Assembly: GCA_963754335.1 (NCBI GenBank)
Contig: CAVWFQ010000004.1
Coordinates: forward strand, 205,866 to 269,865
Direction: 5' to 3'
Source: an uncultured Phycisphaerales bacterium
GTDB lineage: Bacteria; Planctomycetota; Phycisphaerae; Tepidisphaerales; Tepidisphaeraceae
DNA length: 64,000 nt
Shown: in pieces, positions 1 through 64,000 of the stretch
How the letters are laid out: each line of letters begins with the position of its first letter
How positions within the stretch are numbered: the stretch's first letter is position 1
The notes under the pieces: generated by a model
Seen by the model: only the letters and a program-made list of their open reading frames with translations
Database searches by the model: none
Told to the model about the DNA's origin: nothing
Program-made: the position numbers and the translations under genes

Positions 1-645
1 CACCGAAATTCCGTCGAGCAGCAAGGTGCTGTCATTATTTGTCCCGCCTGTGGCAATATTCGCCAGCGTCAGCGCGCCCGAGCTCGAGGTGGGTGTAAAC
101 GGTACGTTGATGAACGTGTAATTCGCATTGCCCGCGGGAACGCTGGTTGCGCTGACGAGCGTCTGGCTGCCGTACTTCGCGTTCAGGGTTGCCGCGTCAT
201 AACTGGGCCGGGCATTCACGAAAACCTGAAACCAGTATTGCTGCCCGGCGGTCAGGCCGCTGATGGGCTGACTCAGCGTTCCCGTCGCATTTGTTGCATT
301 TTGAATAAAACCGACGTTGTTGTAATCGGGTATGTTGGTAGACCCCGCGAACGGACCTCCGCTGTTATTCACGCCAACCCGACTGTCATTGGAATCGGTC
401 CACCCAGTGATCGGCGTGACGGGCGAACTATCGGCGACATAGCCCGGATACGGGAAAGGGCCGTTGGATTCGAAACTGGAGTTCACTACATTGACGGAGT
501 CGGCCGAGTTGGCCGATGCGACTGAAGCAGCAATCGCCAACAGCAGGGTGCTCCCCGCTGCCGCCAGCGCTTGACCCCGAGATCGCGGCGCGACCGGTTT
601 GCCGCACAGGTTCCGATGAGCCGCAATACCTGTATGCTTTGCCAT
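1..645 (-). CDS. secreted hypothetical protein (5'-partial in window; N-terminal signal/anchor, Asn/Ser/Thr-rich beta-rich domain)
   Basis: Minus-strand ORF starts at ATG 645..643 preceded by a GGGAGA ribosome-binding site and runs off the window start. A hydrophobic signal segment LLLAIAASVASA is followed by an N/S/T/G-rich repetitive sequence typical of secreted planctomycetal proteins. No specific family recognised. Confidence 0.45.
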   Translation of the reverse strand, partial: MAKHTGIAAHRNLCGKPVAPRSRGQALAAAGSTLLLAIAASVASANSADSVNVVNSSFESNGPFPYPGYVADSSPVTPITGWTDSNDSRVGVNNSGGPFAGSTNIPDYNNVGFIQNATNATGTLSQPISGLTAGQQYWFQVFVNARPSYDAATLNAKYGSQTLVSATSVPAGNANYTFINVPFTPTSSSGALTLANIATGGTNNDSTLLLDGISV

Positions 646-943
646 GGAATCTCCCACGTTGATGGCCGGACATGCGCAGAAATGAAACGAACCGAAAGCT
701 TCAGGTGGATCGAGTCGATCTCGCTGACGCTACCTCAGGTTTATCGAATTTGAATATAACCCAATGACAATCCTCACGCAAGAGGATTTTTCGCGGGCAA
801 CACCTTTGTCGATCTGTAAAGTAGTAGCAATGTGTCCGATTATGTCCGATATGTCCGATTTGGCGGGACGGAAACACGCCAAATGCGGTTGTCGCGCTAC
901 CGGCGAATTCTCACGTTCTTGCCCGAATCAGGTAAAAATCCAC

Positions 944-1638
944 ATGCAGACAAACCGGCTCATTCCAAATCGATGGTGCGGACTTGCAGCGCTCCTTGTT
1001 CTTGTCCTCGGCGCGGCCCAACCACCGCGCCGGTTTCAGGTCCCTTTGCCGGCGAGATCAACGCCTTCCTGGAGGCCGATCAGAAGCAGATGCCGCCGGC
1101 GGGGGCGACACTCTTTGTCGGCAGTTCCAGCATCCGATTCTGGTCCACGCTGAAAGAGGATTTTCCGAAGCTGAAGGTGATCAACCGCGGCTTCGGCGGA
1201 TCACAGATCAGCGACAGCACTTATTGGGCGGATCGCATCGTCGTTCCGTATAAGCCGGCGCAGATTGTGTTTTATGCGGGGGACAATGACGTGGCCGGCG
1301 GGAAGAAGCCGGAGGAAATCTTCACGGAGTTCCAGGCGTTCGTCGCGAAGGTGCGGGCGGATTTGCCGGATACGCCGATCTACTTCATTTCCATCAAGCC
1401 GAGTCCGTCGCGGTGGAACAAAGTGGAGACAATGCGCGCGGCTAACGGGTTAATCGCCGACTGGATCAAGAGCCAATCCCATCTGACGTACGTCGACGTC
1501 TTTAACCCCATGCTTGGTTCGGACGGCAAGCCGAGACCCGAACTTTACCGCATCGACCGACTGCACATGACCCGCGCCGGGTATGAACTTTGGACGAAGA
1601 TCTTGACGCCGATGTTGACGGATGCGGGAGGGAAGTGA
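944..1638 (+). CDS. SGNH/GDSL-family hydrolase (sialate O-acetylesterase-like), probable frameshift near 1015-1035
   Basis: The 832..1638 frame shows SGNH hallmarks (FVGSSSIRFW, GFGGSQISD, YAGDNDV, DRLHMTRAGY). A convincing Sec signal peptide (MQTNRLIPNRWCGLAALLVLVLGAAQ, ATG 944) lies in the +1 frame just upstream, implying a 1-nt indel between signal peptide and mature domain. Confidence 0.6.
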
Positions 1639-1697
1639 CGAACTTTGGGGAAAAGCCCCGCCCTGCGGGCGGCCGCTACTAAAAGTGGGATGCTCGA

Positions 1698-3198
1698 TTA
1701 CGCGATGATTTCTCGTATCACCCGACCCGCAACATCCGTTAAGCGGAAATCGCGTCCGTTGAAGCGGTAGGTCAGCTTGGTGTGATCGATCCCGAGGAAA
1801 TAGAGGATCGTCGCGTGTAAATCGTTGACGCTGGCGCGATTTTCGGCGGCTTTGAATCCGACTTCGTCGCTGGCGCCGTAGCTGATGCCGCCCTTTGCGC
1901 CGCCGCCGGCCATCCACATCGTCAGGGCGTTGGGGTTGTGGTCGCGGCCGGGCTTGGCGCCTTTTTGTGAGACGGGGAGGCGGCCGAATTCGCCGCCCCA
2001 GATCACCAGCGTGTCTTCGAGCATCCCACGCTGTTCCAGGTCTGCCAGCAGGCCGGCCACGGGTTGATCGGTTTCACCGGCGAACTGGGAATGATTGCCG
2101 GCGATGTCGATGTGCCCGTCCCAGCTTCGTTCGTTTTCCATTCCGCCGGAATAGATCTGAACGAACCGCACGCCGCGCTCGACCATCCGGCGGGCCATCA
2201 GACATTGCCGCGCGACATGGCGCAGCTTTGGATCATTCATCCCGTAGAGCGACTTGATGTGTTCCGGCTCGTGATCGATATCGAGCGCCTCGGGAGCCGC
2301 GGTCTGCATGCGATAAGCCAGCTCGAAGCTCTCCACGCGCGCGGTCAGTTCCGCCTCCGCGGCGGCCCGGGCCTGATGTTCGCTGATTGATGGCGGCGAT
2401 CAGATCGAGCTGTGCCCGCTGCTGACTATTGCTGAGCGGGCGCGGGCGATCGAGATTGGCGATCGGCTCGCCGGTCGGCTGCAGATAGGTCCCCTGGAAG
2501 ACGCCGGGAAGAAATCCCGAGCTCCAGTTGCTCGCGTTGCCCTTGGGCAGGCCCCGGCCCTTTGGGTCGGACATCACTACAAACGCCGGCAGATCGCGAC
2601 TCGGCGAGCCGAGGCCGTAGGTCACCCACGAACCGACGCAGGGAAGTCCCATCCGCGGGAGGCCGCAGTTCATCATGAACAGGGCCGGGCTGTGGTTGTT
2701 GGATTGGGTGAAGGCCGAGTGGATGAAGGCCATCTTGTCGACGTGCTCGCCGAGATGCGGAAAGATGCTGGAGACCATCTTCCCGCATTGTCCGCGCGGC
2801 GTGAACTTGAAAGGGGACTTCATCAGCGGGCCGACCGCATTCTTGAAAAATCCGGTTTCCGGATCGAGCCCCTTCATTTCCTGTCCGTCGTATTTTTCCA
2901 GGGCAGGCTTGTATTCCCAGGTGTCGACGTGGCTTGGGCCGCCATTGACGAAGATCCAGATCACGCTCTTGGCGCGGGCCGGGAAGAGCGATGGGCGAGG
3001 GATCATCGGGTCGGAGGCGGCCACGCATGGCCGGCGGGCCAGGAGCCCTTCATCAGCCATGAGGGCGGCGAGGCCGAGCATCCCCATTCCGCCTCCGGCG
3101 CGGCGGAGCCAGTCTCGGCGGGTGAACAGTCGGTCAGCGTTTCCAAAATTCACGAGAATCTCCTCGGACTGGGGTGCATTTTCAGGTGGGACAGACAT
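1698..3198 (-). CDS. DUF1501 family protein (TAT-secreted, sulfatase-like fold), frameshifted near 2390
   Basis: N-terminal twin-arginine motif RRDWLRRAGGGMGMLGLAAL. Conserved DUF1501 blocks (HSAFTQSNNHSP, WGGEFGRLP, DHNPNALTMWMAGGG) are split across two ORFs (2233..3198 and 1698..2336). Retranslation shows a 1-nt shift around 2385-2395 (INQ|SEHQARAAAEAEL). Confidence 0.8.
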
Positions 3199-3360
3199 TC
3201 CTGTCTGTCACGCATCCGCGAGTGCGGGCGTATCCGCCCGCCGAGTGGATGCGCCGTTGTGTGGGCTGAGCGGGAGTGCGAGCTGGCTCGGGAGGCGAGT
3301 ACGCCTCCGCTCGTCAGGTCGCGACAGACAAGAATGTCTGTCCTCCCAGAATTCGCATTC

Positions 3361-6133
3361 CTATTCCACATAGACAAACTCATTGGCGCACAGCAACGCC
3401 TGGCAGAAGTCGCTCAGGGCCGCCTGGCGCGAATCGCCGCCGGACGGATTTTGATCTTTCTCGATGAAGGCGGTGGCCGTCGCGACCTCCTCCGGCGACG
3501 GTTTTCGACCGAGGGCAATGCCATACGCCTGATCGATCGCGCCAGGAATCGACGTAGCATTCAATCTGCGAGCGAACGCCTCGGCGTATTGCCGCGCCTG
3601 CGGACTATTAAGGAAAAGGAGCGCCTGAGGGGCGATGGTCGTGCTTGGCCGGACGCCGATGCTGTTCAGCGCTTCGGGCCAGTCGAGCACCATCAGCATC
3701 GGAACGAGCTGGCTGCGCTTGACCGTGAAATAAATACTCCGCCGGCGCATGTTCGGATCGAGCGTTCCCGGTCCGTACATGGTTGGATCGAGTACGCCGG
3801 CCACGGCGAGCAGCGAATCGCGAATGGGCTCCGCCTCGAGCCGGCGCGGCTGCCAGCGCCAGAGAAGAATGTTATGCGGATCGATCGATTCGCATTCGCG
3901 CCGATCCTGGCTCGATTCCATGTAAACGCTGCTCATCATCATGAGCTTGTGCAGACGTTTGAGCTTCCACCCATGTTCGATCAGATCGCTCGCGAGCCAG
4001 TCGAGCAGCTCGGGGTGAGTGGGCCGCTCCCCTTGCGCGCCAAAATCGTTAGGCGTGGCGACGATGCCGCGGCCGAAATGATGTTGCCACAGGCGATTGA
4101 CGATAACCCGGGCCAGCAGATTCCCGGCTCCGAATTGGTCATCGGTCATCCAGCTCGCCAGGGCGCGGCGACGATAACTGGTCCGCCATCCGGGTGGCGG
4201 AGCCGTTTGCCAATACGATTCGTCTTTCCCGCCGCGCATCAGGACGGCGGGGAACGATTCGCTGACCGGCTCGACTTTATTATTCGGATCGCCGCGTTTG
4301 AGGAGATAAACCTGCTTGTAGAAATGCGGATAGCCCCGATCGTCGGCGAAATTCTTGACCGGCGGCAATCCTTCGCTCGTGACCTGCACCTTGACCGTCC
4401 GCAGCGGGCGGCCGTGGCGCTTCCGCTTTCGCCAGTTCGTTTTGCAGGGCCTGATATTCCGGCAGCGAGTTAGCGTACCAGCGGCGCAGGGTTTGGGTCT
4501 GAGCGCCGTTGAGGTTCTCGCCGGAAGCGACTCGCGCGAGGAGGTCGGCAATGACCGGATCGGGACCCTCCCGCGCTCTGAAATCCTGAGTGTTGGGTTG
4601 CGTCGTAATCGCCAGCCTCGCCCGACCGAGAAGATGGCGCGGATTGGGATGATCGAAATGAAGGGTGATGGTCAGCAGCGTTCCAGTCGGAAAGCCAATC
4701 GGCCGCGCGAATTGAAAAATTGCCGCCTGATCCTTGCCGATCCCCCCGAAATCCACCGCCCACCCCGTGGTTGAATTTCCGTCAAACGATGAGGCGACCG
4801 ACAAAGCGCCTGTGTCCTGCTGATGCGTGGCGGTAGCCGAGGCGATCTTGACGGGAACCGCGGGACCCGCCCCGTCGGCGGGCGCGGCGCTGATCTCGAT
4901 CTCCGTCAGGGAAAAATTACCGTTATCCGCTGCTCCCGGCCCGTTGTGCGGGAGGGACTTGTCGGTCAGCGCCTGAAGGCGCAGCGCCGTGATCCCCCCG
5001 GCCGGCGTGCGCGATGTCAGTATGTACGCATCGCGGTCGGGCGTTGGGCCAACCTTCAGAAGAGAGTGATCGGGCTGGAGGACGAGTTGAGAGCCGTTGA
5101 TTGATTTAATGCTTTGAAAATCGAGCACGCTCCAGACGCCTTGCGCCAAATCGTGTTTCTGACGCAGGCCGGCGAGGAACCCGTCGAATCGACTCGGGAG
5201 CAGATTGCGATCAAATGCCTCGATTTTCGCCTGTACGGCGAGCTGCGCGCGTTCGGTTTCGCGCTTCCGTTGCTCCCGCTCGGCGGGAGTGGTCACGTCC
5301 ACGTCAATGTCGTTGCGGATCGCGGTCGCGAAGCCGGCGGCGAATCGGTAATAGTCCTTGCAGGAGATCGGGTCGAATTTGTGGTCGTGGCAGCGGGCGC
5401 AGCCGATTGTCAGCCCCAGCATCGAATTTCCGACGGTGCTGATCATGTCGTCGAGCTGGCTGTAACGCGTGAACTCGAATTCTTTTTCGGTGATCTGCGT
5501 CGGCAGCACGCCGGCGGTGAGCATGCCGGTGGCGGCCAGCGCCTGCCAGTTATCGGGAGCCAGCTCGTCGCCGGCCAGTTGCCATTGCACGAACTGATCG
5601 AACGGCATGTCGTCGTTGAGGGCGCGAATGACGAAGTCACGAAACTGGTAGGCGGCGGGTCGGTCGGAGTCGTGCTCGAAGCCGTCGGATTCGGCGAAGC
5701 GCGTGACATCGAGCCAGTGCCGGGCCCATCGCTCGCCGTAGCGCGGACTGTCGAGCAATCGATCGATCAATTTGCCCCAGGCGTCAGGCGATGCATCGTT
5801 GACGAACGCCGCCGTTTCTTCCGGTGTCGGAGGAAGGCCGGTCAAATCAAAAGAGGCGCGGCGAATGAGCTTTTCGCGCTCGGCCACCGGCGCGAGCGCG
5901 AGCCCTTTTTCCTCGAGCTTTGCCTGAACGAAACGGTCGATCGGCGTTCGTCCCCATGCGGCGTCCTTCACGTCCGGGGGAGCCGGATGCGAAAGCGGCG
6001 CAAGCGACCAGAACTTCCGCGCTTCATCCAGATTGACCGGACGAACCGGGGGTGTCGGAGCTGACGAGGAAGGCCGCACCAGCAGGGCGGTCAGTGCCAG
6101 CACGGCCACGAAAAAAAGCAAAGGTCGGCGCAT
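3361..6133 (-). CDS. DUF1549/DUF1553 (PSD1/PSCyt-type) planctomycetal protein, frameshifted near 4400-4500
   Basis: Signal peptide MRRPLLFFVAVLALTALLV. A DUF1549 block (RLLDSPRYGERWARHWLDVTRFAESDGFEHDSDRP, CARCHDHKFDPIS) and a C-terminal DUF1553 block are split between ORFs 4280..6346 and 3361..4551. Classic partner of the adjacent DUF1501 gene. Confidence 0.8.
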
Positions 6134-6352
6134 GTGTTCCACAGTCAGAAATACTACCAGACTTATTAGTGCCCAAATCAGGCAATGTTCGCCGGAGGAA
6201 TGGATGAAACGGCAGGGATGAACGATAAACTGAAGAAAGAAGCCAAAAAATCCCCTCCATTCATGAACCGCAGACCCGTCTGAACACGTCGGCCGTTTCG
6301 CGGGCACAGCGCGTCCACGAAAATTCCTGCGTGCGATTGATCCCACGCTGAA

Positions 6353-7402
6353 TCAGATCCTGGCGGAGCCCGGAACCGTCGCAGATTGCGCCATCGCCGT
6401 GATATATGCCGGTGGCGTCATCTCGGCGTAAAGGGCTGCTTCCCCGGCGACCTCCGGGAGGCTGGCAACGCGCGAACAAATCACCGGACAGCCCATGGCC
6501 ATCGACTCGAGCAGGGGAAGTCCAAATCCTTCGTATTTGCTGGGAAACAGCAGTCCGATGGCCCGGCGATACAAATGCAACAAAACGCCGTCTTCCACAC
6601 GACCCAGGTAGTGCCAGTCGCGAGGTGCGCGGCCTTCTCGCGCGACCCCTTCCCAGCGAGCGCCAACAATCAGAAGTGGCGGCAGGGAAACGCCCTGATC
6701 GTGCGCCTGCAGATACGCCTCGCGCAACAGGGCGAGATTTTTCCCCGGCTCCAGCGACCCCACAAACAGGAAAAACTCTCCTGGCACATCGAACGGGGGG
6801 GTCATCTCCGTTGCGACCGCGTCAAGCCGATCAAAGCCATTGTAAACAACTTCAATTTGATCCGCCCGAAGACCAATCAGGTTCATCGCTTCGTCAGCCG
6901 TGAACTGACTGATGCAAATGACTCGATCGACGTGATGCAGCTTTGCGTAGCGCCGACGGCCGGCATTACGCTGCCACGCCCGGAATCGCTCAGGATGCCG
7001 CAGAAATGCCAGGTCATGTAACGTGACAACATGGCGCACCCCTTTTGGTGGACGCATGAAATATCCGCTGGTGGCGTGCAATAAGGCGGCCTGGCGACGA
7101 CGAAGAATGTTTGGGGCAACCATCTTCGACCATGCTTCCCGGTACGCTGTCTTGAGCGCACGCCAGGGCTGGCGGTACTCCAGGTTCTCAACCGGCCACG
7201 CCAGGGGGAAGAGGTCAAATTCGAGCGGTTGCAACGATTCAAAGCCACGAAGTAAACCGCGAATATAGCGGTTGACGCCTGCGCGGGTCGTGTATAACCC
7301 GTTGGTATCGAGCGCCACCCGTCGACGATTCGGATCCAATGCGGTTTCGGCACTACGAGAGCCAATGGGCGCCAGCGGTTTCATAGCGTTGTTCTCATTC
7401 AC
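6353..7402 (-). CDS. glycosyltransferase family 1 (GT4-like)
   Basis: C-terminal GT1 motif [30 protein letters not shown]; length 349 aa. Confidence 0.8.
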
Positions 7403-7570
7403 TCTTTAACGATACACTCCGCACGTGGAATTGAAAAATCGGATATCTGACGATACGGAATTCGCTTGCGGCAACTGCCGATGCTCGCGATGGAAGATGT
7501 TATAGTGATTCGAAGTTCGGCGGCACACGGTCCTTATTCGCCTGCACCAAAAGGTGTATTGTACTTTTAA

Positions 7571-8407
7571 ATGCCCATGTCGCACGGTACGGAACCAGTT
7601 GAATCCCCGCGGCCTCTGAAACTTTCGATTGTTATCCCTGTCTACAACGAGCAAGAGACGATCCATCTCCTGGTGAAAAGGGTCGTTGAAGTGACCCTGC
7701 CTCCCAACATCGTTCGGGAAATCATCTGCATAAACGACGGCTCGAGGGATGGGACGGCGGCAAGTCTTGATCGGCTTCCGAGCCTTTTTGAAGGACAGGA
7801 TTTCCAGATTGTTCAGAAGCCCGTGAACGAAGGTAAAGGAGCCGCCCTGCGTGATGGCTTCAAACGCGCTTCCGGCGATCTGGTGCTCGTCCAGGATGCC
7901 GACCTCGAATATGATCCGGCGGATTACCCCAAGCTTCTTGCGCCCTTGCTCCAGGGGAAAGCCGATGTCGTGTTCGGAAGCCGGTTCATTGGTGAGCCGC
8001 ATCGTGTCCTCTATTTTTGGCACACCGTGGGCAATAAATTCCTGACCGCGCTGAGCAATGCCTTCAGCAATCTGAATCTGACGGACATGGAAGTCTGCTA
8101 TAAGGTCTTTCGCAAAGAGGTCCTGGACCAAATCGAGTTGAAATGCAATCGCTTCGGCTTCGAGCCGGAGATTACCGCAAAGGTTGCCAAACTTCGACCG
8201 CGCGTTCGGATTTATGAAGTCGGCGTTGCATACCACGGCCGCAGTTACGAGGAGGGGAAAAAGATCACGTGGAAGGACGGGTTCAAAGCCATATTCGCAA
8301 TTGTACGATTCGGACTCGGCCGCCCCCAACAGGTCTCCCAGGCGGCGCGCAATTCGGCGGCCGGTCTCTCCAGGCAAGGTGCAGGGTTGCCCGTACTTCC
8401 CAAGTGA
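7571..8407 (+). CDS. glycosyltransferase family 2 (dolichyl-phosphate mannosyltransferase-like)
   Basis: LSIVIPVYNEQETI, INDGSRDGT and VQDADLEYDP (DxD) motifs; divergent from the GT1 gene. Confidence 0.8.
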   Translation: MPMSHGTEPVESPRPLKLSIVIPVYNEQETIHLLVKRVVEVTLPPNIVREIICINDGSRDGTAASLDRLPSLFEGQDFQIVQKPVNEGKGAALRDGFKRASGDLVLVQDADLEYDPADYPKLLAPLLQGKADVVFGSRFIGEPHRVLYFWHTVGNKFLTALSNAFSNLNLTDMEVCYKVFRKEVLDQIELKCNRFGFEPEITAKVAKLRPRVRIYEVGVAYHGRSYEEGKKITWKDGFKAIFAIVRFGLGRPQQVSQAARNSAAGLSRQGAGLPVLPK

Positions 8408-8466
8408 CGCCGCGAAAATCCGACAAGTTGCGAACCTACCTTCGAAAAGGTTCACAGGTCGAAGCC

Positions 8467-9063
8467 ATGGAAAGGGATATGGCAGCAATTATCGATTATT
8501 CCCTTGTCCTCCCGCGCATGCAGTCCCAGGGTTTGCAATGCCTATATCACAACAGCGGAGCATTTGGATTTGCGCCGGAGACCAGGACCTGCGCCTGCGG
8601 CTGGATCGGACCGGCCGATCCCACGGTGCGTTCTGAGGCTCTCCATCTTCTTCGATCGGTGCCTCCACCCTATGAAGTGAATCTCACACGTTTGCTGCTG
8701 GAACTGTGGCGCGATCAATTCGGCGGGCCACTCTGGGTGATGCCCAGGAGCCATTGGTCGTACGAGCTGCAATTTGGCAGTCGCGAATGGATGCCGGATC
8801 TCCTCACGCAGCTTGGCGTGGATCCGGCGCTCCTCGTTGATCGCAATAACGCGGCTGCACTTGAGTTTACCGAAGCCGAGCGCTCCCAGGGGAAGCACAT
8901 GGTAAACCGACTCCTGGAGATGCTTCGCGGCAGCGACTTCTCGCTGATATTTCCGGGTTATTCCGTCCTGTGCACGCTGCATCACCACAAACAATTATGG
9001 TGGGTAACGACGGACTCGAAGCTGGCCGCGCAACTCGAAGCCATGCCTGGTTCTCTGCGCTAG
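8467..9063 (+). CDS. hypothetical protein
   Basis: 199-aa ORF starting at ATG 8467 (MERDMAAIIDYS...); no recognisable family. Coding-like composition. Confidence 0.4.
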   Translation: MERDMAAIIDYSLVLPRMQSQGLQCLYHNSGAFGFAPETRTCACGWIGPADPTVRSEALHLLRSVPPPYEVNLTRLLLELWRDQFGGPLWVMPRSHWSYELQFGSREWMPDLLTQLGVDPALLVDRNNAAALEFTEAERSQGKHMVNRLLEMLRGSDFSLIFPGYSVLCTLHHHKQLWWVTTDSKLAAQLEAMPGSLR

Positions 9064-9065
9064 CG

Positions 9066-10352
9066 TCAGGATGGGTTCGCGCCGAGCAACGCGCTCAGGG
9101 GCCGCCTGGGATCCTTGATCGCTTCTTCGTTTCCATCGATTTTCATGCGGCAACGGACCAGTTCCCGAAGCAGATCGTCTTCTCCGCGGTGTCCCACGGC
9201 AAGTACCTGTGCGATTCGCCCATCCGTCGCCACGCCGATCTCGACAAAGTCCGGCGCGCCCACGTCCGGGGTTCCGCGCAGTAGTCGTCGGTCAACCAGC
9301 CGCGCTTCGCCCCAGCCGGAGGCGGAGAGATCAAAGAGGTCGGTGAAGAAGGAATTGACGAAGGCATACGGTTCGACGACGCCGGCCATATTTCGTCCGG
9401 CCAATGTGCCGGTGACCTGAGCGTTATCCCAATGATCCACAATGCGATGTTTGCCAAAAAGGGGATCGAAGATCGCCGCGCAGTCTCCGGCGGCAAAGAT
9501 GCCCGGGACATTCGTCTGGCAATGCGCGTCGGTGAGAACAGCCTTTTCGGCGGCGATCGGTGTGTTGCGCAGCAGATCCCGGTTGACAGTCATGCCTGCC
9601 GCAACGACGACAAAATCTGTTTCGAAGCGGCTCCCGTCGGCGCCAAGTATCCATTGCACGCGTCCATCGCCATCCAGCGATCTGGGAGCGGTCAGCGGAT
9701 GCAATTCCACTCCATGCCGCTGGAGATAGAGCGAAAGGAATGAACCGCAGGCGGTCCCGGCAATTTTGCTCCAGGGATGGGAATGTTTCAGAAACAGGTC
9801 GACTCCCATCCCCATCTGCGTCAGGGAAGCGGCCAATTCCACGCCGAGCACGCCACCTCCGATGACCGCCGCCCGTCCCCTGCCTTTGGCGTGAGGCCGG
9901 CCTTCGGCGGCAGCCTTATCAATCGCCTTTTGAAGCCGGTCCACGTCGGCCAGGGACCGAAGATAATGGACGTTGGGAAGGTTGGCGCCGGGAATATCGA
10001 GTTTCAGCGGACTACCCCCGGTGGCGAGCAGCAGACGATCGAAGGAAATATCCTGCCCGTTATCAAGCGTGACGGACATCCGTGAGGTGTCCAGCCGGGC
10101 CGCGCGGCATCCCGTCCGGAGCGTCACCCGGTGCGATTCATACCATTCCGAAGGGAGCGTGAACAACGCCTCGCGTGGCAACTCCCGGCGTAGAAATTCC
10201 TTGCTCAAAGGGGGTCGGTGATATGGCCGGCTGATTTCCTGGGCAATCAGGACGCAACTTCCTTCACCGTCGATTTCGCGAATGGCCTGGGCGGCGGCAC
10301 TGCTGGCGAGCCCGCCGCCGATCAGGAGATATTTCACGTGAGGAGTGCTCAT
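9066..10352 (-). CDS. FAD-dependent pyridine nucleotide-disulfide oxidoreductase (AIF/ferredoxin-reductase-like)
   Basis: N-terminal Rossmann motif VKYLLIGGGLASSAAA, a second NAD(P) motif AAVIGGGVLGVELA and FAAGDCA near the C-terminal FAD site. Confidence 0.75.
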   Translation of the reverse strand: MSTPHVKYLLIGGGLASSAAAQAIREIDGEGSCVLIAQEISRPYHRPPLSKEFLRRELPREALFTLPSEWYESHRVTLRTGCRAARLDTSRMSVTLDNGQDISFDRLLLATGGSPLKLDIPGANLPNVHYLRSLADVDRLQKAIDKAAAEGRPHAKGRGRAAVIGGGVLGVELAASLTQMGMGVDLFLKHSHPWSKIAGTACGSFLSLYLQRHGVELHPLTAPRSLDGDGRVQWILGADGSRFETDFVVVAAGMTVNRDLLRNTPIAAEKAVLTDAHCQTNVPGIFAAGDCAAIFDPLFGKHRIVDHWDNAQVTGTLAGRNMAGVVEPYAFVNSFFTDLFDLSASGWGEARLVDRRLLRGTPDVGAPDFVEIGVATDGRIAQVLAVGHRGEDDLLRELVRCRMKIDGNEEAIKDPRRPLSALLGANPS

Positions 10353-10581
10353 GGTTACAGCATTTCCTTTTTGCTCATGCGTTACCGCGACAATGAGCCT
10401 GGAAGGGGAAGCCTGACTTCCTCCCATGTATTCTATCGTCCCATAACCCCCGGAGTTCGGCAGAGATTTTCCGCTTCTGACGATGAATTAACCCATGAAC
10501 CGATGAACCCCTCAGAACCGGCGGAGGGCTAAGGTCTTGACAAACGGATGAACCCATTCAACAATTCATCCGGATGAAACG

Positions 10582-11547
10582 ATGAAGGCTCTTGCCGACC
10601 AGCCCACAGCACTGCTGGGCTGGATGGAAAACTTGGCCGATCCGACGCGATTGCGCCTGCTCCGGCTGCTGGAACGCGAGGAGCTGGGTGTCGCCGAATT
10701 GTGCGATGTGCTCCAGTTGCCGCAGTCGACCGTCAGCCGCCATCTCAAGGTCCTCGCCGACAGCCAATGGATCCGGAGTCGGCGGCAGGGCACTACCCGG
10801 CTTTACCGGGCCGTGATCGGCGAAATCAACGGGACGGCGAGCCAGCTCTGGTCGCTCACTCGAAAGCAAAGCGATTCCTGGGCCACCGCCCGACAGGATG
10901 GACTTCGGTTGGAGCGACTTCTGCGCGAGCGGCACTCGGGCAGTCAGGCTTTTTTTGCCGGCGCCGCAGCCCAGTGGGATCGCCTTCGCGACGAACTGTA
11001 CGGGTCGCGGTTTACATTGCACGCTCTGCTGGCCCTGCTTCCGCGCGAATGGGTCGTTGCCGACCTCGGATGCGGAACCGGCGAGCTGGCGGCGGAACTG
11101 GCTCCGAACGTGGCGCGAGTCGTCGGAGTCGATAATTCGACCGATATGCTTCGCGCCGCCCGCCGACGCGTTGGCGAATTCGAAAACGTCGAGCTCCGCC
11201 GCGGCGACCTGGAGTCGCTTCCGCTGGAAGCCGCGGAATGCGACGCGGCACTGCTCCTGCTGGCGCTCAGTTACGTCTTGCAGCCCGCGGTCGTATTGGC
11301 GGAAGCGGCGCGGATTTTGAAATTCGGCGGGCGCATCGTTGTTGTCGATCTGCTACCGCACGACCGGGATGATTTTCGACGGCAGATGGGCCAGCAGTCG
11401 CGCGGATTCGGGATCGACGAAGTGGAGCAACTGTTGAGCAATGCCGGTTTCAGCCAGACGCGCTCGCGGCACCTGCCGTCGCAGGCGGGCCTGAAGGGCC
11501 CCGCCCTTTTTGTAGCGTCAGCGATTCGAGCGGCCGACAAAAACTAA
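10582..11547 (+). CDS. ArsR-family HTH regulator fused to class I SAM-dependent methyltransferase
   Basis: N-terminal ArsR/SmtB HTH ([41 protein letters not shown]). C-terminal MTase motif I ([17 protein letters not shown]) and post-I acidic VGVDNS. Sits immediately upstream of ahcY. Confidence 0.8.
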
Positions 11548-11609
11548 CATTTTTCCGCCCGAGGCGGGTTGCCTTAACGCGGCATGCGAACGAAATTTTA
11601 CAGGAGCAA

Positions 11610-13104
<1,495 letters not shown>

Positions 13105-13131
13105 TCTCGAGCGGTGAGGATCGATTTCACG

Positions 13132-13172
13132 CACAGCGGAGTGGTCCGCACTTGTGACCACTCCGCTTTGCT
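13132..13172. terminator. bidirectional intrinsic terminator candidate between convergent ahcY and acnA
   Basis: Perfect 11-bp stem gcggagtggtc/gaccactccgc with a 9-nt loop, followed by ttgctttcg on the + side. Lies in the 100-bp gap between the two convergent stops. Confidence 0.45.
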
Positions 13173-13203
13173 TTCGGGTAGCTGACGAGGAATGTGTTGG
13201 ACG

Positions 13204-15978
13204 CTACGTTTTCAGCATCTTCCTCAACACGGTGTGCAGAATTCCCCCATTGCGGTAGTAATCGATCTCCACCGGCGTATCGATCCGGCAGACCGCGGTG
13301 AATTCCTGAACCGGACCCTCCTGCGACCGAACGATTACCTTGACCTCTTGCATCGGCTTCAGATCGTCGCCGATCTGGATATCGAATGTTCCGGATCCCG
13401 TCAGACCGAGGCTCGACCGGTTTTGCCCCTTCTGAAATTGCAGCGGCAATACACCCATTCCGACCAGATTGCTGCGATGAATTCGTTCATAACTCTCGGC
13501 GATCACCGCTTTCACGCCAAGCAGATAGACTCCCTTGGCGGCCCAGTCGCGGCTTGAGCCCATGCCGTAGTCCTTCCCCGCCAGCACAATCAGAGGAATT
13601 CCCTCCTTCTGGTATCGCATCGAGGCATCGTAAATGCTCGTCACTTCTCCGGTTGGGAGATATCGGGTGACGCCCCCTTCGGTTCCGGGGGCGAGCTGAT
13701 TCTTCAGGCGGATGTTGGCAAAAGTTCCGCGGGTCATCACGCGGTCGTTGCCGCGACGGGAGCCGTAGCTGTTGAAATCAATCGGCCCGACGCCGTGATC
13801 CATCAGGAATTTGCCGGCCGGACCGTCCTTCTTGATCGAGCCGGCTGGCGAGATATGGTCCGTCGTGACCGAATCCCCGACCATCACCAGGACTCGCGCG
13901 TTGCGGATCGCCTGGATCGGAAGCGGCTCCGGCGTTAGATTCGTAAAGAACGGCGGTTCCTGGATATAGGTGCTCTTCTCATCCCATTGAAACAGTTCGC
14001 CGCCTTTGACGGGAATCGCGTTCCATTGCTCGTTTCGGTTGGCCACATCGGTGTACTGTTTGATAAACATTTCAGGGCCAAGGCAACTCGCGACCACATC
14101 GCTCACTTCTTTCTGAGTTGGCCAGATATCGCGGAGATAAATCTGCTCGCCTTTCGAGTTCTTCCCGACCGGCTCATCCATCAGATTGACGTCAACCGAG
14201 CCCGCCAGTGCAAATGCGACTACAAGCGGTGGGCTGGCAAGATAGTTCGCCTTTACGTGGGGATTGATGCGTCCTTCAAAGTTGCGGTTTCCGGACAAGA
14301 CCGCCGCTACGACGAGATCGTTCCGCTCGACAGCGCTGGCGATTGCTTCCGGAAGCGGGCCGCTGTTTCCGATACAGGTGGTGCAGCCGTATCCGACGGT
14401 ATTGAAACCGAGCTGATCGAGGTAAGTCGTCAGACCGGCCTTGTCGAAATAATCGGTGACGACGCGGCTTCCCGGCGCGAGACTTGTCTTGACGTAAGGC
14501 GGCACTTTCAAGCCTCGCTCGACGGCTTTCTTGGCCACCAGTCCCGCGGCAATCATGACCGAGGGATTGCTGGTGTTGGTGCAGCTCGTGATGGCGGCAA
14601 TGGTCACGTCGCCGTGCATCAGCTTCACCCATTGGTCGTCGACGGCAACGTACGCCGAATCCTTTTTGGTGTCCGCTTTGAGATGCTCGGTCGTCGCGGC
14701 TTCCCGCTCATCCCCGTATTGCAAAGTCGGAGCGACGGGTCCTTCGGCTGACCAGCGATCCAGCCGCGGCGTCACCGACTCACCCACATCTTTCTTGAAC
14801 ACGTCAACCAACGCGGATCGGAACGATTGCTTAACGCTGCGCAGCTCGACGCGATCTTGCGGCCGTCGCGGGCCGGCGACGCTTGGCATCACCGTCCGCA
14901 AATCCAGCTCGAGCACTTCCGTGAATTTTGGCTCCGATCCGCTATCTCGCCACAACCCCTGTTCCTTGCAATACCGTTCGACCAGGTCGATCTGCTTTTC
15001 GTCCCTTCCAGTCAGGCGCAAGTAAGTCAGCGTCTGGTCGTCGACGGGAAAGAATCCCATGGTCGCGCCGTATTCCGGCGCCATGTTGGCGATGGTCGCT
15101 CGATCGGCCACGCTCATGCTGGCCAGGCCGTCACCGTAAAATTCGACAAACTTCTCAACGACGCCATGCGATCGAAGAATCTGCGTGATGACCAGCACCA
15201 GATCGGTGGCGGTCGAGCCTTCCGGCAATTCACCTTTGAGCTTGAATCCGACCACCTGGGGCGTAACCATGAAAATGGGCTGGCCCAGCATGCAGGCTTC
15301 AGCCTCGATACCCCCGACTCCCCAGCCAACCACGCCCAGACCGTTGATCATCGTTGTATGGCTGTCGGTGCCGACAAGACTATCGGGGAAGGCAATGCCG
15401 TCCTTCACCATCACCACCTTGGCCAGATATTCGAGATTCACCTGATGAACAATCCCCATGGCGGGGGGAACGACGCTGAAATTGCGAAATGCCTTTTGTC
15501 CCCATTTCAGAAATTCGTAGCGTTCCCCATTGCGCTCGAATTCCTTTTCTGAGTTATGCAGCAATGCCAGCGAGTTGCCGTAGTCGTCCACCTGCACGGA
15601 GTGATCGATCACCAGATCGACGGGCACGAGCGGGTTGATGCGCTGCGGATCCCCTCCCGCGCGGCTCATGGCCGAGCGCATGGCCGCCAGATCGACTACG
15701 GCGGGCACGCCGGTAAAGTCCTGCAACACCACGCGTGCCGGCTTAAAGGGAAGCTCTGCCTGCGAAACACGATCGGGGCTCCACGCCGCCAGACCACGCA
15801 CGTCCTTTTCGGTGACCTGAAAGTTGTCGAGATTGCGCAGGCAGCTTTCCAGCAACACTTTGATCGAGAAGGGGAGATGATGCGTGTCGCCCAGTCGATC
15901 GAGACGGTAAATGCGGAGGGCACCCGCTTTGGTCGACAGGGTGGCGGGGGAGCCGAATGGATTGGGAGTAGTGGCCAT
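13204..15978 (-). CDS. acnA: aconitate hydratase A
   Basis: 924-aa intact ORF with full-length aconitase A similarity ([15 protein letters not shown], Fe-S ligand region [18 protein letters not shown]). Confidence 0.95.
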
Positions 15979-16110
15979 GGTCGAATCTTTTTCAGGGTAA
16001 CGTTGAATGTGTCGCGCGGAGAAGGTTCATTGCCGGGCTACGGGGCGGATTCTATGCGCGCCCTATCAGCCCCACAAGACACGTCCGCGCACACAGAATT
16101 GTGATAATCT

Positions 16111-16845
16111 TTGATTGTGCAACGCTTCTCTTACTATCCGGCAATTCCGCCGCCGGTGGATATCCGGCTGTTTACGGATCCGGAGCATCCTTGTCCGTAT
16201 CTTCCAGATCACGATTCCCAGTCTCGCGCATTCTGGGCGGATCGAATAACGCCGGCGATGTATGAGCAGTTCATGAACGCTGGCTTTCGCCGCAGCGGAA
16301 AAATCGTTTATCAACCGGTTTGCCTCGGCTGTCGTGCCTGCCAGCCGATTCGCGTGCCGGTTTCGCTTTTTCATCCCAATAAGGCTCAACGCCGTTCTCG
16401 AAGGCGCAACCGTGATTTGACCGTTACTTCCGCCGTCCCCAAAGCGACGGACGAAAAATTTGAACTCTACCGCCGATATATCCGCGATTGGCACGGCGGA
16501 TCGATGGACCATGATCGCGACGGCTTCGAACGCTTTTTGTACGAATCGCCGGTGGACTCATTGGAGTTTTGCTATCGCGATCCGAATGGCCGCCTCTTGG
16601 CCGTAGGGATCTGTGACGTGGGACCGGAATCGCTGAGCAGTGTCTACTTTTATTTCGATCCAATTGATGCCTCCCGGGGACTTGGGACGTACGGCGTGCT
16701 TTACGAGATCGAGCACGCAGCGAAACGCAATTTGCCATATTACTATCTGGGGTACTGGGTGGCGCAATGCGGGACGATGGAATATAAGGCCACGTTTCGT
16801 CCGAATGAGCTTCTGTCTCACGATCAAGTCTGGCGTCCGGGGTGA
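16111..16845 (+). CDS. bpt: arginyl/leucyl-tRNA--protein transferase family (Bpt/ATE-like)
   Basis: ATE_N/ATE_C-like blocks: CPYLPD, FRRSG, YQPVCLGCRAC, YYLGYWV. Typical ~240-aa bacterial Bpt. Confidence 0.7.
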   Translation: MIVQRFSYYPAIPPPVDIRLFTDPEHPCPYLPDHDSQSRAFWADRITPAMYEQFMNAGFRRSGKIVYQPVCLGCRACQPIRVPVSLFHPNKAQRRSRRRNRDLTVTSAVPKATDEKFELYRRYIRDWHGGSMDHDRDGFERFLYESPVDSLEFCYRDPNGRLLAVGICDVGPESLSSVYFYFDPIDASRGLGTYGVLYEIEHAAKRNLPYYYLGYWVAQCGTMEYKATFRPNELLSHDQVWRPG

Positions 16846-16978
16846 ATCCAAAATTCGAGGACCGTGAATTCTTACGGCACTTCGGTTTTGAACATAGAAA
16901 TCAAAAATCAGTGCGTGAATGGAAAATCTTTCTTGATTCAGGCATCACATTGTCATAATGACCTGATATTGTATCTGC

Positions 16979-17397
16979 ATGTCTGACTCTGCAATGTCTG
17001 ATGCAACACCCATTCCGGAGCCGCTCGCTCAACCGGGCGCTAAACGTCTTCGAATCCTGATCGTCGAGGACCACACGCCGACGCGCATGGCGATGAGTCG
17101 GCTGGTCCGTCAGGCCGGCGAGACGTGACCACCGTGCGCGACGGGGAAGAAGCGCTCGGCTATCTGCTTACGCAGTTTTTCGATGTGTTGCTCACTGATT
17201 TGCGCATGCCCAAGATGGACGGCTTCGAATTGCTGAACCAATGCCAGACCCTGCCGGAACGACACCGCCCGCGCCGAGTCATCGCCATCAGCGGCGAATA
17301 TGAAGCCAGCGCGCTGCATGGCAAGCCGGTGCAGTTCCTCGCCAAACCGTTCAATATCGACAGCCTTCTCGCAATGCTCAGCGGCAAACCGAACTGA
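16979..17397 (+). CDS. single-domain response regulator (CheY-like receiver), frameshifted at ~17125
   Basis: RLRILIVEDH...LVRQAGE then a -1 shift, continuing VTTVRDGEEALGYL..FDVLLTDLRMPKMDGFELL...FLAKPF. The phospho-acceptor Asp and the K-P motif are present. Confidence 0.75.
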
Positions 17398-17505
17398 CGG
17401 AAATCTAAATGAGCTTGCGCGAGTACACGCAAGCACGGAAGTGACGCTGCCCTACGGAACAGCCGCTAAAAGCTAATTCGATGGCGCATGTTCGCGCTGG
17501 GTCAT

Positions 17506-18345
17506 TTACTCGAAAATTTTACTGAGAAACCGAAAGCTCTTATCCGCCGCCTCCTGAGGCTGCGCGGTGTGCGTGTAGAGTTCGACCGTTAGGAAACGAT
17601 CATAGTGAATTCGATTTAATGCCTCGGCGAGCGCCTTCCAATCGAGCGTTCCCTCGCCGGGAATCAGGTGATAATGCTTGCGGCCCGGAATATCCTCCAC
17701 GTGCAGATTCCAGATTCGACCGTTTAACAGCTCGACCGCTTCAGGGATCGACTCGCCGATCACCTGGCTGTGTCCGACATCGAGATTCGCGCCGAGCCGC
17801 GGGTGACCGAGGCGGGCAATCCACTCGCGCAACTCCGCCACATATTCCAGGAACAGTCCCGGCTCGCATTCGATTCCGACATCAATGCCAAGCTGATCGG
17901 CCCGATCGAGAATCGGCCGAATCGATTCAGCGAATTGCCGCGCCGCCGGAATGGGCGGCATCCCGCCGAGCATGCGCCCGCTGGTGATGCTGACGTTGGC
18001 GGCTCCAAGGTCTTTGGCGAACTGAAGCGTTCGCACGATCATTTCCGAGCGGTCGGCACGATGACGCGGATTGGGACTGATCAGGCTCGGCTCGAAATAC
18101 GGCTCGGCCGGAGCGTCCTTCCAGTAGCCGAATGAGCAATTGCAATTGATGTTGCTGACGGCCAGGTCGAGAGATTCAAGTTCGCGGGCAATTTGCGAGG
18201 TCAGCTCCGGAGTAATTGAGGGAGGGTACGCATGCGGAACATCAGCGAGGATTTCGACTCCCTCGAATCCCGCAGACTTGATCCCGCGCAACGCCTCGAT
18301 TACGCCAAAACGAGTAAAGGCGTTTGTTGAAAACGCAAGCTTCAT
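17506..18345 (-). CDS. sugar phosphate isomerase/epimerase (xylose-isomerase-like TIM barrel)
   Basis: AP_endonuc_2-like pattern (FEGVEI, IGIECEPG, NLDVGH). Confidence 0.7.
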   Translation of the reverse strand: MKLAFSTNAFTRFGVIEALRGIKSAGFEGVEILADVPHAYPPSITPELTSQIARELESLDLAVSNINCNCSFGYWKDAPAEPYFEPSLISPNPRHRADRSEMIVRTLQFAKDLGAANVSITSGRMLGGMPPIPAARQFAESIRPILDRADQLGIDVGIECEPGLFLEYVAELREWIARLGHPRLGANLDVGHSQVIGESIPEAVELLNGRIWNLHVEDIPGRKHYHLIPGEGTLDWKALAEALNRIHYDRFLTVELYTHTAQPQEAADKSFRFLSKIFE

Positions 18346-18581
18346 ATGGAAGTTGAGTTTGGCGGCGCGCCGCGTCGAAGGCAAGCGAGAGGGAATTAAA
18401 CCAACCGCGAAGTCGCGAAAGGCGCGAAGTCAGACGCGAAGGAATGCCAGAGAGCGGTGATCGCTCCGCACTAACCCTCTTCTTCGCGTTTTGCTTCGCG
18501 CTCTTCGTGCCTTCGCGATTGGTCTTTCATTTTCTCATTGCGAAGAGCAGATCGAAAAAACGGGTCGATCGTGCGACCGGT

Positions 18582-19166
18582 TTATTTCTCTGCCGCCTTC
18601 GCCGCCTCGATGACGCCACCGGCGATGCGCGCCGGAATTGCCGGAGGGATCGGTCTTCAGATCGTCGGCCTTGGCGTGGATGATGACCGAATGGCCGATC
18701 ACGCCATTTTTTTCGCCGCTGATCGAAAGCCCCGCCACGGTTACTTCCAGGTGGGCATGGCCCTTATCATCGGCGGTGAGATTGCCGAGATCGCCGGCGT
18801 GATGCTCGGCGGAATCCGGGCCGCCATGGTGATGGCCGTCGGGGTTGAAATGTCCGCCGGCGCTGCTCAGGTCGGGGCGCTGAGGTCTGGTTTAGCGTGA
18901 ATGTGAAAACCATGGTCTCCCGGCGTCAGGCCGTCAATGTCCGCGACGACCTTCACCTTGTCCCCGTCCTCAGTGAACGTCACCGTTCCGCTGATCTCGG
19001 ATTTGACATTCCCGGCGTTGTGAATTGTCGCAGTCGCACTTGCTGCAGTGGCCGCAAGCGCGACGGGCGGAGCCGTCGTGGCCGCGGCATCGTGAGAGGC
19101 GGCGGCGCAGAATCCTGCCAGCAGACCGATCAGGGCAACGGTATAAGACATCGTTCGATCTCGCAT
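18582..19166 (-). pseudogene. sodC: Cu/Zn superoxide dismutase (SodC) interrupted by at least 3 frameshifts
   Basis: Signal peptide plus [35 protein letters not shown], then shifted frames giving [44 protein letters not shown] and GNSGARIAGGVIEAAKAAEK*. Three indels fall within ~585 bp. Confidence 0.75.
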
Positions 19167-19244
19167 CGAAACCTCCGGAAGTGAAAGTTGTTAGTAATTC
19201 GTTTCGTCCAGAAGAAACATGATACCGCGCTGCGGGTCAGTTCC

Positions 19245-19432
19245 GGAAATCGGCGGCAGTTCTTTCCCCCTCTCCCGGTACTCTGGGAGAAGCGAGCGGA
19301 TCGGGCGACTGCCCGCGAGCGGGTTGGGGTGAGGGTCGTCCACATCGCGCGTCGAAAACCCTCACCCCGCGCCCTCTCCGGCGGTACCGGGCGAGGGCGA
19401 GATTTTCGGACCGCCGAATCTGTCACGCGCCC
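19245..19432. repeat. MITE-like composite palindromic repeat (family copy A)
   Basis: Two inverted arms (ccctctcccggtactctgggaga...gggttggggtgagggtc and gaccctcaccccgcgccctctccggcggtaccgggcgaggg) flank a ~40-bp core. Terminal imperfect inverted repeats (aatcggcggcag / ccgccgaatctg). Related copies at 38797-38978 and 58444-58620. Confidence 0.8.
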
Positions 19433-19641
19433 ATGATGCGGACTATTGTCGCGACAATGGCGTCGGGGCACCTCATGAATTAACGTGTCCCGGCCGCAGG
19501 CGACGGGGCGGGCCGTTGCCCAAGCTTCTTGAGGTTATCGCACATTCAGTGAAGATCCAGGCAACCAATCAAGTCGCGACGCTTCAGCCTCCATCCGTCG
19601 CCCTTCCGGGCCGGCCGAGCCTCGTGCCGGCCGCACCCCCG

Positions 19642-21421
19642 ATGCTGTCCATCTCGGCGAGCATCGCCGCGCTGTTGCTGCTCTTTCTGGCCTACCGCAT
19701 TGGCTGGGACATGCCGGCCCGATATCACGTTTACAATTTTCATCCGCACGCAGCGCCTGATCGCTGTGGCGGTAGCGTTCGGCGCAATGTTGTTCGATCC
19801 GCTGCGAAAGCGAATTCTCCAGTTCTTCGAGTCTGCCCGGCGTCCTTCATGCGCACCGCCTGGGTCATCGCCGGGTTGGCGTCGCTCATCTCCGGCGTCT
19901 ATCTCTACGCGACGGCGCGCCGGCAGGGGACGGAATTCATTCTCTATTTTCACGATGAACACAGCTTCATGCTGCAATTGCGGGCCCTGGCGAGCGGCCG
20001 GCTCTGGCTTCCGCCGATCCCAGCGCCGCTACGCGATTTTGTCGAGAGCTTTAACATGCTGGTCTATCCGAAATACGGATCGATCTATTTTCCGGGTACC
20101 GCATTGCTCTATGCGCCTTTCATTGCCGTCGGTCTCCCCTGGTGGTTTGGGCCGCTGGTGACGATGTCGCTCGCGATCGGATTTTTCTACCTGCTCGTAA
20201 CGCAAATGATCGACGGCGTCGCCGGCCTGCTGGCGATCCTGATCATGCTCGCCTGCCCGCAGATTCGCGTCGAATCGCTCATGGTTCTTTCGCAGCCGGC
20301 GCAAATCCTTTTTGAAATCCTCCTGATGCTTGCGTATGTCGCCTGGCGGCGCGACCAGGCGTTTCGCTGGGCGGTGGCGATCGGTTTCTTTGCCGGCGGG
20401 GCGGGCACGATCCGTCCCGCCGACTGCGCTCTGCCTGGTCGTTCCGATCGGGATCGCCATGCTGCTCGATCTGCGCGGCCCTGAACTGCGTCGCGCGATC
20501 GTCACTTTTATCGTTGTCGGACTGTCCGCCTCCCCATTTCTTGCACTCCAAGCCTGGCAGAATGTCGGAATGACCGGGAGATTGAGCGAATTCCCCAGCG
20601 ACTATTACGTCGAGCGGACTTACCCCGCTTCGATGATGGGGTTCCACCCCATCGACTGGGCCCGCGTGCCCGTTCCCGCATTGCTTGAAAAGCGCGCCAG
20701 CAACGAAATGTTCGTCAATGGCGAATATGCGCGACACACGCCCGCCAACATCTGGAGTGAATGGCGCAATCTTCGGCTGCACTTCACCGTGCTCGGCATT
20801 ACTTCCAATCTGATCCTTCTGCTGCTTTTGCCGCTGGGGTTGCTGGGGCTCGTCAACCGGCCGCGAATTGTCTTCATCGCCTCGATGTTCCTCTTTTTTG
20901 CCTTTTACTCCACTTACGTTTTTTATTTCGTTCATTACGCGGTGACCATCGTTCCCATGGTCGTTTTTCTGACGCTGCTGGGCGGCGAAACACTGGCCCG
21001 GCTGTTCCCGGCCGATTGGAGAAGCGGGGCGTGGGCGGTGTTTTCGGCGGGAATCTCGCTCGCCGCCATCGCCGCATTGCCCGAGTTCAATCCAGATCAG
21101 CACGACGGTTATCGCACGCAGGAGCTGAGCCAAGTTGAGCACACCCTCGCGAGACTGCCGGCGGCCGAGCGGTCCGTCGTCCTCTTTCGCTTCGCTCCAG
21201 GCTGCGACCCCGGCGAGGACCCGGTCTACAACACTGACACGGCTTGGCCGGAAGATTCGCGACTTCTCCGATGCCATGACCTGGGCGATTCACGCGACCG
21301 CGAACTCTTCAATTACCTCGCGGCCCACAATCAGGCCGACCGCATTGCTTACCGATACGATCGCGGATCCAGAAAGCTCATCCGGCTCGGGGCTATTCGC
21401 GACCTGACAAACCGATCGTGA
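19642..21421 (+). CDS. polytopic membrane glycosyltransferase (GT39/ArnT/PMT-like), frameshifted near 20420
   Basis: Multiple predicted TM helices; two overlapping ORFs (19516..20484 and 20330..21421) join as ...GGAGTIRP|TALCLVVPIGIAMLL... A large C-terminal periplasmic domain is typical of dolichyl-phosphate-mannose-type transferases. Start uncertain. Confidence 0.55.
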
Positions 21422-22142
21422 TCGCTCGCCCCTTTGCCGCGCCCCGGCTGCCAGTCCGACAAACTCGGGATTCACCGCGGAGACACAGAAGACGCACATG
21501 CACAACAGAGGGGCATTGAGTGAACAAACCGATTTCGCCATAGAGTGCTCCCGCGTCACACAATCTGCGGAAAAGTAACGGTTTTAGAGGGTCTTTCTTA
21601 GCCAGATCGCCGGAATTCAATCAACGCATTCGACAAGATTGAGCGGTGGGGCGGGACTGACCCCAATGGTCTCACGCAGAGCCGCCAAGGCGCGGAGAGG
21701 AAAAGTCCGTTCACCTCGCGATAGCCGCAAGTCACACGCATCATGACTGATGGGAGCCACCTCTGCGTCTTTTGCGCCTCCCCGTGAGCAATATTCGTCT
21801 CCTTCGAATTGTGCAGAATGTTCCACAATGTTGCACGAAATGGACCTTTTTTGTCATTATATTGCTAACAAACACTTCTCATCTACCTATAAGGTCAGCC
21901 GCCTGTGCCCATTTTGCGAATTTGTTGCCGTCGCCGATCCACATCTTCAGGCCAGCGGTGAAGTTAAAAAAATAAAAATAGGTGTGACGATCATCGCCGC
22001 GATGCGGAGGGCGCTGCAGACTTTCGTGCAGCGGGGTTAGACCCAGCGAAGAGAGAGCCGTAATTGGAACCCGCGATGCGAGTGCGGCGTGAAACCGTTT
22101 GCGGCGTTGGGTCACTGCTTACCGGCAAAATTTTCCAGGCCA

Positions 22143-22337
22143 TCAAGGATGATCGTGATCATGATCATGGTCATCGTGATCATGGTCATGGTCGTGATCA
22201 TGCCAATGGTCATCATCGTGGTGACCGTGCCAGCAGCCGGTCACCCCGGCGAATAAGCCGGCGGTAATCGCCGCGGCCAAAAACAGGCGTGCGAATCGAA
22301 TGGGGCCAATGAGAGAAGTCAACGATTTCATCATCAA
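22143..22337 (-). CDS. small His/Asp-repeat lipoprotein (putative metal-binding)
   Basis: Strong ribosome-binding site (AAGGAAAGGA) with 7-nt spacing. Signal peptide with lipobox-like VTGC, then a mature tail CWHGHHDDDHWHDHDHDHDHDDHDHDHDHP. Confidence 0.65.
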   Translation of the reverse strand: MMMKSLTSLIGPIRFARLFLAAAITAGLFAGVTGCWHGHHDDDHWHDHDHDHDHDDHDHDHDHP

Positions 22338-22484
22338 TCCTTTCCTTCAAAATGCAGCAATACGAGTTGCGAAGTGCGTGCCGGGCTGGAAAACAAAGAT
22401 AGAATTTGTTGGCTGGGATGGCGTGATGAGCGATTCCCAGCTCGCCCAGACCCTCTCCCGACGAGGCTGGGGAACGGGGCGTTC

Positions 22485-22892
22485 CTATCCACCGACTGTT
22501 TCAAAGTGGCCGGCGCAGACGAGCTGTTGGTGCGTCACCAGGTCGAAATGGCCCGGCTCGACACACACGCTTTCATGGAAGACGCGGCGGCCGCGGAAAA
22601 TGTCGCGGACTTCGTACCGATCCGGCGTCCAGACGCGCTCTGTTACCGTCTGATAGACCGGAGCAACCCAGACCTGCGTGGGCGGAGCGACGCAGACCGG
22701 CGCGGGCGTCACGACGACCGGAAGTCCAACCCGAACGTCAACGCATCCGACGTCCACGCGCAGATGCGGCCGGTCGTGATGATGCGCCTGGGCGGCGGCC
22801 GGAACCGATCCGACTGCGCCGATGGCCAGCGCGGCTTTCATTGCAGTGGGGGCAACGCATTTCCTGATCAGTCCTGTCAGAATCGCTTTCAT
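22485..22892 (-). CDS. secreted Cys/His-containing hypothetical protein
   Basis: AGGAG ribosome-binding site; signal peptide MKAALAIGAVGSVPAAAQA; mature part begins AHHHDRPH and carries four Cys. Co-oriented with the His-rich lipoprotein just downstream. Confidence 0.55.
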   Translation of the reverse strand: MKAILTGLIRKCVAPTAMKAALAIGAVGSVPAAAQAHHHDRPHLRVDVGCVDVRVGLPVVVTPAPVCVAPPTQVWVAPVYQTVTERVWTPDRYEVRDIFRGRRVFHESVCVEPGHFDLVTHQQLVCAGHFETVGG

Positions 22893-23001
22893 GGCAGTCT
22901 CCTGAAAAATTTCCTTCGTACTGGAGATTGGACACGTGCCCGATTCCGAGGTTGGCTCAGCCGTTCGGCATAGGTATAAACTTGGGGCTCAAAATCACCC
23001 C

Positions 23002-24318
23002 ATGCAAAACCAATACGTCGAACGCGTTGTGGATCTGACCGATTCTTCGGTGAATCGAATTCACAACATGACCGTCGAGGAAGCTCGCGGGCGGTTGCTC
23101 GGAGGACCGGTAGCCGTTTGCCAGATCGATGGCTCGTTTGCACTGGTCGCGCGCGAAGGAAAGCGCGTCTGCCTCGCCCGCTCGCTCGATCGGCCGCTTC
23201 GCTATTTCCTGGCCAAGCGCCGCGAGGGGCCGGCGCTGATCGTCGCCGACCGGATCGACGCGATCGCGCTGGCTCGACGCCGAAGGACTCGGCGGCCAAT
23301 TTCACCCCGCCTACACGCGGATGGTCCCCGCGCATTATCTGGTCGAGATTCAGCTCGTCGGTTGCCCCGATCCGGATCCGACCTACACACGTTTCTTCAC
23401 GCCAACGCGAAATGCACTGCCGGCGGATCTGGATCTGATCGGCTCGGCCTATATCGGCGCGCTGGCCGACGAAGTCTCCAAGTGGCTGCTGAGCATTCCG
23501 AGGCGCGAGCCGATCGGTGTTTGCTTCTCCGGCGGAATCGACAGCGGGGCTGTCTTCCTTGTCACATATCACGTCCTGGGCAAACTCGGCATGAATCTCG
23601 CACGCCTGAAGGCGTTCACGCTCGATTGCGGAAATGGGCCGGATCTCGTCCAGGCGCGACGTTTTCTAGAGTCTCTTGATTTGCAGTTGTTCCTTGAAGA
23701 AATCTCCGTCGACGAAAATGCGCTGGACCCCGCCGAGGCGGTTCGCGTCACCGAGGATTACAAGCCACTCGACGTGCAGTGCGCCGTCATGGGACTTGCA
23801 CTGGCGCGCGGCATCCGGCGCGCTACCCGGATTGGCGATTCCTTCTCGACGGGGACGGCGGCGACGAAAACCTGAAAGATTACCCGGTCGAAGAAAATCC
23901 CGAGCTGACCATCCGCAGCGTCGTGAACAATCTGATGCTCTATCAGGAAGGCTGGGGCGTTGGAAAGATCAAGCACTCGCTCACGTACAGCGGCGGATTG
24001 AGTCGCTCATATACGAGAACGTATGCTCCCGCGCGTAAGTTCAATTTCGATGGATTCAGTCCGTTCACCCGGCCGGCGGTGATCGAAGTGGCCGAGGCCA
24101 TTCCTTTCATTGCGATGACGGACTACGAACTGCCGCGGCTCTACTCACTGAAGGGAGAAATCGTATCCCGCGGCGTCGCGGCCGTGACCGGCCTGCGCAT
24201 GCCGGTTTTTCCCAAGCGGCGTTTTCAACATGGCGCGCTGCCGGCGGAGCGGATGGAGCAACGACTGAGCGTGCGGGAAGCCGACTATCGGCGGCAGTTC
24301 CACAATCTCTATTCGTGA
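23002..24318 (+). CDS. asparagine-synthetase-like ATP pyrophosphatase (PP-loop, AsnB C-terminal domain family) without obvious glutaminase Cys, two frameshifts (~23272, ~23820)
   Basis: PP-loop SGGIDS (GVCFSGGIDSGAV) and the AsnB-like LLDGDGGDENLKDY block. Three ORFs (22936..23679, 23321..23875, 23779..24318) join as IALA|LDAEGLGG... and ...ARGIRR|RYPDWRFLLDGDGGDE. Confidence 0.65.
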
Positions 24319-24327
24319 AGTGATTCC

Positions 24328-25382
24328 ATGCCCGCCAGCGACGTTTATCCGCAGTCGAGCCGTGAGCGGGATCGCTGGATCGTTGCCCTTCGCCCACAGG
24401 GCAATGCGGCGCTTGATCCCCATCGCGCTTATGCGGCGATTGCAGAACAGGAACCGGACGAAGCGGGGCGACTTGCAACGGTCGCGACTATTTTTCTCAC
24501 CAATCGCGAATGTCCGTGGCGATGCGTGATGTGCGATCTGTGGCGCAACACGCTCCCCACGACCGTTCCCCGCGGCGCGATCGTCGAGCAAATCGATGTG
24601 GCGCTCAGGAGTCTTCCGCCGGTGCAGCAGGTGAAGCTGTACAACGCCGGCAGCTTCTTTGATCCGGGTGCGATTCCGCCGGCTGAATACGCTGCGATCG
24701 CCGAGCGGATGAATCGATTCAAGCGGCTCGTTGTGGAATGCCACCCGCGCTCGTCGGCCCGGCTGCGGTGGAATTTCGCGAGCGATTGGAAAATTGCGAA
24801 CTCGAAATCGCCATGGGGCTGGAGACCGCTCACCCGGGGGCGCTTGAGCGGCTCAATAAGAGAATGAACGTCGATCAGTTCAAGAAGGCAGCTGAATTCT
24901 TGCGCGAGAACGGGATTGCGCTTCGCGGCTTTCTCATGATCCATCCGCCATTTATCGCGATCGAAGAACAGGCGAAATGGCTCGATCGCTCGATCGCTGT
25001 CGCCTTTGAGTGTGGTGCATCGGTGATCTCTCTTGTGCCGACAAGAGGAGGAAACGGCGCTATGGAGCAACTTGCGGCGGCGGGGCAGTTTACGCCGCCG
25101 ACGTTGGCGCAGATCGAAGATCTGTTTGAAAATGGGCTGGGGCAGAGAGACGGCTTGGGGGTTCGCGGCCAGGTTGACACGGGCGAGACGCCCAAGCCAC
25201 GAGTGGGGAATTCCGAGCCTGGCCAGTACTCCGGTGACCGCCGGGTCTTCGTCGATCTCTGGGATCTGGAGCGGTTTTCCAAATGCCTTCACTGCTTCCC
25301 AGGAAGGCGCGATCGGCTGGCCAGAATGAATCTCGACCAGCGCGGACTGCCGCGAACTGCCTGTGAGGTTTGCAACGAGTGA
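24328..25382 (+). CDS. radical SAM enzyme (CxxxCxxC) with C-terminal CxxC...CxxC pair, frameshifted near 24745
   Basis: TNRECPWRCVMCDLW gives the canonical CX3CX2C motif. Downstream radical-SAM core features (GSFFD, LEIAMGLETAHPGALERLNKRMNV, LRGFLMIHPP). C-terminal CLHCFP...ACEVC. Sits 9 nt after the AsnB-like stop. Confidence 0.7.
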
Positions 25383-25408
25383 AAGTCGGGAACACGGGTT
25401 GAAAACCC

Positions 25409-26798
25409 GTGCCACTTTTTTTCATGAACACCCATTACGACATCGCGGTGGTCGGCTCCGGCTTTGCCGGATCACTCGTTGCGATGGTCGCGCGGCGTCT
25501 GGGCCGGACCGTCATTCTCATTGAGCGCGGAAACCATCCGCGTTTTGCAATTGGAGAATCTTCCACGCCCCTGGCGAATCTGCTGCTCGAGGAACTGGCG
25601 GTTCGCTACGATCTCCCGCGTCTGCTTCCGTTTTGCAAGTGGGGGACATGGCAACGGACTTATCCACGAATCGCGGTCGGGCTCAAGCGTGGCTTCAGCT
25701 TTTACCACCATAATCTGGGGGAGCGGTTCGTCCCTCTGCCGAATCGGAGCAACCAGTTGCTCGTGGCCGCCAGCCCGCATGACGGCATCGGCGACACACA
25801 CTGGTATCGACCCGATTTCGATCAGTTTCTTGTCGAGGAGGCGAAGTCGCTGGGCGTCGAATATCAAGACCATGTCAATCTTGAGCGCGCTGAGTTCCGC
25901 CCGGGTGGCGCTTGCCTCCGCGGCCAACGTAACAGTGAGCAGATAGAGATCAGGGCGGATTTTGTGGTGGACGCGAGCGGGCCGCGTGGCTTTCTGCAGC
26001 GTGCGTTGTCGTTGCCGGAGCGTTCATTTCATGATTATCCAGCCACCGAATCGCTCTTTGCTCATTTCCGCGAGGTGAGGCAGATGGACTCGGGCGGGGA
26101 TTTCGGGACGATCGGCCAATCGCCACCATTTTCCCCGGACGACGCTGCGGTTCATCACGTTTTCGACGGCGGATGGGTCTGGGTGCTCCGTTTCAACAAT
26201 GGGATCACCAGCGCCGGCGTCGCCGCCGCGCCGGCGGCGGCACGACGACTGAAACTCGCGGAGGGCGCTTTGGCCTGGGATCGACTCCTGGCGGAATTGC
26301 CCACTCTGGCCGAGCTATTTCGCGACGCCAGTCCCGTCACGCCATTCACGTACGCGCCGCGCCTTCCGTTTCGCACCGGCGCTGCTGCCGGCGATCGCTG
26401 GGCGATGCTTCCCTCCGCCGCCGGCATCGTCGATCCGCTGCTTTCCACGGGGTTCCCTTTGACTCTGTTCGGCATTCTCCGACTGGCTCAAATTCTCGAT
26501 GAAGCCTGGACGCGTCCGTCGGAGATGCGCGAAAAGGCTTGATGATTACGCTGACAAATCCCTCAGGGAACTCGATGCCGCCGCGCACCTCGTCGGTGCG
26601 CTTTATGCGACAATGCACAACTTTCCGCTCTTTGCGCGTCTGACCCTCCTGTATTTCGCTGCAGCCAGTTTCTCCGAAACGTCGCGCCGTCTGGGTCGGG
26701 TACGAACCGGGTCATTTCTGTTGCACGATGATGAACGCTTTGGCCCGATGCTCAGCGCTGCTGCGCTCAGGCGAGAGATGTGGCTGGGGACCGCGTAA
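25409..26798 (+). CDS. flavin-dependent halogenase-family oxidoreductase (Trp_halogenase-like), frameshifted near 26520
   Basis: FAD motif YDIAVVGSGFAGS, AIGESSTP resembling halogenase GxGEATIP, and GWVWVLRF resembling the WxWxIP motif. The C-terminal ~95 aa continue in ORF 26499..26798. Confidence 0.65.
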
Positions 26799-26980
26799 TG
26801 ACCGCGAATTTAATGGAAAAGGTTCTGCTCGCCATTGCGCCCATCGACGTGGCGGGGCTCACTGACGTCTCGCGCAAGAACTGGTATCCGGTCGATAGCG
26901 AAGACCTGTACCGGTCGACTGGAAAGGTGAACGCGAGTCGGGCGGAGATTGCTGCGCTTCTGAATCGTTGCGGCTTTTGA
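26798..26980 (+). CDS. small ORF (60 aa) translationally coupled to the halogenase-like gene
   Basis: A TAATG stop/start overlap with the upstream gene. Sequence MTANLMEKVLLAIAPIDVAGLTDVSRKNWYPVDSEDLYRSTGKVNASRAEIAALLNRCGF; no family recognised. Confidence 0.4.
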   Translation: MTANLMEKVLLAIAPIDVAGLTDVSRKNWYPVDSEDLYRSTGKVNASRAEIAALLNRCGF

Positions 26981-27023
26981 TCGAACCAAATGTAGCGACT
27001 CCGGTTCGCCCCGATGTCGCAAG

Positions 27024-27410
27024 TCATTCGCCAACTCTCGAAGCGTGGTCGCCGGCAGTGAACGGGCCAAACGTTTCGAAGGATCCGTCCGCGTGAACGC
27101 TGACGAAACGATAGTCTTTGGCAAGGGCCAACGCCTTCTCCAAATAAGGCTTCAGTATTTGGAGATCTCCGAAGCGGGTTAGATGTGTACGCAATTCCAC
27201 GACGGAGAGCGGTAGCCGTTCAAGATGATGCTCATGTCGAATATTCTTGTCCGTAGTCACCATTACCGCATAAGGCACCGTGGCGGCGCGGGCAATGAGT
27301 TCGCCGTTGGCCAATTGCTGGTAACCCACGTCAACGGCATGTTCTACCTCATGCCCAGGGAACAACTGCTTTGCTCGATACGGAACGCAATTGTCGAGAA
27401 GAACTTTCAA
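27024..27410 (-). CDS. DUF5615 family PIN-like protein (putative toxin)
   Basis: Characteristic N-terminus MKVLLDNCVP; 128 aa; overlaps the upstream DUF433 gene by 4 nt (ATGA). Confidence 0.7.
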   Translation of the reverse strand: MKVLLDNCVPYRAKQLFPGHEVEHAVDVGYQQLANGELIARAATVPYAVMVTTDKNIRHEHHLERLPLSVVELRTHLTRFGDLQILKPYLEKALALAKDYRFVSVHADGSFETFGPFTAGDHASRVGE

Positions 27411-27694
27411 AGCTTACGCAAGCTGTTGAGAAGACCGGACGCAGACAAGTCGATGACGGCCGCGACCTGTTCGCGGGTAACCGGAGGAAAGTCTGCCAAA
27501 AAGACGTTTAGGTTGTCTCCTGAGGCAAGGTGGTCAAAGAGTGCTTGGACTGGAACCCGGCTTCCCTTAAAACAGGGCTCGCCATGCATTCGTGCCTTAT
27601 CCACCGAGATGTAGGGCGCCAGGGGGCTGTTCGGCGGGATTAACTCCCCAGTTTCTTGTTGCTCGACGGAATTTATCGTGGTGGACATCGGCAA
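27407..27694 (-). CDS. DUF433 domain protein (putative antitoxin partner of DUF5615)
   Basis: DUF433 core GEPCFKGSRVPVQALFDHLASGDNLNVFLADFP; classic DUF433-DUF5615 gene pair. Confidence 0.7.
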   Translation of the reverse strand: MPMSTTINSVEQQETGELIPPNSPLAPYISVDKARMHGEPCFKGSRVPVQALFDHLASGDNLNVFLADFPPVTREQVAAVIDLSASGLLNSLRKL

Positions 27695-27766
27695 AAGCCT
27701 CCGACCAATATATTAGCAACAACGCCTTTAGGAATCAGCGATGACCTCAATTCCTCGAATGTACCC

Positions 27767-29129
27767 TTATTGCGGGAAAACTGCTCGATACAGCAACTCG
27801 ACCGGGTGAACCGCGCGGACGGGCACATTGTCGGCATCCGCCTGCGACTGAATCTGCATCGCGCAGCCGACATTCCCCGTCGCGCAAATCGCCGCGCCGG
27901 TGCTGGCGATGTTCTTCACTTTCCGCTCGGCAAGGCTGGCCGACATTTCCGGCTCGGTCAGGTTGTAGGTTCCGGCGGCGCCGCAGCACAAATCGCTCTC
28001 CGGCAATGGAACCAGTTTCAGTCCGGGAATCGCTGACAGAAGCTGGCGGGGCGGCGCGGTGACGCGCTGCGCGTGCGCGAGATGGCACGCATCGTGATAG
28101 GTAACGGTTTGGTCGACGGGATGCGTTAGAAGTGTTCGTCACGCCCAATTCCAGCAAAACCTCACTGATATCCCGGACTTTCGACGCGAAGACGCGGGCG
28201 CGATCGGCGTATTCGGGATCGTCACGCAGCAGATGATCGTATTCACGCAGCATCGAACCGCAGCCGGAAATGGTCGTTGTGATGAAATCGACAGGCGGTC
28301 CGTCCTTCGGCAAGAAGGCGTCGATGTTTTTTCGGGCGAATTGCATTGCGGGTGCCGGAAATCCGCTGTGTTGATGAAGCGCGCCGCAACAAGTCTGAGA
28401 TCGGAGAGGAAGGACATCGGCGCCGCAGGCGGCGAGAAGCTCAGCCGCCTGGCGGTTGACTTTGTCGAACATGACCGAGCCGATGCAGCCGGTGAAGAAA
28501 CCGATTCTTTTCGGGACGGCGGGGGCATTCGCGGCGGCCTGATTTCGCGAAGCGGGCAAGCCGCGAAGCGGCGCGGGCCACAATGCGCCGGTTGCGGGGA
28601 GCATTTGCTCCATCTTGCGAAACTGAAGCGGAAGCAGTCGAAACAGGCCGATCGAACGAAATAGCGAATAGATCCCCAGCTTCTGGAGCACGCGTGCCGG
28701 GAGCAGCGCGAGCTTCAGGCGCGTCGGATAGACGAATACATTAAAAAAGAGCCAGCGCATCAGCCGGCCCTGGACGCCGATGGGCTGCGTCGCGGCGAGT
28801 CGCGCACGCGTCTCTTCGATCAGTTCGTGATAGACCACGCCGCTGGGGCAGGCGGTTTCGCAACCGCGGCAATCGAGGCAGAGATCCAGATGGCGGCGGA
28901 CGGAGGCGGTCGGCTCGATGACGCCGTCCGCCAGTCCGCGCATGAGCTGAATTCTGCCGCGCGGCGAATCTCCCTCCTGCCCGGTCTGCACGAAGGTGGG
29001 GCAGGCGGGCAGGCATAAGCCGCAATGGACGCAGCTCAGCGCGCGATCGTAGGTGCGCGGATCCAGCGGCAAGGGGGTGATGCTGCGTGCGGATGAAGAT
29101 GCGACGGTCGGGTTGGCCGGTGTGCTCAA
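27767..29129 (-). CDS. glcF: glycolate oxidase iron-sulfur subunit GlcF-like (Fe-S + CCG domains), frameshifted near 28120
   Basis: Two 4Fe-4S motifs (CVHCGLCLPACPTF; CLDCRGCETACPSG) and CCG-domain residues (FFTGC, SQTCCG, ESDLCCGAAG). C-terminus in ORF 27767..28006. Confidence 0.75.
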
Positions 29130-29130
29130 A

Positions 29131-30012
29131 TCAATGCCACGGTAAAGGGGTCAAGGTATTGTCGGGATCGAACGCCCGTTTCAGCCGTTCGATTATTTGG
29201 CGTTCACCTGCATTTGTCGAGACGTTGAGCAGAGGACCGCTTGGCGAATCGCGTCGCGATATCACAGTCCCCCCCAGGCCGCTTGCGGTTTCGCGGATCA
29301 AAGCCGCCTCGTTCGTTGACCCCAGCGCCCCGATCACAATCCCAAATGCCGCATCCGCCGCCCATTCGTTGATCGCGGCTTTCTGAACAAACTCCAGAAT
29401 CCGCGACGGAGGCACGGCGGCCCTGTATACGATCGTCCCCGTCGCATTCCAAAGCCGTGTCCTGTCGGCGATATCCTCATCAACGGTGCGCTCGCAAATA
29501 TTGACCGGCCTGGTGGTCGGCACTTGAGACGCGATGTAATCAATGGTCGCATCGTCCCCGAGATAGCCCAGGCGCAGCGCATCATCCGTCAGGAGCGACC
29601 ATTGAGGGCGAAAGGCGGTCGGGAAGAGCGCCGAGAGGATCATCGGGTCAGCGCGGTGTCGTACCAGCAATGCGCGTCCCGGCCGGCGATAGGTGCGCGT
29701 CGTGAGGGTCACGAGCTTTCCGAACACGCCGGACTGGCCGACCATGAACTTGGTGAGATCGTAACCGGCGACGTTTTTGACCGTGCGCCCGCCGGCGGTA
29801 ATCAACTCGCCGCGGCCGTTGGTGAATTGCACGCCGAGAAGAAGGTCACGCCATGCGCCGTAGCCGAGGCGCAGCGGGCCGGTTGAATTGGTCTCGACGA
29901 GCGTGGCGAGCGTGGCAGTTGGGTCGCCGTCGATGGGAAGCCATTGGTTGATCGCGGCGAGTTGGTTTTGAACCTGCGCGAGCGTCAGGTCGACGGAAAA
30001 AGTCGCCGTCAT
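29131..30012 (-). CDS. glcE: glycolate oxidase FAD-binding subunit GlcE-like
   Basis: FAD_binding_4-type segments (GRTVKNVAGYDLTKFMVGQSGVFGKLV); directly upstream of the glcF-like gene. Confidence 0.65.
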   Translation of the reverse strand: MTATFSVDLTLAQVQNQLAAINQWLPIDGDPTATLATLVETNSTGPLRLGYGAWRDLLLGVQFTNGRGELITAGGRTVKNVAGYDLTKFMVGQSGVFGKLVTLTTRTYRRPGRALLVRHRADPMILSALFPTAFRPQWSLLTDDALRLGYLGDDATIDYIASQVPTTRPVNICERTVDEDIADRTRLWNATGTIVYRAAVPPSRILEFVQKAAINEWAADAAFGIVIGALGSTNEAALIRETASGLGGTVISRRDSPSGPLLNVSTNAGERQIIERLKRAFDPDNTLTPLPWH

Positions 30013-30092
30013 GTCGCGCTGGTGGAGATCCGATTCGCCGGGGGGAACGAGGGGAGAGCGGGGGGCGCGGAAGGTGGTGTTCGAAGAAGAAC

Positions 30093-30524
30093 TCATTGCG
30101 CGGCCGATTCTCTTACTCCCTCTCCCGGTACGCCGGGAGAGGGTTGGGGTGAGGGTCTTTCTTCGAGGTGCCGATAGATGTGTTCCGCCACAATCCGCGT
30201 GTCTTTCAGGACATTGTGACCCCAGAAGCGGAGAACTCGAATACCAAAATCATTTAGTTTCTTCGTCCGACGCTCGTCATATGCCAGAACCGCGGCGTCG
30301 CCATGCTGCCCGCCATCCAGTTCAACGGCGAGTTGACCTTCGGCACAATAAAAATCGAGGATATATCCAGCGACCGGTTGTTGCCTGCGGAACTTGAACC
30401 CGGCCAATCGTCTGCCGCGCAAGATTGACCAGAGTTTTGATTCGGCGTCAGTCCGATTCTTCCGCAGGTCCCGCGCGAAGCCCAGCAGTCGTGGAGAATG
30501 ATCGCGCGGCATGTCCCTAATCAT
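30093..30524 (-). CDS. DUF559 (Vsr-like restriction-endonuclease fold) protein; C-terminus runs into repeat unit
   Basis: DUF559 signature LRKNRTDAESKLW..FRRQQPVAGYILDFYC..LAVELDGGQH..GIRVLRFW. The last ~20 aa (PSPQPSPGVPGEG) are encoded by the palindromic repeat unit at 30101-30160. Confidence 0.8.
   Translation of the reverse strand: MIRDMPRDHSPRLLGFARDLRKNRTDAESKLWSILRGRRLAGFKFRRQQPVAGYILDFYCAEGQLAVELDGGQHGDAAVLAYDERRTKKLNDFGIRVLRFWGHNVLKDTRIVAEHIYRHLEERPSPQPSPGVPGEGVRESAAQ
30101..30160. repeat. solo palindromic repeat half-unit (ccctctcccggtacgccgggagagggttggggtgagggtc)
   Basis: Same arm sequence as the MITE-like family; overlaps the 3' end of the DUF559 gene. Confidence 0.8.
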
Positions 30525-30535
30525 GCGGGCGAACA

Positions 30536-30720
30536 GCGATCAATCAAGACCCTCACCCCAGCCCTCTCCCGGAGTACCGGGAGAGGGGGAATACCTCCGG
30601 CATCGTTGGGCTTTGGAAGGAGTGGCAAGCATTGAAGCACTTCTGGGGAGAAGGCGGGGATCAATCAAGACCCTCACCCCGACCCTCTCCCGGAGTACCG
30701 GTAGAGGGAGAAGAGGCCTG
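30536..30720. repeat. tandem duplication (~120-bp unit) of repeat half-units (gatcaatcaagaccctcacccc..ccctctcccggagtaccgggagaggg)
   Basis: Two near-identical segments begin at 30536 and 30656. Each carries the palindrome ctctcccggagtaccgggagag. Located between the DUF559 start and the K+-channel stop. Confidence 0.8.
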
Positions 30721-31126
30721 CGCTCCGTTCATTGTTTGCAAAATCAGTTGCAGTGCCTGCAGGATCTGCTCCTGAGTCTGCTGCTGAACCGCCTCGCGCT
30801 GCGCTACGCGACCGTCGAGCGCGGCCCCGGACAAAGCCGGCCCCACCGTCATCAAAGTCGATCCGAGGATTTTTCCAACTGGCGTCTTGGCGAAGATGTC
30901 GCCGTAGCCGACCGACAGACACGTCGAGCAATAAACCATCGCATCCCAGAGATCGTTCACCTTCGGATTATGGTTTTTCTCCGCCGCGTAGAAGAGCAGC
31001 GAGCTGACCGCGACGGCGGCGGCAGTATTGCGCCGGCGAGTCGGTCAGCTTCGCCGCCCATTCCTCGATCGAAAACGATTCGGGAATCGGCAGTCCCAGG
31101 GCGATCAAATCTTCTTTCAGTGACAT
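30661..31126 (-). CDS. small 2TM K+ channel-like protein (TVGYGD-type selectivity filter), probable frameshift near 31030
   Basis: LFYAAEKNHNPKVNDLWDAMVYCSTCLSVGYGDIFAKTPVGKILGSTLMTVG gives an S5-end/pore-helix/filter/TM2 arrangement. ATG 31126 lies 3 nt after the flotillin stop. The N-terminal 30 aa are in a different frame from the pore region. The C-terminal tail is encoded by the repeat element. Confidence 0.5.
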
Positions 31127-31129
31127 GGT

Positions 31130-33044
31130 CTAGACCTTCCGATTCGCTTTGACTTCGGCATGAGCCGGTGCAGCGGAAGACGCCGGGGCGGCGCCTGCCA
31201 CTGATCCGTTTCCCGTTCCGGCCAAGCCGGGCGACGAGCCATCGTCGGTCTTGGGGGAGAGTTGCGTCACCACGGCTGACGTCACCCTGTTGAGCAGTTC
31301 GTGGCCGGCGGGGGGAAGCGTTCGCATCAAGCCCGTCGATCGAGGCGCCGATGCTGGCGGCTTTCATGAACTGCTGAGCCATGCTGGCCATCGTCGCCGG
31401 GTCGGCGAAGATCTGCATTTGCGCCTTCTCGAACATCGTTCCCATCGACTGGGCCGCCTGCACGCGCACATCCCGGTCGGCGTCGATGCGCAGCTTCTCG
31501 AGCTCGAATTTCAAAGCCGCGTCTTCGAATTCCTGCTTGTTGGAGAGGCTTTGGCGCTCGACTTCGACGCGGGCCTGTTCGACGCCGACGCGCTCGCGCT
31601 CGACGTTCACATCGACCATCTTGATGGCCCGTTCGCCTTCGGCCCGCTTGACCGATGCCTGGGAGTCGCCGTCTGCGAGCTTCAACTTCGCCTGGAATTG
31701 CAGATCCGCGGCCTGTCGTTCGGCCTCGGCTTTCTTGACGGCCATATAGGCCTGCACATCGGCGACGGTCTCCTCGCGCATCTTGTTTTCCTGGATGACC
31801 TGCTTGGCTGCGATCAATTTCTTGCTGGCCTCGCGGTCGGCTTCGCTGGTCACCTGCACAGTGATCACCCTTTGCTTCGCTGATTCGCGTTCGGATTCGG
31901 CCACCAGCACGCCGGCTTGCGCCGTGGCGCGCTCCTGTTCCTTCTGTGCGACGGCTACTTCCTTGGCCCGTTCGGCCACTTCGATAGCCTGCTTCTTCTG
32001 AATTTCGGACGTCTCCTGCTCGCGAAGCTTCGCGATGAGGGCCAGTTTCCTGGCGATGTTCGCCTGTTCGACCGTGAGCGCTCGCTGCACTTCGGTGGTT
32101 TCGACCGCCTGCGTCTTTTCGATCTCGCGCCGGGCCACGGCCTCGTCCTGCTCGATCTTGAATGACGCCACCTCGCGTTCGCGGGCGGCGCGGACATTGG
32201 CGACTTTCATTTTCTGGTCGGCCTCGAATTCCGCCTGATCGCGCTGGAGCTCAAGGATTTTCTTGGTCGTAAAGACGTTTTTCTCCGCCACGGCCCGTTC
32301 CGCCTCGCGCTCGATCACGTTGCGTTCGATGCGGGCCTTCTGGGTAATTTCGGCGATTTTGCGAAGGCCCTGGGCGTCGAAAACGTTTCGCTCCTGCAAA
32401 GCGGCCGGGTCGGTCTGGTCGAGCGACGATATGGTGACCGATTCGAGCGTCAGACCGTTGCTCGCCAGATCGTGGGTCACGATCTCCTGGACGGCGCTGG
32501 CGAATTCATCGCGCTTGGCATGGAGTTCGACCAGATCCTTCGTGGCGGCCACGGTGCGCAATGCGCTGACCAGCTTTTCCTGGACCAGCTCGCTCACCGC
32601 GTCGGGCTGCACGTTGCGTCCTCCAAGCGAACGGGCCGCCTGGAGGATATGGTCGGCGTTTGCGTCCACCTTGATGTAAAACTCCGCCGACAGATCGACG
32701 CGGAGATTGTCGCGTGTGATGAGCGCATGAGGTCCGCGGCGTTCGACGTTCAGACGCATCGTCTCCAGCGAAACGGGGATGACGTGATGAACGACAGGCA
32801 AAACGATCGTTCCGCCATCCCGGTACACGCCTACCCCGCCCATGCCGGTGCGGACGAAAGCCATGTTGGCTGACGCCTTGCGGTAGAGGTTCTTGACGAC
32901 GGCCATGATTGCCGCGAAGAACATCACCACGCATCCGATGCAGAGAAGTACGAATTTCCCGCTGGGCGCCATGGATCCCATCGGCGCTACCCACGGACCA
33001 ATCGCTAACGCTGCCCCGATGATGAAGAAAAGGATGATGAGCAT
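31130..33044 (-). CDS. floT: flotillin-family SPFH/band-7 protein (FloT/YqiK-like), frameshift in C6 homopolymer near 31335
   Basis: N-terminal membrane anchor and an SPFH domain (GGVGVYRDGGTIVLPVVHHVIPVSLETMRLNVE). A long E/A/K/Q-rich coiled coil follows. Removing one C from cccccc (31331-31336) restores the C-terminus ...DANASPAGHELLNRVTSAVVTQL... Confidence 0.85.
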
Positions 33045-33118
33045 AGGAGTCCCTCGATTCTGTTTGTTAGACTTGGAATCCGGGCGTCCCGAGCCCGGAT
33101 GAGTTGTTTGTGAACCGT

Positions 33119-33853
33119 TCAGTTTTTGGATTCCGCTCGCACTTCGAACGAGTCCTGCCTGGCGTTGTAGGCAATGAGCTGCACGCGCGCGCCCTTCGGA
33201 ATGCCATCCGTGTTCGCCGCGGCGTGGCAGGGGACTTGATGCAGTTCCCCGCCGTCATCGCGAACGATAACCAGGCCAAATTTCTCGTTCACGGCAAACA
33301 GTGTCTCGCCGACGCATCCAAGCAGTTCGTGGCGGCGGCGGGCATTGGTTTCAGACAGAGGAACGAAACGCACCATGAGCGACGTAAGGATCCGCGTTAC
33401 CGCCAGGCTCCCCACCGCCGCAACGGGAAGCGAAAGCAGCGCGACTCTCCAGTCTTCCCGCACCTGGGCACGCATGATTTGATTGATCATGAAGCCGATC
33501 GCGCCCCACGAAAGCAGGAGTACCATCAGGAGCAGGCTCAGAGGAACGCGGCCGATGCCCAGCCAGCTCATGACTGCAACGTGAGCCGGGAGATGATCCG
33601 ATTGATCGGAGTCGACATCGTGGTCGGTCGATTCGGAGGCGTCGCCGCCGCCGTCCTGGTCGGCTGATACATCGTGTTCGGCCCCCAGATCGTGGTCGGC
33701 GCCGAAATCATGATCTGCGCCGAAGTCGTGATCGACTTCACCTTCTCCAAAGGAGATCCCGCTGACCGCGTAAACGCCCAGGTACATTACGGCCAGAAGA
33801 AACGGAACGGTGAAGATCAGGTTCCACCAGCCGAATAGCCATTGCGTGTCCAT
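33119..33853 (-). CDS. nfeD: NfeD-like membrane protein (YqiJ/YuaF family) with DH-repeat linker
   Basis: N-terminal TM helices, a DHDFGADHDFGADHDLGAEHD repeat, and a C-terminal OB-fold-like NfeD domain (GLVIVRDDGGELHQVPC...GARVQLIAY). Immediately upstream of the flotillin gene. Confidence 0.75.
   Translation of the reverse strand: MDTQWLFGWWNLIFTVPFLLAVMYLGVYAVSGISFGEGEVDHDFGADHDFGADHDLGAEHDVSADQDGGGDASESTDHDVDSDQSDHLPAHVAVMSWLGIGRVPLSLLLMVLLLSWGAIGFMINQIMRAQVREDWRVALLSLPVAAVGSLAVTRILTSLMVRFVPLSETNARRRHELLGCVGETLFAVNEKFGLVIVRDDGGELHQVPCHAAANTDGIPKGARVQLIAYNARQDSFEVRAESKN
33681..33734. repeat. 3 x 18-bp imperfect tandem repeat encoding DHDFGA units inside nfeD
   Basis: The units gcccccagatcgtggtcg / gcgccgaaatcatgatct / gcgccgaagtcgtgatcg on the + strand. 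Confidence 0.6.
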
Positions 33854-34084
33854 TGCGACCCCCGTGTGAAGGGCCGAGCTTTTCCGTTCGATTCGCTTAC
33901 AACTCTAACGAGACGGTCCGAGCTTACCAAGGATTTACGGCTTATAAGTCAGCGGAAAGACTATATCGATTCACAAGTTCTTTCAGGGCAATCGAATGCC
34001 GCATTACGAGCCCGCTGGTGAACAGGGCGTGATCCCACTGCGGTCGGCAGGTAAGATCGCCGGAGTTGGAGCGGCGGCCTCCTT

Positions 34085-35050
34085 TTGAAACTGGAGCAAA
34101 CGATGCGATTGCGAGCGGCGGCATTTTTCCTGGCGTACTTTTTCGTAGCGGCGAGCTTCGGCGCGAAAGTCGAACGAGACATCCCATACATCCCCAACGG
34201 CGATCCTGCCCAGGTGCTCGATCTTTACTTGCCGGATAAGCCTTCCGATAAGCCGTTGCCGGTGTTGGTCTGGATACACGGCGGAGGCTGGAGAGCTGGA
34301 AGCAAGAACGGGTGCCCGACCGCCCTTTGGGTACCCGACGGCTACGCGGCGGCCAGCGTCGAATATCGCTTCAGCAATAAGGCGGTTTTTCCCGCGCAGA
34401 TCCAGGATTGTCAGGCCGCCATCCGCTGGCTCCGCGCCAACAGCAAAAAATATGGCCTCGATCCGGAACACATCAGCGTTTCCGGAGATTCGGCCGGCGG
34501 GCATCTTGTCGCGCTGCTGGGCACTTCGGGAGGGACAAAAGCGTTTGCGCCGATCGGCGGCAATGAAGATCAGTCCGATCGCGTCCAGGCAGTGTGCGAT
34601 TTTTACGGGCCGTCTGACTTCAACACGGTGATGGCGCAGGCAGCCGCCGATCCAACCAGGAGTGTCATCAAGTTCAATACGCCTGAAGATCCGTACTCCA
34701 ATCTGATCGGCGTGCCCCTGGGATCGGATACCGCCAAAGGAGAAGCGGTCAGCCCGGTTCACTACGCCAGTAAGGAGAGCGCGCCGATGATCATCTTTCA
34801 GGGAACCGCCGATGCGCTCGTTCCGTTTGCGCAGAGCCAGGAGCTGGCCGACGCGCTCAAGAAAGCCGGAGCAAGCGTATGGCTTCAACCGATGCCCGGC
34901 TCTGGGCACGGCGGGCCTGCCTTCTCACTGCCGGCCGTCCACGATTTGATGAAGCGATTCTTTGATAAGTATCTCAAAGGGATGGATGAAAAAATCGAGG
35001 TGTTGCCGGACTCAGCGGTAACGGTGCCACCGCCGGTCGTGCCAAAATAG
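34085..35050 (+). CDS. secreted alpha/beta-hydrolase (esterase/lipase, carbohydrate-esterase-like)
   Basis: Signal peptide; oxyanion motif VWIHGGGW; nucleophile elbow GDSAGG; His near the C-terminus (GSGHG). Confidence 0.8.
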   Translation: MKLEQTMRLRAAAFFLAYFFVAASFGAKVERDIPYIPNGDPAQVLDLYLPDKPSDKPLPVLVWIHGGGWRAGSKNGCPTALWVPDGYAAASVEYRFSNKAVFPAQIQDCQAAIRWLRANSKKYGLDPEHISVSGDSAGGHLVALLGTSGGTKAFAPIGGNEDQSDRVQAVCDFYGPSDFNTVMAQAAADPTRSVIKFNTPEDPYSNLIGVPLGSDTAKGEAVSPVHYASKESAPMIIFQGTADALVPFAQSQELADALKKAGASVWLQPMPGSGHGGPAFSLPAVHDLMKRFFDKYLKGMDEKIEVLPDSAVTVPPPVVPK

Positions 35051-35418
35051 CTTGCCGGGTCGAGTCGAGCTTCCGTATGAAGTGATCATGCGGCCCCGTT
35101 CAGTCGTTAAAGGCGTCGCGTTCGACACCGCGGGTAATAAGTCCGGATTGCTCGATCTGTAATGTCCCCCAGATCCGGTTTCGTTCGTCCTATAGTTACC
35201 CAATCCCCCAGCAAGAAAATGACGAACCGCGCGGGAAGAAATACGGGCTGACCCCGGAACAATACTCTTGCCGTTCAAGCGTTCTGTATGTGAAAGTTCG
35301 ATCGAGGCGAGTTGATTTGAGTTGCGGCTCGTCTCCGGTCGATTGACAGACGCCGGGCGGACCTATTTTGTTTCGGGGATTTTTTTAGCACCCTTGTTTT
35401 TCACCTTTGGAGGAAAGC

Positions 35419-36090
35419 ATGTTGAGTCACACAATGATTGAATCGATGGAATCGCGCACGCTGATGTCGGCGGCGCCGACGCTCTACAGCCTGACGGTCC
35501 AGAAGGATCGGCTTGTTGTTCAGACCAAATTGTTGAAGTTCCAGATCGATGATTTGAGCGGCTCCGCCAAGCTCCTGGCTGACACGCAAAACATCAAGAA
35601 GGCACTGGCCAAGGGGGACACGAGTCTCGTGGCGGCGTTCACTCAATATCGCACGGACAACAAGGCGCTCGGTCTTGCGCTTCGCGAAGATCGTTTAGTC
35701 CAGTCGGCCGCCGCCCTGGCGGACCAGTCCGTCATCAAGCTCGACATTCTTCAGATATTGAAAGACAAGGGGAATGCGACGGCGGAGACCGCCGATCACT
35801 CCAAACTGGCCATGGATCGCGTCACCCTCCAGAACGATCTGATCGCGGGCATCAATTCGCGGATCATGACGCGGCAGGATGCTCAAACGACAATCGCCAA
35901 CGACACGGCGGCGATCGTCACCGCCGCCGACAACGATACCACCGATCCCAACCAGACCGCCCTGACGGCCGCGGTCAACGCGTTTTCCACGGACCGCAAC
36001 GCGAAACTGGCGACGCTGACCGCCGACCTGGGCGACGTCGAAGCCGCACGCACGCAGTTGATGACGGATCTGGGCGCCGAGCAGTCATAG
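35419..36090 (+). CDS. hypothetical protein (Ala/Thr/Asp-rich, predicted helical)
   Basis: GGAGGA ribosome-binding site 6 nt upstream of ATG 35419; followed by a strong intrinsic terminator. No family recognised. Confidence 0.45.
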   Translation: MLSHTMIESMESRTLMSAAPTLYSLTVQKDRLVVQTKLLKFQIDDLSGSAKLLADTQNIKKALAKGDTSLVAAFTQYRTDNKALGLALREDRLVQSAAALADQSVIKLDILQILKDKGNATAETADHSKLAMDRVTLQNDLIAGINSRIMTRQDAQTTIANDTAAIVTAADNDTTDPNQTALTAAVNAFSTDRNAKLATLTADLGDVEAARTQLMTDLGAEQS

Positions 36091-36140
36091 CCGCCGTCAT
36101 CGTCCCGAACAGGGACGACCCTGTCCGCGCAACAGAACGC

Positions 36141-36178
36141 GGCGCCCGCTGGGTTACCGGTGGGCGCCGTTTTTTTTT
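36141..36178 (+). terminator. rho-independent terminator
   Basis: GC-rich hairpin ggcgcccgctgg..ccggtgggcgcc followed by T9 (36169-36178). Confidence 0.8.
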
Positions 36179-36231
36179 GTCCAATGAACCAGCGCTGCCG
36201 ATTACATCGGATTTGGCAGAAATGTCAGGAT

Positions 36232-37491
36232 TCAATTTCCCGGCGCGGTCGACGGCAACGCGACAGCGCCGGCTACTGCCGCTTGTCCGACAGGATCGCC
36301 GGATTTGGTCGCACGCAGCTCTTGCGTCTCAAAATATCGCTTGAGCCCGAGGATCGGCTTTTCGAATAAGTGCCAGGACAACATGGCCGGCAGGAATGCG
36401 CTCGCAATCGCCACGATCAGGTAGAGAAAAAAGAAGAGAACGTGTGAACCGCCGGTCCAGTTTCGGAACATCCAGCGGCGCCAGTTTTCCAGCAGGGGAT
36501 GGAAGATATACATCGCGTAGCTGTACCGGCCGAAGAGCCGAAGGAGAGGAAATTCCAGCACGGCGATGAAGATCCGGGGTCGATAGATGGCCGGGAACGC
36601 CGCCATCCCCACGACCGCCGCGAAGAGAACCGCGGAAAGCGAGTAGCCAATTCGCTGAACCGGGAGGCGCATGTCCGCGTAACCGTGCGCCTTGACGTCG
36701 ACGGCGACGAGTGCCGCCAGGGAAAGAAAAATGACTGGCCACGTCCAACGGGAAAGCAATTGGCGCCCGAGTCGAGTCCGAATCAGGATTGCGACCGCGG
36801 CGCCGGTGGCCAGGCCGTCCATGCGACACGGCGTGAGGATGTAGCCGGCCAGCGACGCGTTTCCGTCGGCCGATAACCAATAGCGCAGGCTCACAGCGGT
36901 GATGACGACGATCGCGCATGTCGCCAGCAATTGCCGGCGTGTGAGGAGCAGTACGATCAGCGGCCAGACCAAATAGAAATGTTCCTCGACCGCGAGTGAC
37001 CAGAAATGATCGAGCGGGCCGATCCAGTCTCCGCGCAGCGTCATCAGGATGTTCGAGGCATAGACCCAATACCAGCGCTGGGTACTGAGGGTTGCGCCCA
37101 CCCAGTTCGTCATTCCGCTGAAGATGAGGCAGAGGATTGCAATTGCTCCAAGAACAAGGAAGTAAAGGGGGAAGATGCGCAACGTTCGCCGCGCATAGAA
37201 ATTTCGAAAATAGTGGGGTCGATCCCGAGTCTCCAGGAGAATTCCCGTGATGAGAAACCCGGAGAGCGCGAAAAATAAATCGACTCCCGTCCAGCCGAGG
37301 CGAAGTGGCTTACAGAGCAGGCTATAGTGATTTTGCTCTTCGACTTCGGCGCCGAAATGGAAGAGCATGACCATCAGGATAGCGACGCCGCGAAGTCCAT
37401 CGAGTGCGGTAATGTGACGAAAGCGTAAAGCCTTGATGGGCGAAAGATCGCTCGCCTGGGAGTTCTCTCCACTCTGAGGCATACGCACCAT
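36232..37491 (-). CDS. acyltransferase family 3 membrane protein (OatA/OpgC-like)
   Basis: Acyl_transf_3 N-terminal pattern (ITALDGLRGVAILMVMLFHF) and ~10 predicted TM segments. Confidence 0.8.
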   Translation of the reverse strand: MVRMPQSGENSQASDLSPIKALRFRHITALDGLRGVAILMVMLFHFGAEVEEQNHYSLLCKPLRLGWTGVDLFFALSGFLITGILLETRDRPHYFRNFYARRTLRIFPLYFLVLGAIAILCLIFSGMTNWVGATLSTQRWYWVYASNILMTLRGDWIGPLDHFWSLAVEEHFYLVWPLIVLLLTRRQLLATCAIVVITAVSLRYWLSADGNASLAGYILTPCRMDGLATGAAVAILIRTRLGRQLLSRWTWPVIFLSLAALVAVDVKAHGYADMRLPVQRIGYSLSAVLFAAVVGMAAFPAIYRPRIFIAVLEFPLLRLFGRYSYAMYIFHPLLENWRRWMFRNWTGGSHVLFFFLYLIVAIASAFLPAMLSWHLFEKPILGLKRYFETQELRATKSGDPVGQAAVAGAVALPSTAPGN

Positions 37492-37495
37492 ATCC

Positions 37496-38713
37496 CTACC
37501 ATCGCCGCTTCTGCGACGCGACCTTCATCGGCAGCCCGAAGAGATCGATAAATCCGCGGGCCGCGGTCACGTCGTAGCCTTCCATGCTGAAGCTGGCGAG
37601 CTGCGGATCATAAAGCGAATAGGGGCTCGTGACTCCCGCCGCGGTCGCCCGGCCCTTGAACAGCTTGATCTTCGCCTGTCCGGTGACCGCTGATTGGGTG
37701 TGATCCACGAAGGCTTGGAGCGCGTCGCGCAGGGGATGAAACCACTGTCCGTTGTAGACCAGGTCCGCATAACGCAAGGCGACCTGTTGCTTGAAATGAA
37801 AAGTATCGCGCTCGATGCAGATCTGCTCCAGGGCTTTGTGTGCTTCGTAAAGAATCGTGCCGCCGGGCGTCTCATATGCCCCGCGCGACTTCATGCCCAC
37901 CAGACGATTTTCCGCCAGTTGCGTTTGACCGACTCCATGGCGCCCGCCCATGAGGTTGAGCGTCTGCACGATTTCCTCGGCCGGCAAATTCTTCCCATTC
38001 ACGGCTACCGGATTCCCCGCCTCAAAATCGACGGTCACATATTCCGGCTCGTTTGGCGCCTTGGAGATGGGGACGGAAATAACCCACAAATCGTCCTTCG
38101 GTTCGTTGGCCGGCGATTCCAGGTCCGCCCCCTCGTGGCTGATGTGCCAGAGATTGCGGTCACGCGAATAGATTTTTTTCTTCGATTGATCGACGGGCAC
38201 GCCCATCTTGTTTGCGTAATCGATCGCGCTCTCCCGGTCGCGCAGTTCGAAAGAGGGGTCTTTCCAGGGAGCGATGATTTTCAATTCCGGCGCCAGGGCC
38301 ATGTAGGTCAGCTCGAAACGAACCTGGTCATTTCCCTTGGAGGTCGCGCCGTGGCCGACGCTATCCGCGCCCGTCTGCTGGGCGACTTCGACCTGATGCT
38401 TGGCGATAATCGGCCGGGCGATACTCGTGCCAAGCAGATAGTCGGTTTCGTAAGTGGCTTGCGCTCGCAGCATCGGGAAACAGAAATCCGTCGCGAACTC
38501 GCGACGCAGATCCCTGATCACGACTTCGTCGGCCCCGCTCTTGCGCGCTTTGTCCTCAATTCCTTTCAGTTCGTCTCCTTGTCCCAATTCGGCGGCGAAA
38601 GCCACGAGTTTCACGCCGGGATAGTGCCTCTTGAGCCAGGGAAGGATGACGCTGGTATCGAGTCCGCCGCTATAGGCCAGGACGATTTTCTTTGGATTGG
38701 CAGCCGTGGTCAT
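37496..38713 (-). CDS. argG: argininosuccinate synthase
   Basis: Full-length intact ArgG: AYSGGLDTS PP-loop, ATSKGNDQVRFE, typical 405-aa length. Confidence 0.95.
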   Translation of the reverse strand: MTTAANPKKIVLAYSGGLDTSVILPWLKRHYPGVKLVAFAAELGQGDELKGIEDKARKSGADEVVIRDLRREFATDFCFPMLRAQATYETDYLLGTSIARPIIAKHQVEVAQQTGADSVGHGATSKGNDQVRFELTYMALAPELKIIAPWKDPSFELRDRESAIDYANKMGVPVDQSKKKIYSRDRNLWHISHEGADLESPANEPKDDLWVISVPISKAPNEPEYVTVDFEAGNPVAVNGKNLPAEEIVQTLNLMGGRHGVGQTQLAENRLVGMKSRGAYETPGGTILYEAHKALEQICIERDTFHFKQQVALRYADLVYNGQWFHPLRDALQAFVDHTQSAVTGQAKIKLFKGRATAAGVTSPYSLYDPQLASFSMEGYDVTAARGFIDLFGLPMKVASQKRRW

Positions 38714-38796
38714 GATTGCTCCGAAAATTTCACAAAGCTGCAGAAGCTAAGGGAGCGCCGGGAAAACGTAAAGCGGAGTGCGTGACGAGTGCGTGA

Positions 38797-38978
38797 CAGA
38801 ATCGTCGGCAGAATTCTATCGCCCTCTCGCAGTACTCTGGGAGAGGGTTGGCGTGAGGGTCCTTCGACGATGCTCAGGACGGGCAATCCGCATGGCGCGT
38901 CGAAGACCCTCACCGCGCGCCCGCTCCCGGAGTACCGGGCGAGGGGGAGAGTTTCTGGGCCGCCGAATCTGTCAGGCA
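38797..38978. repeat. MITE-like composite palindromic repeat (family copy B)
   Basis: Terminal inverted repeats gacagaatcgtcggc / gccgccgaatctgtc. Internal arms gccctctcgcagtactctgggagagggttggcgtgagggtc and gaccctcaccgcgcgcccgctcccggagtaccgggcgaggg. Intergenic between argG and the SRPBCC gene. Confidence 0.85.
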
Positions 38979-39030
38979 TTCATTCAAAACTTTTGTCCTG
39001 CCGGCGGCCGCATCGTGCATAAAAGGTTTT

Positions 39031-39525
39031 ATGGCTCAGTATCACGAGTTGGCCGATCGCTTTGTGGTCGCCGCGGATTTGCAGACGACCTGGGCGTTTT
39101 TCTCTGCGCCCGAAAACCTTTCTTCGATCACGCCATCGTGGCTGAAATTCACGCTTCGCCCGCCCGCGCCCGAGTACATCGAAACAGGAACTCTGCTCAG
39201 TTACACGATTCGTTGGATGGGAATCCCCATCGGTTGGCGCACGCGCATTATCAATTGCTGTGCACCCCGGCAGTTCATCGATCTTCAGGTCAGCGGTCCC
39301 TACCGTCTCTGGCACCATACTCACACGTTCGCCGAGGTAGCGGATGGCGTCGAGTGTTCGGACCGCATTATCTACGCGCTCCCGATGGGCCCGCTCGGAA
39401 ATGCAATTCATGCGGTGTTCGTTAGGAATCAACTGTTGGAAATTTTCCACTTTCGGCGGAAGGTCATTGCGCAGCATCTTGGATGGGTGCGCGAGATGAC
39501 GCAGATCCGATCCGAACGTTTATAA
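39031..39525 (+). CDS. SRPBCC-superfamily protein (polyketide cyclase/dehydrase-like)
   Basis: 164 aa; pattern FVVAADLQTTWAFFSAPENL...GPYRLWHHTHTF typical of SRPBCC/START-like ligand-binding proteins. Confidence 0.55.
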   Translation: MAQYHELADRFVVAADLQTTWAFFSAPENLSSITPSWLKFTLRPPAPEYIETGTLLSYTIRWMGIPIGWRTRIINCCAPRQFIDLQVSGPYRLWHHTHTFAEVADGVECSDRIIYALPMGPLGNAIHAVFVRNQLLEIFHFRRKVIAQHLGWVREMTQIRSERL

Positions 39526-39533
39526 AACGGACG

Positions 39534-40421
39534 CTACCCGGGTGGCGTGGAAACATTTCCAGCGGACTGCGATTCATTGGCTGTTGCAAGCTGAGCCTGC
39601 TGTTTGTTGAGGATGTGCTTGGCGATTTCAAGACGGGTGATGACGGCGTCCATGTCCTGCGGCCGCCTTTCCTTTCGCGTGGCGATGCATTCCATCACCA
39701 GGTTGGAGAGGGCCGGGGGAACACGCGGGTTCATGCCGATCGGCGTTTCAATCGTCGCGTCGAGCAGAAAGCTGTTTTCGCCCTTCTTGTTGACGGTATA
39801 GAGCGTGGGAATCGGACGACCCGTCAGCGCCCAATAGAGCGTGGCCCCAAGGTTGTACACATCGGTCTGGATGGCAACCGGCCGGCGGCTGACCTGCTCC
39901 GGCGAAATGTAGTCCGGCGTCCCCTGAATGCGCTCTTTGGTCGTGCCAATCTTGCAACTCTGGCCGAAGTCGATGACCTTTACGGCACCCTGCTCGTTGC
40001 GGAGGATATTGTTGGGCTTGATGTCGCAATGCACCCACCCCATCTGGTGCAACGCCCGCAATCCCTCAGCGACCTTGATGAATGTGTCCGCCGTTTCCAG
40101 AAGCGAATTGGGCGGTCGAACATCCAATGGCTTTCCGTCGACCAGTTCCATCAGCATGAACGCTTCGGTGACCTTGAACATGATCGATCGGCGAATCTTC
40201 AACTCGAAACAGCGGCGAAGCATTGGATTGGTGAATTGGCGGCTGATTGCGAATTCCGTCTCCATCTGTTCGATGTAGCGGATATCCTTGGGCTCCTTCC
40301 GCACTACGTGTTTGAGTGCGTATAACCGTTTGCTGTCGGGGTCGACCACAGCAAAGATGGTGCTTCGCGCGCCTTCGCCAAGCCGCTCGATCACTTCGTA
40401 ATTAAGGAGTCGCTGCGCCAT
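39534..40421 (-). CDS. serine/threonine protein kinase
   Basis: Hanks-type motifs: YALKHV (VAIK-like), HCDIKPNNIL catalytic loop, DFG, GTPDYISPE. Confidence 0.9.
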   Translation of the reverse strand: MAQRLLNYEVIERLGEGARSTIFAVVDPDSKRLYALKHVVRKEPKDIRYIEQMETEFAISRQFTNPMLRRCFELKIRRSIMFKVTEAFMLMELVDGKPLDVRPPNSLLETADTFIKVAEGLRALHQMGWVHCDIKPNNILRNEQGAVKVIDFGQSCKIGTTKERIQGTPDYISPEQVSRRPVAIQTDVYNLGATLYWALTGRPIPTLYTVNKKGENSFLLDATIETPIGMNPRVPPALSNLVMECIATRKERRPQDMDAVITRLEIAKHILNKQQAQLATANESQSAGNVSTPPG

Positions 40422-40766
40422 TCAAACTGCTTCTGCTTCGGCACCATTCTCTTCGTGCAAGGCGGGACCGGAAACCGTCCAGCGGTCCTGGGCGCCCGCG
40501 TCGCAGTCGTCGTCCGCCTTTGATGGCGAATTTGCCCGAGCGCAGCCCTCGCCAATCAATTGTGACGCTGGCGCTTTCTGCTACTGCGAGTTGATCGTCC
40601 ACTGAGCCGATTGTCCCCACATCGATTTAGAGTAGGGCAAAGGCAGGCGAAGATCAAGAAAAACCAAGTTGGCCCGCGCCTCATACGCCCCACGGGTGCG
40701 AGTGGTTCGCAAAGCATGGATCCGGGAGAATCCGCCTTCTTGAAGTGCTTCTCCGCCCAGGAAAGC

Positions 40767-41438
40767 TTATCGGGATGAACGCTCCAGGCGCGACTGAAAT
40801 GCGGCCATCGGGAAGGAACGCCCCACCCCGGCGCTATCTGGGGCATCGGGGATCAGAATGAGGTTATTTGAGGAAATTCGAAGGCTTTTCTGCAACGTCG
40901 ACACCAGTTCGCTTAATCGCTGCTGCTGGGCCGCGGTCGGCTGGCCATGGTTAAGGTCGCCGATCAGACAGATGCTGATGCAGTCTTCCTCGATCCGGTC
41001 GAGCCCGGCAGTCACGCCGGCGGGAGATTGCTGCGTCCAGCGCTGCGAAATCTGCACTTCCCCGTCGGCGCCCCCTTTGCCGTTGCAGATAACGAAATGG
41101 TCGGCCAATCCCGCTTTGGAACCGGCCAGAGTAGCCGTGCTGCCCCCGGGAGTGCGGCTTTGGTGAATATAAATCGAATTCCATCGACCGGCGCGAAGGG
41201 GAATCGGGGTATCGAGCAAAACGTCCAGTGATTGAGACGATCCCACCGCCAGCAGGCTCTTGGCCGCATCCGGCGTCAGCGATGCCGGTGCAAGGGCCAG
41301 CAGCAGAGCGCTGGTTCCCGTCAGGGCCGCCACCAGGCTGGCGAAAACGACAAATTTTCGACGGGAATTCTGCCGCTCGGCTCCGACGCGTCGGGAGGCC
41401 GCATTTTTTCGCACGTTTGCTTTCGAGCGTTTCGCCAT
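40767..41438 (-). CDS. N-acetylmuramoyl-L-alanine amidase / PGRP-domain protein (Amidase_2-like), membrane-anchored
   Basis: N-terminal TM anchor; HFVICNGKGGADGEVQISQRW and ICLIGDLNHGQPTAAQQQRL resemble the Amidase_2 core. The C-terminal end is uncertain. Confidence 0.5.
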   Translation of the reverse strand: MAKRSKANVRKNAASRRVGAERQNSRRKFVVFASLVAALTGTSALLLALAPASLTPDAAKSLLAVGSSQSLDVLLDTPIPLRAGRWNSIYIHQSRTPGGSTATLAGSKAGLADHFVICNGKGGADGEVQISQRWTQQSPAGVTAGLDRIEEDCISICLIGDLNHGQPTAAQQQRLSELVSTLQKSLRISSNNLILIPDAPDSAGVGRSFPMAAFQSRLERSSR

Positions 41439-41732
41439 GACAAGACGATCCAATCAGGGTATGCCGTTAGGGTGTCAAGGTCCGATAAAAGGGCCTGTCT
41501 GCCCTCAACACCATCATCGGTCGCAGCGTGCAATCCCCTGTGAAAAATTTTGCATGGATTTCCATTCGGACCAGCGAGTCCCATCTACCCGCCAACAATC
41601 AAACCCTAACATACATTTCCCCGCCTGCAAAACGGGTTCGACGCTAGCCAGGTCCAATATTCAGATTCGATCAAGCTCATCGGAGAAAGGTTGCCGGACG
41701 CTGCCGGCTCGACTATCCATTGTGAAAACATG

Positions 41733-42236
41733 CGCATTCTGTTGATTCGACACGGCGTTGCGGAAGATCGGGAAGTCTGGGCCAAGGCAAAACGCGCCGA
41801 AGAAGACCGGCCGCTCACCAAGGCCGGCCGGCGGAAATTGCGCCGCGCCGCCAAAGCAATTCAGCAAATCGTTCCAGAAATTACGGTCGTAGCCAGCAGT
41901 CCGCTGGCCCGCGCGGTGCAGACCGCTCAAATCGTCGCCAAGCGGTTTCCGGACGCTCCACTTCTGCAAATCGCCCATTTGTCACCGCGCAGACAGCCGT
42001 CAGGCCTTCTGAACTGGCTGCAAACGCAACCTAAAGAGGCCACCATCGCGCTCATCGGCCACGAGCCGCATTTGAGCACATTTGCCGGATGGATGACGAC
42101 TGGGCTCCAGGAATCGTTCGTTGTCTTGAAAAAAGGGGGCGCCGCGTTGTTGCAAATCGGGCCGGAGCTTAAGCCTGCCCGGGCGAAAATTGAGTGGGTG
42201 CTCAAGCCAGGTCAATTGCGAAAAATGGCACGTTGA
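41733..42236 (+). CDS. sixA: phosphohistidine phosphatase SixA-like (histidine phosphatase family)
   Basis: RHG motif (MRILLIRHGVAED) and the second His in IGHEPHLS. Confidence 0.75.
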   Translation, partial: RILLIRHGVAEDREVWAKAKRAEEDRPLTKAGRRKLRRAAKAIQQIVPEITVVASSPLARAVQTAQIVAKRFPDAPLLQIAHLSPRRQPSGLLNWLQTQPKEATIALIGHEPHLSTFAGWMTTGLQESFVVLKKGGAALLQIGPELKPARAKIEWVLKPGQLRKMAR

Positions 42237-42324
42237 GCGGATCATCCGCATTGGACCCTCAATTTGCGGCTTAGCCCGGATTTGACCGTGAAATAATGAA
42301 AGATTCATAAATCACCGTTAGTTC

Positions 42325-44230
42325 TTGGGCATGAATCCCGCGCTATCAGGGAATACTACCAGCGGAGACGCCCGAATTTTTCGCCTTGGTCAGGATTCGC
42401 GGAGCGCCCGCAAGGCGGGTGTGTGGGGCCGCGCAGCCCCGGCGATCGAGCGCCTCCTGCGCCTTGACGAGTTGGAGGCGATCTATTCGCGCGTCTTTCG
42501 ACCGGGGTGCTCGGGCTCCGATGGATTCGTGCAGCGCGCTGGACGACCTGGGAATCACCTCGAGCGTGGAGAAGGGCGATTTGGATCGCATACCGCGTTC
42601 GGGCCCGCTGCTCATCGTTGCCAATCATCCCTTCGGCGCGCCCGAAGGTTTGCTTCTGATGCAGATGATCCGGAATATCCGGCCGGATCTGAAGATGATG
42701 GCCAACTCGATTCTGCAGCGAGTGCCGGAGCTCCGTGAGCTGATGATCTTTGTCGATCCGTACGGCGGGGAATTGAGCGTCAGCCGGAATCGGTCTGCGA
42801 TGCGCCGGGCGATTCAGATGGTCGCCGCGGGAGGTGCTCTTGGGGTTTTTCCGTCCGGCGACGTCGCTCACTTCGATCCGCGCGGAAGGATAGTTCGCGA
42901 ACAGCAATGGTCGGGCGCAATCGCCCGCATCGCCCGCCGGACCGGCGCCACGGTTCTTCCCGTCTATTTCGAGGGACGTAACAGCCTGCTGTTTCAACTG
43001 GCGGGGCTGCTGCATCCGCGCATTCGCAGCGCGCTGCTTCCCCGCGAGTTGCTCGCCAAGCGGAATCGTTGCATCAGGATGCGGATCGGATCTCCAATAC
43101 CGGCACGAAAATTTCCCGCCCTGGAAGACGACGCGGCGCTGGCCGCCTATTTCCGGGAACGAACGCTGATGTTGCGCCACCGGCCTGTCGGCGCCTCGCC
43201 GCTGGCGACGAAGCGCGGTCGCGCGGAGAGAGCCGCAGGACATTCATCTGCCGGACCGCAGCTGCCGATTCCCGATGCCGGACCCTGGCAGTGTATCGCC
43301 GCCGAGATCGAGGCACTGCCGGCCGAGCAGAAATTGGTGGAGGCGGACGAATTCGTCGTCGTTTTCGCCACCGAGCGACAGATCCCTCATGCGCTCTTCG
43401 AGATCAGCCGGCTGCGCGAAATCACCTACCGCGCCGTCGGCGAAGGCACCGGACGTGAGCTGGACCGCGACGAGTTCGACTCCTGGTACACCCACTTGTT
43501 TCTCTGGGACCGCTCGACTCGGCGAATTGTCGGGGCCTATCGCCTCGGCGCGACCGACCAGATTACGGCGCGGGCCGGTCTCGGCGGTCTCTACACGAGC
43601 ACGCTCTTTGATTACAACCCGGCCCTGCTCGATCGCCTTGGCCCGGCGCTCGAGCTCGGGCGCAGTTTTGTTCGCCTCGAATGCCAGAAGAGTTATTCGC
43701 CTCTCATGCTACTCTGGAAGGGAATCGGCCGGTATGTGGTGCGATTTCCGCGTTACCGAACGCTCTTCGGGCCGGTCAGCATCAGCGCTGAATACCAGCA
43801 TGCCTCGCGCGAGCTGATGGTGCAGTTCCTTGAAAGCCACCACGATGCCCCGGAACTGCGGCCGCTGGCACGGGCGCGGCAGCCGTTTGAAACGGGCGGA
43901 CCGAAACGACGACTCGACACTGCCCTGATCTCGCGATTCTCCAGTGATTCCGATGAAGTGACCGACTGGGTTTCCGACATTGAGCCCGACCACAAAGGAA
44001 TGCCAGTCCTGCTTCGCCAGTACCTGAAACTCGGGGCGAAATTTTTCGCCTACAACGTGGACACCGCCTTCAGTAATGCGCTCGATGCCCTGATGGTGGT
44101 GGATCTGGCCCAGACCAATCCGAAATTGCTCGAACGATACATGGGGCGCGAGGGGATCGAATCGTTCCGCTCGTTTCACGGGCTGGAGACGCCGAAAATC
44201 CGCAAAACGGTTTCCCCAATCTGCAACTGA
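42325..44230 (+). CDS. bifunctional acyltransferase, OlsF-like (N-terminal PlsC/LPLAT O-acyltransferase + C-terminal OlsB/GNAT-like N-acyltransferase), frameshifted near 42505
   Basis: HX4D acyltransferase motif (VANHPFGAPEG), FPSG(D) block, and a C-terminal GNAT-like hemolysin/OlsB-type domain. The N-terminus (AAPAIERLLRLDELEAIYSRVFRPG) sits in ORF 42325..42738 in a different frame from the body. Confidence 0.6.
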
Positions 44231-44307
44231 TTGGAATAGGGGCGTCCTCAATGTGACTTGCGGATTTTGTTGTACTTTTAGCGACCTCGGACACCCAATC
44301 CCGTAAT

Positions 44308-46553
44308 ATGGGCGAATCGCGCGATCCCTTGCGCGGTGAACGAGGAGCTCAGATGAGTGGCGTGTTGAAAAATGCGGTCGAACGGGATACAACAACTCGC
44401 GCGCCTTTAACGAAGACGCCGGTGCCGGCGCCGGTCGCGCCAGCGGCGACCGAATCGGTCGCCGACCAGCACGAGTTTCTCAGCCGCGACCTGACCTGGC
44501 TGGAATTCAACCGCCGTGTCCTCCACGAAGCCCTTGACGACCGCACGCCACTCCTGGAACGCGTCCGGTTTCTGGGGATCGTGACGTCGAATCTCGATGA
44601 GTATTTCATGAAGCGGGTGGGGGGGCTCAAGCGACAGATCGCTGCCGGCGTGGTGAGCCAGTCTCTCGACGGCATGACGCCGGCGCAAACGCTTGACGCG
44701 ATCCGCCGGACCGTTTTGCCAATGCTGACCCAGCAGGCCGACTGCTTTACCAAAGAAGTTCGGCCGGCGCTGGCGGAGAATGGCGTCCACCTGCTCGATT
44801 GGGATGAGCTCACCGACGCCGAACGAAAGTCGTGCACCCTTTATTTCCGCGCCAACGTGTTTCCCGTGCTGACGCCGCTGGCCGTCGATCCGGGCATCCC
44901 CTTTCCCTTCATTTCCAATCTCTCGACATCGCTCGGCGTGATCCTGCATCATCCCGACCGGCACGAAAACCTCTTCGCGCGGGTGAAAGTTCCCGAGGTG
45001 CTTCCGAAATGGATTCCTGTGACCGGCGGCCCGCCGGGGGGACAACGATTTGTCAGTCTCCTCACGCTCATCCGGGACAATCTGGGCGATCTTTTCCCGG
45101 ACATGGCGGTGGTGGACGTCATGGTCTTTCGCGTGACGCGCAACGCCGACCTCGAGCGCGACGAGGAAGAAGCCGAGGACCTGCTGGAGATGATGGAGGA
45201 GGAAGTCCGCCAGCGCCGCTTCGCGCGGGTGATCCGGCTCGAACACGGCTCGCATTCCAACCAGTGGATGCTCGAGTTCCTGATGCGCGAGCTGGAACTG
45301 ACGCCCGGCGATCTCTACGAGATGTCCGCCGAGCTCGACTACGACGATCTGCGCCCCATCGCCGACCTCAATTTGCCCAGGCTGCGCTACGAACCCTGGA
45401 GCCCGATGGTGCCGGCGGCATTTGCCGACGAGGACGCCGACGTTTTCAATGTCATTCGCAATTCCGATATCCTGGTCCACCTTCCGTACGAAAGTTTTGC
45501 GGCGAGCGTCGAGCGCTTCGTTGAAGCGGCCACCGCCGATCCGCGGGTCCTGGCCATTAAGATGACGCTCTATCGGACCGGAGACGCCAGCCCGTTTATT
45601 TCAACGCTGATCCGCGCCGCCGAGGCCGGCAAACAGGTGGTCTGTCTGGTCGAGCTCAAGGCCCGATTCGATGAAGCCCGCAATATTCACCTGGCGGCGG
45701 CGCTGGAAAAGGCCGGAGTTCATGTCGTCTACGGAATCGTCGGCCTCAAGACACACACCAAGACCACGCTGGTCGTCCGCCAGGATTCGCGACGGAATTC
45801 GCTCCTATGTTCACGTCGGCACCGGCAACTACCACGCCGTAACGGCCAAGTTTTATACCGACCTGGGCCTCTTCACCTGCGATCCGGAAATCACCCACGA
45901 CGTGATCGAGCTATTCCACTATCTGACCGGCCGCTCCCTGAAGCGGGACTACCGCAAGCTCCTGGTGGCGCCGGTCAACATGCAGAATCGTTTTCTGGAG
46001 CTGATCGAACGGGAGGTGACGCATGCGAAGGCCGGCCGCCCTGCACGGATCATCGCCAAGATGAACAGCCTCGAAGACCGGAAGATCTGTCGCGCCCTCT
46101 ACCAGGCCTCGCAGGCCGGCGTGAAGATCGATCTGATCGTCCGTGGTTTCTGTGTCCTGCGCCCGCGGGTGCCGGGATTGAGTGACAACATATCCGTCAG
46201 CTCGATCATCGGCCGATTTCTCGAGCACTCGCGCATCTTCTATTTCCAGAACGCCGCCGCGAACGATGCGGACGGCGAATTTTTCATCGGATCAGCCGAC
46301 TGGATGTACCGCAATCTTCTCGCCCGCATCGAGGCGACGGTGCCTATCGAACGGCGCACGCCTGCGCCAGCGCATCTGGGAAATTCTGAAAATCATGCTC
46401 AATGACCATCGCCAGGCCTGGGACATGCAGCCGGATGGGGCATACGTTCAGCGAACCCCGCGAAGCGCCGAAGACATCGGCACCCAGGCCACGCTAATGG
46501 CCCTCGCCAGGCAGCATGGTTTCTCGAAGAGCGATCCGATGACTGTGCCGTAG
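44308..46553 (+). CDS. ppk: polyphosphate kinase 1, frameshifted near 45790 and 46350
   Basis: PPK1 blocks across three ORFs: [18 protein letters not shown], phosphohistidine region, [35 protein letters not shown], and C-terminal [17 protein letters not shown]. Confidence 0.9.
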
Positions 46554-46597
46554 GGCTTTGGCAACGGGTGCGTGACCGGAGGAGCCGCGCACGAAAT

Positions 46598-46640
46598 AAG
46601 CGGGAAAGTTCTCTCGTTCACCGAGCGTTTTCCCGCTTAC
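46598..46640 (+). terminator. possible intrinsic terminator after ppk
   Basis: Hairpin aagcgggaaa...ttttcccgctt followed by a weak T-rich tract. Confidence 0.3.
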
Positions 46641-46748
46641 TTCGTGCGCGGCTCCTTCAGAGTACTGGCAGAGGAGCAACGAACGCTGCCGCCGATTCAG
46701 TGAAGCACCCCTTTTGCAACGTGCCTCCACTTTTCAGCACACTTCCCG

Positions 46749-48003
46749 TTGACGATATTAGTTGCCATGAATCTCCCGCCCGCCACGCAAGCTTTCGACG
46801 ACGCCTTGGTCTCCCCCGAGTTCGTCATCAATCCCTACCCGATGCTGAAGCAACTTCGCGAAGAAGATCCCGTCCACTGGAGCGAGTCGATCGGCGGATG
46901 GGTCCTCACGGCTTACGACGACATCATGGTCACCTTCCGCCAAACCAACGCATATTCCAATGAAGGCCGCCTCGGTCGGGCGTCGGCCTATCTCCCGGCG
47001 GAGAGCCGCGCAAAGCTCGCGGCGTTCGAAGATCACTACAAAACCCGGGGCCTGCTCCACTCCGATCCGCCGGACCACACGCGGCTCAAGAAACTTTTTC
47101 TAACGGCATTTACCCCGCGTGTCGTCGAATCGATGCGGCCGCGCATCCAGCAGGTCGTCGATCATCTGCTCGATCAAGTTGCGCGCGCGGAAGAATGGAA
47201 GTCATCCAGGAACTGGCATTCGCGCTGCCGGTCACCGTGCTGTGCGATATCCTCGGCGTGCCGCACAACGACACGCCAAAATTCAAACGATGGGCCGACA
47301 ACCTGCTCGGGTTCCAGGGCATCAATCGTCCCGGCGAAAAGCTCCTCCTGGCCGCCCAGGAGACTCTGATCGAATGCAGGGCCTATCTCGCGTCGATGAT
47401 TCTCAAGGCACGATCGGGCAATACCGAAGGCCTGATCAGCAAGATGGTCGCCGCCGAAGCCGATGGAGGAAAACTCACCGAAGCCGAGATCATTAACACC
47501 TGCGTCACGCTGCTGGTGGCCGGCCACGAAACGACGACGTCGCTCATCGGCAACGGACTGGTTTGCCTCCTATCCCATTCGGATCAGTGGAAATTGCTCA
47601 AGTCCGATCGCTCGTTACTCGCACCGGCGATCGAGGAAATTCTCCGATATGAAAGTCCTGTGGCCCGTCAGCCGCGGTTGATGAAGCAGGACACGGTCCT
47701 GCGCGGCCGGCAGATCAAGCAGGGCCAGATGGTCTTCCAGATGCTCTTGGCCGCTAATCGCGATCCCGCGATCTTTTCCGATCCCGACCGTTTCGACATC
47801 CGGCGCGAAGACAACAAGCACCTGGCCTTCGGCTATGGCGCGCATTACTGCATTGGGACGCCCTGAGCCGGATGGAAGGGCAAATCGTGTTCAGCACGAT
47901 CATGGACCGAATGCCGAATATGAAGATGGTCGAGGCTGAGGCGCACTGGGATCCGGCGAAGGCCAATTCGCGAGTGCTGAAGGATCTGCACGTTACATTT
48001 TGA
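46749..48003 (+). CDS. cytochrome P450, frameshifted near 47215 and 47865
   Basis: AGHETT (I-helix), ExxR (EEILRYESP) and the heme-binding FGYGAHYCIG motif. The C-terminal 45 aa (ALSRMEGQIVFSTIMDRMPNMKMV...) continue in another frame up to the stop at ~48003. Confidence 0.85.
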
Positions 48004-48224
48004 GACGGATACGATTGACTCCAAGGGCTCGTAACTTGTGGACGTCGCGGCGGGCATGATCGTGTTATCGAGCTACTCCGGCACGAGCAAGTATACGACG
48101 CCTGCCAGCGAACCCGTTCAAGTTACCGGCGGCACCGAGTTTTCTTTCCAGGCACACGTGATTGCCTTCCCGAGCGAATCCGATGCGGCGACCAAGCCGT
48201 AAAAGGATCCGCGTCCTCCGTCGA

Positions 48225-48623
48225 TCAATCAAACGAATACCCCGCGAAGAGATATTCATCCGCGGCGCCGTCCTTGTATACGACGATGTAGATTCCCTGG
48301 CCGCGCTCGATGTCCTCGTAGAATCCGTGGTTCGACTCAATCATTTTATGAGTCGGCTGCGTCGTGCCGAATAGGGTCTGCAGCTGTTCCTCGGGCAGCG
48401 GGCAGACGGTGCAGTAATCCGGCGAATCGCCGACGAGCATCATGTCGAGAATCGATCGTGTCCCGTCCGGCGCCGAATTCTCCAGCGCCTCGGCCGGTGT
48501 GGCGGGCATCGACTCGCTCCCGTTGAACTCGCCGCTTTCAAAAACCCGTTCTCGAAGCTTTTCGAGCGCCGCTTCTACGCTCTTCTCGAACGGCACAAAA
48601 TACTGCCATGGCTCGCCACCCAT
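48225..48623 (-). CDS. hypothetical protein
   Basis: 133-aa ORF from ATG 48623 (MGGEPWQYFVPFEKS...); no family recognised. Confidence 0.35.
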   Translation of the reverse strand: MGGEPWQYFVPFEKSVEAALEKLRERVFESGEFNGSESMPATPAEALENSAPDGTRSILDMMLVGDSPDYCTVCPLPEEQLQTLFGTTQPTHKMIESNHGFYEDIERGQGIYIVVYKDGAADEYLFAGYSFD

Positions 48624-48740
48624 TGCGTACCCCTTTGTCAGGAATCGATGAGATTCTACCGACTTCAGCAGGAAGTTTTCAATGCGGCGGAAGCAATGGC
48701 AAGGCTCGCGCGGCGAACCCGCGAGCGGCGGGGTCATGAT

Positions 48741-50385
48741 TTATAAAGCGCGCGAAAGCGATCGCTCAGCTTTGTCGCGAGCGGCGAAGCCTCGTAGGGA
48801 CCCGTAATCACTTCGATGTATGCGCCCGTATTCGATTCGCTTGCCGTATTCATCGCCGCGTCGAGCTCTCCGCAGGTGGTCACTTTGGCGGTGAACCATC
48901 CATCGCAGCCGAGGGCATTGGGAAGTGCGGCTGTAGCGCCACGGCGCCACTTCGTTGTACGCCATGGTCGGATCTTTGCAGAGCAGCCGCTCGATCAGGT
49001 ATCCGGAATTATTCAGCACGAAGATGATCGGCTTGAGTCCGAGCCGTCCGAACTGGCACACTTCCTGCGCGGTAAGTTGATGCGATCCCTCGCCGGTCAC
49101 GAGCACCACCCGGCGATCGGGCGCGGCCACCGCCGCGCCAAACGACGCCGGCGTTGCCCATCCGATTGCGCCCCAGAGCGTCTGATTGAAAAAGTTGTGC
49201 GCCCGACGGCATTCGCGCAAAACCGAGCTCCATCGAAGCCGTCCCCGTTTCGGCGACAAGCATGTCGTGCGGCCGCAGAAAATTCGCCCAGCGCGGATAC
49301 AACGCGGCGGCGGTGATCGGATCAGCGCCGATTCCCGTCGGCTCACCCAGAGAAGTGGCTGTCGGCGCATTCGCGTCGGCTCGTCTCGGAAGCCACTCGG
49401 CCAGCGCGGCAAGGACGTCGGCCATTTCGACGTTTGAATACATCCTTTCCCCGATTCGAACGTGGTGATGAGCAATACTGAGCACCCGTTCCAGCTTGAG
49501 CCGGGCCGTGAAAGCCCCGCTGTTAAAGTCCGTGAAGAGTGCCCCGACGGTCAGAACACGATCGCAGTTCTCGACGAAATGGCGGACATCTTCATTCATC
49601 AGCGCGCCGTCGTACATGCCGATATAGTTGCGCTGGTGTTCGTCCAGGACTGATTTGTCCAGAAACATCGTCGCAAAGGGGAGATTCGACCTATCGATGA
49701 CGGCCTGCATCGCCGCCTGAAGTCCGGCCCGCTGCACGATGAAGCCCGGCAGCGCACAGGCGTTTGGCGCCTCGGCCATCGCCGAGATAATTGCATCGGT
49801 TGCTTCCTTCAACGCTGTCGGATCGCTGCGCGGCGGCCCCTGCGGAGCCTGCGGCGCGCCCAGCACCGGCTGATCCGCCAGGTCCGCCGGGAAGGCCATG
49901 TAGACGGGCCGCCGGTGATAGAGCGCCTCGGAGATCAGCCGTTCCGTTTCATAAACCACATTCTGCGGCGTCATGATCGCCCGGGCGCAGACCACATTCG
50001 CCGTCATCCGGAAAAACAGCTCGTACTCCCCGTTCCCCAGCGTATGGTGCATCAGCGCCCGTCCGATCTGCGCCGACTGATTGGGCATTCCCACCAGGTG
50101 AAAAATCGGCAGGTGCTCGGCATAGCATCCGGCGATTCCCGCCAGCGCGCTGAGTTCCCCGACGCCATAGGTGGTGCAGATCGCGCCGATTCCTTTAACG
50201 CGGGCATAGCCGTCGGCGGCGTAAGCCGCGTTGAGTTCGTTGCAGCAGCCGATCCAGCGCATCTTCGGATCGAGGCAGATCGCATCATTGACGGGAAAAG
50301 CGAAGTCGCCGGGAACGCCGAAGATGTCGGAGATGCCAATATCATGAAGCCGGGAAAGAACATGCTGAATGACGCTTTTGGACAT
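48741..50385 (-). CDS. ipdC: thiamine-pyrophosphate-dependent 2-keto-acid decarboxylase (IpdC/pyruvate-decarboxylase family), frameshifted near 49200 (and possibly ~48950)
   Basis: N-terminal TPP_enzyme_N (GVPGDFAFPV...CNELNAAYAADGYARV). Central domain and C-terminal TPP-binding GDGS-like block (VVLVTGEGSHQLTAQE...NNSGYLIER) in ORF 48741..49475. Confidence 0.75.
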
Positions 50386-50396
50386 GCTCGCCTCAT

Positions 50397-51257
50397 TTAA
50401 AACGGCAGTGCCCGAACGTGCCGATACGCTCCGCTGAGGCAATCAAGCCCGGTCGTGGCGGAGGGGTTTTCGACCATCACGTGTGTGACGCCGGCCGTCA
50501 CGGCGGCCGCGAGTGCCGGGCGGAAATCGAGGGTTCCTTCGCCGGGGCAGACGATTGATTTATCTCCTGACTTATTCATGTCCCCCAGGTGAAGGATGGC
50601 GATTCGCGGGCCGTACTTTTCAAGGTAATAAACGGGATCGGCTCCGGCCTTGGCCAGCCAGTAGACGTCCAGTTCCGTCGACACCAGCTCCGGATCCGTC
50701 TCGGCCAGCAGGAGCTCGTAGGGGACACGGCCATCGGTTTTGATGAACTCGATATCGTGATGATGAAAGACAAAGCGGAGTCCGCCGGCCTTGGTCTTCT
50801 TCCCCAGATCATTCAGAATCCCCGCCAGCGCACGGTAATCCTCGAGCGTCTTATTCTTCCCCGAATCGAGCCAGGGCCAATAGCACGCGAGGAAGGTCTT
50901 TCCCTGTGCCTGCCATTGATCGATCATCAGCGGCAGCCGCAGCCGCAGATCATGGAGCGCGCCTCCGCCGGCGAGAGCCTTCAATCCAAAGTCATCGAGC
51001 GCCTTCTTCGCCTCGACCGGCGAGGGGCCGAGCGGATCGCTGAATTCCAGTTCCGTAAAGCCGATCTTCGCAACACGCTCAAGCGTGCCGCGCCAGTCTT
51101 CGTCAAGCTGCTTTTTGATCGCCCCCGTCACCGCGCCAAGCGGATGCAGCTCGGCCGCGGCAGCATGCATGCTGGATCCCCGCCCGGCGAAAAATACAGC
51201 CGCGCCGGCGGCGCCCAGCTTCAACAGGTGACGGCGGGATATCGAAATTGAATTCAT
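50397..51257 (-). CDS. TAT-secreted sugar phosphate isomerase/epimerase (xylose-isomerase-like TIM barrel)
   Basis: Twin-arginine signal SRRHLLKLGAAGAAVFFA and an AP_endonuc_2-like core. Confidence 0.65.
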   Translation of the reverse strand: MNSISISRRHLLKLGAAGAAVFFAGRGSSMHAAAAELHPLGAVTGAIKKQLDEDWRGTLERVAKIGFTELEFSDPLGPSPVEAKKALDDFGLKALAGGGALHDLRLRLPLMIDQWQAQGKTFLACYWPWLDSGKNKTLEDYRALAGILNDLGKKTKAGGLRFVFHHHDIEFIKTDGRVPYELLLAETDPELVSTELDVYWLAKAGADPVYYLEKYGPRIAILHLGDMNKSGDKSIVCPGEGTLDFRPALAAAVTAGVTHVMVENPSATTGLDCLSGAYRHVRALPF

Positions 51258-51881
51258 GGGCTCCAGTACAGTTGGATTCGGAAGATACCAGCACAGCCTC
51301 GATAACGGAGAACTGTACTGGTCACAATTCAAATTGACTGGCACTGTACCGATCCGACTAAAATTGGCAACCTATGAACATGAAAACCAACACAACTTCG
51401 TTTCGTCTGATCGGAGACCGAGTTACCCAAACCGCCTCCAGAATCGCGTCTGCGGTCCGCCCGCGGCTGACCCAAACCGAACCGTCGCAGCACGGCCAGA
51501 ACCAGGGGTTGCGTCCGTTAGCAGCCCGATCCGTCGTCACCATGCCGGTTCCCGAAGACGGGATCGAAGTTGAACTGCTTACCGGTAGTGTCTGGGTCAC
51601 CCAGTATGGAGATCGCTGTGATTATATGCTGGATCAGCCCGGAGACCGGTTCTGTTCAACCGGGCGTGAGGATGTCGTTCTTCAGGCATTCAAATTTTCC
51701 CGGGTTGCCGTGCGGTGAACCGCGGAATGGCGCCGAGGCAATTCTGCGAAGTGAAGGAGAACCAGGGATGGCGGCGGACGGCGGATCATGCGTCGAGTGG
51801 TCGAAAACCGGTGGCGCGGGGACGGCGGCCTATTCCTCAATCCCTGGGCTTGAGACGGCAGTTCGATTTCGAGCGAACGTC

Positions 51882-53987
51882 TCATTTCTCATAGAACAAC
51901 GTTGGCCCCGCGAATTCAATCTGCCCCGAGGTCGCTTCGCGCGTGCCATTGTCGATCAGGAGCAATGTGTCGAGCTTGATGGGAAAATGCACGACGCCGT
52001 CGTTAGCGCCGCCCCAGTGGCCGGCATTCCCGGATGTCAGGGAAAATCGGACGAAGGCCCAATCGTTTTCGATGAGCGAAGCGGTCGTTCCATCCGGCTG
52101 AAACGTTTGCCCCGTCGAATCGGTGAATCGCATTCGTAACACCGCGTGCCCTGCGGTTCGCCTGATCCACAGACTCATCGCGATCGGCTCCCCGGGGAGT
52201 GTTTTCAACGCCTCCGTTCGCGGCGCGAGGCGGACGAATTTCCAGCCGGCGTCGAAGCGGTACGAGAGGCAGACGATGGGACCTTGCGACAGGGAGAACG
52301 GGTCAAACGGTTTTATCGAAAGCGTTTGCTCCGAGGCGACTTTCGGATCTCCATCCGGCTGAGCGATCACGGGGAACATGGCCGGATGATCGAGATCCTC
52401 GCCAAACGGCAACTCCGCGAAAGTGATGCGCGGCGTGCGATAAAAGAGTGAGCCGTCGTTGTTCACGAGCCGTAAAGCCAGACTGCGCCGGCCATCGGGC
52501 CGTGCGGGGAAGCGGGTCTCGAAGCGCAATACGCCTCTTCCGCCGTGGTCTTGAACAAACTGCGCGGGAGCCGGCCCGGGAATCACGGGATCGGAATCGA
52601 TCAGTTCAAAGTGGCCGCTGAACAGCGGCAGCGAGAGCTGTGTCACGGTGATATGGCATGAATCTCCCTGCGCGGTGATCGCCACCGAAATCGGCGCAGG
52701 CTTCCAGGCGGGCGCCGCGAGCAACTTTGCATCATCGACACGCGGGCAGGTTAGGTATTGTGGCGAATCGGTCAGATCCAGATGCAACGCGCCATCGTGT
52801 GAATTCAACCCGGCGAGTTGCTCGCCGAGATGCGAAACGCGATTGAAAGAATCGCCGCTGGTGGCAACGCTCACCGCGTGGGCCGGCTTGTCCGCGGTCC
52901 ACGCCACCAGCACGAGGCGGGAGTTGCTTCCGAAGAGGAGGAGATAATCGTCGTCGCTGTCGGACGCGATTCGTTTGACGAGGCGCAATCCCTGCAACTG
53001 ATGCGTAAGCGTTGTTGCGGCCCGATATGCGGGCTTGGGTTCGTAGGGCGGGTTGTGCCCGGCCTGAAAATGTTCACGCACGGTTCCGAAATGATGTTCC
53101 GGCTCGTGCGGGTCGTTGCCGTCTTCACGCCAGTCGTACCAGATGGAGATGGGGATTGAATTCCCGAGGTTCGTCAGCAGCTCACGCGAGAGATATTTTC
53201 CCTGGCGATCGTCATTGAAATGGTCCCAGACGGAACTGTATCCCCATTCGCCGCTGAGGATGTGGATCTGCCTGTCGGCGGGGGCGTATTTCGCAATCAG
53301 CTCGCGCAGATGTTGATACTCGCTTCCCGCCGATTCGGGAGTCGATTGCCGGTATGGATGGACCGAGACGGCCGACCAGTCGTTCAGACAACCCGCTTTG
53401 AAGCAGGCTTCCAGATAGGGGAAGTCGATCGTTGAAGTCGCGGGGCCGACGTAGGTCGCGTTGGGATCTGCTTCGTGGATCGCTTTGCCCGTAGCCAGCG
53501 CCAGAGCCGCGTAAGCATGCACGTCGGCGTGGGGCTTCCAGAATCCGCCGTTGGGCTCGTTGTACATTTCCCAGACGATCGACCGGCCTTTGAAATGCGT
53601 GACCGCGGCGGCGGCCCATCTAGCGAAGGCCGCGATTCCCTCGGGGGAATGCGGAGAGAGGTCATTGTCGAAGAAGCGATTGGAGTAATCGAGAATGAAA
53701 ATCGGCCGGATTGAATATTCATCCAAAGCGTGCAGCAGGCGGTCGTATTCAGCGAAATCGTAAGCGCCTTTTTCTCGTTCCGTCGCATTCCAGGCAAAGT
53801 CCATGCGGATCCATTTGAAGCCGGCGTCGGCGATCATCTTCATTTCGCCGGGTTGCGGGTGAGTGAAGTGAATGTTGACGCCGATTCCGTCGGGAACGGT
53901 CAGAGGATCAGCGGGAATTACGGTTTGGGCGTGGAGCGGAGAGCACAAGAATACACTCAAAACTATGGAAACAAGAAGTCGTGACAT
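51882..53987 (-). CDS. secreted glycoside hydrolase (GH5/GH39-like catalytic domain + C-terminal beta-rich domains)
   Basis: Signal peptide; catalytic acid motif WEMYNEPN and nucleophile-region SGEWGYS in the N-terminal (beta/alpha)8 domain. 701 aa, intact. Confidence 0.7.
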   Translation of the reverse strand: MSRLLVSIVLSVFLCSPLHAQTVIPADPLTVPDGIGVNIHFTHPQPGEMKMIADAGFKWIRMDFAWNATEREKGAYDFAEYDRLLHALDEYSIRPIFILDYSNRFFDNDLSPHSPEGIAAFARWAAAAVTHFKGRSIVWEMYNEPNGGFWKPHADVHAYAALALATGKAIHEADPNATYVGPATSTIDFPYLEACFKAGCLNDWSAVSVHPYRQSTPESAGSEYQHLRELIAKYAPADRQIHILSGEWGYSSVWDHFNDDRQGKYLSRELLTNLGNSIPISIWYDWREDGNDPHEPEHHFGTVREHFQAGHNPPYEPKPAYRAATTLTHQLQGLRLVKRIASDSDDDYLLLFGSNSRLVLVAWTADKPAHAVSVATSGDSFNRVSHLGEQLAGLNSHDGALHLDLTDSPQYLTCPRVDDAKLLAAPAWKPAPISVAITAQGDSCHITVTQLSLPLFSGHFELIDSDPVIPGPAPAQFVQDHGGRGVLRFETRFPARPDGRRSLALRLVNNDGSLFYRTPRITFAELPFGEDLDHPAMFPVIAQPDGDPKVASEQTLSIKPFDPFSLSQGPIVCLSYRFDAGWKFVRLAPRTEALKTLPGEPIAMSLWIRRTAGHAVLRMRFTDSTGQTFQPDGTTASLIENDWAFVRFSLTSGNAGHWGGANDGVVHFPIKLDTLLLIDNGTREATSGQIEFAGPTLFYEK

Positions 53988-54167
53988 GCTCTATGTCTAC
54001 CGCGAACGAAGCGAATCGTCGCGTCCGACTCGCGGAACTCCAGTCGTTTAATTCCCTTCGAAGACCCAGAGATTTGCGGCGGTGCGGCGGCTGGAATTGA
54101 GGTTGGCCGAAAAGCTGAACGCGCAACATCCGCGATTACGCTCCAATCCCTGGGCTTGAACAGTGTT

Positions 54168-55241
54168 TCATTTCTTCGTGGGCTGTGCCGCGGGTGTAAC
54201 TCCCTCCTGCTCGATGTTTGTGAATGGTTCTCCGAAGTACGGAAACTCCGCGCGGGTGCGACCGCGGTCCGGCGCGACTCCGTCTCCGAGCGGCATGTTC
54301 GTCGCGAGCGTCAACATCACATCCATCGCATCGTCGCCAAGCGCACGCCCGTTAAATCCGGCATAATCAAATGCCGCGGCGGTGCCGAGCCGATAGGGCA
54401 GGGTCGTGGGGCAGAGCAGGTTGGCGATTCGTTTCCCATACTCGGAGGGATTCACCGCGGAGCCGGCCAAAGCGGACATCTTCTCGGCAAAAGTACCGAT
54501 CGCGCCGGAAAAGTGGGCCACGTCATCAGATGGCACCGAGCGGTTGAACGTCTCCTTCAGGTCCGGAATCGCGGGATCACTGAGGAAAATGTGGGTGATC
54601 AGCGGAAAGCACCAGCGCGAAACCTGTACTTGCGGCGCGTGCCCGACGAGTGAGATGGTCGCCCACGCGTTCACTTTGCCTTCCCCAATCAGGTGGTTGG
54701 GAACTTCCAGAACGATGGCGGAGACGTTTCGCCGTGCGAAAAAATCCTGACGATGCACAAAGGCGCCCGGGTGATACCGTTTCTCCTTGTAGAACGGGGT
54801 CAGGAAGTCATGCAGTGCCACGGCGTCGCCGGCGAAGAGGTCGGGCGCGAGACCGGCAAATGCCCGGATGCCGGCCTTGCTCGATATGGCGGAGGTTTCT
54901 CCATCGATCAAAGGTTCCCCCTCCGGGCCGCTCACCGCGTCGGCTCCGCTCGCCATGCGCACCTGAAAGTCCTGAATGCGTCGATTGTTGTCGCCAGCGG
55001 GGTGAAAGGCTTCGCCGAAGGAAAACTTGAACGAGAGCTCTTCGCGCGCGTCGCCGTTCAGGTCGAAGCGGAAGGCGTATAGCGCTTCATCCCGAAAAGT
55101 ATCCGGCGCGGACAATCCCGCGTCGGGGTTGACGGTCATGGCCATCACGGTCGTTCCGGGCGCTCCGTCGAATAAGTAAAAGTCGCAAAGATTAATCCGG
55201 GGATCTTCTTTTGCAGTGGGGGTGTCGAAATGATGGGACAT
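54168..55241 (-). CDS. DUF4331 domain protein
   Basis: Diagnostic N-terminus MSHHFDTP...DFYLF of DUF4331. Confidence 0.7.
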   Translation of the reverse strand: MSHHFDTPTAKEDPRINLCDFYLFDGAPGTTVMAMTVNPDAGLSAPDTFRDEALYAFRFDLNGDAREELSFKFSFGEAFHPAGDNNRRIQDFQVRMASGADAVSGPEGEPLIDGETSAISSKAGIRAFAGLAPDLFAGDAVALHDFLTPFYKEKRYHPGAFVHRQDFFARRNVSAIVLEVPNHLIGEGKVNAWATISLVGHAPQVQVSRWCFPLITHIFLSDPAIPDLKETFNRSVPSDDVAHFSGAIGTFAEKMSALAGSAVNPSEYGKRIANLLCPTTLPYRLGTAAAFDYAGFNGRALGDDAMDVMLTLATNMPLGDGVAPDRGRTRAEFPYFGEPFTNIEQEGVTPAAQPTKK

Positions 55242-55341
55242 GGGCTCCTCCTAAATTGGCTAAGTGCCATGAACGCTCCGCATTGTATAGATGCCGAAAA
55301 GCCGCGACACGATTCTCAGATTTTTCGTATAATTCATAGCG

Positions 55342-56279
55342 ATGGCTCACGCCCACTCAGCAACTGGCCCGCGCCTGCTCTGGTCTCTGGGCCTCACGGT
55401 TCTTTTCGTGGTGGGGGAGAGCATCGCCGGCAGTCTTTCGCACAGCCTGGCGCTTTTGTCCGATGCCGGCCACAACCTTGCGGACGTGCTCGCGCTCCTC
55501 TTTTCCTGGTACGCGCTGCGGGCGGCGCGATTTCCCAGTTCGCCGACGCGCACCTTTGGCTACCACCGCGTCGCGATCCTGGCGGCCCTCGCCAACGCGC
55601 TTTCGCTCGTACTTATTGCGGGATGGATTCTGACTGAAGCGATCGCCCGCTTTCGCGAACCCGCACCAGTCCATGGCGGCGTGATGATCGGCGTGGCCAC
55701 CGTCGCGGTCGTGCTCAACGGGCTGATCGCATACTGGCTGCACGGTGCGTCAGCAGGGGATCTGAACATCCGCATGCGTATCTCCACATGCTCGGCGACG
55801 CGCTTTCCGGCTTCGCGGTCGTCGTCGCCGGCCTGCTGGTTCTGATCACGCATCAATGGCTCGCTGATCCGATCGTGTCGGTCATCATCGGCCTGCTCAT
55901 TCTTTACAGCGCCTGGGGCGTGTTGAAGGAATCGGTTCACGTCCTGCTCGAAGCCGCCCCGGCGGGGTTGGACATGAATGGCGTGGAAAAATGTATTCGG
56001 GCCATGCCGAATGTGCTCGACGCGCATGATCTGCATGTCTGGACGCTCGGGCCGGGCGCTATCGCCTGCTCATGCCACATCGTGGTCCCCGAGCAGAGCA
56101 TTCGCGACGGGCAACAGGTTCTTCGCGCCGTCGCCGCGGAACTCGGGCAGCGATTTCGAATCAATCACACGACGATTCAGATCGAAGTGGAAGGGTGTGA
56201 GCCAAACCATATGTACTGCAACATCAAAGCGGGAAGTGAGCATGCGTGCGGTCATTCCGAGCATGCGCGGCACTCATGA
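55342..56279 (+). CDS. czcD: cation diffusion facilitator transporter (CzcD/ZitB-like), frameshifted near 55780
   Basis: TM1-TM6 with HSLALLSDAGHNLADV and (H)MLGDALSGFAVVVAG motifs, plus a C-terminal cytoplasmic domain with His-rich tail. ORFs 55342..55845 and 55788..56279 overlap. Confidence 0.85.
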
Positions 56280-56362
56280 TGTCGGTTGGCTTCCACGACG
56301 ATTTTGACGGACGGTTTCAGTCTCGCTACGATTTTTTTCGACCATAAGGAACAAAATTTTCG

Positions 56363-57451
56363 CTACCCAATCCATGTTTCCTTATCCTTAATGATCGCCT
56401 GCGGCGGGAGCGCCGGATTTACCGTCGTGACTCCTTCGACTTTCTTGACTGCCGTTCCAATTGCCATGAATTCGAGCAGGCTGCCGTGCTCTTTGATATG
56501 GATTTTCACGCCGACCACGTCATCAGCGCCGATCGCATTGGCTTCGTCTTTCACGAGGCCGATGGCGTGCTCGCGGGCATCGTAAATCAATGTGGTCAGG
56601 TCACTGATCTCGCCGCGGGTGAAGCTTTTGAGGGCGGCTTTGAGGCCGCCGACCATTCCGAGGGAATACACTGCGGTTCCGAGGAGGAGCTTGATCGGAA
56701 GATATCCCATGTGGACCAGATTCCACATTTCTTCGTTGGTCAGATCGCTGGAAAAAGGATGCTGCTGGGCCAGTGGCGGAAGGCCGGCATGATTCGAAGC
56801 CGTCCCGAGCATCAACATCTCATGAACGCCCTGGAAATCCATGATGCGTGTTTCGATGCCGACGACGCAGTTGGCGCCGGCGTTGTGCGCTTCAGTCACG
56901 ATCCGTTCCAGTGCGATGTGGCGTGTGCGGTTGAAGACGTCGCTGAATTCCTTGATCTCGCCGCGCGCCAGGCTCTTGAGGCTGCCGATGATCCCGCCGG
57001 CGGCGCCGATCGAATAGGCGACATTGCCGAAGACAAACTGAACGGGGACGAAGCCGGCGTCCATCTGGCAGTAGAGTTCCTGGCCATTCGCGCTGGTCGT
57101 AAACCGAATGGATTCGGCTTTTCCATCTTCATTGTGAACACACGAGGCCAGAGAGAGAAATTCCGTGTTATTGTGAAACTTGCGGAGTTCGTTGGTCACC
57201 CCGGTGATTCCGATTCCGCCGCGTTGGGAGGCCTCGGAAACCATTCGCTTGAATGCTTCGATGCGCCCTTCGTGGATGATCTTGGTGACCTGAGAGACTT
57301 CTCCGCCGAGGATGTTTCGTCCCGTCGCCGCGAGGCTGCCGAGAAATCCCATCGAAAAGACGCTGTTGCCGACGACCAGGTCGCCGGGCTTCATTCCCTT
57401 GAGGTGCAGGCAATAGATTTCGTTGCCTGAAAGACCGGTCATGACTGCCAT
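56363..57451 (-). CDS. YbjQ/UPF0145-family protein with three tandem domains
   Basis: Three repeats of the YbjQ-like pattern (LSGNEIY...GEVS.., ...GGIIGSLKSLARGEIKEF.., ...GGLKAALKSFTRGEISDL...). Confidence 0.6.
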   Translation of the reverse strand: MAVMTGLSGNEIYCLHLKGMKPGDLVVGNSVFSMGFLGSLAATGRNILGGEVSQVTKIIHEGRIEAFKRMVSEASQRGGIGITGVTNELRKFHNNTEFLSLASCVHNEDGKAESIRFTTSANGQELYCQMDAGFVPVQFVFGNVAYSIGAAGGIIGSLKSLARGEIKEFSDVFNRTRHIALERIVTEAHNAGANCVVGIETRIMDFQGVHEMLMLGTASNHAGLPPLAQQHPFSSDLTNEEMWNLVHMGYLPIKLLLGTAVYSLGMVGGLKAALKSFTRGEISDLTTLIYDAREHAIGLVKDEANAIGADDVVGVKIHIKEHGSLLEFMAIGTAVKKVEGVTTVNPALPPQAIIKDKETWIG

Positions 57452-57559
57452 GGGTTAGCTCCTTGTGTGATTTGCTTTGGCAAGCATAACCGCAACGCTC
57501 TCTTTGCGCACGGGCCTCATTCCCCTACACTCTGGCGCTTGCAAAGCGAGGCTAACCGT

Positions 57560-58128
57560 ATGCGACATGTGATATCGGCGTTGGTGATCAATGAGCCGGG
57601 CGTGCTGGCGAACGTGGCGGGGATGTTCGCCGCCCGGGGCTTCAATATCGATTCGCTCGTGGTCGGGCGGACCGAAAACCCCGACCTGTCCCGGATGACG
57701 ATCGTTGTCAACGGCGACGATAACACGCTCGACCAGGTGCGCAAGCAGCTCGCCAAGCTCGTGCCGGTGGCGTCGGTTCGCGATTTCAAGAACACGGCTT
57801 ACATCGAGCGCGACCTGGCGATGATCACCATCGAGGTCGGCCCGGAAGGCGCGGGGAAGTGATCGAAATCGCCAATCTCTTCCGCGGTAAGATTGTCGAC
57901 GTCTCGGAAAACGCTTTAGTCGTCGAACTGGCCGGAACGGAGCAAAAGGTTGAGGCGTTGGTCGAACTCCTCAGGCCTTACGGAATCCGCGAGCTGGCCC
58001 GTACTGGAATCATCGCAATGGCCCGCGGCATGCAAAACACGCATGACGGCCGGCAGTCCGTCCCTTCCTCAGGAAAGCGAACGCGAAGTCTGGACGCGCC
58101 GGCGGCGGCGGCACTCCCGCCGAGTTAG
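57560..58128 (+). CDS. ilvH: acetolactate synthase small (regulatory) subunit, frameshifted near 57860
   Basis: ACT domain (HVISALVINEPGVLANVAGMFAARGFNIDSLVVGRTE..LSRMTIVV) and ALS_ss_C-like C-terminus (IEIANLFRGKIVDVS...VELAG). No ilvB adjacent. Confidence 0.8.
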
Positions 58129-58151
58129 GGGCCGTTTCTAACCTCCTCCAT

Positions 58152-58260
58152 GTTGAACGTTGGAAGTTGAACGTTGAAAGTTCAATTGAAGTAACCACAT
58201 CGTGGATTCGGGAATAAACGTTCAATCCCGCGCGCGGGACTCAACGCTCAACTTTCAACG
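58152..58260. promoter_or_regulatory. long inverted repeat / palindromic element between convergent ilvH and waaA
   Basis: The gttgaacgtt motif occurs twice. Arm 58166-58185 (gttgaacgttgaaagttcaa) pairs with arm 58242-58260 (caacgctcaactttcaacg, reverse complement). A central perfect palindrome cccgcgcgcggg lies between them. Confidence 0.45.
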
Positions 58261-59793
58261 GGCCGGGTCGCCCTCACGATTCAGTTGATCCAGAATAATC
58301 TGCACATGCTTTTCCGTTGCCCCTTGCTGCTGGCGCACCACTTCCTTCGCGCGAGCGCCGATCGCAACAGCGGCCGAAAGATCGATGAGCAGCGAGTCAA
58401 TTGCAACCACTAGCTCGTTTGCCTCTACGACGCGGCTCCGTGACCGATTCGGCGGTCCAAAAAGTTCCCCTCTCTCCCGGTACTCCGGGAGAGGGCCAGG
58501 GGTGAGGGTCTTCGACGCGCGATCTGGACGGCCCTCACCCCGACCCGCTCGCGGGCAGTCGCCAATTCCGCTCGCTTCTCCCGAAGTACTGGGAGAGGGG
58601 GAAGAAACTCTGCCGCCGACTTTGCCATGCACCCCCACGACGCGAATCGCGTCGGCGGCGAGGAAGCAGTTCATTGGCTCTGCAAAGTTTTGGGTAAACG
58701 GCCCAACGACCACCGGCTTGCCCAGCGCCGCCGGCTCGATCATGTCGCTGCCGTGCTGGCGTGGGCCCAGATCGACCAGCGTTCTGCCAACCAGCACGAC
58801 CGTGGCGAGACTGTAGAATTTTCTGAGCTCGCCAAAGGTGTCGCCGAGGATCACGGGTCTGTTGGGGTTCGAAGAAGAGGGAGAGGGGGCGGCAACGTGG
58901 GAGCGGCGTTTTATCGCGAAGCCGCGAGCGGCAATCAACTCGGCGACTTCGTCGAATCGCGGGCGATGACGCGGGACGATCACGAGTCGTAGCGTCGGAT
59001 GACGATCGATCAGTGCCCGGTAGGCGTCAAGGATCAGCTCTTCTTCCCCAGGCCCGGTCGATCCGCAAACCCATACGGGTCCATCGGCGGGCGCAATTCC
59101 AACATCCGCCGCAAGCTGTTCACTTCCTTCAACCCGATCGCCCAGATGCGCGCTGTCGAATTTCATCGTCCCGACGACGCTGATCCGATTGGCTGGCGCA
59201 CCCAGTTTCAGGAAGCGTTCGGCGTATCGCGCTTCCTGGGCACAGACATACGCGAGATTGCGAAACATTCCGCCCACGAGCGGCCGCACAAGGCGGTATC
59301 CCCTGAAACTCGTCTCGGTGATCCGCCCATTGGCGAGGATCACCGGGATTCGGCGGCGGCGGCATTCGCCGACAAAGTTGGGCCACAGTTCGAGTTCCAT
59401 CAATACGACAACCGCCGGCTTCGCGCTGTCGAGCACGCGGGAGACGGCGTGGCTGAAATCAAGCGGATATCGAATCCGCGTTACGCGCGGGTCATTTCCG
59501 TAAAGCTCGCTGCTTCGGTCCCAGCCACTCGCGGTCGTCGTGCTGACCACAAATCGGATATCGGGCCGGCGCTCAGCAAGCAATCGGAGCAGGCTCGTGG
59601 TGGCGTTCAACTCCCCATTGCTGACGGCGTGGATGAAAACGGCGGGGCGGGAATCGGGCGCAGCAGGCGATCGTCCCATCCGTTCGCGAAAGGCGGCAAG
59701 CAATTTGCGACGCGTAGACGGGCGCAAAAGCCACCATGGAGCGGCGATCGCAAGCCCCAGCCCATAGGCGACGTCGTAAAAGGTAATCGCCAT
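58255..59793 (-). CDS. waaA: 3-deoxy-D-manno-octulosonic acid (Kdo) transferase with in-frame ~60-aa insertion from repeat element
   Basis: WaaA/KdtA blocks (NGELNATTSLLRLL, RIPVILANGRITETSF, C-terminal VVRQQQGATEKHVQIILDQL). The continuous ORF reads through the MITE-like copy at 58444-58620. The most likely start is ATG 59793 (MAITFYDVAYGLGLAIAAPWWLL). Confidence 0.85.
   Translation of the reverse strand: MAITFYDVAYGLGLAIAAPWWLLRPSTRRKLLAAFRERMGRSPAAPDSRPAVFIHAVSNGELNATTSLLRLLAERRPDIRFVVSTTTASGWDRSSELYGNDPRVTRIRYPLDFSHAVSRVLDSAKPAVVVLMELELWPNFVGECRRRRIPVILANGRITETSFRGYRLVRPLVGGMFRNLAYVCAQEARYAERFLKLGAPANRISVVGTMKFDSAHLGDRVEGSEQLAADVGIAPADGPVWVCGSTGPGEEELILDAYRALIDRHPTLRLVIVPRHRPRFDEVAELIAARGFAIKRRSHVAAPSPSSSNPNRPVILGDTFGELRKFYSLATVVLVGRTLVDLGPRQHGSDMIEPAALGKPVVVGPFTQNFAEPMNCFLAADAIRVVGVHGKVGGRVSSPSPSTSGEASGIGDCPRAGRGEGRPDRASKTLTPGPLPEYRERGELFGPPNRSRSRVVEANELVVAIDSLLIDLSAAVAIGARAKEVVRQQQGATEKHVQIILDQLNREGDPAR
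58444..58620. repeat. MITE-like composite palindromic repeat (family copy C, reverse orientation) inside waaA
   Basis: Terminal motif gaccgattcggcggtcc / ctgccgccgac. Arms ccctctctcccggtactccgggagagggccaggggtgagggtc and gccctcacccc...cttctcccgaagtactgggagaggggg. Translated in-frame as ...SSPSPSTSGE...LTPGPLPEYRERGELFGPPN... Confidence 0.85.
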
Positions 59794-59804
59794 GAGGAAC
59801 AAAG

Positions 59805-59837
<33 letters not shown>

Positions 59838-59865
59838 GAAGGAAAGATGCGACCCGAAGGTCACG

Positions 59866-60462
59866 CTACGAGCCCCTATACAGCTTCTGATCCTGGATGT
59901 ATCGGCAGACCGACGGCGTCGTGAGAAAGTCGATGCTTTGACCCGCCGCCACGCGCCGGCGAATAGCGGTGGCGCTGATTTCGATCTGAGGCACCGTCAG
60001 AAGGTTGCCTTTTAGATGCTGTAACGCGGCTGGCAGTGTATCCCAATGGATGACCGCGCCTGGACGAGCCATCACCATGAATTGCACTGATTTCGGCAAC
60101 TGGTCAAATTCGTGCCACGTGGGCAATTGCGGAACCGTGTCCGATCCGATCAGCCAACTCACGTGGCTGAGTTGATGTCGAACGGCCAGTACCTGGGCGG
60201 TATCGAACGTATAGCTCGGCCGATTGCGTTGAAGTTCCAGTTCATCCACCTCGAAGAGACCAGAGCCGGACGCTGCCAATCGGCACATCGCTAATCTGTC
60301 ATCGGCTGCCGCCAAATCGGCAGATTTCGGCTTGTGTGGCGGCCGGGCGCTGGGAACGAGAACCACCCGTTCAAATCCGCCCGCTTCGGCCGCCGCCCGG
60401 GCGCATATCAAGTGCCCGTAATGAATAGGGTTAAAGCTTCCGCCGAACCAAAGACGACGCAT
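59866..60462 (-). CDS. nadD: nicotinate-nucleotide adenylyltransferase
   Basis: GGSFNPIHYGHL (HxGH motif) and a length of 198 aa. Confidence 0.85.
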   Translation of the reverse strand: MRRLWFGGSFNPIHYGHLICARAAAEAGGFERVVLVPSARPPHKPKSADLAAADDRLAMCRLAASGSGLFEVDELELQRNRPSYTFDTAQVLAVRHQLSHVSWLIGSDTVPQLPTWHEFDQLPKSVQFMVMARPGAVIHWDTLPAALQHLKGNLLTVPQIEISATAIRRRVAAGQSIDFLTTPSVCRYIQDQKLYRGS

Positions 60463-60791
60463 CGATTCGCTCCAGCCATACAGACAGACGGCAATGTCAC
60501 CTATGGTACCGATCTTGCTAGAAATTTCTCAACCGCGTCCGCGCTCAGGAATGCAGGGCTTTGAAAGATTGCTCCGATGCTCAATGCACAGGGATGGGAC
60601 CTGCAAAAAGTGTCCACCGATGCACATGCCATTGGCTTTTTTTGAAACTTTATAAGTCGCCGTGCGCATCATTACTTATACCATGAACAGCCGTCGGTCG
60701 CTGACGTATAAATGGAAGAATACGCAGCTTGTGTAGAATATCCGGAGCCGCCCAGAGGTTCTTGGATCAGAAAGAAAGTGAGGCCGGTACC

Positions 60792-61766
60792 ATGGCCAAT
60801 GTTTTGGAGGCAACTCGAAGAACTGTGTCTGGAATCAGCATTCCCCGGGTGATGCGCCGCAATGCGGAGCACCTGCTCGAAGGGAACTACGCCTTCATGG
60901 ATAGCCCGATTTTTCGGCGCAAAAACATCGAAGAGGAGCTTTTTAATTTTGAAGTAGAGCCGGAACTGCCGCTCACCAGTTGGTATCAGCCGACCCGTGA
61001 TGAGGCGTCCGATCCGTCGATTTCCGGCGCTCCCCAACTCATGAAAGGGGCTGAAGAGCGGATCATGTTTCTGCGCTTCAACTATGCCAAGCTCCAGCTT
61101 TGCCGGTTGCAGCGTCTGATCAAGAAAAGCGGCCTGACGCGAAGCCGCGCCGAGGAAGTGATCGAATGGCACCGCCGTTTCGAGCACTTCCGCGAATATC
61201 TGGTGCGGACCAACCTGGCGCTGGTGCTGGCGATGGCCAAGCGTACCCGGCTGGGAGACGTCGATTTCGCGGAGATTGTCAGCGAAGGAAACATGGCGCT
61301 GATTCGCGCGGTCGATAAGTTCAATGTCGATCGCGGCTTCAAGTTTTCGACCTATGCCTGCCGGGCGATTCTCAAGGCTTTCAGCCGCACCTCGCTGAAG
61401 AGCTCCCGGCATCGCACGCGTTTCCCGGTTGAATTTGAACCGGACATGGAGCGCAGCGATTGGCAGGATCGTCGTCGCGATGCGGTCGAAGAAGACTGCA
61501 TTGATGAGTTGAAGGCGATCGTGGATCGCAACCTCGCTGATCTTTCCAGCGTTGAGGAGACGGTGATTCGCCGTCGATTCAACTGGGAACAGCAGGAAGA
61601 GAGTGCCCTGACGCTCGAGGAAGTCGGGCAGATCATTGGCGTGACCAAGGAACGCGTTCGCCAGATCCAGAATAAGGCGCTGGCCAAGATTCGTACGGTC
61701 ATGGAAGACGGTGTGTTGCGGACCAAGCCGCACACGCCTGAAGAAGCAGCGCCTGCTGTTCAGTAA
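60792..61766 (+). CDS. RNA polymerase sigma-70 family factor (group 2/3-like)
   Basis: Region 2 (LVRTNLALVLAMAKRT..DFAEIVSEGNMALIRAVDKFNVDRGFKFSTYACRAI), region 3, and region 4 HTH (TLEEVGQIIGVTKERVRQIQNKAL). Confidence 0.85.
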   Translation: MANVLEATRRTVSGISIPRVMRRNAEHLLEGNYAFMDSPIFRRKNIEEELFNFEVEPELPLTSWYQPTRDEASDPSISGAPQLMKGAEERIMFLRFNYAKLQLCRLQRLIKKSGLTRSRAEEVIEWHRRFEHFREYLVRTNLALVLAMAKRTRLGDVDFAEIVSEGNMALIRAVDKFNVDRGFKFSTYACRAILKAFSRTSLKSSRHRTRFPVEFEPDMERSDWQDRRRDAVEEDCIDELKAIVDRNLADLSSVEETVIRRRFNWEQQEESALTLEEVGQIIGVTKERVRQIQNKALAKIRTVMEDGVLRTKPHTPEEAAPAVQ

Positions 61767-61874
61767 TTTTGACTACGCACGACGGGAGACGGTTTGCGCC
61801 GTCTCCCGTTTTTCATGCGCGTTTGATGCAGTGAACGTTCCGCGAACACCGTTGCAGGCGCACGCCCGTGAGAA

Positions 61875-62285
61875 TTAAGCCGCCTGCGGGGCAAACAGAT
61901 GCAGCGGTTCAGGCAGCGTCTTCATCCCGCGGCGAAGCGCCTTTCCGACGGCGTATTGCATCGATCGCTCGAATCGCCGAAGCACTCGCGCGTCCGGCTC
62001 GATGCCGAGCAATGCCATTTCCGCCATGGCCCATTTCCAGACGTGGTATTCTTCCTCGCAACGGCGTTTGAAGCGGTCGAATCCGATGGCATGGTGGCCG
62101 ATTTCGTGCAGAAAAATCGAAAGGCTGATGGCCGATTTGGGATAGGGCGCTTCGATCCATCGCACCACGCGGCGGTTGCCGTAGTCGACCTGCCAGGCAC
62201 AGCCGCTCATATTGTTTCGCCAGCGGCGAACGCGGACGCCGTGTTTGCGTTTCATCAGCTCGACAATGGTTGCAAAGTCCGCCAT
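61875..62285 (-). CDS. putative zinc-dependent hydrolase with HExxH motif
   Basis: FLHEIGHHAIGF motif in a ~137-aa ORF; no further family assignment possible. Confidence 0.45.
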   Translation of the reverse strand: MADFATIVELMKRKHGVRVRRWRNNMSGCAWQVDYGNRRVVRWIEAPYPKSAISLSIFLHEIGHHAIGFDRFKRRCEEEYHVWKWAMAEMALLGIEPDARVLRRFERSMQYAVGKALRRGMKTLPEPLHLFAPQAA

Positions 62286-62471
62286 ACGTGCCACTTCGCT
62301 ATCGGCCGACGAAGCGGGAGCCCGTCGTCTCTTCCCGGGAAATGAAGCACCGACCGGTAATAAATGCCGCAAACTCGCAGCAGTGAAGAAGTAGCGCCGT
62401 TATCGGTCCGGGATCATTCTCCGCTCCGCGCCTCGCGATTGATTTTAGGCTGCGTCAACTCGGGTAGACTG

Positions 62472-63224
62472 ATGGGAATGATCCCGAGCGTACTGGCCGC
62501 CGTTCCTTCCGCCTGGGTTTCCGCGCGGATCATTTTCGCGCTCGTGACCGCTTTGATCGCGTCATCGGCGATGTTCTGGGCATTGGTGCGGCGATGGACC
62601 TCGCAACGGGAGTGGGTGGCGATCGCCGAGTGGGGCCGGGAAACCGGTTTTCGATTCCGGCGCGACCGCGCGACGCCGCCCGATCCGCTGGGCGCACTGA
62701 AGGACCGCAATCCGGTCGTCCGCATCTGCCTGTCGAACGGCCGGATCACCATCGTTCAATTTGAGGCCGATCCGCCGGCGAACCCTGCGCCGCCCATCGT
62801 GCCCGGCTCGTCTGCGCCCTTGCCTTCAATTGCGCCGGTCAGCCTCCCGCGGCGGCCGATCTGGAACCTGATGATGCGGCGGATTGAATCGAGCTGGTCG
62901 CCGACCGGCCTTCGCCCGGCCGCTGCCCAAAGCAGCCTGCTTGATTTGTATTCCCTTTCGAGCTTTCCGCTGATGGGCGCTCAGGAACGATTCGTTCTTT
63001 TCAGCGCCGATTCCGCCGCGGCCCGTGCTTTATCGGCTTCGCCGGCGCGGGCTTTACTACCGCCGGACATCGGACTGCTTTTGACGGAAAACTTTTTGAT
63101 TCTCGATTTTTCCAGCCGCCCCTTCGACACCATCGAGTTCAGCCGCATGCTTGCCGTGATCGAGCAGGTATCGGCCCGGTTGCCCGTCATGTTGGAAAGC
63201 GCCCAACGGGCTGCAAATGGGTGA
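62472..63224 (+). CDS. hypothetical membrane protein
   Basis: Two N-terminal predicted TM helices (MGMIPSVLAAVPSAWVSARIIFALVTALIASSAMFWALV) and a Pro/Ala/Ser-rich remainder. Confidence 0.4.
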   Translation: MGMIPSVLAAVPSAWVSARIIFALVTALIASSAMFWALVRRWTSQREWVAIAEWGRETGFRFRRDRATPPDPLGALKDRNPVVRICLSNGRITIVQFEADPPANPAPPIVPGSSAPLPSIAPVSLPRRPIWNLMMRRIESSWSPTGLRPAAAQSSLLDLYSLSSFPLMGAQERFVLFSADSAAARALSASPARALLPPDIGLLLTENFLILDFSSRPFDTIEFSRMLAVIEQVSARLPVMLESAQRAANG

Positions 63225-63237
63225 TGTCACGCACCCG

Positions 63238-63501
63238 TCAGTGCCCCGCGGGATCGGCCTGGTGTTGATTGAAGCCGGTCGCGTGATAACCGGCCTGTTC
63301 GATTGAATCCATGAGCTGGCGGACGCTCACGGTGCCCCGCGTGAAGAGGACTGAAGCCAGAGCGCTGTTGAAGTCCACCGCCACCTCGCGCACGCCGGGA
63401 TTAAGCGCTAGGGCCCGCTGAATGGTCTGTTCACATTTGTGGCAATGCATTCCCTCGATCTTGATGATGACGAACTGGTCGCGAGGGAAGTCGGGGGGCA
63501 T
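63238..63501 (-). CDS. heavy-metal-associated (HMA) domain protein / copper chaperone-like
   Basis: GMHCHKCE metal-binding motif (GMxCxxC) in a ~80-aa ferredoxin-like fold; C-terminal HQADPAGH. Confidence 0.75.
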   Translation of the reverse strand: MPPDFPRDQFVIIKIEGMHCHKCEQTIQRALALNPGVREVAVDFNSALASVLFTRGTVSVRQLMDSIEQAGYHATGFNQHQADPAGH

Positions 63502-63725
63502 CTACCGCTCCATCTGATTCGACGTGCGCCTGAGAATAATAATAAGTCAACGCAATTCCGGCAACCTGAAACTTTCGCGATCAGCCGGGGCGGTTCATTT
63601 TGACTTTGCCGTAAATAATTTTTTTCGATGATTGGCAGAGCACGCTGTCTTGCGTTACCTTTGCGCGCGGGTGGAAGTCTCCGCGGAATGGGGCGCCACC
63701 TGGGATCAACCCGCGTATCGAATCA

Positions 63726-64000
63726 ATGCCAGCATCGAGCACCTTCTGCCCATCGCCCATCCTCGGCTCACGGCGGTTTTGCGCCGAGTTGACCCGCCGT
63801 CAGGCACGTAATTTTTACTACGGCCTGAAGCTTCTCCCGCGACCCAAGCGGGCGGCCATGTTTGCGCTCTACGCCTACATGAGATTGGTGGACGATATCG
63901 CCGACGAGGAAGACGGGCGTCCGATTGAGTTGAGAGCCGCTGAACTGGAAGCGTGGCGTCAGCAGACCCAGGCGGTTCTTCGCGGCGATCTGCCCGAGCA
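63726..64000 (+). CDS. squalene/phytoene synthase family protein (HpnC/HpnD/CrtB-like), 3'-truncated by window end
   Basis: ARNFYYGLKLLPRPKRAAMFALYAYMRLVDDIADE matches the conserved N-terminal region of trans-isoprenyl diphosphate synthases, head-to-head type. Confidence 0.7.
   Translation, partial: MPASSTFCPSPILGSRRFCAELTRRQARNFYYGLKLLPRPKRAAMFALYAYMRLVDDIADEEDGRPIELRAAELEAWRQQTQAVLRGDLPE

Follow-up and report, generated by a model that had tools for sequence, protein, structure and literature searches.

What does a bacterium build, or modify, with an asparagine synthetase (AsnB)-like ligase, a radical-SAM enzyme and a flavin-dependent halogenase-family enzyme encoded side by side? The question is raised by a cassette in a 64-kb stretch of DNA (64,000 nucleotides, here called the window) from an uncultured Phycisphaerales bacterium. 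A first-pass annotation had described a cassette of four co-directional genes forming a single operon. Three of them, the enzyme genes (the trio in this text), hold: they lie co-directionally on the + strand at ~23002-26980 in the ORF map, and their order is strongly conserved. The fourth, a 60-aa ORF, proved to be the C-terminus of the flavoenzyme.

Gene boundaries and frameshifts

The trio is a genuine single operon, with the following features:

22485-22892, - strand: divergent gene flanking the upstream intergenic region of the operon (ORF map)
22893..23001, + strand: upstream intergenic region, between the divergent gene and the AsnB-like start (ORF map and sequence)
23002..24318, + strand: AsnB-like PP-loop ATP-pyrophosphatase/amide ligase, 439 aa when repaired (frameshifts ~23266 and ~23818)
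24328..25382, + strand: radical-SAM enzyme, 351 aa when repaired (single frameshift ~24746)
25393..25421, + strand: terminator-like hairpin, 8-bp stem and 3-nt loop followed by a T6 run
25424..26980, + strand: flavin-dependent halogenase-family enzyme, 518 aa when repaired (frameshifts ~26530 and ~26792)

The start of the AsnB-like gene, formerly placed at 22984, had to be moved to 23002. The 9-nt junction between the first two genes (stop 24318, ATG 24328) was confirmed. For the second junction, previously given as ~27 nt, the flavoenzyme start best supported by homologues is the ATG at 25424, so that the spacer measures 41 nt (26 nt with the GTG at 25409); in other loci it is usually ~12 nt. 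The hairpin sits within these 41 nt and may be a partial terminator, an attenuator or functionless; the terminator-like sites in the region number 7 against a shuffled expectation of 5.5, a total that is not above expectation. The upstream intergenic region is presumed to be the promoter region of the operon, and no match to the sigma-70 consensus was found in it. Rfam gave zero matches in the window and in 8 related loci, hence no riboswitch that could hint at a ligand.

Five frameshifts, rather than the four counted earlier, were repaired to obtain the three proteins. GCGC strings underlie four of the five, whereas only 15% of window positions lie within 6 nt of a GCGC, and the truncated 372-aa flavoenzyme ORF is already public as an identical database entry (P0001); these two observations make assembly errors look likelier than gene decay. 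In the flavoenzyme gene the second shift undoes the first, leaving the middle ~85 residues in another frame. After repair, all three proteins can be aligned with their homologues over the full length, and unrelated neighbouring genes in the window are likewise broken (ORF map). Judged from the sequence, the frameshifts thus look like assembly errors, in which case the organism probably has intact genes. The assembly appears to carry systematic GCGC indels that split genes and create false small ORFs.

The 60-aa ORF (26798-26980), which had been read as a separate gene coupled to the flavoenzyme gene by a TAATG overlap, was rejected as a gene or precursor peptide. It makes up the last 60 residues of the flavoenzyme, a conserved C-terminus: homologues of 515–535 aa, more than 100 in number, span it and cover 99–100% of the 518-aa reconstruction, and it bears the family-wide R-R-N-W-Y-P motif, whose Trp is present in 120 of 120 sequences. 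The apparent overlap results from the fifth frameshift.

Conservation and enzyme families

The order AsnB-like gene, radical-SAM gene, flavoenzyme gene is kept in 65 of 81 related loci (a set that leaves out two duplicate records), the gaps being typically ~6 nt and ~12 nt wide. When a collection that has a single genome for each species was searched by pattern, 577 of the first 600 matches were confirmed as the trio. Conservation of gene order in relatives, proposed earlier as a check, is thereby borne out. The trio spans at least eight phyla and hundreds of soil and aquatic bacterial species, with loci in Acidobacteriota, Verrucomicrobiota, the planctomycete genus Singulisphaera, Armatimonadota-type lineages, Methylomirabilota, Gemmatimonadota and Acetobacteraceae; protein matches extend the families to Poribacteria and Rhodothermia. 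Its distribution is patchy and phylum-biased. Each enzyme is represented by more than 7,000 protein clusters at 90% identity, and the pairwise identities of the three proteins co-vary (r = 0.58–0.74 over 51 loci).

Profile searches uphold the families assigned at first (PF00733, radical SAM, here RaSEA-like, and PF04820) and place none of the three proteins among the housekeeping enzymes AsnB, QueE, HemW or UbiH, which had been named as identities that would refute the first interpretation. The motifs quoted for the proteins are all present. The first gene encodes SGGIDS and DGDGGDE, the second CPWRCVMC and the C-terminal CxxC...CxxC, and the third GSGFAG, IGESSTP and GWVWVLRF.

The first protein has the SGGxDS PP-loop, the acidic xGxGxDE motif and the fold of the AsnB superfamily, but its sequence is recognisable as AsnB only in residues ~165–295. 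It begins with MQNQYVERV (family consensus MxxYxERVV) and has no Cys at position 2, in agreement with the original remark that the class-II glutaminase Cys is missing. A full-length homologue (P0243) scored 51.9 bits against the TIGR01536 cut-off of 267.1 and 31.6 bits against the NF006949 cut-off of 499. With no Cys1 and scores this far below the cut-offs, we rejected an identity as glutamine-dependent AsnB proper. Mean pairwise identity across phyla is 68%, which is unusually high for secondary metabolism and suggests, from sequence comparison, a macromolecular partner or substrate. The most conserved segment, residues ~289–335, is predicted with low structural confidence.

In the radical-SAM enzyme, the CX3CX2C [4Fe-4S] motif of the superfamily (C62, C66, C69) lies in a partial TIM barrel. 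Four further Cys residues (C320, C323, C346, C349) are near-invariant and form a CxxC(x22)CxxC pattern, which may bind Zn or an Fe-S cluster, within a helical tail at the C-terminus, and an insertion of ~25 residues is specific to the host lineage. The nearest curated family is RaSEA (TIGR01210, E = 5.6e-27), with a weaker match to TIGR01212. A QueE- or HemW-type identity was rejected, the curated models lying far below their cut-offs. No Pfam match to SPASM was found, which sets the protein apart from the SPASM/twitch maturases. Within ~8 kb on each side per locus, the only genes conserved next to it are the AsnB-like and the flavoenzyme gene, and neither is ArcS.

The flavoenzyme matches PF04820, PF01266 and PF01494 and carries the FAD-binding GxGxxG as GSGFAG. 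Its best solved relatives are PltM and the tetracycline 7-halogenase CtcP, to which a close homologue (P0002) aligns over ~400 residues (phmmer E = 1e-48 and 5.5e-41). Lys88 of GLKRGF, found in all 120 sequences, aligns to the Lys of PltM GIKLGF, K87 in native numbering. WxWxL is invariant and DPLLSTG conserved. The halogenase motif WxWxIP is absent: the family has W-[IV]-W-[VI]-L-[R/Q/H], with the W-x-W core kept, Leu in every one of the 120 sequences and Pro in a single one. The GoxB and LodB models match only the N-terminal FAD motif and the QhpG model scores 75–81 bits against a cut-off of 240; membership in these protein-Trp hydroxylases was rejected, as was a UbiH-type identity, whose curated models lie far beneath their cut-offs. 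The protein is thus predicted from its sequence to be a PltM/CtcP-like halogenase-family enzyme, with a hydroxylase as a possible alternative. No flavin reductase gene was found in the operon.

What the trio may act on

Our preferred reading, which we hold tentatively and at somewhat less than even confidence, is that this widespread, uncharacterised trio forms a self-contained pathway that makes or modifies a small aromatic metabolite, or possibly a nucleobase-type compound, and not a ribosomal peptide, the frameshifts being artefacts. Small-molecule tailoring, one of the alternatives raised at the outset, remains the reading that fits best. What we observe is the gene order, the enzyme families, their motifs and their conservation; from these we infer the chemistry, with the order of steps and the nitrogen donor taken from analogy alone. 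The AsnB-like enzyme, which keeps an intact PP-loop and AMP/Mg site, would adenylate a carboxylate and couple it to an amine, perhaps an amino acid that serves as nitrogen donor. The 5'-deoxyadenosyl radical of the radical-SAM enzyme would then cut or rearrange a bond beside that nitrogen to give a primary amide or amine, a pair of steps that would resemble ArcS-RaSEA. Finally, the flavoenzyme, with its catalytic Lys kept, would halogenate an electron-rich ring, or hydroxylate it if the altered WxWxL-R motif matters.

Three of the features described above sit uneasily with this reading, namely the 68% identity of the AsnB-like protein, the Pro of WxWxIP that is replaced in 119 of 120 flavoenzymes and the missing flavin reductase gene.

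The surroundings of the trio bear on the nature of its substrate. The first-pass annotation had seen hallmarks of RiPP or small-molecule tailoring pathways and proposed a check for modification of the 60-aa or another nearby small ORF. The RiPP idea gained no positive evidence: in 61–66 loci, the 400 nt flanking the trio on each side contain no conserved small ORF, and the downstream ORFs that look conserved are all ends of a convergent ASPIC gene. No RRE domain was detected, neither a protease nor a transporter was found conserved beside the trio in related loci, and PF13471 and PqqD-type families were not seen among its neighbours. A lasso peptide or RiPP cluster is not supported, with no adjacent precursor gene, leader protease or RRE (B protein) found. 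PADLOC gave no match to anti-phage defence. In many relatives, a TPR/FG-GAP/ASPIC and RnfD-like envelope module adjoins the trio, in three arrangements and several phyla; in Singulisphaera, trio and module appear to form a single operon. Such recurrent exported FG-GAP/ASPIC neighbours could mean a protein substrate and count against a small molecule.

It is conceivable, though unlikely, that the trio modifies a protein or peptide encoded elsewhere, for example in the pre-export maturation of the neighbouring FG-GAP/ASPIC (CRTAC1-like) lipoproteins. Parallels would be the maturation of QhpC by QhpD and QhpG, or the formation of a lasso-like macrolactam together with halogenation of Trp/Tyr. The link to the envelope module speaks for this, as do the lasso cyclases among the AsnB homologues, the presence of QhpG, LodB and GoxB among the NCBIfam matches of the flavoenzyme, and the extreme conservation of the AsnB-like protein, whose segment ~289–335 is what would be expected of a partner-binding region. 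However, the module is missing from about half of the trio loci and, when searched for, was absent from the 64-kb window, and the precursor and maturation functions listed above, SPASM/twitch included, are lacking. PltM and CtcP act on free phenolics, and the flavoenzyme is much closer to these free-substrate enzymes than to the QhpG model.

Distinctly unlikely, in our estimate, is a role in base modification, with the operon installing or remodelling such a base in tRNA, in rRNA or in a free nucleobase of the 7-deazapurine type. An amino acid would here be attached by the ligase and trimmed by the radical-SAM enzyme, and the flavoenzyme would oxidise or halogenate the base. The closest curated radical-SAM families, RaSEA (TIGR01210) and MnmL/YtqA (TIGR01212), act on modified tRNA bases, queuine lyase is the best structural match of the radical-SAM enzyme, conservation this high would suit a macromolecular substrate that is universal, and other genes of such a pathway need not lie nearby. 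Against this, every score is well below the family cut-offs, none of the three proteins showed a PUA, THUMP or TRAM RNA-binding domain, and the patchy distribution is unlike that of core translation functions. We also know of no halogenated or matching amide-bearing RNA nucleoside in bacteria, which likewise counts against it.

That the operon is a decaying pseudogene cluster, its frameshifts real and its genes inactive in the organism, seems very improbable: five shifts in 4 kb and the same truncated ORF in the deposited assembly (P0001) would fit, but the GCGC bias, the broken unrelated neighbours, the mutual offset of the two flavoenzyme shifts, zero in-frame stops apart from the shifts and an identity of 65–88% to intact homologues throughout all argue against it.

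Returning to the small-molecule reading, one could go further and regard the trio as the cytoplasmic biosynthetic arm for a halogenated or hydroxylated amide (a cofactor, ligand or signal) that is used by the envelope module. We consider this extension doubtful. If true, the user would be an RnfD/NqrB-like membrane protein together with exported TPR/FG-GAP/ASPIC beta-propeller proteins, an arrangement that may be loosely compared to PQQ and its periplasmic propeller quinoproteins. If the flavoenzyme is indeed a halogenase, a conserved flavin-dependent halogenase would be present in phyla that dominate soils, Acidobacteriota and Verrucomicrobiota among them, and organohalogens could have a widespread biological source in a conserved pathway that ends in such a PltM-like enzyme. 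The trio could equally be a route to a novel cofactor.

Comparison with known systems

The superfamilies are each well known, but their combination has neither a curated family nor a literature. In Pfam and NCBIfam, no curated family names any of the three proteins, and the NCBIfam matches are far below cut-offs. Literature searches on asparagine synthetase/radical SAM/halogenase, TIGR01210, PltM-Acidobacteria and UnbV/FG-GAP gave no description of the trio. The initial impression that it matches no described pathway thus stands. The ammosamide cluster was rejected as a match, since it has keywords in common with the trio but not the architecture.

The nearest curated families link the radical-SAM enzyme to ArcS-RaSEA and MnmL/YhcC/YtqA. 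The MnmC step that MnmL/YhcC replaces trims cmnm5U to nm5U. Two reports (10.1101/2023.12.21.572861; 10.64898/2026.05.18.725915) describe these radical-SAM enzymes as taking the place of the FAD-dependent MnmC when mnm5s2U is made. In complex with ArcS, RaSEA turns preQ0-Lys into G+ by removing lysine and leaving an amidine; an amino acid is first ligated and later taken off by radical chemistry (PMC11298593). By analogy, the AsnB-like and RaSEA-like pair may be a second example of an amino acid nitrogen donor with radical removal. However, the trio enzyme reaches under half of the RaSEA cut-off (94.8 bits against 212.15), its hosts are bacterial whereas ArcS-RaSEA is archaeal, and its partner in the operon is an AsnB-type PP-loop enzyme and not ArcS. 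Unlike RaSEA and MnmL, it has its own C-terminal CxxC...CxxC element and no tRNA-binding domain.

With PltM (a phloroglucinol halogenase) and CtcP, the flavoenzyme shares GxGxxG, the Lys of G-[IL]-K-x-G-F, the W-x-W core and DPLxSxG. It differs in having WxWxL-[RQH] for the canonical WxWxIP in all but one of the 120 sequences, in C-terminal ~115 residues (with an invariant NWYP-type motif) that cannot be aligned to PltM by sequence, and in its partners, the AsnB-like ligase and the radical-SAM enzyme not being those of the plt and ctc clusters. The trio resembles QhpD/QhpG in pairing a cytoplasmic radical-SAM enzyme with a halogenase-fold flavoprotein, encoded by genes that often adjoin those of exported proteins. 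Yet the flavoenzyme falls far short of the QhpG cut-off, the radical-SAM enzyme has no SPASM domain, no small-subunit substrate gene accompanies the trio, and an AsnB-like ligase has no role in the Qhp system. That ligase is without Cys1, as are the offshoots of class II AsnB (beta-lactam synthetase, CarA, TsnB9 and lasso cyclases). At the position of AsnB Glu348 it has Asp, where beta-lactam synthetase presumably has Tyr, and it is far more conserved across phyla than any of these families or AsnB itself.

Gene content and frameshifts

Six-frame translation of positions 22900-27050 and the ORF list revealed three co-directional genes on the plus strand, every one split by frame changes. With intact homologues as tblastn queries, the frame junctions mapped to about 23266, 23818, 24746, 26530 and 26792. 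Joining the frames gives the following genes:

23002-24318, plus strand: AsnB-like protein, 439 aa
24328-25382, plus strand: radical-SAM protein, 351 aa
25424-26980, plus strand: flavoprotein, 518 aa

The first-pass annotation had described four genes with four frameshifts, starting at 22984. The motifs it quoted were all found in the three genes, but gene number, frameshift count (five) and start (23002) had to be corrected. Its fourth gene, a 60-aa ORF, is the flavoprotein C-terminus: more than 100 homologues of 515-535 aa cover 99-100% of the 518-aa reconstruction, and the last 60 residues contain a family-wide R-R-N-W-Y-P motif whose Trp is present in 120 of 120 sequences. The N-terminal 372 and C-terminal 60 residues share one frame, and only the middle ~85 are displaced by two compensating indels, the second of which produced the TAATG junction that had been read as coupling.

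All five frameshifts appear to stem from the assembly. GCGC strings, not homopolymers, underlie four of them, whereas only 15% of window positions are within 6 nt of GCGC; this placement suggests that long-read basecalling systematically inserted or dropped bases at a methylated motif of the GCGC type. Unrelated neighbouring genes in the window are likewise apparently split, for example:

19516-21421: membrane protein
27747-29129: GlcF
30957-33044: flotillin-like protein

Away from the shifts, the three proteins are 65-88% identical to intact relatives. A 372-aa public database entry (P0001) is identical to the truncated flavoprotein ORF, so the errors sit in the deposited assembly. The broken frames could also reflect real pseudogenisation of the cassette, which we consider very improbable.

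The first intergenic spacer is 9 nt long. The second measures 41 nt if counted from the homologue-supported ATG and 26 nt if a GTG further upstream is the start. This second spacer, which in most other loci is only ~12 nt, holds a strong hairpin of terminator type (8-bp stem and T6, 25393-25421), perhaps an attenuator specific to the lineage or else a chance match.

Conservation and genomic neighbourhood

The three genes form a conserved operon, each encoding a divergent member of a different known superfamily. At E <= 0.001, database relatives number more than 7,000 for each protein among the 8,000 candidates scored; identities are ~50-60% in the radical-SAM and flavoprotein families and 72-75% in the AsnB-like family. 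When one genome per species was scanned, at least 577 matches were confirmed. All three genes occur in identical order in 65 of 81 fetched loci (two duplicate records excluded), typically with gaps of ~6 nt and ~12 nt, which bears out the earlier single-operon reading; in the remainder, mostly two of the three genes are adjacent or a contig end interrupts. The matches listed include Acidobacteriota, Verrucomicrobiota, Singulisphaera, Methylomirabilota, Gemmatimonadota, Acetobacteraceae and the Armatimonadota-type Chthonomonadales, Capsulimonadaceae and Abditibacteriaceae, and protein matches extend to Poribacteria and Rhodothermia. In 51 complete loci, pairwise identity averages 68% (AsnB-like), 58% (radical SAM) and 56% (flavoprotein), and the three distance matrices correlate (r = 0.58-0.74), indicating that the genes travel together.

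Directly upstream, two small exported proteins are encoded divergently from the operon (22143-22337 and 22485-22892, both minus strand). One, 64 aa long and predicted to be a lipoprotein, has an extended His/Asp repeat (HHDDDHWHDHDHDHDHDDHDHDHDH) resembling a metal-binding tail; other loci keep neither of them beside the trio. Directly downstream, small genes for proteins of 128 aa and 95 aa overlap (27024-27694, minus strand) and look like a toxin-antitoxin-type pair, presumably DUF5615/DUF433-like. GlcF/GlcE-like genes come next and are syntenic in the closest relative, L001 (GCA_038240605.1). Searches found no Rfam elements in the window or in 8 related loci, and no defence-system matches.

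In relatives, the trio often adjoins a module of exported ASPIC proteins and a membrane protein. FG-GAP/UnbV_ASPIC genes, usually accompanied by a ~1,170-aa TPR/FG-GAP/ASPIC protein, lie within 8 kb in 44 of the 79 loci analysed, and an RnfD/NqrB-like membrane-protein gene in 36; the module is absent from the 64-kb window. It is convergent with the trio in most Acidobacteriota, two Verrucomicrobiia, Methylomirabilota, Gemmatimonadota and Acetobacteraceae, and downstream and co-directional in Chthonomonadales. In Singulisphaera sp. PoT it lies upstream, co-directional and with minimal gaps; TPR-ASPIC, ASPIC, RnfD-like, AsnB-like and radical-SAM genes there look like one operon, with no flavoenzyme gene nearby. 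Examples of module and trio neighbourhoods among the fetched loci are:

L060, 349-8978
L021, 10608-16951
L082, 10574-16816
L056, 7725-13019
L003, 9875-17560

Since this link outlasts rearrangement across phyla, it is probably functional.

Enzyme identities and possible pathway

The AsnB-like protein matches PF00733, and its PP-loop and acidic motif align with their counterparts in human ASNS and E. coli AsnB. Cys1 is absent, and scores against curated AsnB models fall far short of the cut-offs; lacking a glutaminase, the ligase would need another kind of nitrogen nucleophile. The most conserved stretch of the family (residues ~289-335 of the alignment, ENLKDYPxEENPELTIRSVVNNLMLYQEGWGVGxIKHSLTYSGGLSRSY) is also the part worst predicted by AlphaFold (pLDDT 27-36), which suggests that it may become ordered only upon partner or substrate binding.

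In the radical-SAM protein, CX3CX2C is invariant and four C-terminal cysteines nearly so. Among curated families RaSEA (TIGR01210) comes nearest, at 94.8 bits where the cut-off is 212, and MnmL/YtqA (TIGR01212) and ArsL match more faintly. An in-frame insertion of ~25 residues (…GQRDGLGVRGQVDTGETPKPRVGNSEPGQYSGD…; residues ~272-300, window ~25130-25230) separates the barrel from the Cys-rich tail; none of the 20 homologues in the alignment has it, and P0121, at 67-72% identity, is among them.

The flavoprotein matches PF04820, and its close homologue P0002 aligns with PltM (E = 1e-48) and tetracycline 7-halogenase (5.5e-41). The closest relatives of the flavoenzyme halogenate free phenolic compounds. 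As for the radical-SAM relatives, RaSEA takes an amino-acid-derived group off a nitrogen (PMC11298593), and two reports describe MnmL/YhcC as substituting for the FAD-dependent MnmC step of mnm5s2U synthesis (10.1101/2023.12.21.572861; 10.64898/2026.05.18.725915). Taken with the missing glutaminase, these chemistries favour a small-molecule pathway. We tentatively propose, at slightly less than even chances, a short one in which the AsnB-like enzyme would ligate, the radical-SAM enzyme would cut by radical chemistry and the flavoenzyme would halogenate.

We consider it unlikely that the trio acts on a protein or peptide whose gene lies elsewhere, with the ASPIC proteins that neighbour it in relatives as possible candidates. 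The RiPP leaning of the first-pass annotation found no support: related loci contain no conserved small ORF on either side of the trio and no consistently attached protease, RRE or transporter, and a domain search of the radical-SAM protein detected neither SPASM nor RRE. A flavin reductase is not consistently attached either. RNA or nucleobase modification, as in the tRNA-modifying RaSEA and MnmL/YtqA families, is a shade less probable again. The trio matches no described pathway, as had been noted from the sequence: curated models stay under cut-off, and our literature search found no description of the trio.

The trio is a new combination of known enzyme kinds; widespread and uncharacterised, it is a reasonable experimental target. 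The flavoprotein resembles known halogenases in its W-x-W core and DPLLSTG motif, and the invariant lysine of its GLKRGF aligns with the PltM lysine. It differs from them in that 119 of 120 family members have L-[R/Q/H] in place of the I-P of the canonical WxWxIP.

Follow-up and report, generated by a model that had tools for sequence, protein, structure and literature searches.

In the REPIN/RAYT system, REP doublets are mobilised by a Y1 transposase and RAYT genes are bracketed by REPs; to our knowledge, mobilisation of the IS200/IS605 type makes no target-site duplication. A G/C-rich intrastrand triplex motif makes up the BoxC or PIT elements of E. coli (Holder et al. 2015, PMC4666352); the accessible sections of that paper describe BoxC/TM as intergenic, describe inverted pairs for TM-ECO, and contain no transposition mechanism for BoxC/TM. 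ERIC, QMITE of Coxiella and the MITEs of Anabaena are found inside genes and occasionally make in-frame fusions with the open reading frames (ORFs) of their hosts, as described in PMC10969869 and PMC5896051. The Rickettsia palindromic elements (RPEs; Ogata et al. 2000, 2002) are palindromes of 100–200 bp that occur in many copies and lie in frame in unrelated housekeeping genes, and, according to the summary in PMC10969869, the peptides they add fall where the protein fold is judged able to take them.

Here we analyse a repeat that lies in frame inside the Kdo transferase gene waaA within a 64-kb stretch of planctomycete DNA (the window, by which we mean the whole stretch). Like the RPEs, it leaves the reading frame of its host gene unbroken. 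Its core resembles BoxC, and it is framed by the inverted termini and target-site duplication of a MITE.

A 202-bp element occupies a site in waaA that is empty in relatives

The host gene, waaA (Kdo transferase, GT30), is a 525-aa ORF of 1578 bp on the minus strand at 58255–59832, assigned from the ORF list and a match of its product to PF04413 (Glycos_transf_N domain, E = 1e-53). P0001, an identical database copy of the window WaaA, is 518 aa long and starts at the ATG at 59811. A database protein search found 2225 homologues, the nearest relatives being from Tepidisphaerales and Tepidisphaeraceae MAGs, and the best solved-structure match is the Aquifex WaaA 2xci (Foldseek and phmmer). Homology to WaaA ends at ...AADAIRVV and picks up again at EANELV..., directly past the insert, just as the earlier note had described. 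Of the 120 closest proteins (the best 120 of 2225), 119 lack the block of 70 residues in between (GVHGKV...RSRSRVV), and its sole carrier is the identical P0001. The ORF at 58255–59832 is uninterrupted, in agreement with the claim that the repeat sits in the waaA frame without a stop or frameshift. The frame continues across the repeat and on into the conserved C-terminal WaaA helices, which means that what lies downstream is no ORF of its own.

The borders of the element were set by the empty sites of two relatives (L037 and L001) together with the flanking duplication. They place it at 58435–58636 on the minus strand, with a length of 202 bp, and so correct the first estimate of ~177 bp at 58444–58620; likewise, the insert had been put at ~60 residues and actually comprises 70, of which the element itself encodes residues ~400–467. 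In gene orientation, the upstream copy of the target-site duplication (58637–58644, CGCGTCGT on the gene strand) encodes the native ...RVV, and the downstream copy (58427–58434) encodes a second RVV. The duplication is a perfect 8-bp direct repeat, ACGACGCG on the plus strand; an alternative reading makes it 9 bp long, GCGTCGTGG against GCGTCGTAG, the two differing at one synonymous position. At the two closest loci (84% and 73% identity) the site is empty: the DNA reads straight across, and the octamer is present in single copy as CGCGTCGT in L001 and CGAGTCGT in L037. The orthologues, at both the protein and the DNA level, thus uphold the earlier view that the segment was inserted. Element and duplication together make 210 bp, or 70 codons, which are free of stops in the reading phase used. 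As 210 is divisible by three, the waaA frame past the insert is always kept, and half of the six frames (3/6) are open in the waaA copy because the C3/G3 blocks (CCCTCTCCC, GGGAGAGGG and GGGTGAGGG) give a stop only as GGG-TGA-GGG. In summary, the conserved waaA ORF carries an in-frame insertion at a site where its orthologues have none.

Could the insert be an artefact, with a copy of the repeat misjoined into waaA when the metagenome was assembled? The source has the look of an assembled contig of 440 kb, repeats are classic misassembly sites, and apparent frameshifts of an indel-like kind elsewhere in the window, in ilvN and sodC, indicate that the sequence quality is imperfect. A misjoin, however, would not make a precise 8-bp target duplication, would not resume waaA at the very next base and in the same frame, and would not yield a copy that is 17–30% different from every other copy. 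We therefore regard this explanation as highly improbable.

The element is a MITE with a BoxC-like core

At its 5' end on the gene strand, the element has a terminal inverted repeat at 58613–58636 (GGGGGTGCATGGCAAAGTCGGCGG), a degenerate form of the family consensus GGGTGCGTGACAGATTCGGCGG as judged from the five-copy alignment; the repeat at the other end is at 58435–58455 (plus strand GCTCCGTGACCGATTCGGCGG). Across the family, the terminal inverted repeats with this consensus measure 21–24 bp and the target-site duplication 8–9 bp. The termini of the waaA copy are complementary at 13/21 positions by manual count. Between them, on the plus strand, lies an intact triplex-motif (BoxC-like) module at 58467–58508, with the arrangement CCCCTCTCTCCCGG-TACT-CCGGGAGAGGG-CCA-GGGGTGAGGG. 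Its inverted partner at 58532–58601 consists of CCCTCACCCC, a 34-nt extra hairpin segment (58542–58575) and the degenerate hairpin TTCTCCCGAAGTACTGGGAGAGGGGG. The extra segment is common to the waaA copy, the copy at 19226, the L161 copy and the histidine-kinase insert described below.

The MITE in waaA folds into a single long hairpin (RNA −122 kcal/mol, z = −4.8), and a hairpin of this stability within the coding mRNA could lower expression. An Rfam search of the element gave no family match, only sub-threshold miRNA-like hairpin matches. An intrinsic terminator scan of the sense strand of the insert did not flag the hairpin followed by CTTTTT, as the T-run begins 4 nt past the stem. At 202 bp in waaA and 195–226 bp in the other copies, the element is small (the class limit is under about 300–500 bp) and has no transposase gene, its ORFs being read-through frames only. 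Small size, inverted termini, a duplication verified by an empty site and dispersed copies are all observed, and the element is a MITE. The term 'MITE-like' used at first can accordingly be upgraded, given the terminal inverted repeats, the target-site duplication and the copies in several genomes.

Two further full copies lie in the window, both intergenic. The first, at 19226–19431 (206 bp), is upstream of the frameshifted sodC, and its flanks, CATGATAC / CATGATGC, form a duplication that is 7/8 identical. The second, at 38787–38981 (195 bp), is a symmetric variant between argG and a divergent ORF, with no recognisable duplication. The waaA copy is 83–85% identical to the first and about 70% identical to the second overall (82% across the best 94 bp), which substantiates the family relationship proposed earlier with the repeats near 19245 and 38797. 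Identity to the L161 and L162 copies is 77%. L161, from another genome, holds a canonical copy with 22-bp inverted termini (GGGTGCGTGACAGATTCGGCGG / CCAACGAATCTGTCACGCACCC) and a perfect 8-bp duplication (CTGTCGAG twice), and the L162 copy has no target duplication; in all, 2 of the 5 full copies are without one. The five aligned full copies are 70–91% identical and fall into three structural variants. Thus the window has three full copies, one of them intragenic, and further copies are found on at least three other contigs. Members of the family in other genomes were reached via a protein-level scan; a metagenome scan with a pattern of terminus plus hairpin (TGACAGATTCGGCGGN{8,18}CCCTCNCCCGG) returned 0 matches.

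These copies bear on the idea that the insert is a native, lineage-specific low-complexity linker whose likeness to the repeat is one of composition only. Pro/Gly/Ser-rich linkers are indeed common. Composition, however, would not account for inverted termini with a flanking duplication, nor for 70–83% DNA identity over ~200 bp to intergenic copies here and in other genomes. The empty sites, the flanking duplication and the five-copy alignment refute the linker reading, and we give it practically no weight.

Isolated modules, mobilisation and in-frame repeats in other genes

The building block of the MITE, a 45-nt hairpin module, also occurs in isolation. Its 26-nt hairpin core has 7 occurrences in the window versus 0 expected from shuffles, and three isolated triplex-motif hairpin modules lie in the region 30100–30714 (30118–30157, 30548–30591 and 30669–30714). 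Two of the isolated modules bracket a DUF559 gene in inverted orientation (30100–30591). The C-terminal tail of the DUF559 ORF (30093–30524) comes from the module at 30118–30157, and that of an ion-channel fragment (30661–30960) from the module at 30669–30714. The earlier statement that the repeat supplies the tails of the DUF559 and K+-channel ORFs is therefore right for the hairpin sub-module and wrong for full copies. In soil metagenomes the module is abundant, with at least 120 matches, and inverted doublets account for 59 of the 120 among the matches listed.

Duplications of 8–9 bp fit several IS families. No autonomous IS with the MITE termini (GGGTGCGTGACAG...) was found in the window or in the fetched loci; the termini occur only at MITE ends within the window and, among the other fetched loci, only in L161 and L162. 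DUF559 was considered as the mobilising nuclease and rejected because, despite its bracketing in the window, it adjoins the module in only 1 of the 120 metagenome loci listed (tblastn).

In-frame insertions of related repeats recur, and this recurrence was observed across different genomes. A hybrid histidine kinase carries an arm of the same subfamily in frame inside its HATPase_c domain, and another WaaA has a related palindrome in frame at a different site. Among other metagenome genes, the hairpin module is in frame in PriA (where the downstream part was read by eye), in PDH E1-beta and in a TPR-GT41 protein, with Pfam domains on both sides in all three. Judging from the domain layout, Mfd probably also carries the repeat in frame, with a domain match on one side only, and so probably does a sulfite-reductase-like protein, in which the module falls between two reductase half-domains. 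In a GT2 protein, the module follows the catalytic domain.

A predicted disordered loop in a conserved WaaA

The AlphaFold2 model of the window WaaA has a mean pLDDT of 84.6, with the core mostly >90. Residues 404–464 have pLDDT <50 and no secondary structure, and lie between strand 397–398 and helix 471–483. The model thus predicts that the insert is a disordered loop leading from the final beta-strand of the C-terminal Rossmann domain to the helix after it, in line with the protein loop envisaged in the earlier note. The orthologue P0095 has a natural 6-residue insertion in the same loop. By composition, 70% of the 70-aa insert is Gly, Pro, Ser, Arg, Glu or Thr, and its net charge is +5.

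The insert may have been exapted, with selection maintaining the loop for some role, for instance in contacting the membrane or a partner or in regulating WaaA. The loop is basic and WaaA acts at the membrane surface, and related repeats are repeatedly in frame in proteins, both of which would suit a recruited peptide. On the other hand, the insert is in no orthologue, it is predicted to be unstructured, and its sequence is the one specified by the repeat consensus, without any trace of refinement at the protein level. Among 1.84 billion representatives, only four sequences, all of them repeat-derived, are significantly related to the peptide; the 70-aa insert had no matches in a word-indexed protein search, and a literature search for repeat-derived peptides (GEGRGEG and similar) turned up no paper. 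We consider exaptation very unlikely. The divergence of WaaA is not accelerated, and the insert is therefore most likely tolerated rather than exapted. Of the pair 'exapted or tolerated' that had been left side by side, only the second has support, which is indirect and comes from the intact ORF, the lack of rate acceleration and the naturally length-variable loop; for the first, there is no hint that the insert has a function.

The conservation of the enzyme was compared on both sides of the insert. All 70 of the 70 columns invariant across 120 orthologues are kept in the window WaaA, including G504 and T506, which lie 3' of the insert. Its mean identity to 117 orthologues is 58.2%, versus 57.0% and 57.6% for two insert-free relatives. 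Over the 51 residues 3' of the insert, the mean identity to other orthologues is 44.9%, versus 49.5% for P0002 and 46.3% for P0003. There is no second waaA within the 64-kb window, and waaA is essential in model Gram-negative bacteria. An intact ORF with normal divergence is also what would be expected of an insertion that is very recent and inactivating.

An insertion that is real but inactivating would make this waaA a young pseudogene or crippled allele in which stops and frameshifts have not yet accumulated, with Kdo transfer either performed by a gene outside the window or lost. It would fit with the very stable mRNA hairpin, with a segment 3' of the insert that is marginally less conserved than in P0002 and with other window genes that look frameshifted, and the evidence here is that of sequence and model. 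Yet the 1578-bp ORF is intact where other window genes are broken, the family-invariant residues are kept even past the insert, and the overall rate is not accelerated. The affected loop varies in length naturally and is modelled as disordered, leaving the core undisturbed. Moreover, the copy is already degenerate, both in its imperfectly complementary termini and in its 77–83% identity to the closest copies, so the insertion is probably not brand new. Inactivation therefore seems unlikely, and from the sequence and the model we infer that the window WaaA is functional.

Our preferred explanation, which we hold with good confidence, is that a MITE transposed into waaA and that the insert is carried as a tolerated disordered loop by an enzyme that still works. 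A non-autonomous MITE of ~200 bp would have entered waaA in a Tepidisphaerales-like planctomycete lineage after its split from the closest sampled relative (84% identical WaaA), the mobilising transposase presumably acting in trans. The 70 extra residues would form a disordered surface loop at a naturally length-variable position, so that the GT-B fold and Kdo-transferase activity would survive. The insert would then be neutral or slightly deleterious passenger DNA that was filtered by selection rather than recruited.

Discussion

The waaA MITE appears to be selfish DNA carried in a housekeeping protein, a kind already known from Rickettsia. The case is textbook-clean, as the empty site, the duplication, the termini and the other copies are all visible. 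It links the in-frame carriage of repeats to the widespread BoxC/triplex motif and shows where the WaaA GT-B fold has a permissive loop. Such inserts also have practical consequences, since they inflate protein lengths, break local alignments and spawn spurious 'hypothetical proteins' in metagenome annotation (e.g. P0121–P0123).

We put forward only tentatively the wider possibility that the BoxC/triplex hairpin of soil bacteria is the core of mobile elements that behave like RPEs on a far wider phylogenetic scale, some of them bearing inverted termini and 8–9-bp target duplications. If this is true, the hairpin would have landed in frame twice independently in WaaA, as well as in a histidine-kinase ATPase domain, in PriA, in PDH E1-beta and probably in Mfd, leaving disordered loops of the PSP..PGEG.GEG type in housekeeping proteins. 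It would represent a general source of inserted loops and linkers that has not been described so far, and would provide one way for BoxC-type repeats to spread.

How does the element compare with the described systems? As in REPINs, an inverted doublet of a GC-rich hairpin folds up into a long hairpin, modules occur singly as well as in doublets, and the bracketing of DUF559 by inverted modules (30100–30591) recalls that of RAYT genes. The waaA MITE differs in its flanking inverted termini and target-site duplication. Membership of REPIN/RAYT was rejected: a target duplication is present, no RAYT was noticed, and the only module-bracketed gene is DUF559, a pairing seen in 1 of the 120 loci listed. 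With ERIC, QMITE and the Anabaena MITEs, it shares small size, non-autonomy, inverted termini and target duplications, and it differs from them in family, host and termini.

The likeness to BoxC/TM lies in the core, whose modules have the same blocks, CCCTCTCCC / GGGAGAGGG / GGGTGAGGG, with short loops (58467–58508 compared with Table 1 of PMC4666352), and which forms an inverted module pair, as in the TM-ECO pairs of the accessible sections of that paper. Here the hairpin has 2 bp more in its stem (CCGG) and a loop of 4 nt, and the triplex likeness is one of sequence and hairpin folding. In contrast to BoxC/TM as described there, the doublet is framed by inverted termini and a target duplication and lies inside coding sequence; with these termini and this duplication, it behaves as a MITE.

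Set beside the RPEs, which we compared by description, the element differs in its host (Planctomycetota rather than Alphaproteobacteria, no sequence relationship being expected between the two), its GC-rich composition, its clear inverted termini with an 8–9-bp target duplication, the predicted disorder of its peptide, and the fact that of the three full copies in the window only one lies within a gene. It nevertheless works like an RPE, as a short, recurring palindrome that sits in frame and leaves the reading frame of its gene unbroken.

The repeat lies within an intact Kdo transferase reading frame

The host gene is a single unbroken ORF of 525 codons in the ORF listing (58255-59832, minus strand), whose product matches Glycos_transf_N (PF04413) with E=1e-53. 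Its top solved-structure match by sequence and fold is Aquifex aeolicus WaaA (2xci), and its nearest database relatives, from Tepidisphaerales/Tepidisphaeraceae MAGs, are annotated as 3-deoxy-D-manno-octulosonic-acid transferase. Judged by these matches, the product is a Kdo transferase; the lineage of the nearest relatives would put the window in the Planctomycetota, class Phycisphaerae. Near its start, a perfect tandem array of the heptamer GTTCGAT (4.7 copies, gene strand, 59805-59837) spans alternative waaA ATG starts; between ilvN and waaA, which converge, two GTTGAAC-type heptamer arrays in inverted orientation form a hairpin (58152-58259).

We aligned the window WaaA with 119 orthologues and defined a rare block as an internal stretch of at least 15 residues found in <15% of sequences. 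A 70-residue block occurs only in the window protein and the identical database entry P0001, so that the segment is absent from relatives among the 120 sequences; the sole other rare block, at another position, belongs to the orthologue P0045. The notion of a native WaaA linker is refuted and retains practically no probability. In a 13-sequence alignment, the window protein reads ...AADAIRVV[GVHGKV...RSRSRVV]EANELV..., and the 84%-identical orthologue P0002 reads ...ASDAIRVV-EANALT... with no insert, confirming that WaaA homology resumes directly after it.

In the DNA, both of the closest waaA loci provide empty sites. L037, which encodes P0002, reads straight through as GCGATC CGAGTCGT TGAGGCAAAC, and L001 (73% identical) is also uninterrupted, with CGCGTCGT at that place. 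The window order is CGCGTCGT, 202 bp, a second CGCGTCGT and then AGAGGCAAAC, which places the element at 58435-58636 on the minus (gene) strand between duplicated octamers at 58637-58644 and 58427-58434. This comparison demonstrates the insertion event and its anatomy. An alternative parse gives a 9-bp duplication, GCGTCGTGG vs GCGTCGTAG, with one difference in a synonymous Val codon; the inserted length is identical either way. The element plus one octamer make 210 bp, or 70 codons, and the ORF continues without stop or frameshift, as the earlier note had claimed. Its span of 58444-58620 corresponds to just the inner 177 bp, and its insert of ~60 low-complexity residues was right in character but too short. 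The observation of a repeat inside waaA is real, because it aligns with window stretches near 19245 and 38797 and its 26-nt hairpin core is present at seven places in the window vs none in 100 shuffles.

An assembly artefact is very improbable: the precise duplication contradicts it, as does the 17-30% divergence of the waaA copy from every other copy. Elsewhere in the window, ilvN/ilvH (acetolactate synthase small subunit, 57467-58128) is split into two overlapping ORFs, ACT domain and ALS_ss_C, by a frame change at a GGGG run (junction ~57855-57862, GCGGGGAAGTGATCG), which may be an assembly indel or a genuine frameshift. The gene sodC (Cu/Zn superoxide dismutase, 18560-19166, minus strand) changes frame near 18870, with the N-terminal 99 aa in one frame, the rest (GGHFNP...HAGDLGN...) in another and a further disruption near the C-terminus. 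The assembly therefore holds indel errors or real pseudogenes; indel errors would break, not create, the open frame of waaA.

The waaA repeat is a MITE with dispersed copies

Scanning the insert peptide against 1.84 billion protein representatives yielded four repeat-derived sequences. Through one of them we reached a canonical copy, on the 777-kb contig L161, which has termini GGGTGCGTGACAGATTCGGCGG ... CCAACGAATCTGTCACGCACCC and is bordered on either side by the same 8 bp, CTGTCGAG, an exact duplication. The inverted terminal repeats are degenerate in the waaA copy. In the window, the copy at 19226-19431 lies between CATGATAC and CATGATGC, and no duplication was found at the flanks of the copies at 38787-38981 and in L162, a locus outside the window. 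Five aligned copies share 70-91% identity and represent three structural variants. One is symmetric and 195 bp long; the second, of 226 bp, has an additional 30-nt hairpin segment; the third, the waaA/19226 form, keeps this segment and lacks 24 nt of the centre. Folded as RNA, the entire element makes a single long hairpin of -122 kcal/mol (z=-4.8); Rfam has no family for the element. No autonomous IS partner with matching termini was found in the window or the fetched loci. The waaA repeat is a MITE with all the defining features, because it is small, lacks coding capacity, has inverted termini and an empty-site-verified duplication, and occurs in several dispersed copies.

The first hairpin loop of the L162 copy is split by a 989-bp IS-like element (165-1153; termini CTGCAACTTTTTCGG / CCGAAAAAGTTGCAG) with a possible TACT duplication, whose ORF (~296 aa, starting MEGELWPIVY) gave no Pfam match. 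The database 'proteins' P0121, P0122 and P0123 (e.g. L161 1501-2298) likewise had no Pfam domain match; their similarity to the waaA insert is read-through of intergenic MITE copies, and they look like annotation artefacts.

The hairpin core resembles the BoxC triplex motif

Each MITE arm reads CCCTCTCCCGG-loop-CCGGGAGAGGG-NN-GGGGTGAGGG, the same three blocks as the G/C-rich intrastrand triplex motif of Holder et al. 2015 (PMC4666352), which in E. coli was formerly named BoxC or PIT; it is known from >260 genomes, at times in inverted pairs. Using this single hairpin as a module, we recovered at least 120 stretches from JGI metagenomes, mainly soil and peat. Among the matches listed, the hairpin is complete in 116 of 120 copies with sufficient flank, and 59 of 120 form inverted doublets (median spacer 26 nt), an arrangement also found in the middle of the waaA element. 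Heptamer arrays similar in kind to those beside waaA adjoin modules in 11 of the 120 metagenome loci among the matches listed (e.g. L042, L091, L102, L114).

Three isolated modules lie at 30118-30714 and give ORF tails ...PSPQPSPGVPGEG and ...PSTGTPGEGRGEG. The claim that the repeat supplies the DUF559 and K+-channel tails therefore holds for the hairpin module, not for the full element. The DUF559 gene (Vsr-like endonuclease fold, 30100-30591), tightly bracketed by two inverted modules, looks like RAYT genes flanked by REPs; the association does not generalise, recurring at one of 120 metagenome loci among the matches listed (L076). The 'K+ channel' ORF (30661-30960, minus strand) is just a 99-aa fragment, matched to Ion_trans_2 over profile positions 24-70 of 79, with a hairpin module supplying its tail, so it probably represents the remnant of a gene.

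The insert is predicted to form a disordered loop

Since each block of the element is a C3 or G3 run, stops can take only the form GGG-TGA-GGG or a TGA within the terminus GTGAC, and three of the six frames of the waaA copy are open. As 210 divides by three, the original frame resumes downstream at any target codon phase; together, these properties imply that about half of random in-gene insertions of this copy would be uninterrupted. The 19226 copy with its duplication totals 214 bp, so members of the family need not have a length divisible by three. The true filter is protein tolerance of 70 added residues.

AlphaFold2, run with a 120-sequence alignment, modelled the window WaaA at a pLDDT averaging 84.6, with most of the core >90. 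Residues 404-464 fall below 50 and lack secondary structure; this disordered loop follows the final beta-strand of the C-terminal Rossmann domain (397-398) and precedes helix 471-483. Gly, Pro, Ser, Arg, Glu and Thr together make up 70% of the insert, whose net charge is +5, and in the orthologue P0095 this loop naturally carries 6 inserted residues. Seventy columns are invariant over 120 WaaA sequences, the window protein necessarily among them, including G504 and T506 on the C-terminal side of the insert. Comparing relative rates, identity to orthologue P0003 is 68.9% for the window protein vs 68.3% for P0002; mean identity to 117 other orthologues is 58.2%, 57.0% and 57.6% for the window protein, P0002 and P0003, and 44.9%, 49.5% and 46.3% over the 51 residues after the insert. 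This comparison detected no acceleration of the window WaaA.

The model, composition, P0095 loop, invariant columns and lack of acceleration fit a tolerated surface loop. Of the earlier wording, 'exapted or tolerated', the second term thus agrees with the protein data; exaptation, with neither conservation nor structure in its support, is highly unlikely. We infer that enzyme function is retained and the insert neutral; a young, inactivating insertion is rather unlikely. Most probably, a MITE mobilised in trans inserted into a permissive waaA loop codon after the P0002 lineage split, its length and phase leaving the ORF open and the disordered loop being carried along as passenger DNA.

In-frame insertions recur in other genes and genomes

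A half copy of the MITE subfamily encodes ...SSPSPGTPGEASGIGDCPRAGRGEG... in frame in a 1108-aa hybrid histidine kinase (L159 1501-4827, GCA_036558265.1 DATBFY010000508.1; also L160). This arm is an estimated ~95% identical over ~80 nt of alignment and interrupts the HATPase_c domain, which is matched in two separate stretches. P0045 carries an independent in-frame insert of ~63 aa at an N-terminal site, past the membrane anchor and ahead of the first beta-strand (L038 861-2426, ENA metagenome contig), from a related palindrome with the same hairpin, CCCTCCCCCGGAGTACCGGGGGAGGG arms and different ends.

Modules fall in long open stretches in 30 of 125 metagenome copies among the matches listed, and nine were scanned against Pfam (single modules or doublets, on JGI contigs including L151, L134, L052, L056, L103 and L135). 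The module occupies the linker that joins the lipoyl to the transketolase-like domains in PDH E1-beta, separates TPR repeats from the GT41 domain in a TPR-GT41 protein, and sits between two ferredoxin-like half-domains of a sulfite-reductase-like protein, per the reported stretches. In Mfd, the matched domain (CarD/TRCF) is only downstream of the module; in a GT2 protein, the module lies past the catalytic domain; and in PriA, the module comes after the first helicase lobe and is followed by further PriA-like sequence (by eye, with no Pfam hit). Supported by such in-frame examples, BoxC-type motifs might, tentatively, be the core of mobile elements seeding disordered protein loops in many soil bacteria. 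A literature search for the repeat-derived peptides found no mention of them.

The MITE family, its triplex-motif core and the host phylum appear to lack any earlier description in this role. In-frame landing of small mobile palindromic repeats in housekeeping genes is itself established: a review (PMC10969869) gives 44 insertions of Rickettsia RPEs in R. conorii, and further cases from ERIC, Coxiella QMITE and Anabaena MITEs. The waaA element is no member of those families, yet its insertion works in the same way.
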